Shown piece after piece: positions 1-64,000 of a stretch of 64,000 nucleotides of DNA. How positions within the stretch are numbered: the stretch's first letter is position 1; each line of letters opens with the position of its first letter. Position numbers and translations under genes: made by a program. The notes under the pieces are model-generated. The model searched no databases and had not been told where the DNA came from. It saw only the letters and a list, made by a program, of their open reading frames with translations. Source of the DNA: Octopus sinensis (lineage: Eukaryota); contig NC_043017.1 in the NCBI RefSeq assembly GCF_006345805.1, forward strand, positions 24,366,001-24,430,000, in the 5' to 3' direction.

Positions 1-132
1 AGAAATGACATGGAAGTAACATAAACATACAAATACAATATCATAAACAGGATGAAAAGAAAGAGGAGAATAAAATTCTGTTTTACTTAAATAAGATGGA
101 GTTAAAGATAACTTTTGCAAAGGTCTCAATTC

Positions 133-1678
133 TCACCGAATTTCTCGTCGTCTTTTGTTTTCAGTTCTTGAAGAGCTGTTATTATGTTTATTCTTAATTT
201 TCGTTAATGTCTCGTCTTCTGAAAACTTTCTCTTTTTGGAATGTTTCCTTGAAGAATGTTTACTTCCATGCTTAGTGCTATGCTTCGACAAATGTTTTTT
301 GCTGTGGGAACTGACCCTTATTTGTGAAGATGAGATTTTGTATGAGGAAGTTTGGTCTTTTTTCTTATCATCATCGCTCACAATCTCCCCCTTTTCTAAG
401 TCTACACACTCAGTTTCTGACTGTTCAGTGACTGCATGTAAATCACTTTGTGGCTGAGGAGAAAATGTTTTGAGAGAATTCTGATCTTCTCTCAGACTGT
501 CATTACTGCAATATTCCTCATCACGAGTCTGATAGATATCAACTAACTGTGTTGTATCTTCACAATCTTCATCTTGTTGCCTTCTGTTATGGGCAGCAAT
601 TTCTTGCGATAGCTTCTTCTTCATTTCATTCAAAAACTCCAGGCTGTGATTCTCTGCAAGTTTGTCACCTGGGACTAAATTTTCTACAGACAGATTACAT
701 TCAGTTTTACTTGGCGAAAACAGTTTACGAACAATAGTTTTGCTTCTTGGCACAGCAGCATTAGAATCAGAATCTTCACTGCTTGTTGAGTCATGTGCTC
801 CCGAGTTTGTCGCACTGCTAGAATAGCAAGGAATAATTATTGGAGAATGAGAAACTTCTAAATTAGACATTCCAAAACATCTAACAACTATAGGTTCTGG
901 ACTATTGAATACTTTTGAGGCTTTATACTTTGGTGAAATAACAGGCGAGTGGTTTCTGTCACACTTAGTTGTCAATTTTGGAGAAGTCACAACTGGATCA
1001 CACATTTTACTGCGATGTTTGTCATTTGAAGAGAATTTTCCAGTAGAAGATTTAGAGCTCTGTGCATCGGATTCTGTAGATTTTACAGACTGTTTTGCAG
1101 ATATACTGATTGGTTCTACAGACTGCTGACAATCAATCAACTTAGAATCTTGTCTCTTGGCACTACCAGACTCACTGGAGTTGTTAGATAAATTGCACTT
1201 CTCTTTGAGTGGAGTAGTGTGAGATTTTCTATTCTCAGACCTTGAAGACAATTTTTGTGTGGATGAAGGTGTTTTTTGGTAATGATGTTTACTACTGTCC
1301 TTTTTATGTTCCCTTGAGGAATTTTCCATTTTTATATCTGAAAAATTATTTCTAGTTTTGGAGTGTCTTGAGGATTTCTTTTCCAACGATCCATTATCTT
1401 TTGTTTCAGGCTTCTGTAAATCTCGACGACTAGAGTGCTTTTCTTCATATCTTCGGTCATCATGCCTTTGTTCTTTTGAGCCAGAATGGTGAGAATTAGA
1501 CTTACTATCAAAATATCGGGGATTTTTTACATCAGAATGTCTTGAGTGTCTCCTATCATTTTCTTTAGTGTCTCTTTGATCTCTTTGAGGAGGTTTGTGT
1601 CTCTGATGGTGAGAATTCCAATGTGAATATCCTGACTGCATCTGTTTCAAACACTTTTCTTTTTCATAGAACTCTATT
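133..1678 (-). CDS. CASP8AP2: FLASH homolog, large low-complexity exon (S/K/R/H-rich, LEKGEIVSDD motif)
   Basis: Acceptor TTTCCAG| at 1679; the first base completes the AA+A Lys codon. Open to TGA at 135-133. LEKGEIVSDD resembles FLASH LEEGEIRSD. The joined CDS is 1842 nt (613 aa). A donor CG|GTGAGA overlaps the stop, so the gene may continue left of the window. Confidence 0.82.
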
Positions 1679-1765
1679 CTGGAAAGAGAACAAGAAATCG
1701 AAAAATTAATGTTACATTGTAAAATCACATCTTCAACTATCAGAGTGAGAAACAAAGAATACATA

Positions 1766-2187
1766 TGTTAAATGTTCTACAAGTTTGTAGTGATGCTACT
1801 GTGTAGGGTTCAGAGCACATGCGCAGAATGGGACTACTTCTGGGTGGCTACCGGAAGTCTTCCCCATGCACATGTGCGGGAAACGTTCCCTTACCCGCCA
1901 AACTCAAATATCTTTCTCCGGCTCCACAGCTCATCGCGATCGGACGTACATTCAATGGGCTCTGACAACCTCACGACATAGCCGCCAACGACCACCAACA
2001 AACTTCAACAAACTAACACGAAGCTGTATATCAGAGGCTGTCTTTCTCCCATCAGACACACGTACGACATCGCAATAAATAAACGAACTGCTGTCTTTTT
2101 ACCTACAACCTGACTTCGTCTGTATTGTCTTATAAAATTGTATGTGACTAGATCGGATATCGACACCCTTTCAGTGAATCGATAACA
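1766..2187 (+). mobile_element. Probable solo LTR (~420 bp) in a FLASH intron
   Basis: TGTTA...TAACA inverted termini, internal AATAAA at 2074, and CpG-rich compared with the flanks. No clear TSD. Confidence 0.5.
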
Positions 2188-2794
2188 GATCCTTCGTTAC
2201 AAGTTCATAGGTTGATTTGTATTGCCATCATCCTCATGCTCATTTAATGCCTGTTTTCCAAGCTGGCCAGACAGAGAGCTGTACCAGGTTCCAATTGTGA
2301 TTGGCCAATTAGTGTTACCACTGAAGAACATGAAATGCTTGTGGCTCAAGCATTCATTCAAAGTTCCCAGAAACCAGAAAGCAGGGTTCCCAATGAACTA
2401 GGCATCTCCTGCAGATACCTAAGCTGACTTATGAATTACTTAGGTTTAACGAAGAAATAGAGAAATAAGAAGATCCCATTCATATTAAGCAACCATTTAC
2501 CTACTTTGCCCACCTGTATATATCTCCTATCAAGGGATAGATAGTAATAATCAAGCATCACCAATGAGGCAATATTACCTTGCTTGGAAATAGGCAAGTG
2601 TTGGTGACGGGAACAGCATCCAGCCTAACAAAAATCTACCTCATCAAATTTTGTCTGACCCGTGTAAGCATAGAAAAAAGTGGATAATGATGGTGTATGC
2701 GGGCACATCAATGTTGACTTAATCTGCTTCTTTACTTGTTACTGTCTGAACAAAACTGTGATGCGACATTTAAATTATATACGAGGGGCATTTT

Positions 2795-2940
2795 TCAGTT
2801 TCCATCTACCAAATCCACTCACAAGGCTTTGGTCAGCCTGAGGCTATAGTTAAAGACACTTGCCCAAGGTGCTACAGAGCTGGAGCGAACCCAAAATCAC
2901 ACAGCTGGGAAACAAGCTTTTTAACCATACACCCACTTCT
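2795..2940 (-). mobile_element. Eroded tRNA-derived SINE (family 1) fragment
   Basis: Matches the CAGTTTCCGTCTACCAAATCCACTCACAAGGCTTTGGTCGGCCCGAGG core, with CpG to TpG/CpA changes. Confidence 0.75.
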
Positions 2941-3044
2941 GCACCTATTGTACCAAACTGCAAAACACTGCCTCAGAATAGGTCACCACCCAACCCATGC
3001 TAGCATGGAAAAACAGAAGTGAAACAAAAACCAAATAGACTTAC

Positions 3045-3235
3045 TTCTCTCTCAAAGAAATAATATTACCACTTTTCCCCTTGATTGTCAAGCATGCAGT
3101 TTTGTACAGATTCAATATATTTTTTTGCAAGTTTGTATTTTTCTCCTCTAATATTTCCATTGCAGATGTGCGTTCTTTTACTGTATTTTCCAAAGTAGCA
3201 ATCTTCTGCATAGCTTCCTGGTATTTTTGTTGCAG
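3045..3235 (-). CDS. CASP8AP2: FLASH homolog, coiled-coil exon
   Basis: Acceptor TTTCAG| at 3236 (phase 0), donor AA|GTAAGT at 3044 (phase 2). NTNLQKNILNLYKTACLTIKGKSGNIISL resembles FLASH [29 protein letters not shown] as recalled. Confidence 0.88.
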
Positions 3236-3675
3236 CTGAAACAAAGAATAGATATTTTTTATGGTTAAGAAGCTTACTTTTGAAACATGGTCTTGGGTTC
3301 AGTCCTACTTCATGGTATGTTGGGTAAAGGTTTTCTAGTATAGCCCCAGGCTGACAAATGCTTTGTGAGTGAATTTCAGGAAACAGAAACTAAGTGGAAG
3401 CCCATTGTCTTTGTGTGTGTACGCTTCACACCACACCACTTGGCAGCCAACGTTGATTTGCTTATGTCCAAGTTACTTAGGTGAGTTAGCAAAAACAACC
3501 AACAGAGTAAGTTCGTTAGTTCTCTCTGTGCCACAATCTCTCCAACCAGCTGTTTTCTACCACTGTTCTAGTCTCATTCTAGCTTCACCCTTCTTGTCTC
3601 CTTTCCTTGTCAATGGCCCTTTGCAATGTAGTTATAGGGCACCCTACTGCTCCCCCAGCTCCATTTCAGGTTTGA

Positions 3676-3900
3676 TTGCAGGATCATTGTGTCACCAACA
3701 ACATTATAACACCTGAGCAAGCTGGACGAAAGAAGGAGCTACTAATTGACAAAATGATCCAGCAAAAAAGAGTTGAAAGTCATAGGAACTTAACTGATTT
3801 GAGAGTGGACTACCAGAAGGCTTTTGATAATATACCACAGGGTAGGGTTATCAAGACTTTACTGTAAACCAAAAGTGCCACAACCACTAGTGAGCACTAC
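3676..3900 (+). mobile_element. R4/Dong-like non-LTR retrotransposon, reverse transcriptase fragment (decayed)
   Basis: NNIITPEQAG..KELLIDKMI..RNL..VDYQKAFDNIP resembles the EQAG/QLLIDK/IDYKKAFDSVPH RT motifs of RLE-type elements; internal deletion and stop. Confidence 0.7.
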
Positions 3901-4066
3901 AGACCAAGATCTGGTACACCTCTTTGCTCCTTAGGAGTGATAACTTAATTAAAGCTTGAAATACGAAAACCCTTCGTAAATAAGTACGCATTACATTAGA
4001 CTGAGTAATCTGAAAGCTAAAGGGTCAATGTTAGACTTTGATTTTTTTTCTTTTGTTTTTACTAAC

Positions 4067-4171
4067 CTCATTAATAGAATCCTTTTCGCATTCAAAGTCT
4101 TCCCGGAGAATATCATCATAAAGGTCAAGGTCACCATTTTGTTGTCGCTCAGTAAATTCTGATAAACTCAT
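4067..4171 (-). CDS. CASP8AP2: FLASH/CASP8AP2 homolog, first coding exon (MSLSEFTERQQNGDLDLYDDILREDFECEKDSINE)
   Basis: ATG at 4171 with an in-frame TGA just upstream; acceptor TTGTAG at 4193-4192; donor GAG|GTTAGT at 4066, phase 0. LDLYDDILRE matches the FLASH Lsm11-binding LDLYEEILTE motif. Too short for the ORF track. Confidence 0.85.
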
Positions 4172-4282
4172 CTTTGCATATCAGCTATGGACTACAATGA
4201 GAAATGAAAGTAGTTTTGTTAACAAAGCTTTAACTTCATGTAGCACAGAGATACAACTGTTAATACACACGTGCAGATAGGG

Positions 4283-4485
4283 AGGCAAACTGGTAGAATC
4301 GTTAGCACGCAGGGCAAAATGCTTAGTGGCATTTCATCCGTCTGTGTCCTGAGCTTAAATTCTGCTGACATCAAATGCCTTTCATTCCCTTTCACAAAAA
4401 AATAAGTATCAGTTAAACACTTAGGTCAAGATAATCAACTTACCCTTCCCCTGAAATTTTTGACCTTGTACCAGAATTTGAAATC
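4283..4485 (+). mobile_element. Degenerate tRNA-derived SINE (family 2)
   Basis: GGCAAACTGGTAGAATCGTTAGCACG head and CCTTGTACCAGAATTTGAAA tail, shared with many other copies in the window. Confidence 0.7.
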
Positions 4486-4499
4486 AGACACTAAACTCT

Positions 4500-4966
4500 G
4501 CTTCTGAAGACCTGTTAAGGCAAGTGAAATCGAAATCAAATTCGATGACTGGCATGCGGGTTATTGGAGCACGAAGAGTACGATCCGAGCATGATCGTTG
4601 CTAGAGCAACAAACTGTCTTCCGTGTCGATGGCACATAAAAAGCACCATTCAAGCGTGATCGTTACCTGTGTCGGCTTACTAGCACCTGTGCTGGTGGCA
4701 CGTGAAAAAACAATCGAGCGAGGTCGTTGCCAGTGCCACTGAACTGGCTCCTGTGCAGGTGGCACATAAAAAGCATCATTTGAGCGTGGCACGTAAAGGC
4801 ACCCGCTACACTCTCGGAGTGGTTGGCGTTAGGAAGGGCATCCAGCTGTAGAAACTCTGCCAGATCAGATTGGAGCCTGGTGCAGCCATCTGGTTCACCA
4901 GACCTCAGTCAAGTCGTCCAACCCATGCTAGCATGGAAAGCGGGCGTCAAACGATGCTGATAATGA
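4500..4966 (+). mobile_element. Non-autonomous retroposon with internal VNTR and RTE-like 3' tail
   Basis: Repeated TGGCACRTAAAAAGCACC units, then GGAAGGGCATCCAGCTGTAGAAAC...CCAACCCATGCTAGCATGGAAAG and a (TGA)-like tail. Confidence 0.75.
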
Positions 4967-5032
4967 AACACTGTGCAGTAATATTAATGCACCTGCAAGC
5001 TTGTGGGGGAGGGGCTATGAAATGTTGACACT

Positions 5033-5535
5033 ATAAGGTGTCACTGATTTATTTGACATCAAGGAGAGGGTCATAGCCCAACTAATTAGGGAGAGAGTTA
5101 GTCTAGATGAGATGTAGTTTGGTTTTGTGCCAGGGAGAAGCACCACTGATGCTATATTTCAGGTATGGCAGCTGCAGGAGAAGTACCTAGCCAAAGATAA
5201 ACCCTTGTACTTGACCTTTGTTGACATGGAGAAAGCCTTTGACAGGGTCCCCCAATCCCTTATCTAGCAGTCAATGTGGTAACTAGGGATAGACAAGTGG
5301 TTGGTGAGAGCTGTCCAAGCCCTGTAAGGTGAGGGTTGGCAATGAGTACAGCAAAGAATTCAGGGTACAAGTAGGAGTTCACCAAGGATCAGTTCTCAGA
5401 CCCCTCTTGTTCATCATAGTCCTCCAGGCAATAACAGAGGAATTTAAGACAGGCTGCCCCTGGGAGCTCCTCTATGCTGATGACCTTGTTCTTATAGCTG
5501 AATCACTACCAGAAGTAGGCAAGTTTCAGGTATGG
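5033..5535 (+). mobile_element. RTE-clade LINE reverse transcriptase fragment (stops, deletion)
   Basis: FGFVPGRSTTDAIF, FVDMEKAFDRVP, GVHQGSVL.PLLF and LYADDLVL motifs. Confidence 0.92.
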
Positions 5536-7622
5536 CCCTTTCAAAAAGATATCATTGATGTAAATAGAAAGAAATGTTTGCAACCACGCACAAATCGCTC
5601 TCACCTCACTTATTATTCAGCGTGACCGACTTAGCTTTACTTCCGTATATCGATTCACGTTCCAAAGTAAATGCTTGATTAATAACGTATTTATTCATTC
5701 TAAATGCGTTCTGGCCGATCCGAACGTGAATATAGATCGTTGTTGCTTTTCCTCACGTTCGAATTTTCCAGAACATCAAGAGGAACAGATCATACGCCGA
5801 AGAGGCAAAAAGCGACTCGCACTTCGTCCACAACCAGCTCTCCCTTGCGATTAATTCCCCGACTCTTGCATAGCGCACTTGACCTGAACAGCCACCCTAA
5901 GAACTGGCACTCTTCGCACCCATCAAGATGAAAATACTCAATCACGGGCTACAGATTGACGACTCGGATAAGACTTTACACCGATGACAATAAATTGTAG
6001 TTGCTTTTCCTTACGTTCACATTTTCCAAAACGTATTTAATATTGAACAGATACGTTAAGATTCTCCATGCTCTGCGAGCAACTCAAGAATTAAATCGGC
6101 GTGGCTTTATTTTTTTTCTTTACCAACCACATGGTTCCGGGTTCAGTCCCACAGCGTGGTACCGCGAGCAAGTTTCTTCCCCTTACAGCCCCAGGCTGAC
6201 CAAAGCTTTGTGAGTAGATTTAGAAGACGAGAATTGAAAAAAAGAAGCTCTTCTCTATAGTCTCGGGACGACCAAAGCCCTGAGTGGATATGGTAGACCG
6301 AAACTGAAAGAATTTCGTCGGACATGTGTGTGTGTGTTTGCGCTCACCACCGCTTAATAACTGGTGTTGGTGTGTTTACCTCCCCGTAACTTAGAGGTTT
6401 GGTAAAAACGAACGATAGCACAGGTCAAAAAAAAAAAGTACTGGAGTCGATTCGTTCGACTATAATCCTTAAGGCGGTATCCCAACATAGCTGCTGTCAA
6501 ATGACTAAAACAATTAAAAGATAAATATTTGTTCATCTTAGGGTGTGTGTCCCACCAATGCTTTTGTAACTTAGTAATTCGGCAAAAATCACCGCTAGAA
6601 TAAGTACCAGACTCAAAAATAAGCTGTTGTCGATTTATTCGACTAAACCCTTCAAGACAGCGACCTTTTATGGTCACGGTCCAATGACTGAAACGAGTAA
6701 AGGAGTAAATAAAAGATTTTACTTTGAGGTCAGGCTGGGTTTTTTTTGTTCGCTGGATTCAAGGTAAAACGCATTGATGTACCAAAACCTGGATAACTAA
6801 CGCATAAATGTAAAACAGTTTGTATCGGGAATTGAAATCGGTTTACCGTATAACTCACAGTACTCGCAAAACGCGTGAATTTATACAATTCGAATAAGAT
6901 TTTTTAAAAAATGGCGAAAATGCTGGAATCGTAGTTCAAACTTATAAAACATACCTGAAAATTTACAGTTGTTTCAAATTCTATTTGGTATTTAGATAAA
7001 AAAATATTTACGAAGATGAACAGTCGGTCGGTGTAGTTACGTTAATAACATATATTCATTCGGGTTATCATTACACGATTGAAATTATATATAAGTCTAA
7101 AGATATAAATGGAAGTTAAAATGATAAGAGATGAGTGAGTTGATAAAAACGAATTTTAAAAACTAGATGATGGATATGTCTAGAAAATGGTTTGATTTAT
7201 GCTAAACGCCTCATCGCTCCGGCCTTTGGATTAATTTTTCACAGTTCGCGCGTTTTTTTGTTTTTATCTAAGTTGTATACACTAGCCTCGTTCTCGAAAT
7301 GTTACGATGTCGCGAGGTCGTGACCCCGTGTCGTGTGTATTGGTTATTTGTTGTGTGTGTGTGTGCGTATGTATCTGTGTGTGTGCATATGTGTTTGTAT
7401 CTATCTGTGTGTATGCGTATGCTTGTATGTGTGTTCATATCGGCATTCTTTCGTTTCAAGCAGTAAAGTTGTCAACTCGAACAAAGGAATGCCTTTATAT
7501 CTATCTGTGTGCGTGAGTGCTTGTATGGATCCTCTCTCTTTGTGCGTGTATCTTTATATCTATATGTGTGTGTATGTTTGTATTTATGTGTGGATGTGTA
7601 TGTGTTTGTATCTGTGTGTGTG

Positions 7623-8004
7623 TTTACTCTTTTACTTGTTTCAGTCATTTGACTGCGGCTATGCTGGAGCACCGCCTTTAGCCGAGCAAATCGACCCCGG
7701 GACTTATTCTTTGTAAGCCCAGTACTTATTCTATCGGTCACTTATGCTAAGTAACGGGGACGTAAACACGCCAGCATCGGTTGTCAAGCAATGCTAGGGG
7801 GGACAAACACAGACACACAAACATATACATATATACATACATATATACGACAGGCTTCTTTCAGTTTCCGTCTACCAAATCCACTCACAAGGCTTTGGTC
7901 GGCCCGAGGCTATAGTAGAAGACACTTGCCCAAGGTGCCACGCAGTGGGACTGAACCCGGACCATGTGGTTGGTAGACAGGCTATTTACCACACAGCCAC
8001 TCCT
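7623..8004 (-). mobile_element. Full-length tRNA-derived SINE family 1, CpGs intact
   Basis: A-box-like TGGCTGTGTGG, B-box-like GGTTCAGTCC, internal (TA/TG) tract and GTAAAAGAGTAAA tail. Other copies at ~6130-6700, 8881-9086, 16622, 17332, 32589, 39481, 40640, 42790, 51820, 58250 and 59690. Confidence 0.9.
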
Positions 8005-8349
8005 ATGTGTTCATAGCTATTTGTTTGCGTGTTTTTTGTATCTACCTGGATGTGTGTGTACGAATCTATCAGTGTACGCATATGTGTATGATCCTGATCC
8101 CTAACTGAACGAAATTAGTCTCTTTTTTTTTTTATCAAATAAATGGAATATTTATTCAGCAACAAATTTTTACAGAAAGAAAAAATATCAAAACTATAAA
8201 AGGTTAAATTATCGAGACAAAAAGAAAAACGGAATTACTTCGACATGGAAACAAAGAGAAGGAGAATTAAGCAGTACAAGATAGGGGCGAAGGATTAACA
8301 GGTTGTTCACCTGAACCCGAATGGGTGTATTCATCCGCACCTCGCAGAT

Positions 8350-8716
8350 TGTAGAGGCGCAATGGCCCAGTGGTTAGGGCAGCGTACTCGCGGTCATAGG
8401 ATTGCGGTTTCGATTCCCAGACCGGGTGTTGTGAGTGTTTATTGAGCGAAAACACCTAAAGCTCCACATGGCTCCGGCAGGGGATGGTGGTGATCCCTGC
8501 TGTACTCTTTCACCACAACTTTCTCTCACTCTTACTTCCTGTTTCTGTTGTACCTGTATTTCAAGGGGCCGGCCTTGTCACTCTCTGTGTCACGCTGAAT
8601 ATCCCCGAGAACTACGTTGAGGGTAGACGTGTCTGTGGAGTGATCAGCCACTTACACGTTAATTTCATGAGCAGGCTGTTCCGCTGATTAGGATCAACCG
8701 GAACCCTCGTCGTCGT
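8350..8716 (+). mobile_element. Young tRNA-derived SINE (family 3) with 12-bp TSD
   Basis: Perfect CACCTCGCAGAT direct repeats at 8338-8349 and 8717-8728; A box TGGCCCAGTGG, B box GGTTTCGATTCC, (CGT)n tail. A degenerate reverse relative lies at ~57185-57440. Confidence 0.9.
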
Positions 8717-9110
8717 CACCTCGCAGATATAATTGCAAAGGCTTTGCGCGGAGAATGGCCATCAGCACTCGTTACAGCACCCCCAACTCGTTTCTCAGAC
8801 GAGGCGTTGTTATCCTGATTTTGAGGTGGAAATCAGCCGTGCAAGGTCCGAGAACACCCCAGGGCGGAACTCATATAACCTCTCTTTTACTTCAGTCATT
8901 TGACTGCGGCCATGCTGGAGCACCGCCTTTAGTCGAGTAAAGCGACCCTAGGACTTATTCTTTGTAAGCCTAGTACTTATTCTATCGGTCACTTGTGCCG
9001 AACCGCTAGGTTACGGGGTGGTAAACACACCAGCATCGGTTGTCATGTGGCTGGTAAGGAAGCTACTTACCACACAGCCACTCCTGGAAAGAAAGGAGGC
9101 AATGGGCCAC

Positions 9111-9924
9111 ATACCTATTTCTTCACTACCCACAAGGGGCTAAACAAAGAGAAGACAAACAAGGACAGACAAACGGATTAAGTTAATTATATCGATCTCC
9201 AGTGCGTAACTGGTACTTAATTTATCGACCCCGAAAGGGTGAAAGGCAGAGTCGACCACGGCGGAATTTGAACTCAGATCATAATGGCAGACGAAAGACG
9301 GCTACGCATTTCGCCCGGCAGGTTCAATTACGGATCGTGGTCAAAGGGAGACAATCCCATGTAGTTGACATAACGAAGTCTTTTCCTCCCCCATTTTCTA
9401 GAGATACCTATTTCTTTACTACCCACAAGGGCTAAACATAGAAGGGACAAACAAGGACAGACAAACGGATTAAGTCGATTATTACCAGTGCGTAACTGGT
9501 ACTTATTTAATCGACCCCGAAAGGATAAAAGGCAAAGTCGACCACGGCGGAATTTGAACTCAGAACGTAACGGCAGACGAAATACGGCTACGCATTTCGC
9601 GCGGCAGATTCAATTACGAATCGTGGTCAAAGGGAGACAATCCCTTGTAGTTGACAACGAAGTCTTTTCCTCACACAATTTTTCTAGAGATATCTATTTC
9701 TTTACTAGCCACAGGGGGCTAAACACAGAGGGGACAAAAAAAGGACAGACAAACGGATTAAGTCGATTATATTGACCCCAGTGCGTAACTGGTACTTATT
9801 TAATCGACCCCGAAAGGATGAAAGGCAAAGTCGACCTCGGCGGAATTTGAACTCAGAACGTAACGGCAGACGAAATACCGCCAAGCATTTCGCCCGGCGT
9901 GCTAACCATTCTGCCAGCTCGCCT
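9111..9924 (-). repeat. Three tandem ~290-bp units built on SINE family 2
   Basis: Units start at 9111, 9404 and 9690. Units 1 and 2 carry a shared ~90-bp non-SINE segment in place of the SINE head; unit 3 is complete. Confidence 0.9.
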
Positions 9925-9932
9925 CCACATAC

Positions 9933-10200
9933 CTCAATGCAAGTGGTGTGCTCAACCACACCCTGCGGTAACGACTGTGATAGTGTTGCCAGCGACACTC
10001 ACAGCAGCAACCACACCAGCTCGCAGGGCTCATTTTTCTTAGACGGGCCGCCGGTATCCCTATTTTGCATCCTAGAGAACCTGACGCATCGTCGGTGACC
10101 GGCATAAGCCGACAGCAGCCGGTCAGGTCATTGTATCTATTGATTTCTTTCTCTCCATGTAAGGGGCAGCGACGCCCGGTTTTGCAATCGTTGTAAGATT
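9933..10200. promoter_or_regulatory. CpG-rich candidate divergent promoter/first-exon region (FLASH minus, ZNF plus)
   Basis: Non-repeat, CpG-dense stretch bounded by a minus-strand donor GAG|GTATGT (9932) and a plus-strand donor CAT|GTAAGG (10159). Inference only. Confidence 0.4.
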
Positions 10201-10292
10201 CCTCAATGTGTTGTGGAATGAGTTAAGAAAAAAAAAACCCATTTTGTTAAATTTCTTCCAACCAGTCAAATTTTAACCAGATTATTTTCAAC

Positions 10293-10482
10293 ATATTTGG
10301 ATCTTTTCCTTTTGAAAGCCAGATTTTATGTTTAAACTTATAAAATACATTTTTGTCAAAAAAAACTACTTGAAATTATTGTTTTCTTTTGACACATTCT
10401 ACCAGTATACGAAGTTTCAAATTATTTAGTTAACTAGAAAAATCTTAAAAATCTGGCTTTCAAAAAGAAAAGATCCACATAT
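10293..10482. mobile_element. MITE with ~35-bp terminal inverted repeats
   Basis: ATATTTGGATCTTTTCCTTTTGAAAGCCAGATTTT versus AAAATCTGGCTTTCAAAAAGAAAAGATCCACATAT. A related reverse copy starts at ~63615. Confidence 0.75.
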
Positions 10483-11033
10483 TTACGTCTGATATACTTC
10501 TGCATGCCATTGACAATAATTGCATTCGTTATTTACGGAAATTGATAATAAAGAATTTACAAACGTTTAAAATGTAATTTTAGCCAATTGGCAGCCTCTA
10601 TTGCATGGCATACCGGAAATCGTGATTCTTCGTCCCCATGGAAACAGAATACACGAAACTTTACATGATTCTCCCCCAGCCTGCGAAAAACATTGGTTTC
10701 TTTTTCTTGAAACTGCACGGTGGTTTTTAAAAACAACCCAAAAGAACGACCCTTGTTCCTAAGTACTGTTTATTTCCTCGTTTGAGGCAGGCCCAATGAC
10801 TTTTATTAAATAACATTTAAATTAAAGTCAATTACCAATAGATCACGTCCGTGGAGACGGACTTCAATTTAAATATTATTAACACTCAACAAGTGGAAAG
10901 CAGCAAGGACTGAGTGATGAACTGGAGTGGAGGTACGGCTTAATGGAAAATATCCGTATAGTGGAAAAAAACCGAGAGGTAGAAATGCTTCATACGAGCT
11001 CAAACATACGCACACACATATTTAAAGAAAGAA

Positions 11034-11034
11034 T

Positions 11035-11079
<45 letters not shown>

Positions 11080-11100
11080 GTAGGTAGGTAGGTAGATAGG

Positions 11101-11138
<38 letters not shown>
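11034..11138. repeat. (GATA)n/(GGTA)n compound microsatellite
   Basis: Direct reading. Confidence 0.97.
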
Positions 11139-11139
<1 letters not shown>

Positions 11140-12407
11140 ACACACAAGCAACGGGTAAGTGCACGCACACGTGCATATGCCACATCAGAAAGGGATGATG
11201 CTAGCTTCCACTGACATTTCACACTGCACATGTGCAACCGGATATCAATTCCCGCCACCACCTTGAACTATTTTGATTATTATTGACAATGAAACCACTT
11301 TTCAAAACAATAATTTTATTTCAACAGAAATCATAATTTACTGTCGGAAAAGTACTCCTATTTATCCAGTACATTGTAGTATATATTATATGTGCGTGCA
11401 GAAATAACACATATGATCAGCATCACTGACTTGTGATCTACACTAGGTATTTTTCACAAATGTTTTTTTCTCATCATTCAATCATTTCTTTTTCCTTTCG
11501 TTCCTATAAATTTTGTTGAATATGACGAATTAGGGCGTAATTTTGAAGATTTGGGGCATCTATAAAAACATGATGGTTTCCTTAAAATAGTGAAATGCAA
11601 TCGAAACATTGTTTACTGCGGACGTAACAAACATAGAAAGTCCATAATTTCTCGTGACTTTTTACACCTGACGAATAATGTTCTTTTTTCTTAGTCCTAT
11701 GTTTAATTACTCCAAGTCGCCCAAATTGGGAGGAGATCCCTTTTCCTGTAATATTTGTACATCAACAATGGTAGTATTGGGGGTGTGATTGTAAAAATTT
11801 ACTGTATTTTATTTGCCTGTAGTCTGTGATTTATATAATTTTAATAACATGTTTTAAAATTGAAATACCGACGTAAATGTTACAGTTTATCACTATAGAA
11901 ATGTAGTAAATTTTCCACAGTTGAATCTACATTTAAGTATCCCACTCCATGTCTTATACTGTTTCTCTATTATTTCAGAAATATCTGATGACATTTGCAT
12001 GAAAATAATTCTAACTTCAGATGTATCATGGATATTTATCATCTTTTAAAAAGTAAAGGAAGATGTTACACAGAATGGATATAATGCCGTTTCTATAAAT
12101 TTGTGATGGAATTGGTGTGAAATATTTCTTATTGTGACCTGAGATCATTTGCAAAATTCTTCTGCTTCCTTGTTTGTTCAAGAGTTGATGGTTTTCTAGT
12201 TAACCATGGATAAATTTTCACAGGAGTTTGCAGTATCTTCAGACATAAACAAAGATCAAGTTTTATGGAAATTTAGCAGTAGATATAATTTTTGATTTGA
12301 TGATTTTTCCAGTTTCAGCTCATGAGCTGTGGCAATGCTAGGGCACCGCCATAATTGCTAAGAAAATACAATAAAAAAAAAAACGAAGTTGTCAGTGAAG
12401 TATAATT

Positions 12408-13931
12408 ATGGAAAAAGAATTCTGTGGGAAACCAATTGAAATTAAAACAGAGACTGGAAGCATTGATTTTGCTGATGAGATGCTGAAAGAGATAAAAGAA
12501 GGATCATATACCTGTGATATCTGTAAAAAGTTATTCACTCATAAAAGCCACCTAACTGATCACAAACGTATTCATACAGGAGAAAATCTATATCGTTGTG
12601 ATATGTGTAGTAAACCATTCTCTACAAGTGGTGCCTTAAACACTCACAAACGCATTCATGCAGGAGATACACCATATCACTGTAATATCTGTGGTACATC
12701 ATTCACTCAGAAATGTCACCTAACTGGACACAAACGAATCCATACAGGAGAGACATCATATCATTGTGACATTTGTGGTAAAACATTTTCTACAAATGAT
12801 ACTTTAAATACACACAAATGTATTTATACAGGAGAAAAACCATATGATTGTGATATCTGTGGTAAAGCATTCTCTACAAGCAGTACATTAAGTACTCACA
12901 AACGTATTCACACAGGAGAGAAACCGTATCACTGCGATATCTGTGGTAAATCATTCACTGAAAGTGGTACTTTAAATACTCACAAACGCATTCATACAGG
13001 AGAGAAACCATACCACTGTAGTATCTGTGGTAAATCATTCTCTCACAGACGTTCCCTAACATATCACAGAAATATCCATACAGGAGAAAGACCATATCAC
13101 TGTGATATTTGTGGTAAATCTTTCCCAGACAGAAGTAAACTAAAGAGACACATATATGTTCATACAGGAGAAAAACCCTATAGCTGTAATATCTGTGGAA
13201 AATCGTTCAGTCAAAATGATGACTTAAATAAACACATACGGATTCATACAGGTGAAAAGCCATATCACTGTGATATCTGTGGTAAATCTTGCTCTCAAAG
13301 TAGTGACTTGATTAAACATAAGCGTGTTCATACAGGAGAGAAACCATATAACTGCGATATCTGTGGTAAATCTTTCTCTGAAAGTAGTGCCTTGCATATA
13401 CACCGGCGTATTCATACAGGAGAGACACCATATCACTGTGATATCTGTGGTAAATCATTTTCTGATGGTAGCACCTTAATTCACCATAAACGGATTCATA
13501 CAGGAGAAAAACCGTTTCACTGTGATATCTGTGGTAAATCTTTCTCTAAAAGTAGTGATTTAACTAAGCATAAGCGTGTTCATACAGGAGAAAAACCATA
13601 TCACTGTGATATCTGTGGTAAATGTTGTTCTAGAAGTAGTGCCTTACTTATACATATGCGTATCCATACAGGAGAAAAGCCATATCAGTGTGATATCTGT
13701 GGCCAGTCATTCTCCAGGAATACAAGCTTAAATCTACACAAACGTACTCATACAAGTGAAAAACCATATCACTGTGTTCTTTGTGGAGAATCATTCTCTC
13801 AAAGAAGCAACTTGTCTAGACACAAGTATGTTCATAAAGCAGAGAAGTTGTTTCTCTGTGATATTTGTGGTGAATCATTCTCTAGAAATTTTCAGTTAAC
13901 TAGACACAAACATCTTCATACACAGGAGTGA
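12408..13931 (+). CDS. C2H2 zinc-finger protein, 17 tandem fingers, 507 aa, no KRAB or other effector domain
   Basis: Intact ORF of 84-bp units, YxCxxCGKSF...HxRxH with TGEKP linkers; finger 4 lacks its last His. Upstream acceptor TTATTTCAG at ~11978; AATAAA at 14111. Confidence 0.96.
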   Translation: MEKEFCGKPIEIKTETGSIDFADEMLKEIKEGSYTCDICKKLFTHKSHLTDHKRIHTGENLYRCDMCSKPFSTSGALNTHKRIHAGDTPYHCNICGTSFTQKCHLTGHKRIHTGETSYHCDICGKTFSTNDTLNTHKCIYTGEKPYDCDICGKAFSTSSTLSTHKRIHTGEKPYHCDICGKSFTESGTLNTHKRIHTGEKPYHCSICGKSFSHRRSLTYHRNIHTGERPYHCDICGKSFPDRSKLKRHIYVHTGEKPYSCNICGKSFSQNDDLNKHIRIHTGEKPYHCDICGKSCSQSSDLIKHKRVHTGEKPYNCDICGKSFSESSALHIHRRIHTGETPYHCDICGKSFSDGSTLIHHKRIHTGEKPFHCDICGKSFSKSSDLTKHKRVHTGEKPYHCDICGKCCSRSSALLIHMRIHTGEKPYQCDICGQSFSRNTSLNLHKRTHTSEKPYHCVLCGESFSQRSNLSRHKYVHKAEKLFLCDICGESFSRNFQLTRHKHLHTQE

Positions 13932-14217
13932 CCATATCAGAGAGATATTTTTTGGCTACTCCTTCTCTGGACCACACCTCCAAGTTGTTAGTCTTGAAAT
14001 TTTATTCATTAAGGGACATTATGCAAATATAATGATGGTTATTGTTTTACTGCCAAAAGAAAACAAATATTTCAGCAATATTACCAAACTGATTATTTGG
14101 ACAGAGAGGCAATAAATGATTTTTGCAAGTAAGAGTGATAGTTGTAAAATGTAATGGCAATATTTCTGTGAAGAAGGAATTGTGGAACAGTGAAGAAAAA
14201 GGGAGGGCAGGTAGATA

Positions 14218-14616
14218 TCTTTATATATAAAAGAGAAGTTGTGTGTCTGTCTCCTACGATTTAGATTCCTAACTACTCCCACATTTTGCGGTGCAGTTTA
14301 ACCAAAACCGGGTATCTTATAGTCGTGATTCATATCGAGCCCTTCTGGGTATTAGTGCGCGTCTATGATGGGTCTTCGATTTAAAAAGAAATTTACCATC
14401 ATTTTTTTTCCATTTTAATGCATTTTTTCGCCATTATATAAGGGAAGTAACTCTCTAAAAATGTCTACGATGAGTCAACGATTTAAAAAAAAATTTACTA
14501 TAATTTTTTTTCCATTTTTAATGCATTTTTTTGCTATTTTTTGGCTATAACTCTCTAAAAATGCTTATATAGTTATTTCCCTTACAAACCCGAGCAACGC
14601 CGGGCGATACTGCTAG
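14218..14616 (+). mobile_element. Non-autonomous Helitron
   Basis: Inserted between A and T; 5' TCTTTATATATAAAAG; subterminal hairpin CCCGAGCAACGCCGGG; 3' CTAG; internal ~120-bp duplication. Confidence 0.85.
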
Positions 14617-15047
14617 TATGTTTATATATATTCATCACCATCATCCGATGTTTTAAATCCAGGTTTTGTCCCCGTTAACAGGGGTGACCAGATCTACCTC
14701 AATGCCATAGCAACCGAGGTAGGCAGGTGCAGCCCACCCCCAACCTTTGTGCTGGCTGGTGCCCATTCTCCTTTGCTATCATGAGGCTTTTTTTGCAGCT
14801 GGATTTTCTACGGGGAGCAAGCCCTTGCTTACCCCCAACCTCAGTTTCTAGACATGAGTGGTCCCAGGGACCAAGGCCTCTACCACAATTTTTAAGAAAT
14901 GTGGTGGGAAACTAGCTTAGGAAGGTAGGGATGCTACTCCCTGAGACCCCTTTCAGAGCCTCCCCCCCTACCATTTCAAACAATATATTAATGTTTGAAA
15001 TTTGGACTCATGACCAGTAATTTTGAGGGAAGAGTTGCGTCAATTAC

Positions 15048-15265
15048 TATTTCTTTACTACCCACAAGGGGCTAAACACAGAGGAGACAAACGGATTAAG
15101 TCGATTATATTGACCCCAGTGCGTAACTGGTACTTATTTAATCGACCCTGAAAGGATGAAAGGCAAAGTTGACCTCGGCAGAATTTGAACTCAGAACGTA
15201 ACCGCAGACGAAATACTGCTAAGCATTTCGCCCGGCGTGCTAACGATTCTACCAGCTCGCCGCCT
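15048..15265 (-). mobile_element. SINE family 2, full length
   Basis: Same sequence as unit 3 at 9690-9924; another copy at 22110-22342. Confidence 0.88.
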
Positions 15266-16621
15266 TACATCTATTACATTGACTCCAGTGCTCAACTGGT
15301 ATTTATTTTATCAACTCTGAAATGATGGAGGGCGAAGTCAACCCCACCAGTATTGCAGTCCAGCAAGTAAAGTCAGAAGAAAAGTTACTAAGCATTTTAT
15401 CTATCGCTGTCATGCTTCTGCTAGCTTGCCGCCTTTATCTTTATATATTATAATATCTGTATCTGATATCTCGTTTATCATCTGATTGTAAATACAAATA
15501 ATAATGATAATAATAAAAATGAAAGTAAAATAAGTTTTTCACATGATGACAGCTGAAAAGCATGTTCTTCAGAATTTCTGTTTTTAAAGTGTGGTACATA
15601 TGTATGTGTGTGTGTGTATTATACACACCAACAAATGTATGTGTCCATAATTAATTCTGTCATTAGATACTCTCCTTAATATCTTCTAACGATGATCAGC
15701 TCTCGCTTGGATTTACACACACTCTCTCCATACCTAAAGAAATACTCCAAAAAATTTAACTGAAATAAACAAAAAACACACACCGGCTCTTAAGTTACTT
15801 TCCTCTTCTCCCGCAACCCCCAACATTACACATATACTATCACTACACACATTCAAACCCCCACAAGAATACCAACTGCTAAACCATACATTTCCAGAAA
15901 ACTTGTTGCTTTACAACACTCCAGAGACAGGTTGATGCCAAGGAGTGTAACTTTTAGCCTATCCTTCAGATCATTGTGTTGTCATTTTTCACAGCAGCCA
16001 CAAACTGGTCCTCCAACAATAGAGGACAGCATATTTCCATAACTACCAACTCTGGAGAGCATAGGGTTACATAAGCAGACTGTTACCTAACATCCTGTTG
16101 ATGCCCTAGTATGAAACCAATTTGTAAGAGGGTTTATAAAAGATATATATAATACTGTACACTTGCCCCTACATACACACACACACAATACCTATACAAA
16201 TGCTCCAAAGATTTTAACCAAATAAACAAAAAACATGCTGATGCCTTTGGCTGCCCCCACCCCACCCCCAAAACACGCTACATATAGAACCACTGTACCC
16301 ATTCCAATTCTACAAAAACAGCAACCCTAAAGCATAAACACTTTTCCAGAAAAACTCGTCACCTTGCAACACCCCCAGAAATGTTTCAGTGCCTGGACTT
16401 AATTCTTGCTCAGTTTGTTTCATCATCTTTTCACAGACGTGCCTTTTCACTTCCAATAATAGAGAGCAGTTGCCCTATTTCATTCTATAACTATCATCTC
16501 TGAAGTGCACAGGGTTACATAATCAGGCTGTTGCATAACACTGAACAACTTGTGCGAAACCAATTAGTAAGATTGGCCATAATGTATATATAATACTGTA
16601 CACTTTGATATATATATATAA

Positions 16622-16992
16622 AGGCGCAGGAGTGGCTGTGTGGTAAGTAGCTTGCTTACCAACCACATGGTTCCAGGTTCAGTCCCACTGCGTGGCATCT
16701 TGGGCAAGTGTCTTCTGCTATGGCCTCGGGCCGACCAAAGCCTTGTGAGTGTATTTGGTAGACGGAAACTGAAAGAAGCCCATCGTTTGTGTGTCTGTGT
16801 TTGTCCCTCTAGCATTGTTTGACAACCGATGCTGGTGTGTTTATGTCCCCGTTACTTAGCGGTTCGGCAAAATACACCGAAAGAATAAGTACTGGGCTTG
16901 CAAAGAATAAGTCCCGGGGTCGAGTTGCTCGATTAAAAGGCGGTGCTCCAGCATGGCCGCAGTCAAATGACTGAAACAAGTAAAAGAGTAAA
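16622..16992 (+). mobile_element. SINE family 1, full length
   Basis: AGGCGCAGGAGTGGCTGTGTGG head through to the GTAAAAGAGTAAA tail. Confidence 0.9.
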
Positions 16993-17331
16993 TGGTTAAA
17001 ACTATTGAGAAGATGGAGGAATAATAAAAGGAAGAAGTTAGTCATTTGCACTAGTAAGACATTAATTTAATTAATTAATGAAGAACAGTGGTAGTAATAG
17101 TACATTTACGATTGTTCCTGCTTACCAGCTGTGGTGGTAGATGCAGCTAATTACCAGGAGCACCTTTGGATTTAACCATCCCTTAGAGGTTTTAAACACC
17201 TCTAACTTATACCTACATATATATATATGGGTGTACCTATACGAATGTGCCATTCCACTCACTAATTATTGTTTCCGCATGTTTTGCAAGAGAATGGGTA
17301 TATTTTAATGAAATTTTCTCCTAAACAATAC

Positions 17332-17717
17332 AGGCGCAGGAGTGGCTTTGTGGTAAGTAGCTTGCTAACCAACCGCATGGTTCCGGGTTCAGTCCCACTG
17401 CGTGGCATCTTGGGCAAGTGTCTTCTGCTATAGCCCCAGGCCGACCAATGCCTTGTGAGTGGATTTGGTAGACGGAAATTGAAAGAAGCCTGTCGTATAT
17501 ATATATGTGTTTGTGTGTCTGTTTGTCCCCCTAGCATTGCTTGACAACCGATGCTGGTGTGTTTACGTCCCCGTCACTTAGCGGTTTGGCAAAAGAGACC
17601 GATAGAATAAGTACTGGGCTTACAAAGAATAAGTCTCGGGGTTGAGTTGTTTGACTAGAGGCGGTGCTCCAGCATGGCCGCAGTCAAACGACTGAAACAA
17701 GTAAAAGAGAGTAAAGA
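17332..17717 (+). mobile_element. SINE family 1, full length
   Basis: Same head and tail as the 16622 copy. Confidence 0.9.
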
Positions 17718-18563
17718 GGCATAAGCATGGCTGTGTGGTAAGGAGTTTGCTTCCCATCCACATGGTTTTTGGTTCAATCCCACTGTGTGTAATGATTCAT
17801 ATGAGAGGTAGAAAAATATTAGTTGAACTGGCCCTTTATTTCATTGTTACATTGTAAGATACAAATTCTTGAATTTGTTGTGATAGATTACTTGCTGTTT
17901 TGTTATGCATTCTGTAGGCAGTTAAATTCATCTTTTGTTGACTGCAGGGTGGATGAATAGGAAAGAGAAAAGGTAAAAGAATTTGCCTCTCCATGTTGAC
18001 AAGTAGAGATGGTGAAAGTTGTGTAGTCACATGGTTACAGTCCATGAGTTAAGGAAGCAAAATAGAGATGTACCTTTTGGGGGCTGGTGCACAGCAAAAA
18101 TTGGTAAAATCAATTTTGGGTTCTGTAATCATATTTTTTCTCAGTCTTTTAAGAACTGTGGTGGGAAACTAGCTTAGGAAGGTAGGGATGCTACTCCCTG
18201 AGACCCCTTTCAGAGCCCCCCACCTACCATTTCAAACAATATATTATTGTTTGAAATTTGGACACATGGCCAGCAATTTTGAGGGAAGAGTTAGGTCAAT
18301 TACATTGACCCCAGTATTTTCCATCTCCTCTCCCTTGACCTAAGTTTGACTTGAAAAGTTTATTGGTTATACAAATGAATCTCATAACTTTCAGTGCAAA
18401 AGTTGAGAACAATAGACAGGAACTGGTAGAAAAAAAAATCAAGGCTGGATTTCAAATCTTGGAATCTACTTGTTATGCACATATATATATTTATTTCGTT
18501 GTTGCCCACAGGGGGCTAAACATAGAGGGGACAGACAAAGGGATTAAGTTGATTACATTGATC

Positions 18564-18965
18564 CCAGAAAACTGGGAAAGATATCTCGATGACTGCTTTA
18601 TCATTTGGAATGAGACCATTGATAAACTTTCGGAATTTAAATAAATACTAAATAGTATAAATCCGAGCATTCAGTTTACAATGGAATATAGCAGAGAACA
18701 ATTCCCTTTCTTAGGATATTCTGAGAAAAAAGTCAACAACCAAATTGTAACCAGCATTTATCATAAACCAATGGACTCAAAGCAATATCTTCAGTTGAGT
18801 TACTGCCACCTGAAACACCGCAAAAGAAATATTCCTTTTAATTTAGTAAAAAGGATTTGCACAAAACTGTCTGATGAAAATACTCAGGACCTCAGAACAA
18901 CACTGACAACGCTATCTGCCCTCACTTATAGACGATGGAATTAAACGTGCCAAGAAAATAGACAT
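18564..18965 (+). mobile_element. Penelope-like element, RT/thumb fragment (decayed)
   Basis: WERYLDDCFIIW, LNSINPSIQFTME, FPFL, IYHKPMDSKQYL, CH.KH.KRNIPFNL.KRIC; one in-frame stop. Confidence 0.85.
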
Positions 18966-19119
18966 TAAAATACCCTGAATTCATGAAGTCAACATCAGTG
19001 AGATTAGAAATCAGAATATAACTCAACACAACCAAATACTGCAAGGCTTTTAGTTTATTTTACATTTCATAGTATTGATTTTATTAGTCCAGGGATCTCA
19101 CCTGCCCTAAAGGGAATAA

Positions 19120-20516
19120 TTGTTTCAAATTCAGGCCAGCAAAATTTCAGCAAGGACCCAAGTGCTTAAATGGTACATTTAAAAAAAAAAAAAAAAAAAA
19201 TTTTATTTATTGACCCTGAAATGATGAAAGGCAGTATTTGAACCCGCATTGTAAAGAACTGCAACAAATGCTTCTAAGCATTTTGTTTAACATATCAATG
19301 ATTCTGCCAGTTCACTGACTTTGGAATATTAATCCTTTCTACAACAGACGCAAGACCTGAAATTTGTAATAACATTAATAATAATGGTTTTGTAGCGGTC
19401 TCTGATATCCTCACTGTTTGAGAGACACAGCAGGAATGAGATATTTCGCGCCACATGTCAACCAATCAGGTTAGTGGTTACAACAGGAACAACTCGGCCA
19501 AAGATGGCTGTAATCTCAAACGAGATCATTCCTGCCGTGTCTCAAACAGTGAGGATATCAGAGACCGCTACAGTTTCAAATTTTGGCACATGGTCAGCAG
19601 GCTTTAAGGAGGAACTCTGTCAATAAAACTGACCCCAATGTTCCACTAGTACTTATTTTATTGACCCCAAAAGGGATGTAAGGCAAAGTTGACCCTGGTG
19701 ACATTCGAACTCAGAAAGTGAAGATGGATGCAATACCATGAAGCATTTCACCTCAGTAGTAGTAACAACAATAATAATCCTTTCTACTTGAGGAACAAGG
19801 CCTGAAATTTTGTAGGGGACTAGTTGATTACATCATCCCCAGTGTTTCACTGATACTTAATTCATAGACCCCGAAAGGATGAAAGGCAAAGTCAACATTG
19901 GTGGAATTTGAACTAAGAACATAAAGGAGGGCTGAAATACCGCTAAGCATTTTACCCAGCGTGTTAATGATTCTGCCAAATCATAGCCTTCAATAACAAT
20001 AACAATCCTTTCTATTATAGGCACAAGACCTGAAATTTTTTTTTGGGGGGGGGGACAAGTCGATTACATCGACCCCAAAGTTCAACTGGTAGTTACTTTA
20101 TTGACCCCCGAAAGGGAGGAAAGTCGATCCTGGCAACATTTGAACTCAAAACATAGACAGATGAAACACTTCTATGTATTTTGCCTGGTAGGCTAACAAT
20201 TCTGCTAGCTCACCACCTTGAATAATAATAATAATAATAATAACAATAATAATAATGATGATTTCAAATTTTGGCAGAAGGCCAGCAATTTCAGAGAAGT
20301 GGGTAAGTCAATTAATTCCACCCCAGTGTTCAACTGGTACTTATTTTATTGATTCTGAAGGGAACAAAAGGCAAAGTTGACCCCGACTTTATTGACCCTG
20401 AAAGGGATGAAAGGCCAAGTCAGTCCTGGCAACATTTGAACTCAGAACGTAAAGACAGATGAAACACTTCTAAGCATTTTGCTGGGTAGGCTAACAATTC
20501 TGCCAGCTCAACACCT

Positions 20517-20550
<34 letters not shown>

Positions 20551-20820
20551 TGATGATGATGATTTCAAATTTTGGCAGAAGGCCAGCAATTTCAGAGAAG
20601 TGGGTAAGTCAATTAATTCCACCCCGGTGTTCAACTGGTACTTATTTTATTGATTCTGAGGGGGATAAAAGGCAAAGTTGACCCCGACTTTATCGACCCT
20701 GAAAGGGATGAAAGGCCAAGTCAGTCCTGGCAACATTTGAACTCAGAACGTAGAGACAGATGAAACACTTCTAAGCATTTTGCCTGGAGTGCTAGCAATT
20801 CTCTCAGCTTGCCATCTTAG
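19120..20820 (-). mobile_element. Head-to-tail stack of SINE family 2 variants with (TTA)n tails
   Basis: About 7-8 co-oriented copies or fragments separated by (AAT)n. The last two (~20221 and ~20521) are a ~300-bp tandem duplication. Confidence 0.85.
19391..19572. mobile_element. Ginger-like MITE (TGT...ACA termini, 4-bp TSD)
   Basis: At least 32-bp perfect TIR (TGTAGCGGTCTCTGATATCCTCACTGTTTGAG); GTTT duplicated at 19387-19390 and 19573-19576. The superfamily is inferred from termini and TSD only. Confidence 0.7.
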
Positions 20821-20989
20821 TTATAATAATGATTTATAACAAGAAGACCAGGGGAGAAACTATTGATGAAGTTTATTTTATCAGAATATATTTATTATTT
20901 TTTTTTTCCCAAACCCAGTATATTATCAACTTCATGTGTGTTGGGACTAAGTGCCAATATGTTTTATTAAAACATATTTGCAAAGTCGG

Positions 20990-21330
20990 GGGACAGCACA
21001 GCTCCCATGACTTCAGGAAACATTTTTTCACGCTGAGAGTTGCTGAAGCATGGAACAGGCTGCCGGCATCGGTTGTTGGTTGTCGGAGCGCTGCATCCTT
21101 CGGGACTTCCATGCTTTCTGGGATTCACCAACACTGCACCTGATTTTCTCAAAACTTCCATGCTTTCTGAGATTCGCTGACACTGCACCTGATTTTCTCC
21201 CCTCCATACATACACAAGCATGTGTCTGACTCATGCATTGTTTGCTTTCCAGACATTTGTACATTACTGCATATACTCTGACAAGTTGTGGTGCACCTGA
21301 GCACTGTATACAACAATTTCATTATTATTA
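20990..21330 (+). mobile_element. CR1-like LINE 3' end
   Basis: HSSHDFRKHFFTLRVAEAWNRLPASVV; internal ~45-bp duplication; terminal GTGCACCTGAGCACTGTA and (ATT)n shared with the 37.6-kb copy. Confidence 0.85.
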
Positions 21331-21709
21331 TAAAAACACATCTCGGGTCACCAAAGGATGGAAACTGCTTTTTAATATATGGTATATACATGTGTGTATC
21401 TCTTTGTGTTTGTCCTCTGCTGCTGCTCTTCATCCGGTGTTGGCTTGTTTACGCTCCCCCCTCCCCACAACTTAGCAGTTTGGCAAGAGAATCAATGGAG
21501 TAAATACCAGCCATAAAAGAAGAAAGAAAAAAAAAGAAATTACTGGGGGTCGATTTGGTTTGAGGAAACTCTTCAGGATAGTGCCCCAGCATGGCCGTGC
21601 TCCACTGACTGAAAGAAAAGATAAAGACATGCATTCATTCATTCACCATCGTATGTTGGCTCTTCAAGTTTATTTGGAGGCAAATTTCCCCCTTGGACTA
21701 CACCTTTAA

Positions 21710-21930
21710 CCCTTTAGCATTTAAACCGGCCATATCCGGCCAAAGGTATTCTGCCTGTTTTATGTTCAAACTGGCCAGATCTGGCCTCTCACACCAACCC
21801 TACAATATCATCTTAAAAGTTAACAGCTACCTCATCAAAATCTCATAGCTACAAGATAATGCATGATTAGTTCAAAACAATGTGGATGGAAAAGCATTAG
21901 TTTCGGCAGAATAATGTGAACACTAAAGGG
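21710..21930. mobile_element. piggyBac-type MITE, TTAA TSD
   Basis: TTAA|CCCTTTAG...CTAAAGGG|TTAA, 221 bp. A degenerate reverse relative lies at ~45070-45220. Confidence 0.85.
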
Positions 21931-22109
21931 TTAAAAAAAGAAAGACATTATATGATGATAAACTCGTAGACACCTCCAGCATCATACAGTTGCACGCACG
22001 CATGCACACACACACAAATCATTATCTCTTTTAATGACTTGTAGGCACACGGTATTTTGTTATGCAACCGAAGTATGCTACAAAATATATTAAACCTTCT
22101 TATAAGCCA

Positions 22110-22342
22110 ATACCTATTTCTTTATTACCCACAAGGGGCTAAACACAGAGGAGACAAACAAGGACAGACATAGGTATTAAGTCGATTACATCGACCCCAG
22201 TTCGTAACTGGTATTTAATTTATCGACCCTGAAAGGATGAAAAGCAAAGTCGACCTCGGCGGAATTTGAACTCACAACGTAACGCAGACGAAATACCGCT
22301 AAGCATTTCGCCCGGCATGCTAACGTTTCTGCCAGCTCACCT
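22110..22342 (-). mobile_element. SINE family 2
   Basis: Near-identical to the 15048 copy. Confidence 0.88.
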
Positions 22343-22877
22343 TCTTACTGTGTTAGCAGTGCATTTAAATCACAGGTTATCTCTTTGTCTACAAACTCTC
22401 AAGTTCTGTACAATTTAAATTTTCTTTTCAGCTGAAAAATGTATCCACAAACACAACATAGGAGTGAGGAAAAGAAATACTGTTCTTATTATTAATGAAG
22501 CCCAAGCAATTTTATTTCTCAGGAACTGTTTCGAAATGTCTTTTTAAGAGAATATAAATTTGTGCAAAATGAATTCAGTTCATTTGCGGACACAAAGCGA
22601 TTATTAGAAAATAGAACTACTTCACAGATAGGAATCAGCTCTAAGCCTCTTCTTTCTTTGTTTCTCACCAATTTCTTTTTTGTGTAGATTTATTTTATTT
22701 TAGTTTAGTTTTTTTTATTCATTTGTTGTTCAGATGTTGAAATGAAAACAGAAAAAATATAAATATTAACAGTTACGCACACAGATATATATATATATAC
22801 ATCTATATATAAACACATTTACTCTCACAAATGTGCATTCACATTTATGCAAACGTAAAGAAAAACTACTCAAACCG

Positions 22878-22879
<2 letters not shown>

Positions 22880-22923
<44 letters not shown>

Positions 22924-23380
22924 TAATAATTATTTCAAATTTTTGCTACAAAGGCAGCTTAGGGGAGGTGGGGATAAGTTGATTATAGTGGCCCCAGAGT
23001 TCAACTGGTATTTATTTAATCGACCCCAAAGGATGAAAGGTAAAGTCGACCTTGGCGGAATTTGAACTCAGAATGTAGCGACGGTCAGATTAACGCTAAG
23101 CATTTCCCTCAGCATGCTAACGATTCTGCCAGCTCGCCACCTTGGGAATAACAATAGTAATAACTTGAAATTTTGCAGGAGCAGTAAAGTCAATCACGTC
23201 AACCCCAGTATATGACTGGTACTTAATTTATCGATCCCACCGAAAGGATGAAAGGTAAAGTTGATCTCGGCGGAATTTGAACTCAGAACGTAGTGACAGG
23301 CAAAATACTGCAAAGCATTTTGTCCAGCATGCTAACAATTCTGTGAACTCACCACCTTTATAATAATAATAATAACCACA
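22880..23380 (-). mobile_element. Two stacked SINE family 2 variants in (AAT)n
   Basis: Co-oriented copies bounded by (AAT)n runs. Confidence 0.8.
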
Positions 23381-23699
23381 GTAGAACTATGGTTTTCACA
23401 GATGTTTTCTCTGAGTTTTGCCCTGAAAAGATAAATTATTTTGATTCTTTTTCTTCTGAGGATGTTATATATACACACACACACACATACACACAAACAT
23501 CCTGCATATACACACACATACGCAAATACATGCATATACATACGCACTCATAATGCATACACACATATACATACACACACATTTATGCATACATGTAAAG
23601 CCTATAATAGCCAGTGGTTAGTATGGCAAACAAAAATTACTTGGAAGAACGGTATTAAACCATGATGGTCAGGAGAATGAATCAGTTAAAGATCAATCC

Positions 23700-23884
23700 A
23701 TATATGAAATATATTTGTGTGTGTGTATGTGTACATGTATATATATATATATATAAGCATATATACACAAATATGTATATATATATATAAACATATATAC
23801 ACGTGTGTGTATATATATATATAAACATATATACACAAATGTATATATATATATATATAAACATATATACACATATATACACGA

Positions 23885-23930
<46 letters not shown>

Positions 23931-23943
23931 ATATATACACGAA

Positions 23944-23978
<35 letters not shown>

Positions 23979-23993
23979 TATATATATACACGA

Positions 23994-24026
<33 letters not shown>

Positions 24027-24135
24027 AGCATATACATACGTATATATACAAAAGTCTCTATATACATGTATGTGTATGTGTGCACATATATATATATATA
24101 TATATACACATACATATATACAAGTGTGTGAGCGC
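23700..24135. repeat. Compound (AT)n/(AC)n satellite with AAACATATATACAC higher-order units
   Basis: Direct reading. Confidence 0.95.
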
Positions 24136-26606
24136 AAGTATGTAGTGTTGAAGTAAAATCCCAAACAGCAAAATGATCCAGATTTCTATGGAAGTTAGTT
24201 TAAATCAGCAAATAGTTCTGGAAACAAAAAGTTTTAAAAAATCACTTGGTTGTCTGTATGTATACACATACATGCATACATACATACATACATGTTTACT
24301 TTTGACTCTCCCTTCCCACCACCACTACCACCATAATAATAACAACAACAACAACAACAACAATAATAATAATTATGGTTTAATAAGATAGCTTTGAATA
24401 CCTCAAACTCCATGCGACATTTAGAAAATATATAATAACTATGGCGAGAATCAACCTGCGTGTACTTGTAAAGCCCAAATAATTGTTACTCGGCTGCAGC
24501 CTCTCCTAAAATACAAAAACACACTGCAGTACTTTTTATTCAATGTACTGCATTATGGCCATGCTGGAGCATCACCTTCAAGGCATTCCCCCCCGTTTCT
24601 CCAGTCAATGGTATCGATCCAAGTACTTAGCCCAGTATTAATTTTTATCAACGTAAGTTAATTAATTGACTGGCTTGGTCATCCTTTGAGATAAAGGGAC
24701 ATATTTCAATACCACCAGGTATTTTTGATTAGCATTAATTTACATACATACACGTGTGTATATATACCTATATCTATATATACACACACACATACATGCA
24801 TATATACATATATACACACATACATACGCAGCGAAACATATACATACATACACATATACACACGCATATATACACATATGTATGTATACACACATATACA
24901 CACATGCAATGAGCTCCCACACAATTTTCTTCTTCCAAATTTCACTTACAAGGTACAGGCCATGCTGGAGGCTGTGGTAGAAGACACTTGCCCAAGGTGT
25001 TACTGCTGTGCAATGGCATCACATACAAAACCATATGGTTATGAAATAAACTCCTTAACCAGATGGTCGTGTCTGGACTCAGTAACAACTTCATGCACAC
25101 ATTTGTATTTCTTAAAATTTCATTTTGTTTTTTGTTTTTTTGCTGTTATTATTATCAGTATTAATATTTTTTATAAATTATACTTTGTTTAGATTTAATA
25201 AAAATAACAAAAAAAAAAAATTTGATGAGATTTTTTTTTCCTGAAATTATACAAAATCAAAGAAAGGAAAAATATTAAAAAAAAAAAAAAAAGGGTAAAA
25301 ATAGGAAAGGGGGAGGGGTGGGTTTTGTGTAATAGCAAAAGGCAAGTTCCCAACAAGCGTACATGTAGATAGGAACAAATGCAGTCTTTTTTTTTTTTGT
25401 TAGCAAGGAAGATCAACCGCACAAATCAGTAGCTTTGAACATGAGGGGTTTTGGAATGACAGCAGGAAATTATAGTGGTGGTGGTGGTGGTGGTGGTGGT
25501 CACAGTGAAACTGGTCGTAGGGGTGGTGGTGGTGGTGGTGGTAGTGGTGGTAGTGATGATAGTGGTAGCACACACAAAAGGAAGCTCACATCAGTAATTA
25601 AAGCTCTGGGTAGATAAATTAATAAATTAAAAAAAAAAAATTTTTGTATTTTTAAATAGTGGAGAGGGATAACAGCATTGAAATATTGAAAAATCTAGGA
25701 GGTTACACGCTGTTTAAAATAATACTTTATTACATGAAAGGTATAAAACAGTAAATATTTAGAGGGGAAGGGTTGAAGGGACTTGCCTTTTTCAAGAGAA
25801 CAGGCAATGTAATATTTAATTTAAAAAAAAAAAAATCCTAGTTTCAATTAGAAAGAAAACTAGTTCATAGTTTGCTAAGACTGTACACTGGCTTTGTTGA
25901 AATTATGATAAGGACTTAATACATCCAAACCTTCCACTTTCAAAAATAGACATTTTGAAACAAAAAGGACAAAAAAAAAAAAAAAAATTGTTAGAAATTG
26001 TCAGAAGCTGCTGAGAATGAAAGCCATTACATCTGCAGTGGTTTAAGTGAGAATGAGCATTGCGGGTGGCAGAAACATCTGGCCCAGAAGCCACAACATC
26101 TGACTCAGCAAGGTTTGTGTTGCTGTATGGGAGTTTTGTTGCTTATAGCAGTAGATGGTTCCAAACAGCTTTAGTGCTGTGACGCCAGTGATCAAAGCAC
26201 CTATGGAGCTGCTTCACTGCCTGATGAGAATATCGATTCCTGCATTCAAAGACGGAGTACAACAACATCCTCAGTGTTTACCCCTCAAATGTTTGTTTGT
26301 CCTGATTTTTGTCTTTTGTTTAACTTTTAAGTGAATGCCAGACTCTGAAGTACTTCTATGAAATGACAAATGACATATTTCTCATATATGTAAATAAATA
26401 ATGAAACTATAATGAAATATAAAAAAAAGTGTTTGAGTTAAATAGAAACTAGCGACGTTATATGCCAATGACTTCGGGGAAATTGAGTGCCTGTTCATTT
26501 GCCTTAATTGCAAAATTCAGAATATTTCATGTGAGCTAAACATGAACATATGTGTGTGTGTGTATATATATGTATGTAGAAGGTTGAAAAGAAACACACA
26601 AGTTGA

Positions 26607-26884
26607 TATATATGGAAAAAAAAAGTCAAAGTAGAAAATGCTAAAATAATTTTATAAAAAACATTTCAGCACCCGTTTCAGTCATAGACTTTTTCAACTG
26701 TAAGTACGGAAAGCAATTAAATCTGGGAAAAATTAAATTTTAAAAAATTTAATTTTTCCAAAATTTCATTGTTTTCTGTACTTACAGTTGAAAAAGTCTC
26801 AATGGCTGAAACCGGTACTGAAATGTTTTTTATAAAATTATTTTAGCATTTTCTACCTTGACTTTTTTTCTTCCACATATACAT
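26607..26884. repeat. Long fold-back palindrome (~130-bp arms, almost no loop), probably a palindromic MITE
   Basis: AGTCAAAGTAGAAAATGCTAAAATAATTTTATAAAAAACATTTCAG... is mirrored at 26810-26870; roughly 90% arm identity by eye. Confidence 0.9.
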
Positions 26885-28312
26885 ATATATATATATACAT
26901 ATATATATATGCAAACATATACATGTGTGTGTGTGTGTGTGTATACATATACATGTACATACAAACATTTATGTGTACATATATAAACTTTTCTTTCTAC
27001 CTGTGTAACATGTTTCCTAGTTCGCTTTTTTTGTTTTTTCTTTTACACACACCTTATCTGATTATTATCTTTATTATCAACATGAGCTTAATATACAGAT
27101 TAACAATAAGTTTCTGTTAATAATAAACTAAAAAGTCCCTTTCAGAAAATGCCATGGTGTCAGATGGGGGGGGGGTAGAGATGAACAGTGGGACGAAAGG
27201 GGCAGGTAGGGGGTGGACTAAAGACTGGAGAAAAGCTGGGTACAGAAAGGGCATCATCAGAGAAAGAAGTGGGGGAGCGTTGGAGAGGGCAGAAAACAAT
27301 ACTTTCAGTGTGTGTGTGTGTGTGTGTGTATAATAATAAAATAGTTTGATTTTAGTTTTGATGTCCACATCAAATATTAGAAAATATGCAATACAGGATC
27401 TTTGTTTCTTTATTTTTTTTTTTTCATTTTTTTTTTTTTGTTTTGTTTTGGCAAATTCTGGAGGGAAGAGGTAGAATTTGAATTGAAATGACGAAAAAAA
27501 AAAAAAAGGGAAAACAATCCCCACCTTCCAAATGGTATTCACAGATATCTTCCCACTTTCTTGCTTGCAATTTCGCCTCCTTTTTTATCATTGTTGCCTT
27601 CAGTATTGGTTGCTGTCAATTTAGAAGTTGACCACGTTTCTGATTTGTCCCCACCAGTCCACTCCACTCCCCAATAAATTTACTTGTTTTTTTTTTTGTT
27701 TTGTTTTTGTTTTGTTTCTGGGTTTTTTTATTTTTAATTAGTTGAGAAGCAAGTGAACATGCAGGCAATAAGGTGTTGCTGTTGTTGTTGTTGGTTGCTG
27801 CTGTTGTTGTTTGTCTCTAGCAAAGATATACATGAAGCCGAAACTGTAAAATGTTGTCATTTATACGGAGTGAATGATAGCGTTAAGTACAAAATTTACA
27901 GAAAAGCAATTTTTTCAAAGATATTTCAGAACTCATACCAACATAGCAGGATATTATTATTATTATTATTATTAATGTCTCATACTATATTTTCAAAAAT
28001 AAAATTAAATAAAGTTAAAAATAAAACAAATAAGCAACCCCCCCCCCATATATATATACCTATGGAAATATACACACAAATGTATATACATTTGTATATA
28101 CACATATACACACACACATGTATATATAAACACACATTCATATGTATATTTAAACAGACAAACATATGTAGATATATTACACACACACACACACGTACAT
28201 ATATATACACATATTCATATATATATATATATATATGTACACACATATTCATATATATACACACATACATATTCATATATATATATATATATATACATAC
28301 ACATACATATTC

Positions 28313-28343
<31 letters not shown>

Positions 28344-28659
28344 TATATATATACGCATACATATACACCCAAACATACATGTGTGTGAAGGAAGGATGAA
28401 AAGATGAGGATATGTCAGACTAGAATCTCCAGTATATTTTAAACACACACACACATACATACATACATACATACATACATACGTACATACACACGAAGTA
28501 AAATCTATAATAAAAGATTTATAAAATAAGGAAATAGAATTGTAGTAAGTAGTGATTCCTTCAGAAGAAGTACAGCAGACATTCTTCCATTGTCACCTCA
28601 GGTTAAAAAATTGTATGTGTGGATGGGTGTATATCATACACCATACATACATATGAATA

Positions 28660-28719
<60 letters not shown>

Positions 28720-30335
28720 CATATATGTATGTATATATATATATATGTATATGTATGTATATATATATATATATATATGCATGTGAGTGTGTGTATGAAA
28801 ATATAAATGCAATCCGAGCCATATTTTGATTTTTATATATCAATATTTTAAGTTTTATTCTTGCTGCTGTTACGGTTAAAAAAAAAAAAACAAACCCAAA
28901 ATAAACATAAAATGTAAAAAAAAAAAAAACAAAAAGAAAAAAAAGAATAAGTAATGGCAAAAACAGAAAAAAGAAATAATTCAAAAGGTTAAATAAATGT
29001 AAGAATTTGGGTTGGTTAAAGACGAAAGAATCCAAGAATTCCATTGATGGCTTCAAGTAACGAAATAGTTTCTTCCCGCCAATAGGATTAACTTTGCATA
29101 TTTATTTTTATCTTTCCTTTTCAATAGCCACTAGGTATATAAGGAAGAATGATTGTATGTATGTGCATGTGTGTGTGTGGTGTGTATAATTGCACTGACT
29201 CACACACATACACAAGAGTATGTATGTATATTCACACATACACAAGATTATGTATGTATACTGACATACACATTCTCTCTCTGTCTCTCTCTCTCTCTCA
29301 CATACACACACACACATGCATGCATACACTAACACTCACTCAAAAGTATGACAGTGTATTCACATCCCTGGATTCACAAACATATATATACACATTAGAG
29401 CACGTGTGTTTATTCACAAACACATATACACGTGTGTATATTCGCATTCATACACACACACACACACAAAGTTATATGTGCTGTGTTTGGAGTTTTGTTG
29501 GTGTTTATTAAAATTTCACCCAAGATCCATCCCCTCTCTCTCTCTCTCATATTGTGCAATTCTGATTCTTCAGGTGGGAAGAGTAGCAAAAGACAATCAA
29601 TATCCCACCCCGACTCCACCTAATTTTTTTTTCAAAATTTCTTATTAAAAATAACAACAATAATAAATGAATATAATAACGACATTAATAGTAATAATAA
29701 TATTAATGAGAATAATAATATTAATAATCATAATAATAATAATTATAATTATAATGGTAATCATCAGAACAAACAAAGGTAAAAGTTTGTTATATTCCTT
29801 ATTTCTTGTTTATGTAGCACCACCACCATCTCTGGTCACCATCCTCATCACCGCCATCATTGTCATCATCATCATCGTCATCACCACCACCACTACTATC
29901 ATCACCACTATCACTAAAACAGACTGTGATGATACAGATATCTTATTTTTGTCATTGGTTAGTTTTTACAAGTAGCAGTATTCAGAGTTGTTGCTTTGTC
30001 TTTTCGTGTTGTTTTTCTTTTTTATCTTTCCTCACCATTTTTTTTTTCCCAACTTGGTTTATTTGTTTTTTATTTTTAAATATATTTGCTTTTTTTTTTT
30101 CCCTTTATTTTCTTTCTTTCTTTCTTTCTGTTTTTTTTTTTTCTTTCCTCGTCCGTTTGTCTTCTTGTTCCATTTTGTCGTTATAAGGAAAAAAAAAAAA
30201 AAGGGAGGAGAAGATAGAAAGGAAAAGAAACAGGAGTTTGGTTTTCAAAAAAAAAAAAACAACCAAAAAACCAAAAGAAACCCTCGAACGGATTCCTTAA
30301 ATCGTCATCGTTCATGACAGTCAAACAAACTGCTG

Positions 30336-30541
30336 TTAAAGAAACGGATTGCTGGGTTGATTTGGCTGCTGTATACCAGGCTGTAGAGGTGTATTAAATG
30401 GAATGAGAGGTCTTGGGAGCACGTCAGCATTGTTCACCGAGGTGAAACTCTGTTGTTGAGACTGCTGCATTTGACGCAGGGGCACTCGGGCTGTAGATTG
30501 TTCAAAGGGGTTCGTTCCACTTCCGGTAAATGGGTTGGTGC
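30336..30541 (-). CDS. EPN: Epsin terminal coding exon (three NPF motifs, C-terminal NPFL)
   Basis: Acceptor TTTTTAG| at 30542 (phase 1); TNPFTGSGTNPF...SNPFL then TAA at 30338-30336. Confidence 0.92.
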
Positions 30542-31168
30542 CTAAAAAGGACAAAAATAAAGCAAAAGAAAAGAAAAAAAAAAAAGAAAATTATATTAAA
30601 AAATTTTTTTTTTTTGTGGAACGAAAAGAAAGAAAAACAACTTTTTGTTGTTGTTAAACAGTCTTAAAAATAAATGTTTAAAATTAATTACTTATTTTGA
30701 TATTACTAATTGACCTCAATTAGTATTTGAAAATGTGAAAGAAGAAAAAAATTGATGAAAATAATATCCACAAATGATACAAAAAACAAAAAGCAATTAA
30801 CTATAATTAATGGTTTCAAATTTTGGTACAAGGCCAGCAATTTTAGGGGATGAATAAACTGATTTTAGGGGATGGATAAACCGATTACATCAACCCCAAG
30901 ATAAAAGGCAAAGTCAACCACAACATGATTTGAGCTCTGAACAAGACAAACAGGAAGGAAAACTAGACATTTTGCCCAACTCACAATTCTGCCAGCTGAT
31001 AAATAATTATTGGTTCTAGGTTCAGTCCCAGTGCATGGGTTGGACAATTTGACTGAGGTCTGGAAAACCAGATGGCTGCACCAGGCTCCAATCTGATCTG
31101 GCAGAGTTTCTACAGCTGGATGCCCTTCCTAATGCCAACCACTCTGAGAGTGTATAATATATATTGGG

Positions 31169-31228
<60 letters not shown>

Positions 31229-31744
31229 GTCAAAGAATAAACCCATCGCTGGGTCTATTCGTTGACAGAACAGCCTTCACACAGCACTAAAGCAATGTGA
31301 GATGAAGTGCTTTGCTTGAGAACACAACATGCTGCTCAGTCTTGGAATTGAACCTACAATCTAGCAATCTCAAGTGCAACATCCTAACCACTAGGCCACA
31401 CACCTTCACAGGGTTTATACAAATGCATAAAAAACCACTGAAAGTTTCTTTATGAGGAGGGCACAAAGACCCGTGTTTAGAGTTGTGGTGGTGGAGAAAT
31501 GAGTTGACATGATTTCTATGTGTTTCTGAAAAGCTATGGAGATTTGGTAAGAGAAATGATCAGTGACCCAATTTGGATGGCCTACTCAGTTCTCCAAAGC
31601 TTCTTTACATATGTAGTTATGCAATTTAGCAACAGTCCCATAAGAATGTTTAGAAAAAATAAGAGCACACTGACTTATTTTCTAGGATTTTTTCTTAATT
31701 TTTTCCTGCATGCAGTATAAGATTATGGTATCACACAAATGACA

Positions 31745-32070
31745 ACAGTGGCTCAGTGGTTAGAGCATCAGGCTTACAATCATGAGCTAGTGAGTTTGAT
31801 TCCTGGACCAGTCTGTGTGTGTTGTGTTCTTGAGCAAAACACTTCATTTCATGTCGCTCTTGTTCATTTAGCTGTAGAAATGAGTTACGATGTCACTGGT
31901 GCCAAGCTGCATCAGCCCCTTTGCCTTTCCCCTGGATAACACCGGTGGAGTGAAGAGGAGAGGGGAGACTGTTTTGCAAGGGCTATTGCTGGTCTTCTAT
32001 AAACAACCTAGCCTGAACTTGTGCCTCAGAGGAGTAACTTTCTAGGTGCAATCCTATGGTCATTCATTAC
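31745..32070 (+). mobile_element. Older tRNA-derived SINE (family 4)
   Basis: A box TGGCTCAGTGG, B-box-like GTTTGATTCC, then a TTGAGCAAAACACTT...GCTGTAGAAATG core. Confidence 0.7.
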
Positions 32071-32588
32071 CCTTTTTACAACAGTTTCGCACTTGGGGAC
32101 ATGTAAACCACCTGACTTCATCCCACTCACTGATAAAAGAGCTTTTTTTTCTACTTTTAAGAAAAATGGTTAACAAAAGTATCACATACACAAACATGTG
32201 AGCAAAATGGATGGGAGGTAGTCAAAAAAGAAATATAACTCCACCTTAAAGAAATTGGGATAAGCCTACCATAGCATTGTGAACACTGTCTTGGAGAGGG
32301 TGATGGTGAAAATATAGGCAGCTGACAGGTTAATAATTATTCATGAAAATCAAGGAAAACCTCATGTTCACTTGCATAGAGAGAAGAAAATCATGAAGGT
32401 TCACATCAACTTTTCTCTTCGTATCAATTTTAGATACAACTTGTGATGTCTAGGAAGGGTGTCTCAGAATAGCAGTCATCTCCAGTCATTTCTGCCTGTA
32501 CCATTAAACTAACTGAATAGCTAAGATACCTAAGCAAAGCAAGGAAGAACCAAGGGACAGTAAAAACAAACAAACTAATTTTCAGATT

Positions 32589-32950
32589 AGGCGCAAGAGT
32601 GGCTGCGTGGTAAGTAGCTTGCTTACGAACCACAATTTTCCAGGTTCAGTCCCACTGTGTGGCACCTTGGGTAAGTGTCTTCTACTATAGCCTCAGGCCA
32701 ACCAAAGCCTCGTGAGTGGATTTGGTAGACGGAAACTGAAAGAAGCCCGTCGTATATATGCATGTATATGTTTGTGTGTCTGTGTTTGTCCTCCCAACAT
32801 TGTTTGACAATGGTGGTGTGTTTACGTCCCCGTAACTTAGTGGTTCAGCAAAAGAGGCCAATAGAATAAGTTGACTCCTGGGAGTCGATTTGCTCGACTA
32901 AAGGCGGTGCTCCAGCATGGCCACAGTCAAATGACTGAAACAAGTGAAAA
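32589..32950 (+). mobile_element. SINE family 1
   Basis: Full head-to-tail match to the family. Confidence 0.88.
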
Positions 32951-34329
32951 AAAAAAAAAATATGCAGGAAGATAATTTTTGAACACACACGAAAGCTTGC
33001 TTCTTCCCATCCACATGATTTTGGATCAAGTCTCACTTGTATGTACATATTAACAGCATGTAATATGTACGTACCACCTGCCAGGTATGTGTTTAATAAT
33101 GTAAAACTGGTATATCCAATAATGTTACACCGCTCTATCTGGTGGATATTTAAGCAATGGGTTCATGGACGATTAATGGGTTGGACGGGAGCTGATCAAG
33201 GAGTGAAAAAAATGGCATATACACCCATTACCCATCTGTCCTCTTCAATCTCATTGTTGTTTTGCATAGGCAGACTCAGAAACGAAATGTTATAACAAAT
33301 CGGTGCTGGCAATAAATTTCTATAGAAAATCTGTGGAGATAACCATAACTTGCCAATTTGAATGAGAAGCATAAGTTGATTGCATCAACCCCAGTACATG
33401 ACTGGTACCCACCACCTTAATAATAATAACAACAACATCAATAACAATAATAACATAAATATCAACAATTTGGAAGTGTTCATTCACTGAGCAAAATACA
33501 TATATATATGAATATAAATGTTGAAGTTAATTGGTTAAAAAGAATTAGTGGATTTAAACAAGCATCGTTATAGCTATTATATACTTAATCAATATAAAGA
33601 GAAACAATATCATAACATTTATTTAATTTATAACAGTGAAAACAAAACAATCAAAATACTTCCAGGGCAAAATTTCACCATCAAAATATATTAAAATAGA
33701 AAAAAAAGAGAGAGAAAACTTTATTTTACCAAGAAAAATCCATGCACAAAAAAGCAATTACTATAAGCTTGAAAAAATTCAGACCACCAGAGTAGAGATT
33801 AATAATTAAAAAGGATGGGGGAGAGACAGAGAGAGAGGAAGATTCATATATGTTTATGTTTACTGTAAAACATCAATGTTTATAGCTTCCCAGATAGCTG
33901 TGAAGTCAAGGTGTTGGACCACTGACTGTATATGGTTGTGTATCCAAACCTTTCTTCCAGCCAGTGTGTGCTGTTGGTGTTGAGCAAGGGCTATAACTCT
34001 GCTCTGACTGTGAGAAGACAAAAAAAAAACAAAAAAATACTTGGACTGGTTTAGCAAAGTTAGCAAGGACATCCAGCTGTGAAAACAACACTCTCATTGA
34101 AAAGAAGAAGAAGAAGAAAAAAAAAATCCATACCAGCAAATGTTAGTATCAAGAAAATGGATATGTAAATGGTACACGCAAATATACGAAACACCAGAAG
34201 AAGAAGAAAATGGTAGCAATTAAAGGGGAGGGGAACTGTTAGAAGAAAACTTAACAAGCAAATAGTTCAAAAGAATCCAGATATGATGCAGTTTGTGTGC
34301 ATATGTAGCAAGTTTGTGCAAAAAAAAAA

Positions 34330-34629
34330 AAAAATTATATATATAAATATTTATAAAATACATATATATATTTTAAAATACACATATAATATATATATAA
34401 TACACATATATAATACATACATATATATATATAAATACACATATATAATATATATAATACACATATAATAATATATATATATATATATATAAAATACACA
34501 TATATATATATATATAATAATATATATATATACACATATATAATATATATATATAATACACATATATAATATATATATATATATAATACACATATATAAT
34601 ATATATATATATAATACACATATATAATA

Positions 34630-34671
<42 letters not shown>

Positions 34672-34703
34672 TATATATATAGTACACATATATAATATAT
34701 AAT

Positions 34704-34747
<44 letters not shown>

Positions 34748-34810
34748 TATATATATAGTACACATATATAATATATATAATACACATATATAATTATATA
34801 TATATATGAC
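34330..34810. repeat. Compound (AT)n satellite with ATAATACACATAT units
   Basis: Direct reading. Confidence 0.95.
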
Positions 34811-36154
34811 ATATATGCATTTAGATGAGTGAGTGATCAGAAGATGGCATTGGTGAATTTCATTTTTTTGGTAAGTAAATAATTAATATAGTGAAGAATA
34901 AAGTGCTAAAATATTACAACCAAAACGCAACATGTATAGCAAACAGAAAATGCATATGATGCAATTGAGAATACACTCGGCAACATACACACACGCACGC
35001 ACATAAGTGTAGTAACTATACACTGAAGGCACACAGAGGATGAACTATTTAAAACATTGCTCCCACCTGTAAGTATAGATATTGTTTAACATTTGAAGTT
35101 GTGTTGGGTGAAATCTCATGAAGCAGAAGCAGAAATACAATACGTTGCAGTCTCCAAACAACTCAACAATAAATAACTATGGTAGTCCTTGTAGGATTAC
35201 AAGGATGTAAAATGCATAGTGGATAGATATGTCTCTAATCTTATACTATGAGTGTTGTTAAATGCCCGTCTATTTCAAAACCCACAAGCTCATCAAACCA
35301 GAGCTTATACTAGTTTTCAAAGCGATAACAAACCACCCCAGCTTCTATTGATTCAAACTTTCTGTTTAAAAGATAAACAAGTTGAAACCTTCCATCAAAA
35401 TTTCATGTGAAATTATATTCCAAACACTATTTTAATAATGACTGTTATTTAGCTAAATTCGTCTGAAAGAGTTAAAGTGATAAGATTCTCTCTTGTAAAG
35501 TCAGCCCCAAGTTGCCAACAGGTACTCCCTTTCATCTAAGTAGTATGGAACAATAGGAAATGTATTTTATTCAAGGACATAATGTATGACCTGGTCCAAG
35601 AACCAAATATGTGGCCTAACAATCACAAGCCCAAAATTAATTGCTAGCTGTCATGTTTTGTTAAGAGAGAGTGAGTATGTCTGTGTGTGTTTATTGATAT
35701 CTGTGAACATAACAGAAAATATTTGTAAATAAGATTAGCAAATAACAGACAACTCCAATTGCAGTGTGGCCATTTCAAATATCTATTTTGATAAATTGAC
35801 ATGGTTGGACTAGAAAGACAGTCAGGAGGGGGGGAGATCACCTACTGTCCACTATTGAGTAGGAGCCAAAGGATCTTCAAACACATTTCACTCTAACTAG
35901 TGAGAAAGGGTTTACTTAACAGAAATTGCTCAGGGATTAAGAAATGAAATTAGGTTGGAGAGGAGTATAAACAGGCTTATTTTAAAGTTAAAAAAAAAAA
36001 AGAGGCAAGAAGTTGGAAAGAAAAGGGGTGAGATAATAGGAAAAAAAATAAGTCTTCAAGCCAAGGAAAATATCAATAAAATTTTTGCTTTGTTTCTTTT
36101 CACCCCTATTCCATTGTTTGTGTTGCTCCTTCTGCAGATTATCCATAGTCTTAC

Positions 36155-36241
36155 CTTCAAATATAGATGGTGATGTCCTGGACAGTTGACTGTATTTGTT
36201 GTCATTTTTTAGCTGATTAGGGTCACGGGCAGCATTCATTT
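36155..36241 (-). CDS. Candidate alternative epsin exon (87 nt, phase 1-1; E-MNAARDPNQLKNDNKYSQLSRTSPSIFE-G)
   Basis: Acceptor CTTCTCATGTATCTGTCCTAG| and donor GAAG|GTAAGA; stop-free and in frame with both flanking epsin exons. No homology support. Confidence 0.45.
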
Positions 36242-37559
36242 CTAGGACAGATACATGAGAAGCAGCTGGTCAATATAGGGGTCAGAAGCACAAGAGGAAT
36301 AACAAAGCTTAATTGCATAGAAGCTGACCACTTTGAGAGTCCAGCCATTCTTGTTCTTCTTAAAAATTACTGTTAATATTACTCGAGAAATTTAAAACCC
36401 AGATTATCACAATGCACATTTCATATATATATATTTCTGGCTGACAGAGCAATCATCAGATCGGTGTAGCAATTCAAGAGTATTTCAGGTATGTACAATC
36501 TGATGATTACTGCCTGACAAGAAAGTTGAAATAATAAAAAAAAAGTAGAGAAGTTTATTTAATTCTGATACAATAAATATCCATTCTGCTTCAAGTATCG
36601 TGCACTCTTTGCATTGATCATAACACCACTTGCAAATGCAAACATACAAACACACACACAACATTCACTTGGACAAAGCCTAAAAGTAAAAAAAAAAAGT
36701 GTCATCTCATTACTCTATAATCAGTAAAAATTCTATTCTTCTTTCTCCCTACAACAATTAATTAATAGATAGTTATCCTCCACTCTAGGTGATTGTGAAG
36801 AGAAGACATACAGCTTCAGGAGCCTGTCAACAATTACTAAGAGAATATTAAATGTTCATTCTGGTCTAATTTGAAAAGGTAAAAAAAAAAGCTGATATGA
36901 ATTACACTTATTTTGCGGAAAAGTAGAAACAGTTATGTTTAGTATCAAAATTTCAAAGAATTGTGCTTTTATGATCTCCATTAGATAAATATATTTTTCA
37001 AAACTTTCATAACAAATTTTGTATAAGACATTCTAGATCAGAAGTTCAATAGCTCAATGCCTTCTTCTTTGCATTAATTATTTAACCACAAATTCACAAA
37101 AGTGTCTTGTTTACACTAACCAGATTATGGAAGTAATGTTAATTCATGAACATATTTATCTGTGGTATAGAACTTTTAGTCTCTCAGCCATAATAATTCT
37201 TTGTACTTGTATTTACTGCCATTGTATTAAATAAAATCTTATTTTTGAGCTCGTGTTTGTATCCATCCACTAATCCTGGGAGGATCATGTCGACAGAGTA
37301 TAGGGTCCTCGGGTACTGCTTCTATAAAGGTCATATAAACAAAATAATCATCACAACAGTGGTGGTGCCCCAGCATGACTGCAGCTTTCAAGCTGAAACA
37401 AGTTGAAGAGTCAAAGAGTTTTTCCTGGCACAATTCCCAAGCATGACCAACTGAAGCTATGATATTATCTAACAATCTTGCTCTTGCTCTAGCCCTAGGT
37501 CTCCTGCCAAGTTGGCTTGGCTTAAAGAATCTGTCTAGTGATTCCTTCCTGCTGTATTA

Positions 37560-38255
37560 AATAATAATAATAATAATAATAATAATAATTGTGTACAGTG
37601 CTCAGGTGCACTACAACTCATCTAAAGTGTATATATAATCAGGTGTAGTTTCGGCGGATTTCGGAAAGCATGAGGGCCTTAAAAGATGCAGTGTCATGGC
37701 AGTCAACAACTGACGCAGGCAGTTTATTCCATGCTTCAGCAACTCTGAGCGTGAAAAAATGTTTCCGAAAGTCATGGGAGCTGTATTGTTTTCTGACTTT
37801 GTAGGCATGTCCACGTGTGTTAGACACATGGAGATCAAAAAGGTGTTCAGTGTTGTTGTTGGTGAGGTGGTTGATAACTTTGTGGGTGTTTACCAAGTCC
37901 GTCGCCAAACGCCGGAGCTTCAGTGAATCCATGCCCAGGGAAACAAGGCGCTCAGAATATGGTAGGTGTCTGATGGAGGGTATGCGTTTGGTTGCACGTC
38001 TCTGGACAGATTCCAGGAGATCAATGTTCTGTGCAAGATAGGGGTTCCAAACTGATGATGCGAATTCCAAGTGTGGTCGTACCATAGCTGTATACAGTTT
38101 TAAATAGATGGCTGGAGAGCGGCTAACAAAAGACCTGCTGAGTGATGCCAAGACACCCTCGGCCTTCCTGACAATCTTAGAGATATGCTTTGACCAACGC
38201 AAATCACTGCTGACAGTGATGCCTAGGTCACGCTCGCAAGAGGATTTCTTGATAT
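37560..38255 (-). mobile_element. 5'-truncated CR1-like LINE, uninterrupted ORF2 C-terminus
   Basis: ERDLGITVSSDLRW..LYTAMVRPHLEFASSVWNP..LESVQRRATKRIP..TRGH..FFTLRVAEAWNKLP; (ATT)n tail. Confidence 0.93.
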
Positions 38256-38404
38256 TCTAACCATGTGTCCATGGTACCAGAGCTGTGATCTATTTTATAC
38301 TTTCCAACTTCAGTAATGTTACTATTCAACAAATTCATCCTTGAAAAATTATTAACCACAGTAATAAAGTATCTGATGTACAAAAGATAAACATGCCACT
38401 GAGT

Positions 38405-38730
38405 AAATCATCATCATCATCATCATTTAACGTCTATTTTCCATGCTGGCATGGGTTGGATGGTTTGACTGAGGTCTGGAGAGCCAGTGGCTGCACCAGG
38501 CTCCAATCTGATCTGGCAATGTTTCTACAGCTGGATGCCCTTCCTAACGCCAACTACGCTGAGGGGGTAATGGGTGCTTTTTACATGCCACCGGCACAGG
38601 AGCCAGTCAGGCAGGCCTGGCATTGATCACATTCAAATAGTGCTTTTTACGTGCCACTGGCATGTGGGCCAGTCAGTGGGTACTGGCATCGGCTATATTC
38701 AGATGGTGCTTTTTACATGCCACCAGCATG
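38405..38730 (-). mobile_element. RTE-tailed VNTR retroposon
   Basis: (CAT)n tail, GGATGCCCTTCCTAACGCCAAC core and three ~65-bp GGTGCTTTTTACRTGCCAC units. Confidence 0.8.
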
Positions 38731-38984
38731 AGCTTTTTTCAGTTTCTGTCTATCAAATCTCCAAATCTGCTCACAAAGCTTTGGTCAACCCAGGGCTGTA
38801 GTAGAAGATGCCACATAGTAGGACTGCCACATAGTAGGTGCCACATAGTAGGACTGAATATTACATATATATATATATTAGGAAGAAGGGGAAAAGATTT
38901 ATGACGGGCAGGAAAAAATATAGAGGTACTTCTCTGAAATTCAATTAATAATTTTACAAATTTAAAGGTGCATTCATGACTTAA

Positions 38985-39206
38985 CCCTTTCATTACTGTA
39001 TTTATTTTGAGATGCTCTGTGTTTCTTTCAATTACTTTAGATATAACAAAGAATTCAGTAAAATAATTTAGTTATCATTAAGCTAGTGGTTAGGAACATT
39101 AATTGTGACTAAGGTTTGGTGGAAGATTTTAATTCAAAACTTATGAAAACAAGACATTTGTACTACAGAGCCAGAGCCGGTTTCAGCCGGGTTGGTAACG
39201 AAAGGG
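38985..39206. mobile_element. piggyBac-type MITE, TTAA TSD
   Basis: TTAA|CCCTTTCATTAC...GTAACGAAAGGG|TTAA, 222 bp. Confidence 0.87.
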
Positions 39207-39480
39207 TTAAATAGACAATTCTCTGATAAACTTGAAAATACTTTGAACCCTCAGTTATCTAGAAGTAACTGTTTTACTTCCTTTTATCAACCATTATTTA
39301 TCTAATTACCTTAGTTTCCATGACACAAGGTGCTGCAAATATTTCTCCCTTTCTCGATAGGAGCATTTTATTCAAACTGGTTTCACATTCAAGAAAATTA
39401 AAGGTCAGCAACATAAGGTAAGGGAACAATTGTCATTCATATAGCAACTCTTAACTCACTTATGTCAGCAGCAATGAACT

Positions 39481-39845
39481 CTCTTTTTTTCTCTTTTACT
39501 CTTTTACTTGTTTCAGTCATTTGACTGCGGCCATGCTGGAGCACCACCTTTTAGTACTTATTCTATTGGTCTCTTTTTGCCGAACCGCTAAGTGACGGGG
39601 ACCTAAACACACCAGCATTGGTTGTCAAGCAATGCTAGGGGGACAAACACAGACACACAAACACACACACATATATATACATATATACAACAGGCTTCTT
39701 TCAGTTTCCGTCTACCAAATCCACACTCACAAGGCATTGGTCGGCCCGGGGCTATAGCAGAAGACACTTGCCCAAGATGCCACGCAGTGGGACTGAACCC
39801 GCAACCATGTGGTTGGTTAGCAAGCTACTTACCACACAGCCACTC
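39481..39845 (-). mobile_element. SINE family 1
   Basis: Nearly full-length match to the family. Confidence 0.88.
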
Positions 39846-39911
39846 AATTTACAGTAGGTTGGACTGAGATTATCAAGAGTTAAGTGTCTTTGCCAATAAA
39901 ATGGTGTAATG

Positions 39912-40085
39912 CTATGGTTCCCAACCTGGGGTCTGCGGACCCCTGGTGGTCCTCAAACAGAGTACTGGGGGTCCATGAACTAAATTCAAAATTTCATAAG
40001 GATAAGCATATTAAAAGGGGTCTGTGGGAAAACTCATTTAAATAAAAGGGTTGGGAACCACTGTGAAAAGGGTTGGGAACCACTG
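39912..40085. mobile_element. hAT (Charlie-type) MITE with duplicated right end
   Basis: CTATGGTTCCCAACC...GGTTGGGAACCACTG, with the right end present twice; flanks GTGTAATG/GTGTTAAG (6/8). Confidence 0.75.
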
Positions 40086-41732
40086 GTGTTAAGGGACCAG
40101 TGCTTCCCTTGTTAACCATTTTATACATCTAAAGCTGCTGGAAATTACTCTCACTACAACGGAGAGGTTCAAGTGACTTGGATTTATATCATAAATCTTA
40201 TGTTCTTCTAATCATCTCAGTTTGTTTAAGCTGGAGAAAAATATTTATGACAACAAAACTGCATTCAAGTCACGATTAATACAAGGTGTATGGATTGATA
40301 AAGATTTGACAGGATTAGCTATGGTGAGGTACTAGAAAGGAGGATTAACAGATAGCAACAGACATACCACCCATAAATAAGAGATGCTAAAATTTGGAAT
40401 AAACACCTCTAGTCAAAAGTTTCACAAAATTTACTAAAAAAAACTTAGTATACCTATCTAAGGATAAAGTAGAAGACTAATATATATGAACAAATAATAA
40501 TTTATACCAACTCATTACAATATACATACATATATATATATATAGCAACTAGTTACAGAAGAGATTAATTATATAAACACTGGTACTAGATACAGTTGGA
40601 AAGACCAACAGATAATATCAACTTCTTACAATATATATCTTTTATCTTTTACTTGTTTCAGTCATTTAACTGCCAGCCATGCTGGGGCACCGCCTTAAAT
40701 GGGTTTTTTTTTTAGTTGAAGAAATTGACCACAGTACTTATTTTTTAAGCCTGGTACTTATTCTGTTGGTCTGTTTTGCCAAGCTGCTAAGTTATGGGGA
40801 TGTAAACACACCGACACCAGAGAGAGAGAGAGAGAGATCAACTAGTTATGGAAGAGATTAATTAACTATATAAATATTTATATTAGATATAGGTGGAAAA
40901 CGAGAACAGAATAAGCCTGAAACAGTCACTGAAGCTAATTCAATAATGTTACATCAGGACATACATTAAAAACAACCAACAATCCATCACAGACCTAACT
41001 CGATAAAAACACCTTAAATTAAAATATGCAGAAGAGATTTCTTCAATTCATCATAAATTAAGCAATTCACGTTGTAAGGTATATTTAACAATAATTAAAG
41101 TGTCTCATATAACTGTTAAAAAGAATTAAAAAGAACTTTTGAAACTAGCATGCAAACTTTTGTAAAGACAAGTACGTGGAGCCTTATATGATAAACCAGT
41201 ATATGAACTGATCCTTTGCATAAACTGGCATGTGAGCCCTTACATAAATTAGCATGTCAACCTTTTATAAAACTGTTAGTCAAACCTCCTTAACAATCAC
41301 ACCTAATGGATCTCCACATCAGTTCCAAGAATAATTGTTCAAGTTGTTCATTCAGTTGAACTACTTACTCTATTACAATACATGTGACTGAGTGTTCAAG
41401 ACAAGTACACTTATAACATAAGCTTCAAGTACCCTTATGATATAAGCATCAACCAACATGAGAAAACAAGACTTTCATAGTTACTGTCAGTTCAATTTTC
41501 ATTCAGAAGGATCTCGCATCAGTTTCAACAATAATTGTTCTCGTTGCTCAATCAACTGAACTACTTACTCTGTTACAATGCATGTAGCCGAGTATTCCAG
41601 CTAGACTTCCATAGTTTCTCTTTATTCAATTTTCATTCAGAAGGCTTGGGCCAATGCAATGCTACAGTAGACACTTGCTCAAGGTGCCATTAAGCCTTGT
41701 ATCTGGTTTCTTCTGCAATTATTATGATAGCC

Positions 41733-42055
41733 CATCATCATCATCGTTTAACGTCCGTTTTTCCATGCTAGCATGGGTTGGACAGTTCAACTGGGGTCTG
41801 GGAAGCCAGAAGGCTGCGCCAGGCCCAGTCTGATCTGGCAGTGTTTCTACAGCTGGATGCCCTTCCTAACGACAACCACTCCATGAGTGTAGTGGGTGCT
41901 TTTTACGTGCCACCTGCACAGGTGCCAGACAAGGCTGGCAAACGGCCACGATCGGATGGTGCTTTTTACCTGCCACCTGCACGGGGGCCAGACGAGGCTT
42001 GCAACGGTCACAATCGGATGGTGCTTTTTACGTGCCACTAGCACGGAGGCCATGG
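41733..42055 (-). mobile_element. RTE-tailed VNTR retroposon
   Basis: Same family as 38405. Further copies at ~43613, 47560, 48090, 52200, 54465, 54865, 55800 and 59425. Confidence 0.82.
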
Positions 42056-43579
42056 TAACTAAAAATTCTGCTCCTTCCCCACTTCAATCCCTTGATCTCA
42101 TCACTTGATGTATGTTGTTTCCTTTGCCATCGTCCACTCCCCTCCATCTCTCTCAGATCCCCAAATAAACATCTGCATTGTCTTCTGAACTACTTTCTGT
42201 TAGATTTCCTTTCCCCGTCCAGTTTTACCAACTAACCTAATCAGTAACGAGTCAAAATAATCATTAATCTCACTAATCGCATCCAGTCTAGACAAGATTA
42301 AAGTGACTGCAGACACTGATACTCCTACTAAAAACATTACGCAAATAAATGAAACAAGAAACAAAATAAACTGTCCCCCACCTCTTCTTCCTTCACAGCA
42401 AAATAAGAATCAAGATTTTTGTGTTTTGGTCACTAATCAATTTTAGCACGATGTAAATATTGATTTCTTTTGACTCAGCACAAAAGAAAAAAATTTTTGC
42501 ATGAAAAGGACTTAATTTGATTGAATCAGTTCCATTGCACTATCAGTATTTATTTGATTTGATTCCTTTAGTCCCAAGAAGATGAGGCAATGTGGAGCTT
42601 GGTAATAATTTGAACTTAAGATTCTACCCAAACCAACCTTCTACTTGTTGAACGAGACTGAATCAATGAGGGAAGCATTAAATGGTTGCATGACCCGTTA
42701 GAAATAGCAACCAAATACCCCTTAAATAATACTCTGCTACTGACTTAACTCTTCAGCATTCAGATTCCCCTGTCAAATGTAATGCTTATTTTACCTGTTT
42801 CAATCATTTGCCTGTGGCCATGCTGGGGCACTGCCTTAAAGTTTAGTTGAATGGACTTGCCTCCAGTATGTATTTTTTAAACCTGGTACTTATTCTATTA
42901 ATTTCTTTTGCTGAACCACTAAGTTATGGGGATGTAAACACACCAACATCATTTGTCAAGCGGTGACGGAGACAAACAGACACTCACACACACACACACA
43001 CATATATGACATGCTTCTTTCAGTTTCCATCTACCAAATCCATTCACTAGGCTTTGGTCAGCCTGAAGCTATAGTAGAAGACATTTGCCCAAGGTGCCAC
43101 ACAATGGGATTACAGCTTTGGGACCAGTTTAAATGCTAAAAGGTTAAAAAAGGAAAGGACATATAGGATAATCGAGTCCTATAATATCCCAAAACAAAAA
43201 AAGAGGGTGTGGACAGAAGTGGAGGGTGGGCACGGTTGAATGCCTGTGATCTGTCCAGTCAAGGTTGATCAAGGCCTGCAATAACAACCCTGGCCTCACT
43301 ACACTTGCATTCATCTACATTCAGAATCCACAAATTTAGGTCCAACAGGGGACAAAGGTATCTCCAGAGTTGGTAAGAGAACTGGCTGGAATTCAGTGGA
43401 GAATTAGGGTCCTACCCACTACCCCCACAATATAATATTGAAACTGAAGTCAATTTCTAATTATTTCAATCTTGAATCACTACGTGCAGCAGTTGTGTAC
43501 TAAAGGTTATGAAATAACCACACAATAATAATAGACAACTATTGACAACAAAAACCTTAAAAAGAACAAAAAGATCCCA

Positions 43580-43615
<36 letters not shown>

Positions 43616-44444
43616 TCATCGTTTAACATCCGTTTTCCATGCTGATCTGGCAGTGTTTCTACAGCTGGATGCCTTTCCTAACGCCAACCACTCCGTGAGT
43701 GTAGTGGGTGCTTTTTATGTGCCACTGGCACAGGGGCCAGAGAAGGCTGGCAAACAGCCATGATCGGTTGGTGCTTTTACGTGTCACCGACACGGACGCC
43801 AGTCAGGCGGCACTGGCACCTGTCATGTTCGGACGGTGCTTTTAATATGTCACCCACATGAGTATCTTAACTACAATTTCCATTTGATTTTTATTTTGAT
43901 GTTGGTGTTAACATACTTGACTCAATAGGTCTCCTCAAGATATATATATATATATATATATTATTTAGCAGAAGTAACAGAGTCACTCTGTTGCTGTTGC
44001 TTCAGCTAAATATTAATATATATACATATATATATAGTGTGTCTGTAAAGTCATCTTTGCCAGGCAACAACTGGAGTATCAATTATATATGTGGAGGGCA
44101 ACAAATAGAAGTCACATCAAACTGCACTAAACTGTTGCTCTCTTATTCAACATGAATATGAAATGTAAACTGTCACAACTTACATCAATAAATTATTTTG
44201 AAATGCCACCATGACTTTACACACACACACACACAAAAAAAAAAAGCCATTCCTCAAGTGCTCTGCTTGTTATTTCCAGCAATGGCTCAGACAAAAGTAG
44301 CATTGATTTTCTTAGGTTGTTCAATTTACCTCAATTGATCAATAGACCACTTGAGTAAAACTATCAGTAATGCACCTATAACGACTGCTGGAAACAGCTG
44401 TAAGCCAAATTTGCTTTAATAAATGAATTATATGTAAGGACTAT

Positions 44445-44785
44445 TATTACCTCCACCTTAGTGAAGGCAGAGGTATTGTTTCAGTCATGTTTGTTTGTTT
44501 GTTTCTCCATGGACAAGATATCTCAAAAACCACAGGATGGATTCGGATGAATCTTTCAGGGATGTTTGGCCTCGTGACTGGCACAAACTGATTAGATTTT
44601 GGGATCGATCCAGTACCGGACAAGGATTCTGGATTATTTTTCCGTTTTTTTTTTTAATTTTTTAATTTCATTTTTGAGAGTGGTTGGGTTCATTATTTAT
44701 ATTCTCGTTTGTGAGAGTAGGCAAGTTTATTTCTGATATTCTCATTTTAAAGATAATCTCCGGTTAATTGTTGATATTCAGCCTA
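44445..44785 (+). mobile_element. Helentron/HINE-like non-autonomous element (partial)
   Basis: TTATTACCTCCACC...GGCAGAGGTATTGTTT start followed by a (GTTT)n tract and GATATCTCAAAAAC...GGATGGATTCGGATGAA, the architecture of DINE-1/pearl-like elements. Confidence 0.55.
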
Positions 44786-45879
44786 CCACTCACACCAGTA
44801 GATCATGCACCAAACGTGACAGACTGGTCAACCCATGAACAAGAGTAATTAAAGATGGAGAGCTTAATGTTTTAACAAAAATGAAGTTTCATATTGAAGC
44901 TTATTTATTTGGATTTAAGAACAATTTCTCTTCCATTTAATAATTTTTAACACAAAGAGTTGAGAGAGGTGGGGATGGAGTGAAATTTGGTTAAGCTTAA
45001 ATCTAAAAGAAACAGATTATAAATCTTTATCAAATCAATATAATTACACGCACACAATTAACTATGCATTATTTTGTAGCTTCAAGATTTTGATGATGTG
45101 ATCCTTTATTTTTAGAAAGACATTGTAAAATAGGTGTGAGAGGCCAGATCAGGCCAGTTTTAATATAAAACGGGTACAATATTTGAGCTGGACATGGTTG
45201 GTTTAAGTGCTAAAGCATTATCTAGGAAAAGGTGAGCACATAAACTCACTCACTCACACTCTCTCTTTCTCAGATTCTTGACTGAAGGTCTACCTGTCTT
45301 TCTAGCACTCGTTAACCCTACAATGTCACACACTTCCAGATCCAAACCCCGCTGTGCTACAAGACTTCCACCTACGCCTTCCTTCCCAAAACAGCAGCCA
45401 TTTGGAATTTTCCGTCAGCCAACATTACCCCTTCATATTTCAACCACAACACACTGATTCCACCTGTCTGGATGATTCCCTTCCTGCTTTAACTCACTAA
45501 ATGAAAGAAAAACAAACCCTCTTTCCCCCTCTCACACACACACACATACACACACACACAATAGTATCCAATAGTATTACTTAAAACACACTGTATAATG
45601 AATGTAGCTGGGAGGAGGGGGTGTTCCATACTGAAAATAACAAACTATTAAATTAAAGCAATGTCAATCACCTAATGTGAAAGGTGCCAGCAGCATGCAC
45701 AGACATGTGCAGTTAGAGAAACAGCAATGGTAGTTATTATCTAAAATAAATTCTACAATTTCTATAGCAACCTCATCTAAACAATAATCATGCAAGCTTT
45801 CTAATAAACGATGATGATAATAATAATAATAATATAATAATAATAATAGTAGTAGTAATTAAAAAATCGTAATAATAGA

Positions 45880-47060
45880 AAATAAATAAATAAATAATAA
45901 TAATAATTTTTTCAACTATAGGCAGAAGACCCGAAATTTTGAGGGATGGGGGGGTACTCAATTACATAATATCCTAGTGCTCAACTGATAACCATATCAC
46001 TGACCCCCAAAAGGATGAAAGGCAAAAATCAATCACAGCGGAATTTGAACTCCAAGTAAAACCAGAAAAAATGCTACAAAGCATTTTGTCCAGTGTGCTA
46101 ATAATAATAATAATAATAATAACAATAATTATGGTTTCAAATTTTGGCACAAGGCCTGCAATTTTGGGGCGGGGTAAGTCAATTACATTCACCCCAGTGC
46201 TCAAGTGGTACTTAGTTTATTGACCTCGAAAGAGTGAAAGGCAAAGTCCACCTTCGTGGAATTTGAACTGGACTGAATAGCATTAAGCATTTTGCCTAGT
46301 GTGCCAACGATTCCACCAGATTTCTGTCTCAGCTTGGTATAATAATAATAATAATAATAATTAATAATAATAATAATTAATAATAATAATAATAATAATG
46401 GCTTCAAATTTTGACAAAAGTCTACCAATTTTAGGGAAAGATAAGTTGATAACATTGACCCCAGTGCATGACTGTTACTTATTTTATCAACTCTGAAAGG
46501 ATGAAAGGCAGAATTTGAACTCAAAGCGTGAAGACAGATGGAATTCCGCAAAACATTTTGTGCAGCATACTAACAATTCTGCTAGCTCACTGCCTTTCTT
46601 AATAATAGTTTCAAATTTTGGCACAAGGCTAGCAAGTTCAGAGGAGGGGTAAGTTGATCGTATTGCCCCAGTACTCAAATAGCAGTTATTTTATTGACCC
46701 CAAAAGGGGCATTTGAACTCAGAATGTAGAAATGCTTAGAAACATTTCATCTGGTGTGCAAACAATTCCGCTAGTTTGCCGCCCCGACTGCCTTTCTTAA
46801 TAATGATGATAATAATTATAATAATCCTTTCTACTAAAGGCACAAGGCTTGACATTTTGGGGAAGAGGACCAGACGATTAACATCGATCCCCAGTGTTTC
46901 ACTGGTACTTAATTTATTGCCCCCAATAGGATGAAAGGCAAAACCGGCCTTGGCAGAAATTGAACTCAGAACGTAAAACCAGACGAAATACCACTAATAT
47001 TTTGCCAGGCATGCTAACAGTTCTGTCAGCTAGCCACCTTAATAATAAGTATAATAATAT
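45880..47060 (-). mobile_element. Head-to-tail stack of about 6 SINE family 2 variants
   Basis: Co-oriented copies separated by (AAT)n tracts. Confidence 0.85.
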
Positions 47061-47083
47061 TAATAATTATAATATTTATATAT

Positions 47084-47118
<35 letters not shown>

Positions 47119-48044
47119 TTCTCCTGTTTACCTAAATGATCAAGTTGTTTTGGGCAGTGATACAAAAGAATTCTTTTTGTACAAAGCAAGATCTCTTGAC
47201 TTGTGCCACAATAATACACACCCTGCAATATGGTTGGTGAACAAGTAGAGAAGGTTTAGGAAGGAGAGGTCTCTTTAGTCCTGTTTCATCAAGGACACAA
47301 GCTCTCAAGTGCTGAAGCAATGAGTATTCTTTATAGAGGTTGTTGAATAATGTTGAGGGTTAAAACATTTTAAGTATATTCTTAGCAAGAACATGACAAT
47401 TTCTTTGGTGCTGGTGCCACAATAAAATTTACACAGGACACACTGTAAAATTGTTGATGTTAGGAATAGCATTCAACCACAGATACCAAGCCAAAGATGA
47501 AACATTCAAGTATTACCCTCACAGATGGGTGGAAGGACATGTGGGCAGTCATTATTATCACTATCATTTAAAGTCCATCTTCCATGCCAGCATGGGTTTA
47601 ACAGAAGCTGGCAAGCCAGAGGATTGCGCCAAGCTCCACTGTTTGTTTTGGCAAGGCCTTTACAGCTGTATGTCCTTCCTAACACCAACCACTTTCCAGA
47701 GTGGACTAGGTGGTTTTTACAGCTGGATTCCCTTCCTAATGCCAACCACTTTACAGAGTGGACTGGGTGGTTTTTATGTGATACCAGCAGTGTATCCCAA
47801 TGCGGAGTGTGACAATTAATTCAATGCATAGAGAACAGACATAATTTACTATGGAAGGCAGAGGGAAAATGTGTTTGTTATGAAGTGTATTCTGGTTTTG
47901 GAACATGTACACAACATCGCTATGTCCTAAAAGGTGATGAAAAATTTGGCAACAGAAAGGGCGTTCAACCATAATACACCACCACAGAAAACCCATCCAA
48001 CTCATGCCAGCATGGAAAAACTGACATAAAACAATTGATGTCAA

Positions 48045-48080
<36 letters not shown>

Positions 48081-49265
48081 CATTTTCTATACTAGAATGG
48101 GTTGGATGGTTTGACAGGAACTGGCAAGCCAGAGGACTGCATCAAGCTTCAATGTCTGCCCCAGAATGGTTTCTAATGCAAGATACACTTCCTCATACCA
48201 ATCATTCTACAGAGTGTACTGTATGCATTTTACATGGTACTAGCAGAAAGTGAGATCACCAAGTAACTTGCAAGTCAAGACCCCTCAAATGAGGTGGTGG
48301 TGGTGATGGCGGTGGTGGTGGGGTTGTTGAGAGAGGTGGCGTTATGCCAGACAATGAGATGTGAAGGTATGATAGAGAGATAGGAACAGGCATCTTGCTG
48401 TAGGAGAAATACGTGGTTAGCCCAGTTGGAAGCGAAGGAGGATAGCAGTGAAGATGTGTCAGGCTATTCACACCTACAGTAAGGTGAATAATAAGTGGTA
48501 TGGGTGGGTAAGTATATACCTGTGAGAGGTGAGTGGCATGCATGCACACACACACAATTTGAATGAAGAAATAATAAATTTCCTGTAAAATATCTGCCTC
48601 AGTAAATTCTGTCTGGCCCCATGCAAGCATGGAAAAGAGGGCATTAAGATGATAAGAGCGAGAAAAAAAATTTTTAAGTGAGAAAAAAGAAACATTTAGA
48701 TATCCCACTTTAAAACAACGCTAAGAATTTGTAGGGGTGGGGTATAAGTCAAGCAAATCAGCCCCACCCTATACTTGACTGGTACTCAGTTTGTTAACTT
48801 TGGGAAGACGAGCGGCAAAACTGATCTGAAATCATTTGAACTTGGAATATAAAGGAACAGAATTATATACTGCAAGGACAATTAGTCTATTGTCTGTCTC
48901 AGAAAATTAACATTATTTACTTCTTTATTTCTTTGATTTAGGAAAAGGAGATGTGTGGTAAGTGCTCATATATATAATGATGATATAGTAATAATTAAGG
49001 AATAGAGATAAATATCAATTGTTAATAAATAATTATTTATAATTCTTAATTCTTTGGAAATATAATTAACGCATGAATGCAATTATCAAACTCTAGATAT
49101 CTCAGTAGAAATCTTATTATTTTCAAAAATCAAAAATAATTATTTTCTTCATCAAAATCAGGAAAAAAAAAATGAGCAAATAAATTAATTAAATATAACT
49201 AAACAAAACTGGTTATATGTAAAACGTTTTAAATCTTTTTTTTAATGAGTAACCAAACTAATTAC

Positions 49266-49427
49266 CTTTAGGTAACGAAGGTGAGGTCTTAGATACCAGG
49301 TTGTCCAAATTAACTAGTGCTGCGTTCTCGCCTAGGAAATCTTTGGGTGTTTTCTTCTTATTTTGCTCCTGATCAGGTAAATCTTTACCAACACCAGACA
49401 TAAGCCAGGGATCTGAAGTTGGTGTTC
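49266..49427 (-). CDS. EPN: Epsin exon (DPW, KTPKDFLGENAALVNLDNLV)
   Basis: Acceptor AACAG| at 49428 and donor AAAG|GTAAT at 49265, phase 1-1. Matches vertebrate epsin KTPESFLGPNAALVDLDSLV as recalled. Too short for the ORF track. Confidence 0.93.
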
Positions 49428-49619
49428 CTGTTCATTTTAATAGAGAATGCAAAGCAGTTGAAATTTAAAACATGTATCTTTGTACTTTTGGATAAATATA
49501 TACTGGGAGTGGGAAGAAAATGAAATCATTTTAGATGTTTCTTCTAATTTCTTAACCATCAAGCCAACTAAATATCTATTTGATTCAAACAGCTTAATAT
49601 TTTGGCCTTTTATCTAAAC

Positions 49620-49867
49620 CAGTGGTTCTCAACCATTTTTTCCCTATGGAACCCTTTGATTCCCATTTTACTCAGGTGGGGGCCTCATTGCTTAAAAAAT
49701 CCCATTATATTTTTATAATTGAACATTATTAGGAATTGTATTAAAAAAAATTGTAAAAATATTTTGTGTATTGGAGAAGTATAACCAATTAATAGCACGT
49801 GAATTTTAGCAACAAATTCTTACATTGGACCCTCAAGGGCCATATGGACCCTGTTTGAGAAACACTG
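49620..49867. mobile_element. hAT (Charlie-type) MITE
   Basis: CAGTGGTTCTCAA...TTGAGAAACACTG; 8-bp TSD ATCTAAAC/GTCTAAAC. Confidence 0.88.
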
Positions 49868-49886
49868 GTCTAAACAATGATTAATA

Positions 49887-49937
<51 letters not shown>

Positions 49938-50117
49938 GTACACATAGCAGTCAAGTATTACAACACCAATGATAACAACAACAACAATAATAATAATAAA
50001 AGTAATGATTCTAATATCTACTGCAAATATCATAGGGAGTCAACAATCAGCATGCAGGGTACAGCTTTCCAATATCAAACATCAAACAAAAGAAAAAAAT
50101 ATACACTAGCAACTTAC

Positions 50118-50450
50118 CGCTACCCATAATAAGTTTCCCTCCTCCTGCCGCCTGAGGACCAAATCCATCTAAGGCAGTAGATGTCTCCTCTATGCTCAGG
50201 GCAGGAGAAGTACTTGCTTTCCGATTAACCAACATATCGAAGGCGTCATCTATACTACTGGTGCCCATCCCATTAGTTGTGGTCACTGAAGTACCTGTTG
50301 AAGTTACGATTAAAGTATTTGGCATTGTGTGTACCGGAGTCTGACCAGTAGCTGGTACCGTGCTAGGTTCCCATGGACTCTGTGGTGTTGTTGCTGGTTG
50401 TGGCTGCGAACCTGTGTTGATAACAGTCCAAGGATCTGACTGATGAGAAC
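50118..50450 (-). CDS. EPN: Epsin exon (DPW/SPW, S/T-rich)
   Basis: Acceptor TGTCAG| at 50451 and donor G|GTAAGT at 50117, phase 1-1. Confidence 0.9.
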
Positions 50451-51077
50451 CTGACAAATTTTCACCTTACACAAATTAACAACGAAGGAGGCACTAAAGT
50501 CACCATCATCATCATCATCAACATCACAAATACAACTACAAAAACAACAGCTTTAAATGAACAACATACAAATGAAAATAATGAGCATATCATAAAGACA
50601 AAAAGACAGTTACACTTCATGTCAGAAAAACAGACGATGAAGGATGCACTAAAAATTGGCTGACTCCATGGAAAAATAAGCATCACAAAGAAAGAAGAAG
50701 AAAAAAACAAAAACTACAGACACCACTTGGTTAATCATGTCAACAAATAACCACATTAACACCAGTGCATAAGACAAATTTCAAGAAATGTAGTGGAAAG
50801 TGACAATATAAAACTGCATTGGGAGGGTCTCTTTCACATTTGCAAGCAATGAAAATCATTGAATATTAGAGAAAACAATGGACAAAATATTTACATTTCA
50901 AATGCTGTCTTACACAAAAGTGTGTGTATGTGTGTGTGTGTGTGTGTGTATATTTATATATATCTATATATATATGTATGGTAGTATTATAGATATTTTA
51001 GCGAGTATAACAATTCCGGCAAATCAACAACAATGATTGTCATATAAAAAGGAAAACATTCTACCAAATGAATTCTA

Positions 51078-51294
51078 CAAGGGGATGTTGAAAAGTTCCT
51101 GGTTTTGGGTAATAGAAAATACAGGAGGATCAGTTAATTATGACTTTAATCAACATATTCCTCTCTCAAACTTACATACTTATTGCAGTGGTTCTTCAGT
51201 TTTTCTAAGCCCTGTGAAAGAACTTAGAAGGTTGGGCCTCCAACTATACCTTTTGCGATACCCTTAAAGGCAGGAACTTTTCAGTATTCCCTTG
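51078..51294. mobile_element. Tc1/mariner MITE, TA TSD
   Basis: TA|CAAGGGGATGTTGAAAAGTTCC...GGAACTTTTCAGTATTCCCTTG|TA. Confidence 0.82.
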
Positions 51295-54200
51295 TATTAA
51301 AACAATTTAACTATTCTCAATATGTGTTCAGAATATTTTTAAAAATGTGTAATTTCCTTTAACATATAAGGCTGTAATTTTAATAATTTTTTTTAAATAC
51401 TGAAATTGCGAATATATATATAGAGAGAGACACATACATACACACACACACAAACTGCATTTAATTCTATTCATTCTAGAAAATGTATCTTTTAAGATAA
51501 TATTGAAGTTGCAATGGTTTTTAATTTACAATTATTGGCTAAACAATTTTAACTGAATGATTACATATGAGGATTTGTAACAATAGGCACACAGTATGGA
51601 GTCAAATACATATATAAGCATTTTGGGTTTAAATGGAAAGGTTACAATTATGACAAATATCAGCTTAATAAATAGCAAACCATCTGATTACAGATAAGAT
51701 TCTCCCTAATTATCACATTCTCCCATTTTTCATCAATATATTCTCGCTGCTGTACGTGATTTGAACTGGAGTAATGCATAGCTTTCTTATAGACGTATTA
51801 CTATGGTTACTTTCTTTTTGCCTTTTATTTGTTTCAGTCCCTAATCTGTGGCACCACCTTTAAGAATTTTTTTTATAATCAAATGGATCAATCTCAATAC
51901 TTTTCTCCCTTTTTTTTAAAGCCTGATACTTATTCTATTGGCCTGCTAAGCTATGAGGATATAAACACACCAACACTGGTTTAAAACAGTGGTGGGGGAC
52001 AAACACAGACATCCCCCACCACCACAATCATATAGCTATACAATGGGCTTCTTTCAGTTTCTGTCTACCAAATCCACTCACAAGGCTTTGGCTGGCCCAA
52101 GGCTACAATAAAAGACACTTGCCCAAGATGTCATGCAATGGGACTGAACCTTGAACCATATGGTTAGGAAGAAAAAAGCTTCTTATTTCTTTATCGCCCA
52201 CAAGCTGCCCAGGCTCCATTTGTCTGTTTTGGTATGTTCTCTACAGCTGATGCCCTTCCTAATGCCAACCACTTTACAGAGTGTACTGGTACAGGTACTT
52301 TTATGTCAACCAGCACCCATGAGTTCACAACACTAAGATCTCTTGGCTCATAGAGGGATGTAGAGGACTTGCCTATGTTCAAGGATAGCCATGATTTTAG
52401 CTTGACATGTCTTCTCAAGCACAGCAACAGAGGTCTCAGGCAGCATCTGAAGATCCTTTCTCACTGCTTCGTCCCACATCTTCCTGGGTCTACCTCCACA
52501 ATTAGAGACTGGTACTTCTTGATGCAGCTGTTCTCATCCATAGACTAGTATCATTTCACAATAAAGTATAGAATAAAAGTTATTTGTATCTAATGTATTG
52601 AAGTATTTTTTACTTGTATGGGGCACTAAATGAAAACCATCAGGCTTAAAGCATTTCTTATATAATATACTTCCAGTAGCACCTTAAAGATCGATAAGAG
52701 GTTAATTTCAATCTCAGTGAGACGTTAGTACTTTTAGGCACAGACGTGGCTGTGTGGTTAAGAAGGTTACTTACCAACCACTTGGTTTCAGGTTCATCCT
52801 ACTGTGTAACATTTTGGGCTTAAAGTCTTCTATTATAGCCCCAGGCTAAACAAAGCCTTGTGAGTGGATTTGGTAGATGGAAACTAAAAGAAGCCCCATC
52901 ATGTGTACGTGTGCAAGTTGGTGTTTCCTTGTCTTGACTTCACCATAGGATTGTTGTAAATGAGTGTCACAGTCATACAAGCAGTGTCCCTCACTTACCT
53001 GAAAACATGTCCAGCCATGGGGGGAAAATGACCTTGTTTGGAAACAAATGAGGGACTTGTGACAGGAAAGTCATCTGGCTATAGAGAATTTGCCTCAGCA
53101 AATTCCATCTGACCCATGCAAGTATGGAAAAGTGAACATTAAGATGATGATGATGATTTTTCTTGTAGCAATTTCACATAATTTACATTATTTAATGCCT
53201 TCTTACCACTTGACGAGCATGATTATCCCATTTCCTCCTCTTCTGAAATCAGTAAGACTAATTATCCATTGCTGGATTTTCGCAAGATAAACAAAAAATT
53301 TAATTCCTTTGTTGTGTGTGATTGTTAGTTTGTTAGTTTAGCAAATAGAAAAGAAATCAAGGGTGTATAACTAGCAACAACAAACAAAATCCACTTCATT
53401 ATTCTGCAAAAGCAGCAAAACTATGTGATTGTACGTGCTCATCAACTTATATCTGATAATGAAAAATAGACATTCCAGTCTTAAACATTGTGATGCCATT
53501 ACCAAATTAAAGAAGGCGGAGCCAAACTAGGTTTTTCACTGAGAAACGGTGTTAAATCCATAATGATAGGCTGAAACAGATTTCTCAAAAACAAACACAC
53601 CTCACCATCATCATTTAAAATCCACATTCTATGCATCAAGCTTCACCACCTATTTTGCCATGGCTTCTACGGTTGGATGTCCTTCCTAATATTGGGTACT
53701 AATTTCATGGCACCAGTACTAATGAGGTCATCAGGGGTTAGTTTCTGATCACTTGCTCTCATCTTGGAGTTAAACTGAAACAATCTCCACAACAAGACTA
53801 AAGTGTGATCACATATAGAAAATACATTATAGATTGTCGTATAATTCATCTCAGTCAAATCATCCTCACAATGTGTAAATAGCAGAATATTTAGATGAAA
53901 GCTCAGGGGTGGGTAGACTTAGGCCAAAAAAAAAAAGGAGCCTCAGAAGCAAGGCTCAACATTATGACAGCCTAGTTCCTGATCCCATTTTCATTTGGGT
54001 TTCAACTACAAATAACCTGAAATATGTTTATAATACATTTAACAGACAGCACTGTTGATGCACTGCTTCAACAACAATGATCGGATGTCATTATGCAAAG
54101 CAAACAGGAAAATATTTGTGAAAATACCACAAATGCCAGCAATGCAACAGCCATGCAAGGAGTGGATGGGAAGAGAAGCTTCTGTAGTATAAACAGCAAT

Positions 54201-56280
54201 ATTATCAAACTGATGATAAAAATTGCTTCGCTAAAACAAGCAACTAATTAATGCTTTATTCTATTTTATATACAGTAATGTAATAAGTTTTATACCTTTT
54301 TCTTGTTTCAATCATTGGATTGCTGACATGTGTTAGGACTACTTTGAAAGGGTTTAGTCAAACAAACAGAGGCCTGTATTTATGTTTATTTTTTAAAGTC
54401 TAGTACTTGGTCTCTTGTTTATTTTATATAATTTTTTTCCTTTGCCAAACAGCTAAGTTCATCATCATCATTTAATGTCTGTTGTCCATGCTGGCAAACT
54501 GGGGAGTTGTCCAGACCCCAGTCTGATCTGGCATGATTTCTACGGTTGGATGCCCTTTCCTAATGCCAACCACTTTACAAAGTGTGCTGGGTGCTTTTAC
54601 GTGACACTGCACGTAAGTTATGGCGACAAAAACAAACCAACACTCGTTATTAAGTAAAAGTGGTGAAGGACAGACCCTCTCCCCATACACATAGTTCAGT
54701 CTACCAAATTAGTTGCACATAAATTCTGTCTACCAATTTCACTCACAAGGAAATAGTTGGCCCAGGGCTATAGCAGAGAACACTTGCCCAAAATGCCATT
54801 CAGTAAAACAGCCCAAAACCACGATTGCAAAACAAGCTTTTAACCACACAGCCATGCCGACATCTACATCATCATCATCATTATATAATGTCCATCTTCC
54901 ATGGGTTGGATGGTTTGACAGAAACAAGGCAAGCCAGAGAACTGCTCTATTGTCTGCTTTGGCATAGTTTATTATGACTGGATGCCCTTCCTAATGCCAA
55001 CCACTTTACAGAGTGTATTGGGTGCTTTTTATGTGGTACCAACACCAGTTGGGTTGCCAAGTAACTTGCGAAATGAAAACCCCTCAGCTAGGAGAGGGAG
55101 TGGAACCAAGGGAAGTGGTTTTGTGACAGCTGAGAGGTTAAAATATAAAAGAGTAATAGAGATGGGTGTCTTACTATAAAGGAGATACTTGGCTACCTCA
55201 GTAGGAAAAGAAAGAAGAGTGTAAATCAACTACAGAGTCCCAACTTTGATAGGATATTGCATAACCTTTGAGTATAGGAGTGATCTGTTCTATCCTGCCT
55301 TTAGAGTTGTGCTTTTTTCTTTTTTTCTTTGCAAAAATTACTTGATTCAAAATTTATATTTGCCATAAACATGTTCAAGGCAAGTGGCAGAGCTTAACGC
55401 ATCATTGGAAAGCAGTCACACAGGGCTGTATTTCCATCTCCCTCTGGTAATTATTCTATTTTTAACGCACACTCAAATATAAAGCTATTGTTGATTTGAT
55501 TTTACAGCATTGTTACTACAGCAGGAATTTGTTCCTAATTGTGGTGCTCATTTACATATACAGATGGACTAGGACAGCCAAGAGATAAGTGTTTGAACTG
55601 GAGACACAATGCTGTGTAGGTGTCAGGATATGAGTCACTGACCTCATTGTTGTCTGATACTTTAACTACTCAACCCTCTGCGTGTTAACATCCATGGGAT
55701 GCAATTATGATTTCCAACAAACAAAAGGTTTGTTCATGAATTAATTGTTCAAAATCAGCTTGAATAAATAACTGAGAGGGAGGATGTGAATACACTTATA
55801 TCATCATCCATCATTGTTATTTAATTTCCGTTTTCTATGCTGAAATGGGTTGGACAGTTTGATAGAAGCAAGACAGCCGGAGGACTGCATCAGGCTCTAG
55901 TCACCTGTTTTGGAACGGTTTTTATGGCTGGATGCCCTTCCTCATGTCCAAACCCCTTCCTAACACCAATATATACCTATGTCTATAAAGTACTCAATCT
56001 TTTGTTTAAAGTTTAGAAATTACTAAATAATAATAATAGTTTCAAATTTTGCCACAAAGGCAGCAATTTTGGGGGAGGGGACAAGTCGATTACATTGACC
56101 CCAGTGTTCAACTGGTACTTATTTTATCAACCCCTAAAGGATGAAAAGTAAAGTTAACCTCAGCAGAATTTGAACTTGGAATGTAGTGACAGGCGAAATA
56201 CAGCTAAGCATTTCGTCCAGTATGCTAACAATTCTGCCTGCTTGCTGAAGCTAGAAGGCCTGATTTAGTAGTAGTAATAG

Positions 56281-56655
56281 ATAAAGAGAATTAGGAAGTG
56301 TCAGATAATTGACTTTACAGTCCCAAATGATGAGAAAAGTCAATATGTGAGGTATAGAGAAAAACTAGCAAAGTACCAGGATCCAGCAATTGAGTTACAG
56401 AGACTATGGAAAGTGTGGGTAAAACGTATCCTTGTAGTTGTAGGTGCATTAGGAACTATCCCTAAAGATCTGAACAGATGGATAGAGGAAATAGGCATAA
56501 AATCCAGTTTAGAACAGCTCCAGAAAAAGTGTTATTAGGGACAGCTAAGACACTTAGGAGGGTTCTTGGCATCTAAGGTTAATTGTTGTAGCCTGATGTT
56601 AGAAATTTTTCTTTTCCAACAGTCTCATATGTCGAGTGTTTATGAAATAATAATA
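56281..56655 (+). mobile_element. R4/Dong-like element 3' end (restriction-like endonuclease domain)
   Basis: IIDFTVPND..EKLAKYQD.AIELQRLWK..VVVGALGTIPK..LQK..LGTAKTLRRVLGI* (one frameshift in an A run), short 3'UTR and (TAA) tail. Confidence 0.82.
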
Positions 56656-57625
56656 AATCAGATGATTTGCTAGTACTACAAAATGAAATAGAAACACTTG
56701 AACTGTGATATTCAGAATTTAGATTTCACATTAAAACAAACATTTAACACTTTGCATACCATGGAAATTACCAGTGACTCGCCATACTATATTTTTAATA
56801 AACCATGGGAGTCACTGGTGATACCTCAGGCTATATTCTTAATCTAGTGTGAGAGTCACTAATGACTCCCAACAGCAAGGTTTCTTTTATGGAGCCTCAC
56901 ATTACTGAGATTCAAAGTACATTATTTGAATTTTACAAAATGTACAAAAACACAGATATCAGAAAGGTATGAGTCACTGTTATCTCCATCATTGCAATGG
57001 TGCTCACTATCAAATAATTTTTGTGAGAGGGGAGAGGACTAGTCGATTATATCAACCCCATTGATAATGTGGTAGTTTGTACAGTGAACTAGAACATATG
57101 ATTAGAAAAAAAAATAATGCATAATTTATAACAAGATTAGATGCCTGTGCAAAAAAACCCACCTGCCTGGTATTCTCTTGGTTATCACAACGAGGGTTCC
57201 AGTTGATCCGATCAGCAGAACAGCTTGCTCATTAAATTAATGTGTAAGTGGCTGAGCACTCCACAGACACATGTCCCCTTAAGGTAGTTCTCATGGAAAT
57301 TCAGCATGACAAAGAATGTGTCATTTTTGCCAGCTGAGTGGACTGGAACTACATAAAATAAAATGTCTTGCTCCAGGAATTGAACTCATGACCTTACGAT
57401 CGTAAACCGAAGAACTTAACCACTAAGCCACGTGCCTTCGTGCAAAATGGATTTGGTAGGCAAAGTGTTAAATATTCAATTAAATCTAGAATGAGCATGG
57501 TTAACGTTATTCTATCACAATGTTTAAAATTAAACGAAAGACTGCGGATAGTAATTGGAATTCTTGAGTGTATAAAAATATACATCGATAGGTGTATATA
57601 TGTACATACTTATTTCTGTACTTAC

Positions 57626-57968
57626 TTGGAGTAGAAATGGATTGTGGTGTTGACCTTTCAGGACTACTAATTGGTACGCCCCAAGGATCGGTGGTTATTG
57701 GTGTCTGAGCACGTGCTTGCAAGTTAGATGAGGGATTCAGTGCCACAGGAGATTCCCATGCAGAGGCTGTCGTCGTGGTCGTTGTCTCTCTTCTACCTGC
57801 CCGGGGTGAAGACATACTACTACCAGCACCAGCACCACCCCAAGGATCTGACATAGAAGCTGTTTGTGGCAAGGGAACTCCCCAAGGGTCTGTTGTGGTC
57901 CCGTGGTTAGCATTCATTGTTCCCGTTTCAAAACTGTCAGCCAATCTATTCCCACTTTGAGTTCCAGG
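57626..57968 (-). CDS. EPN: Epsin exon (three DPW motifs)
   Basis: Acceptor ATTTTAG| at 57969 (phase 0), donor A|GTAAGT at 57625 (phase 1). RLADSF..TTTDPWG parallels epsin LADVF..TTDPWG. Confidence 0.92.
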
Positions 57969-59588
57969 CTAAAATAGAAAAGTAAAATTTAAAAAATGAA
58001 ATGCAAATGTGTGTACGAGTCTTGCATATAGGTGTATGACCTGTTAGAAATAATAGCCAAATAGCTGCCTCAAACTCTACATTTTTAACATAAAGTAGCA
58101 ACTGGCTAAGCTTTTATAAAATTATTTAAAATGAAACCCAATGGATTTAATTTTATTTTTATAATGAAGACAAATTCAAGTTTTCCATGGTAGTGGTGGT
58201 AATTATGGTAGTATGAAGAAGACAATATCCTTTTTATGTTTTTTTTTTTGCTTGTTTAGCCATTCAACTGAGGTCATACTGGGGCACCACCTTGACGTAA
58301 CTATGCATTTTTTTTTTAATCTAGCACTTATTCTATCAGTCTCTGTTACTGAACTGCTACATTACAGAGACAAACTAACATCAGTTGTCAAGTGGTGATG
58401 GTGGGGACGACACACACACACACACACACACACACGACTTACAGTTTCCGTCAACTAAATCCTTTCACAGTGCATTGGTTGTCCTGCCATTGTAGTAGAG
58501 GACACTTGCCCAGGGTGCCATGTAGTGAGACTGAACTCAAAGCCATATGGTTGCAAAGTGAGCTTCTTAACCACATAACCACGCCTGCACCTACAATTTA
58601 TTTATTTTTTCTATTGGACTAAAATATTTTTCAAGAAATTTTCAAGTTTAACGCATGACAAGAGGGAACCTGAACTTCTTTTTTTGATGATAAGGTTCAA
58701 CATTCAAAATAAAACCATTATACTCAAGAAGACCCACACTCCATAGCACACTCGAGATGACCTGTACTCCATAGTGAATTCAAGAAGACCCATACTCCAT
58801 TGTAGAGAAGAGAAAAGAATCCAAATCTGAGTGAATTCTGCTGAAAGATGTTATTCTCATTGTGGTCAAGAAGCCTGGTTCCAAACCATGTAGTCTTGAG
58901 TTCAGTTTTACTGTGTGGAACCTTGGGGATCTTCTACTACAGACCTAAGAGCCTTGTAAGTGAATATAGTAGACAGAAACTGAAGGAAGTCTATCACATA
59001 TGTGTATGTGCACATGTATGTGATGTGAGTGTCTATATATTGGTGTGTGTGTGTTTGGGTCTTCTTGTCTTGACATTGTGTGGTAGTCGTAAATGAGTGT
59101 CACCATCATAAAAGCAATGTCATTCACTACCAATACTCTGTGAAAACATGTCTGGCCATGGGGAAGTATTAGTTTGCCTGGAAAAAGGTAAGGCTTGGCA
59201 ACAAAGGGCATCCAGTCATTATAAAAGCTCTGCATCAATAAACCCTGTATGATCCACGAAAGAAGGGAAAAGTAGGCAGTAAAACAATGGTGGTGATGCT
59301 GACAGTAGGTTTATATGACTAAGACAGCACATTCAGCTGTAGAAATGACCCCAACAGAACTATTCCAGTGTTGCTCACACGGGAAAGGAAAATGGATGCA
59401 GAACAGCCCTGTTCTCAAAAGAAATCATCATCATCGTTTAGTGTCCGCTTTCCATGCTGGCATGGGTTGGACGGTTCAACTGGGGTCTGGGGAGCCCGAA
59501 GGCTGCACCAGGCCCAGTCAGATCTGGCAATGTTTCTACGGCTGATGCCCTTCCTAATGCCAACCACTCCATGAGTGTAGTGGGTGCC

Positions 59589-59667
59589 TTTTAGGTGCCA
59601 CCAGCACAGGTGCCAGACGAGGCTGGCAAACAGCCTCGTCTGGCACCTGTGCCGGTGGCACGTAAAA
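59589..59667. repeat. Near-perfect hairpin (31-bp core stem, 5-nt loop) at the end of a retroposon
   Basis: Arms 59595-59625 and 59631-59661 differ at one position; loop GCAAA. Confidence 0.92.
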
Positions 59668-60152
59668 ATATCTATTCCAACACTTGCCTGTGTATTAAGA
59701 ACCTTGTTTCCTAACCACATGATCCTGAGTTCAGTCTCACTGCGTGGCACCGCAAGTAAGTGTCTTCTGCTATTGCTCCAGGCTGACCTGGATTTGTTAA
59801 ATGGAAACTGAAAGTAGCACTTGTATATACATCTGCAGATACCTGTGTGTGTGTCTTTGTTGTGTGCTTGTAACTGCCCCCCCACACACACCGCTTGACA
59901 ACTAGTGCTGGTTTGTTTACGTCCCCGTAACTTAGTGGTTCAGCAAAAAGGGTACGGTAGAATAAGTACCAGGTTTTTAAAAAATGAAAATAAGTACTGG
60001 TGGGGGTCGATTTGTCCAACTAAACCTTTTGAGGCAGTGCCCCAGCATGGCCGCAGTCTAATGAGTGAAACGAGTAAAAGAAATGAAAATACAATACTGA
60101 AAAACAAAAATTATACTGAACCAATGAGTCCAGTTGGAAAAACCCAACAAAC

Positions 60153-60352
60153 CTCATCACTGTTGTCTTGTTTACTTTGTTCTATTGCCATAGCCAGTTT
60201 GATGTCATCGTTTTTCTGTTTTTTAAGTTCTTCTTCGTGTTCTTCTTTACTCATAGCTAATGCTAACTGAAGTTGCAGCTCCTCCTCTCCCAGAGACGAC
60301 GGACGGGCAGATTCCAGATCTGAAGACAATCTCCGACGCTGAGTAGGAGAAT
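60153..60352 (-). CDS. EPN: Epsin exon with two ubiquitin-interacting motifs
   Basis: SDLESARPSSLGEEELQLQLALAMSKEE...DDIKLAMAIEQSK is the epsin UIM signature. Acceptor TTAACAG| at 60353 (phase 1), donor GAG|GTTTGT at 60152 (phase 0). Upstream ENTH exons were not found in the window. Confidence 0.95.
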
Positions 60353-60633
60353 CTGTTAACAGAGAATAACAAGAAGTGGTGAAAATAGATGGGAAGATGA
60401 ATAAAAGTTCATACACAAATTTTGAGACTCATACAAGTCATTAACGAATAATAGGTACAGGTGTGGCTATGTGGTCAAGAAGTGTGTTTCCCAACTGTAT
60501 GGTCCTGGACTCAATCCCACTGTGTGGCACCTTGGGCAAGTATCTTCTCCTTTAGCCTCAAGCTAATCAAACCTTAGTGAGTGACACTGAAAGAAGCCTA
60601 CTTTGTTTGTGTGTACATGTGTATATATGAATA

Positions 60634-61131
60634 CTGTAAATCCTCGAGTATAGTCCGCCCTTGAGTATAATACGCAGGGGATTTTTAGGGGGCTGTACCT
60701 CTGAAAAACCTCAACTTTGTGTATAATATGCACCACTTCTCTAACTTGAGTCGTGTGCGATTAAGCCAGCAGCACCTAGTCGAACAAACACTTCCGCGCA
60801 TGCGTAATACAATAATGGGAATGTAAATATGTTTGCAAATTGTTTTTGTTATACGTTATTCTGTGTTCTGAATACTTTTATTTTAATAAATGTTGCTTAC
60901 TGCAAGTTATGGATGATTCTTTTATGACTTCATTGTTTTCAGGCTTAGCTTAAGGTATTTTTGCACCCGACATCACAAAATGCGTCTGAATAAACATTGC
61001 CGGACAGCAAACAGAGACTCGGACATTGCTTAGAAAATACTTTTCATTTTTAACCTCATATATAGTACTCACTAGGGATTTTGACCTTGAAATTTTGGAA
61101 AAAAGTGCAGATTATACTCGAGGATTTATGA
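60634..61131. mobile_element. pogo/Tigger-like MITE, TA TSD
   Basis: TA|CTGTAAATCCTCGAGTATAGTCCGC...GCAGATTATACTCGAGGATTTATGA|TA. Confidence 0.78.
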
Positions 61132-64000
61132 TATATAAATTGTACATATGAGATGCATTCCAAAAGCTTTGAACTTTTTTTAGGAGAGGCAGTTATGACT
61201 GCCTTAGGTTATTGTAATCTTAGTATATCATTACTATACATCTAAAAAGCTGACCTGCCAACTTTTGTCATTCTGGATTGAAGGAAATGGCTATAACAGC
61301 ACTTTGAACACTCACTATTAAACACTGCCACTATTAAACAGATGCCATGAGGACTGAACCCGGAACCATGTGGTTGAGTGACAAATAACAGAAAATACCA
61401 TAAAATAAAAAGGTCTAAGTACTGATTGATATACACACATACACAACACAAAATACATTTAAATTCACACACACAAAGAGGTAATTAAGAGGCAAAATGC
61501 TAAGTGTTTTTAAGGAGCTTCAGTCACTAACCTCAACTGTACTTCATACCACCCGCACATTTAGATCATACTCATTACTTTAATGTGTCTTAGTCAACGA
61601 GGCTGAATCATTAAATACTCTCTCACTTAACAGCTGATTGTCTACGTAATAATATTCTTACATTAAAATATTTCGATTAAATACAAAGAAAGTAATCAAA
61701 AAGAAACTCACAGTTTATATACAACCCTAAGATTTAAAAAGAGAAAAATTTAAGTATACCAAATGACAATGTTAGTATGCCAAGATGTAACTGTAGGCAC
61801 AGCTGTAGGGTGAAGTTTGTTTCTATATTGGAGACCTATGCTGTGTGACTATCTCTCTGATGGTTTCTTTGAGTCAGGCTTCCCTGTAACTAGAAATTTT
61901 TTTCATGGAGAATTAGAAATGAAGGATACTGTCTACAAGACTGGTACTCATTAAGAACCATCACTTGAAACCATGAAGGAGACAATAGCACATATACAGG
62001 ATGGTCAGGTAGTAGATACAGATTGAATGATGTATTTTCAAGGTCTGTTTGTGACTGACTACATTGGCACCTAAAACCAGTCAGCAAAAGTGTGTTACAC
62101 ACTACCACGTTATGTTCACTTACAAGTGATAGCTTTGAGTTTTATTTTACGGTTTTTATTTGTATTTTCTTCTACAGGGGAAACTGGTGTAACCCACTTG
62201 CCTTAAGGACAACACAAAATTAATTACTGATATTGAAATAGTTGAGACCTCTGTGTTGTATGCAGAGGTGAGTAATACAATCTGTCTCAGGTAATGTTCC
62301 ACACAGTCCTTGATTTAAACGTAAACATTAATGAAGGCCTTTCCAAAGGATGTCATTTGAATAAAAGCTTGTCATAATGGATAGGAAATAGAATGTAATA
62401 CAAAAGCATCATTAAGTGATGAGCCGTCAAATAGCTTCCATCCTCCTACATAGTAGGGGATTTCCTACTAACAAGCCAGTAATGGTAATACATTTACCAA
62501 TTAGTATCTTCAAATAATCCCAGTTTATGGAGCACTAATGAAGAAACCAAGTACAATACTTAACAAGAATGATACTGAGTGTGCGTTTTAGATAGAGAGA
62601 GAGAATGAATAAGTGAAAATGATGGAGAGTGAGAAAGAGAAAGGAGCGAACAAGTGAGCAAAAATAGGAGAGAGAAAATGAGAGATAGACAACAAGTGAG
62701 CAATAGTAGAAGAGAGAGAGAGAGAGAGAGAGAGTGAGTGAGTGAGTGAGAAACCATTCAAAGAGAATTTTTGTCTGAAGCCTGCAAAATGGTTAGTCAA
62801 CTTCCAATTCAAATTTTATCCTAAGAATCTACAAAGAACTGAAATCTCTTGTGTTTTTCTCAGCCTATCAACAAACTTGCAGTTTTGCTTTCAAGTGAAA
62901 GCACACCACTTGGCCACTAATTCTACACTATACCAATTTTATAATTTAATTTTTTAAGTTTCTATCAGCAACTTTTAAAGATCCTACAAATTTCTACCTT
63001 TCAACTTCAATTCAACTTTGACATCCATATCATCCTTCTCCTTCCTCCGCTTCTTTTCCCTCCAAGCTTTCCAGTCATCACCAAATCCTCCAGGCCCTCT
63101 TTCCTCATCACATGACCAAGAAATCTCAGTTGCTTGGCCCTTATCTCATGGCAACAGTTTCCTATTTACTGCAAGGAAATTGTCTATCAATAAACAACTG
63201 TAATAACTGAAGAGAATAAATCTTTTACTTTTCTCAATCCATCAGGCAAGTGCTAAGTTGAGATAAATGTTTACTTTTGATAAACTAGTCTACCACAGAC
63301 AGTTTTCCCTACTTCTAGAAGAAAGTGAATTAAACACAATGAACCAACTAACATTTGTCAATATAATAGTGTTCGCACTGCTTACAGTGAAAACTATACC
63401 ACTTGCAATACAACTAGAACTTGTCCTTGGAAAGTTAGATTCAATTAGTGGTATAGACACGCTGCTACCAGAAAAAGGATATTGCTTGCAAAATGAACTC
63501 CTTAACCACACAGCTATGCCTGTGCATAGTAGCATTGACATTTGTTATGGCTTTCATGACTGGAGGAAGTTATCCTCAGGTTAGAGACCTGGTATAAATG
63601 AGTTCAACAAAGTGAATTGTGGATCTTTTCGGTTTGAATGGCAGTTTTTAACATAATTTCTAGGTGAGTAAAAAATTTTAAGCTTTGTATACTGGTAGAA
63701 TGTGTTTATAAAACATCTATTTCTCTTGGCTTTATTGAGAAAATTCTATAGTTTGTAAGATATTTGTTGTTTTTTTTTCTTCAATTTCTGCAATTTCAAC
63801 CAATTACTGACGTCCATTGAGGTAAAAAACATTCTGTGCCGTATGAATATGTCCCTCGTTTAAGAAACAGATTGGGTTTATTTACATTTGTGAAGAAAAA
63901 AAAGATACCCTTCCCCCCACCCCTAACCATAAAACAGATTGAAATGCAATAGATCGATACTAGGGTCATAATTATGGGTGACAATTTCATATTACACCAC

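Follow-up and report, generated by a model that had tools for sequence, protein, structure and literature searches.

A conserved, alternatively used cassette exon of epsin-2 in coleoid cephalopods lengthens the protein tail ahead of its NPF motifs

The window analyzed here is a stretch of 64,000 nt from Octopus sinensis, whose minus strand carries the exons for the tail of a protein that the source records name epsin-2. The exons for the ENTH domain are not part of the window; proteins with tails identical to the window exons carry this domain (PF01417). When spliced, the window exons encode two UIM-like stretches (Pfam UIM, 18 bits, below the cut-off of 21), several DPW motifs, the clathrin-box-like LVNLD and three NPF motifs. 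A PDB sequence search with the epsin tail gave no match, and Pfam assigned no family to a 187-aa ORF at 38202–37639. The exon at 49427–49266 (162 nt, phase 1-1) is constitutive and found in every cephalopod model; it ends with LVNLD, followed by ...SPSLPK|G. The coding part of the last exon occupies 30541–30336 and reads GTNPFTGSGTNPF...NPFL (GTNPF...NPFL). It contains the three NPF motifs and the stop codon TAA at 30338–30336. These two exons are separated by an intron of 18,724 nt.

Within this intron, 36241–36155 of the minus strand form an alternative cassette exon of 87 nt that is stop-free and of phase 1-1. The preliminary description of the locus had pointed out that such a segment, with strong splice signals, fits the junction between 49266 and 30541, and we could reproduce all its coordinates. 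The encoded peptide is EMNAARDPNQLKNDNKYSQLSRTSPSIFE. Its 29 codons begin with one that uses the G carried over from exon 49427–49266, while the final base of the cassette opens a Gly codon that the last exon completes. Translation of the spliced window exons thus gives ...SLPK-EMNAARDPNQLKNDNKYSQLSRTSPSIFE-GTNPF... in the inclusion form, and with 87 nt, phase 1-1 and no stop, the frame is kept whether the cassette is in or out.

The acceptor of the cassette reads ...ttctcatgtatctgtcctag|A. Its 3' splice site region (36242–36290) consists of the AG at 36243–36242, a pyrimidine-rich tract and two branch-point-like sequences, cttctGAc and attGAc, which by consensus alone would be candidate branch points. 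At the other end, the exon finishes with ...GAAG and is followed by the 5' splice site GTAAGA at 36149–36154 (GAAG|gtaaga). Splice sites were scored with a generic position-weight matrix. The cassette acceptor scored 7.2 bits, within the span of the gene's real acceptors (-2.6 to 11.5 bits, the last exon having 11.5), and the donor scored 10.2 bits, a value reached by just two GT sites in the 18.7-kb intron. Both sites are within or above the score range of the gene's other sites. The intron has 706 AG..GT segments that are free of stops and fit the frame, and the cassette ranked first among them; when the intron was shuffled with its dinucleotides preserved, only 7 of 300 shuffles yielded an equally good segment.

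We next compared the exon with 31 cephalopod epsin-2 models and assembled mRNAs. The mRNA evidence comes from intronless Logan contigs of 2–6 kb that span the full reading frame from ENTH to NPFL, while the RefSeq XP models are computed predictions said to rest on RNA-seq. The cassette is present in 20 sequences, each time joined directly to the NPF last exon, and skipped in the other 11 (...SLPK-GTNPF...). Both forms are annotated and both occur in mRNA assemblies, which bears out the 29-aa cassette that the preliminary description had given as its fallback. The exact peptide is found in O. sinensis epsin-2 X1-X4 and X6, in O. vulgaris CAI9738234, CAI9738236 and CAI9738237, and in O. bimaculoides X1-X3 and X5. 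Skipping is seen in O. sinensis X5, O. bimaculoides X4, three O. vulgaris models, two UniProt entries of O. bimaculoides, both annotated Argonauta models and a related-octopus mRNA contig, P0158 (602 aa, 2,185 nt, full-length). The epsin-2 model of the cuttlefish Acanthosepion pharaonis carries a close homolog of the cassette, and a homologous cassette is found in all 11 full-length mRNA contigs that are closest to this model. The inclusion contigs comprise the intronless Logan contigs L007-L009. A homolog search with a 442-aa query found the cephalopod epsins; a 151-aa C-terminal junction peptide returned only two unspliced genomic ORF calls, and the word-index search used overlooks short, low-complexity queries.

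The exon is embedded in a conserved block. Compared with a third Octopus species, the roughly 550 nt at 36430–35880 are 96.9% identical, against 85.6–88.8% outside (Fisher p = 5e-12), and an alignment of four Octopus genomes has its conservation peak at the same place. The exon itself is identical at 85 of 87 positions, both differences being synonymous. The upstream intronic flank (36430–36242, about 190 nt) is 94–98% identical to the third species, and from about 36415 downstream it shows 86–98% identical columns in the four genomes; the 3' splice site region at 36242–36290 is the same in all four. The downstream flank (36154–35880, about 270 nt) is also conserved within Octopus. It contains a purine-rich stretch (36129–36055) that includes a GGGG run and is 100% identical in the third species, after which long pyrimidine runs follow. 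Below about 35880 conservation drops to background.

In addition to the conservation of the exon in the Octopus genomes, we found a homolog in Argonauta hians, an unannotated 96-nt segment in the same relative place with in-frame indels only and no stop. It retains AG and GTAAGG (the donor GTAAG is common to all Octopus species and Argonauta) as well as ATTGACCAGC...TCTGT..CCTAG on the acceptor side. Conservation in Argonauta covers the exon, its splice sites and some 45 nt on the upstream side; no conservation of the upstream flank beyond these 45 nt, or of the downstream flank, was found. Across the first 17 codons of the Argonauta homolog, 7 nonsynonymous changes stand against 1 synonymous change; the numbers are small, but constraint on the cassette may be relaxed in this lineage.

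Between Octopus and a decapodiform-like mRNA, the cassette has a pN of 0.086 and a pS of 0.41. The corresponding values are 0.080 and 0.86 for exon 49427–49266 and 0.033 and 0.87 for the last exon. The protein sequence of the cassette is thus about as constrained as that of its neighbours, while its synonymous sites are far more so. These substitution patterns show purifying selection on the cassette's amino acids. Octopus and cuttlefish share a conserved core of the insert, DPNQLKNDNKYS-L-RTSP-IFE, which includes an S/T-P site. In non-cephalopod molluscs, a brachiopod and annelids, LVNLD.L... leads over 6–15 residues directly to NPF and there is no insert; it is therefore coleoid-specific among the sequences sampled. 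A metagenome scan gave one contig, from an invertebrate (L006, JAAUXV010057048.1), in which a single exon encodes the entire epsin tail and neither cassette nor intron is present at this point, so that it is uninformative on the cassette.

The cassette could in principle be constitutive in vivo, with the skipped forms being minor splicing noise or annotation artefacts. The majority of models include it (20/31), as do all 11 decapodiform-like mRNA contigs, and the contigs, as assembled, continue through it without interruption. Nevertheless, we regard this reading as improbable for the exon as a whole. P0158 is a full-length mRNA that skips the cassette, and skipped forms occur in three independent annotations (O. 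sinensis, O. bimaculoides and O. vulgaris) and in both Argonauta models. Moreover, regulated alternative exons typically show strong flank conservation and low pS. Both are seen at the cassette but not at the constitutive exon 49427–49266, which is identical to the third Octopus species at 158 of 162 nt and whose flanks fall at once to 88–90%. In the decapodiform-like lineage, where 11 of 11 transcripts have the inclusion form and none the skipped form, the cassette may be constitutive rather than alternative.

According to the preliminary description, the segment might instead belong to an alternative last exon, and the resulting epsin would keep its UIM, DPW and clathrin sites while lacking NPF. 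The frame would read through to a stop or splice to an acceptor at 35875, followed by intronic polyadenylation, for example after an AATAAA at 33623. The frames and stops exist as described: the unspliced frame ends at 35990–35988, and splicing at 35875/35874 yields DPLAPTQ*. The roughly 270 nt past the donor are conserved in Octopus, and the AATAAA at 33623–33618 of the minus strand, together with its surroundings, is also found in O. vulgaris and O. bimaculoides. The region 33450–37200 had been described as free of recognisable transposons. Self-BLAST of 33400–37300 agrees as far as tested, this segment being single-copy in the window except for a microsatellite, an (AT/TATATGTG)n array at 34330–34830, the only part that recurs.

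However, all 31 cephalopod models and mRNAs terminate in the NPF last exon (...SNPFL) with three NPF motifs each, and not one of them terminates within the cassette or beyond it. Comparison with a related Octopus shows T>A and N>D in the read-through frame right past the donor, as well as a deletion of 3 nt and a frameshift ahead of the stop, while the exon in the same comparison has only its two synonymous changes. The acceptor at 35875 scores -6.8 bits and lacks a pyrimidine tract. As for the AATAAA, the hexamer is present, but its minus-strand copies number 78 in the window, about one per 820 nt. A hexamer at this chance frequency says little by itself about a poly(A) signal at 33623, and conservation around it is at background, as it is below about 35880. 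Argonauta retains the donor GTAAG but not the downstream flank. The read-through frame matched a single entry, P0002, which is an ORF predicted from genomic contigs that are unspliced; a protein search with the six-frame translation of 35700–36600 gave no matches, missed P0002 itself as well and was uninformative. A second 3' end at this place thus appears very unlikely. We give equally little credence to an occasional composite terminal use of the exon, in which the donor at 36155 would be left unused and intronic polyadenylation would produce a minor NPF-less epsin-2 with the downstream 270 nt as 3' UTR. If it did occur, such a form would be uncoupled from Eps15 and intersectin.

Least probable of all is that the 550-nt block serves mainly a function other than splicing (for example as an enhancer within the intron, a gene for a small RNA or an exon of an antisense transcript) with an incidental open frame: flanks and exon are equally conserved within Octopus, but the exon occurs in mature mRNAs and protein models, the block contains no Rfam family and folds no better than shuffles on either strand, its sole long plus-strand frame is the low-complexity complement of poly-T runs, and the exon with its splice sites alone survives at the distance of Argonauta. 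For the exon this reading is already largely refuted; the conserved flanks could still be an unrelated non-coding element that merely surrounds it. Other candidates were considered for the block and rejected. These were a miRNA, snoRNA or structured RNA (only Rfam match MIR2118, 22.9 bits, E = 0.38, gathering score 85; folding z = +2.1 sense, +0.6 antisense), an exonised transposon (the block is single-copy in the window, as far as tested) and a plus-strand gene (its only open frame being the complement of T-runs). The folding z-scores also speak against long duplexes of the editing type that the exon might form with its flanks.

The existence of the cassette, its included and skipped products, its invariable joining to the NPF exon and its conservation across coleoid cephalopods follow from the comparisons above. 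Taken as a whole, we assign a probability of about 0.9 to the reading that 36241–36155 is an internal, frame-preserving, alternatively used cassette exon of cephalopod epsin-2. For inclusion, the donor at 49266 is joined to the cassette and the cassette to the last exon at 30541; for skipping, 49266 is joined straight to 30541, so that the last exon is the splice partner of both. The included cassette adds 29 residues to the disordered tail, between the distal LVNLD and the first NPF, leaving all three NPF motifs in place. The low pS and the flanking intron conserved within Octopus suggest regulated splicing. The roughly 190 nt upstream, the 270 nt downstream and the conserved synonymous sites of the exon are candidate splicing-regulatory sequences, and inclusion might be set by tissue or stage, a suggestion that we draw from sequence conservation. 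The insert may alter spacing or add a short binding or phosphorylation site, and could in this way tune the interactions of the tail with clathrin, EH-domain proteins or actin.

What we offer is therefore a correction, namely a cassette that preserves the NPF motifs in place of a second 3' end. The cassette is already contained in public gene models and is nothing new in kind, and our literature search found no paper describing it. Beyond the annotation, we add a coleoid-specific insert with a conserved core, the conserved synonymous sites and Octopus flanks, and the unannotated homolog in Argonauta hians. Should inclusion turn out to depend on the tissue, with neural use as one example, the insert would provide a small testable handle on the tuning of the cephalopod epsin tail.

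The closest counterparts are the annotated epsin-2 isoforms of O. sinensis (XP_029649080-89), O. vulgaris (CAI9738233-38) and O. bimaculoides (XP_014788042-48), in which both the gene and the exon are those of the window. The tail encoded in the window is identical to O. sinensis X2 and O. vulgaris CAI9738234 across exons 60352–30339, cassette included, and the intron DNA of the window is 98.4% identical to the O. vulgaris assembly OX597834.1. The order of motifs in octopus epsin-2 is the same as in the tails of vertebrate epsins 1-3 (UIM, DPW, clathrin boxes, NPF). A more general parallel is offered by endocytic adaptors as a class, whose disordered tails can contain conserved, regulated cassette exons. 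The octopus insert differs from such exons in that no known peptide motif (DPW, NPF or clathrin-box) was recognised in it. Like them, however, the octopus exon is short, a multiple of 3 in length and placed in a motif-rich region, with a conserved flanking intron and reduced synonymous divergence.

The 87-nt segment at 36241-36155 on the minus strand is a cassette: its inclusion gives epsin-2 an extra 29 residues directly before the NPF region, and its skipping leaves them out. The tail exons of this epsin gene lie in the window, likewise on the minus strand, and its ENTH exons lie outside. Two UIM-like stretches are encoded at 60352-60153 and DPW motifs at 57968-57626; two phase 1-1 exons follow at 50450-50118 and 49427-49266, and then the last exon, from 30541 onward (GTNPFTGSGTNPF...NPFL; stop at 30338-30336). 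Exon 49427-49266 ends in LVNLDNLVSKTSPSLPK, one base into a codon (...SPSLPK/G). The spliced tail of the window is identical to that of O. sinensis isoform X2 and O. vulgaris CAI9738234. Across the intron holding the cassette, the window DNA shares 98.4% identity with the O. vulgaris assembly and 92.4% with O. bimaculoides.

The preliminary description had fitted a stop-free phase 1-1 segment to the 49266/30541 junction, and all its coordinates proved right. With ...ttctcatgtatctgtcctag before it and gtaaga after it, the cassette when spliced in gives the open frame ...SLPK-EMNAARDPNQLKNDNKYSQLSRTSPSIFE-GTNPF.... Splice sites were scored with a generic position-weight matrix, and the scores are rough. 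The signals, which had been described as strong, reach 7.2 bits for the acceptor (-2.6 to 11.5 bits for the real acceptors of the gene) and 10.2 bits for the donor (4.7 to 10.4 bits for real donors). The 18,724-nt intron contains 706 AG..GT segments of 27-300 nt that are stop-free and frame-compatible, and the cassette is the best of them. Just two GT sites there reach the score of its donor, and a pseudo-exon as good appeared in 7 of 300 dinucleotide-preserving shuffles of the intron.

A first protein search with a 151-aa low-complexity query matched two ORF calls, both on Logan contigs (assembled sequence contigs), and nothing else. In the word-indexed homolog search, the 151-aa and six-frame queries missed all annotated cephalopod epsins, which the 442-aa tail retrieved, and negatives from short queries in this search are not counted as absence. 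When the 442-aa spliced tail was run in a full scan of the representative protein library, it retrieved a 637-aa ENTH protein. This entry and its two cluster mates come from three runs, as reading frames on Logan contigs of ~2 kb that lack introns, and therefore represent assembled mRNAs; each of them reads ...SLPK-DMNTACDPNQLKNDNKYSHLPRTSPCIFE-AGTNPF.... A third homolog search with cluster look-up yielded epsin-2 X1-X6 of O. sinensis, six O. vulgaris models and O. bimaculoides X1-X5, as well as two Argonauta hians models, EPN of the cuttlefish Acanthosepion pharaonis and further Logan mRNAs. The cassette is present in 20 of these 31 cephalopod models and mRNAs and skipped in 11, including O. 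sinensis X5, O. bimaculoides X4, three O. vulgaris models and a related-octopus mRNA contig (P0158). A 29-aa cassette, the second choice of the preliminary description, is thus correct. Public gene models already contain it; a literature search found no paper on it. In decapodiforms, where all 11 mRNAs include it, the cassette may be constitutive and skipping noise. For Octopus, with skipped forms in three annotations and one mRNA contig, this is unlikely.

The cassette is conserved in other Octopus genomes and has a homolog in Argonauta hians. The two Logan contigs of the first search are collinear with the window intron and are therefore genomic DNA of a related Octopus species. Its cassette is identical at 85 of 87 nt, and the two changes, both synonymous, are the only variable cassette columns in a four-genome Octopus alignment. 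The block 36430-35880 around the cassette is 96.9% identical to this species, as against 85.6-88.8% in the intron on either side (Fisher p = 5e-12), and the four-genome alignment displays the same peak from ~36415 to 35880. The constitutive exon 49427-49266 is 97.5% identical, with flanks that fall immediately to 88-90%. Directly past the cassette donor, two residues are altered in the read-through frame of the related species, and a 3-nt deletion and a frameshift come after them; coding constraint therefore ends at the donor.

The main proposal of the preliminary description, an alternative last exon that creates a second 3' end and an epsin without NPF motifs, finds no support and is highly improbable. 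Its translations were reproduced: unspliced, the frame reaches a stop at 35990-35988, and joined to 35874 it gives DPLAPTQ*. However, the last exon with three NPF motifs is the terminus of all 31 models and mRNAs, the read-through frame is not conserved, and the acceptor at 35875, described as weak, is very weak (-6.8 bits). AATAAA occurs 78 times on the minus strand of the window, a chance frequency, so the copy at 33623 is uninformative by itself. Transposon exonisation was rejected as far as the window shows, the conserved block being single-copy there. A structured RNA or a gene for a small RNA was also rejected: Rfam gave no family, and on neither strand was folding better than in shuffles.

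The proposed 3' UTR contains a ~500-nt (AT)n/(TATATGTG)n microsatellite at 34330-34830, where GC content drops to 0.21; similar arrays lie at 23700-24120, 28050-28780, ~31150-31225, ~47040-47120 and ~49880-49950. Sequence at ~38267-37558 is without counterpart in a contig of the related Octopus (L001) and probably marks an insertion specific to one lineage, ~1.4 kb upstream of the cassette. A 187-aa minus-strand ORF at 37639-38202 (…YLKLYTAMVRPHLEFASSVWNPY…LESVQRRATK…) has no match in Pfam but appears to resemble the ORF2 C-terminal tail of non-LTR retrotransposons.

The gene varies elsewhere too. The exon ending at 50118 has three in-frame alternative 3' splice sites (50465, 50450 and 50411, minus strand), which give ...STPS-ENLSGSHQSDPWTVINTGSQPQ, ...STPS-SHQSDPWTVINTGSQPQ or ...STPS-SQPQ in annotated isoforms, and the shortest form loses one DPW (AP-2-binding type) motif. 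The whole 333-nt exon 50450-50118 is skipped in O. sinensis X6, O. bimaculoides X5 and O. vulgaris CAI9738233 and CAI9738236, giving ...STP-R-TPTSDPW. Isoforms with this skip may contain or lack the 87-nt cassette, and the two events therefore look independent. A further alternative segment of 20 residues (QFAQGKSERLSDGDSDDKDR), outside the window, lies between ENTH domain and UIMs and occurs in only part of the Octopus and cuttlefish isoforms.

The 29-residue insert may alter linker length or add a short site; its RTSP is a putative proline-directed phosphorylation site. The conserved flanks would set cassette inclusion. In Argonauta hians, an unannotated 96-nt homolog (ELNAATEPSLLKNDHKYDSHALRITSPPSVFE; BAAFZT010000054.1, contig L010, 61238-61333) lies 6.3 kb upstream of the last exon and is skipped in both protein models. 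It retains AG and GTAAGG, and its indels are all in frame; ~45 nt upstream are also retained, the remaining flanks not. Its first 17 codons differ from Octopus by seven nonsynonymous changes and one synonymous change, and the homolog may be under relaxed or changed constraint.

Epsins of abalone, mussel, oyster, scallop, Aplysia, Lingula and annelids have 6-15 residues from LVNLD.L to the first NPF and no such insert. The linker is longer in one nemertean and one unnamed JGI protein, without evident similarity to the cassette. In a 2,519-nt metagenome-collection contig (L006, JAAUXV010057048.1), an invertebrate epsin tail is one uninterrupted exon from the DPW repeats to NPFLM*, without an intron at the position of the octopus 18.7-kb intron. 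Between octopus and a decapodiform-like mRNA (L007), pN is 0.086 for the cassette, 0.080 for exon 49427-49266 and 0.033 for the first 27 codons of the last exon, so the cassette protein sequence is about as constrained as its neighbours. Its pS of 0.41 is about half that of these flanking constitutive exons (0.86 and 0.87, respectively), and its synonymous sites are therefore much more constrained. This low synonymous divergence points to RNA-level constraint inside the cassette; constrained synonymous sites in alternative exons are usually tied to splicing control.
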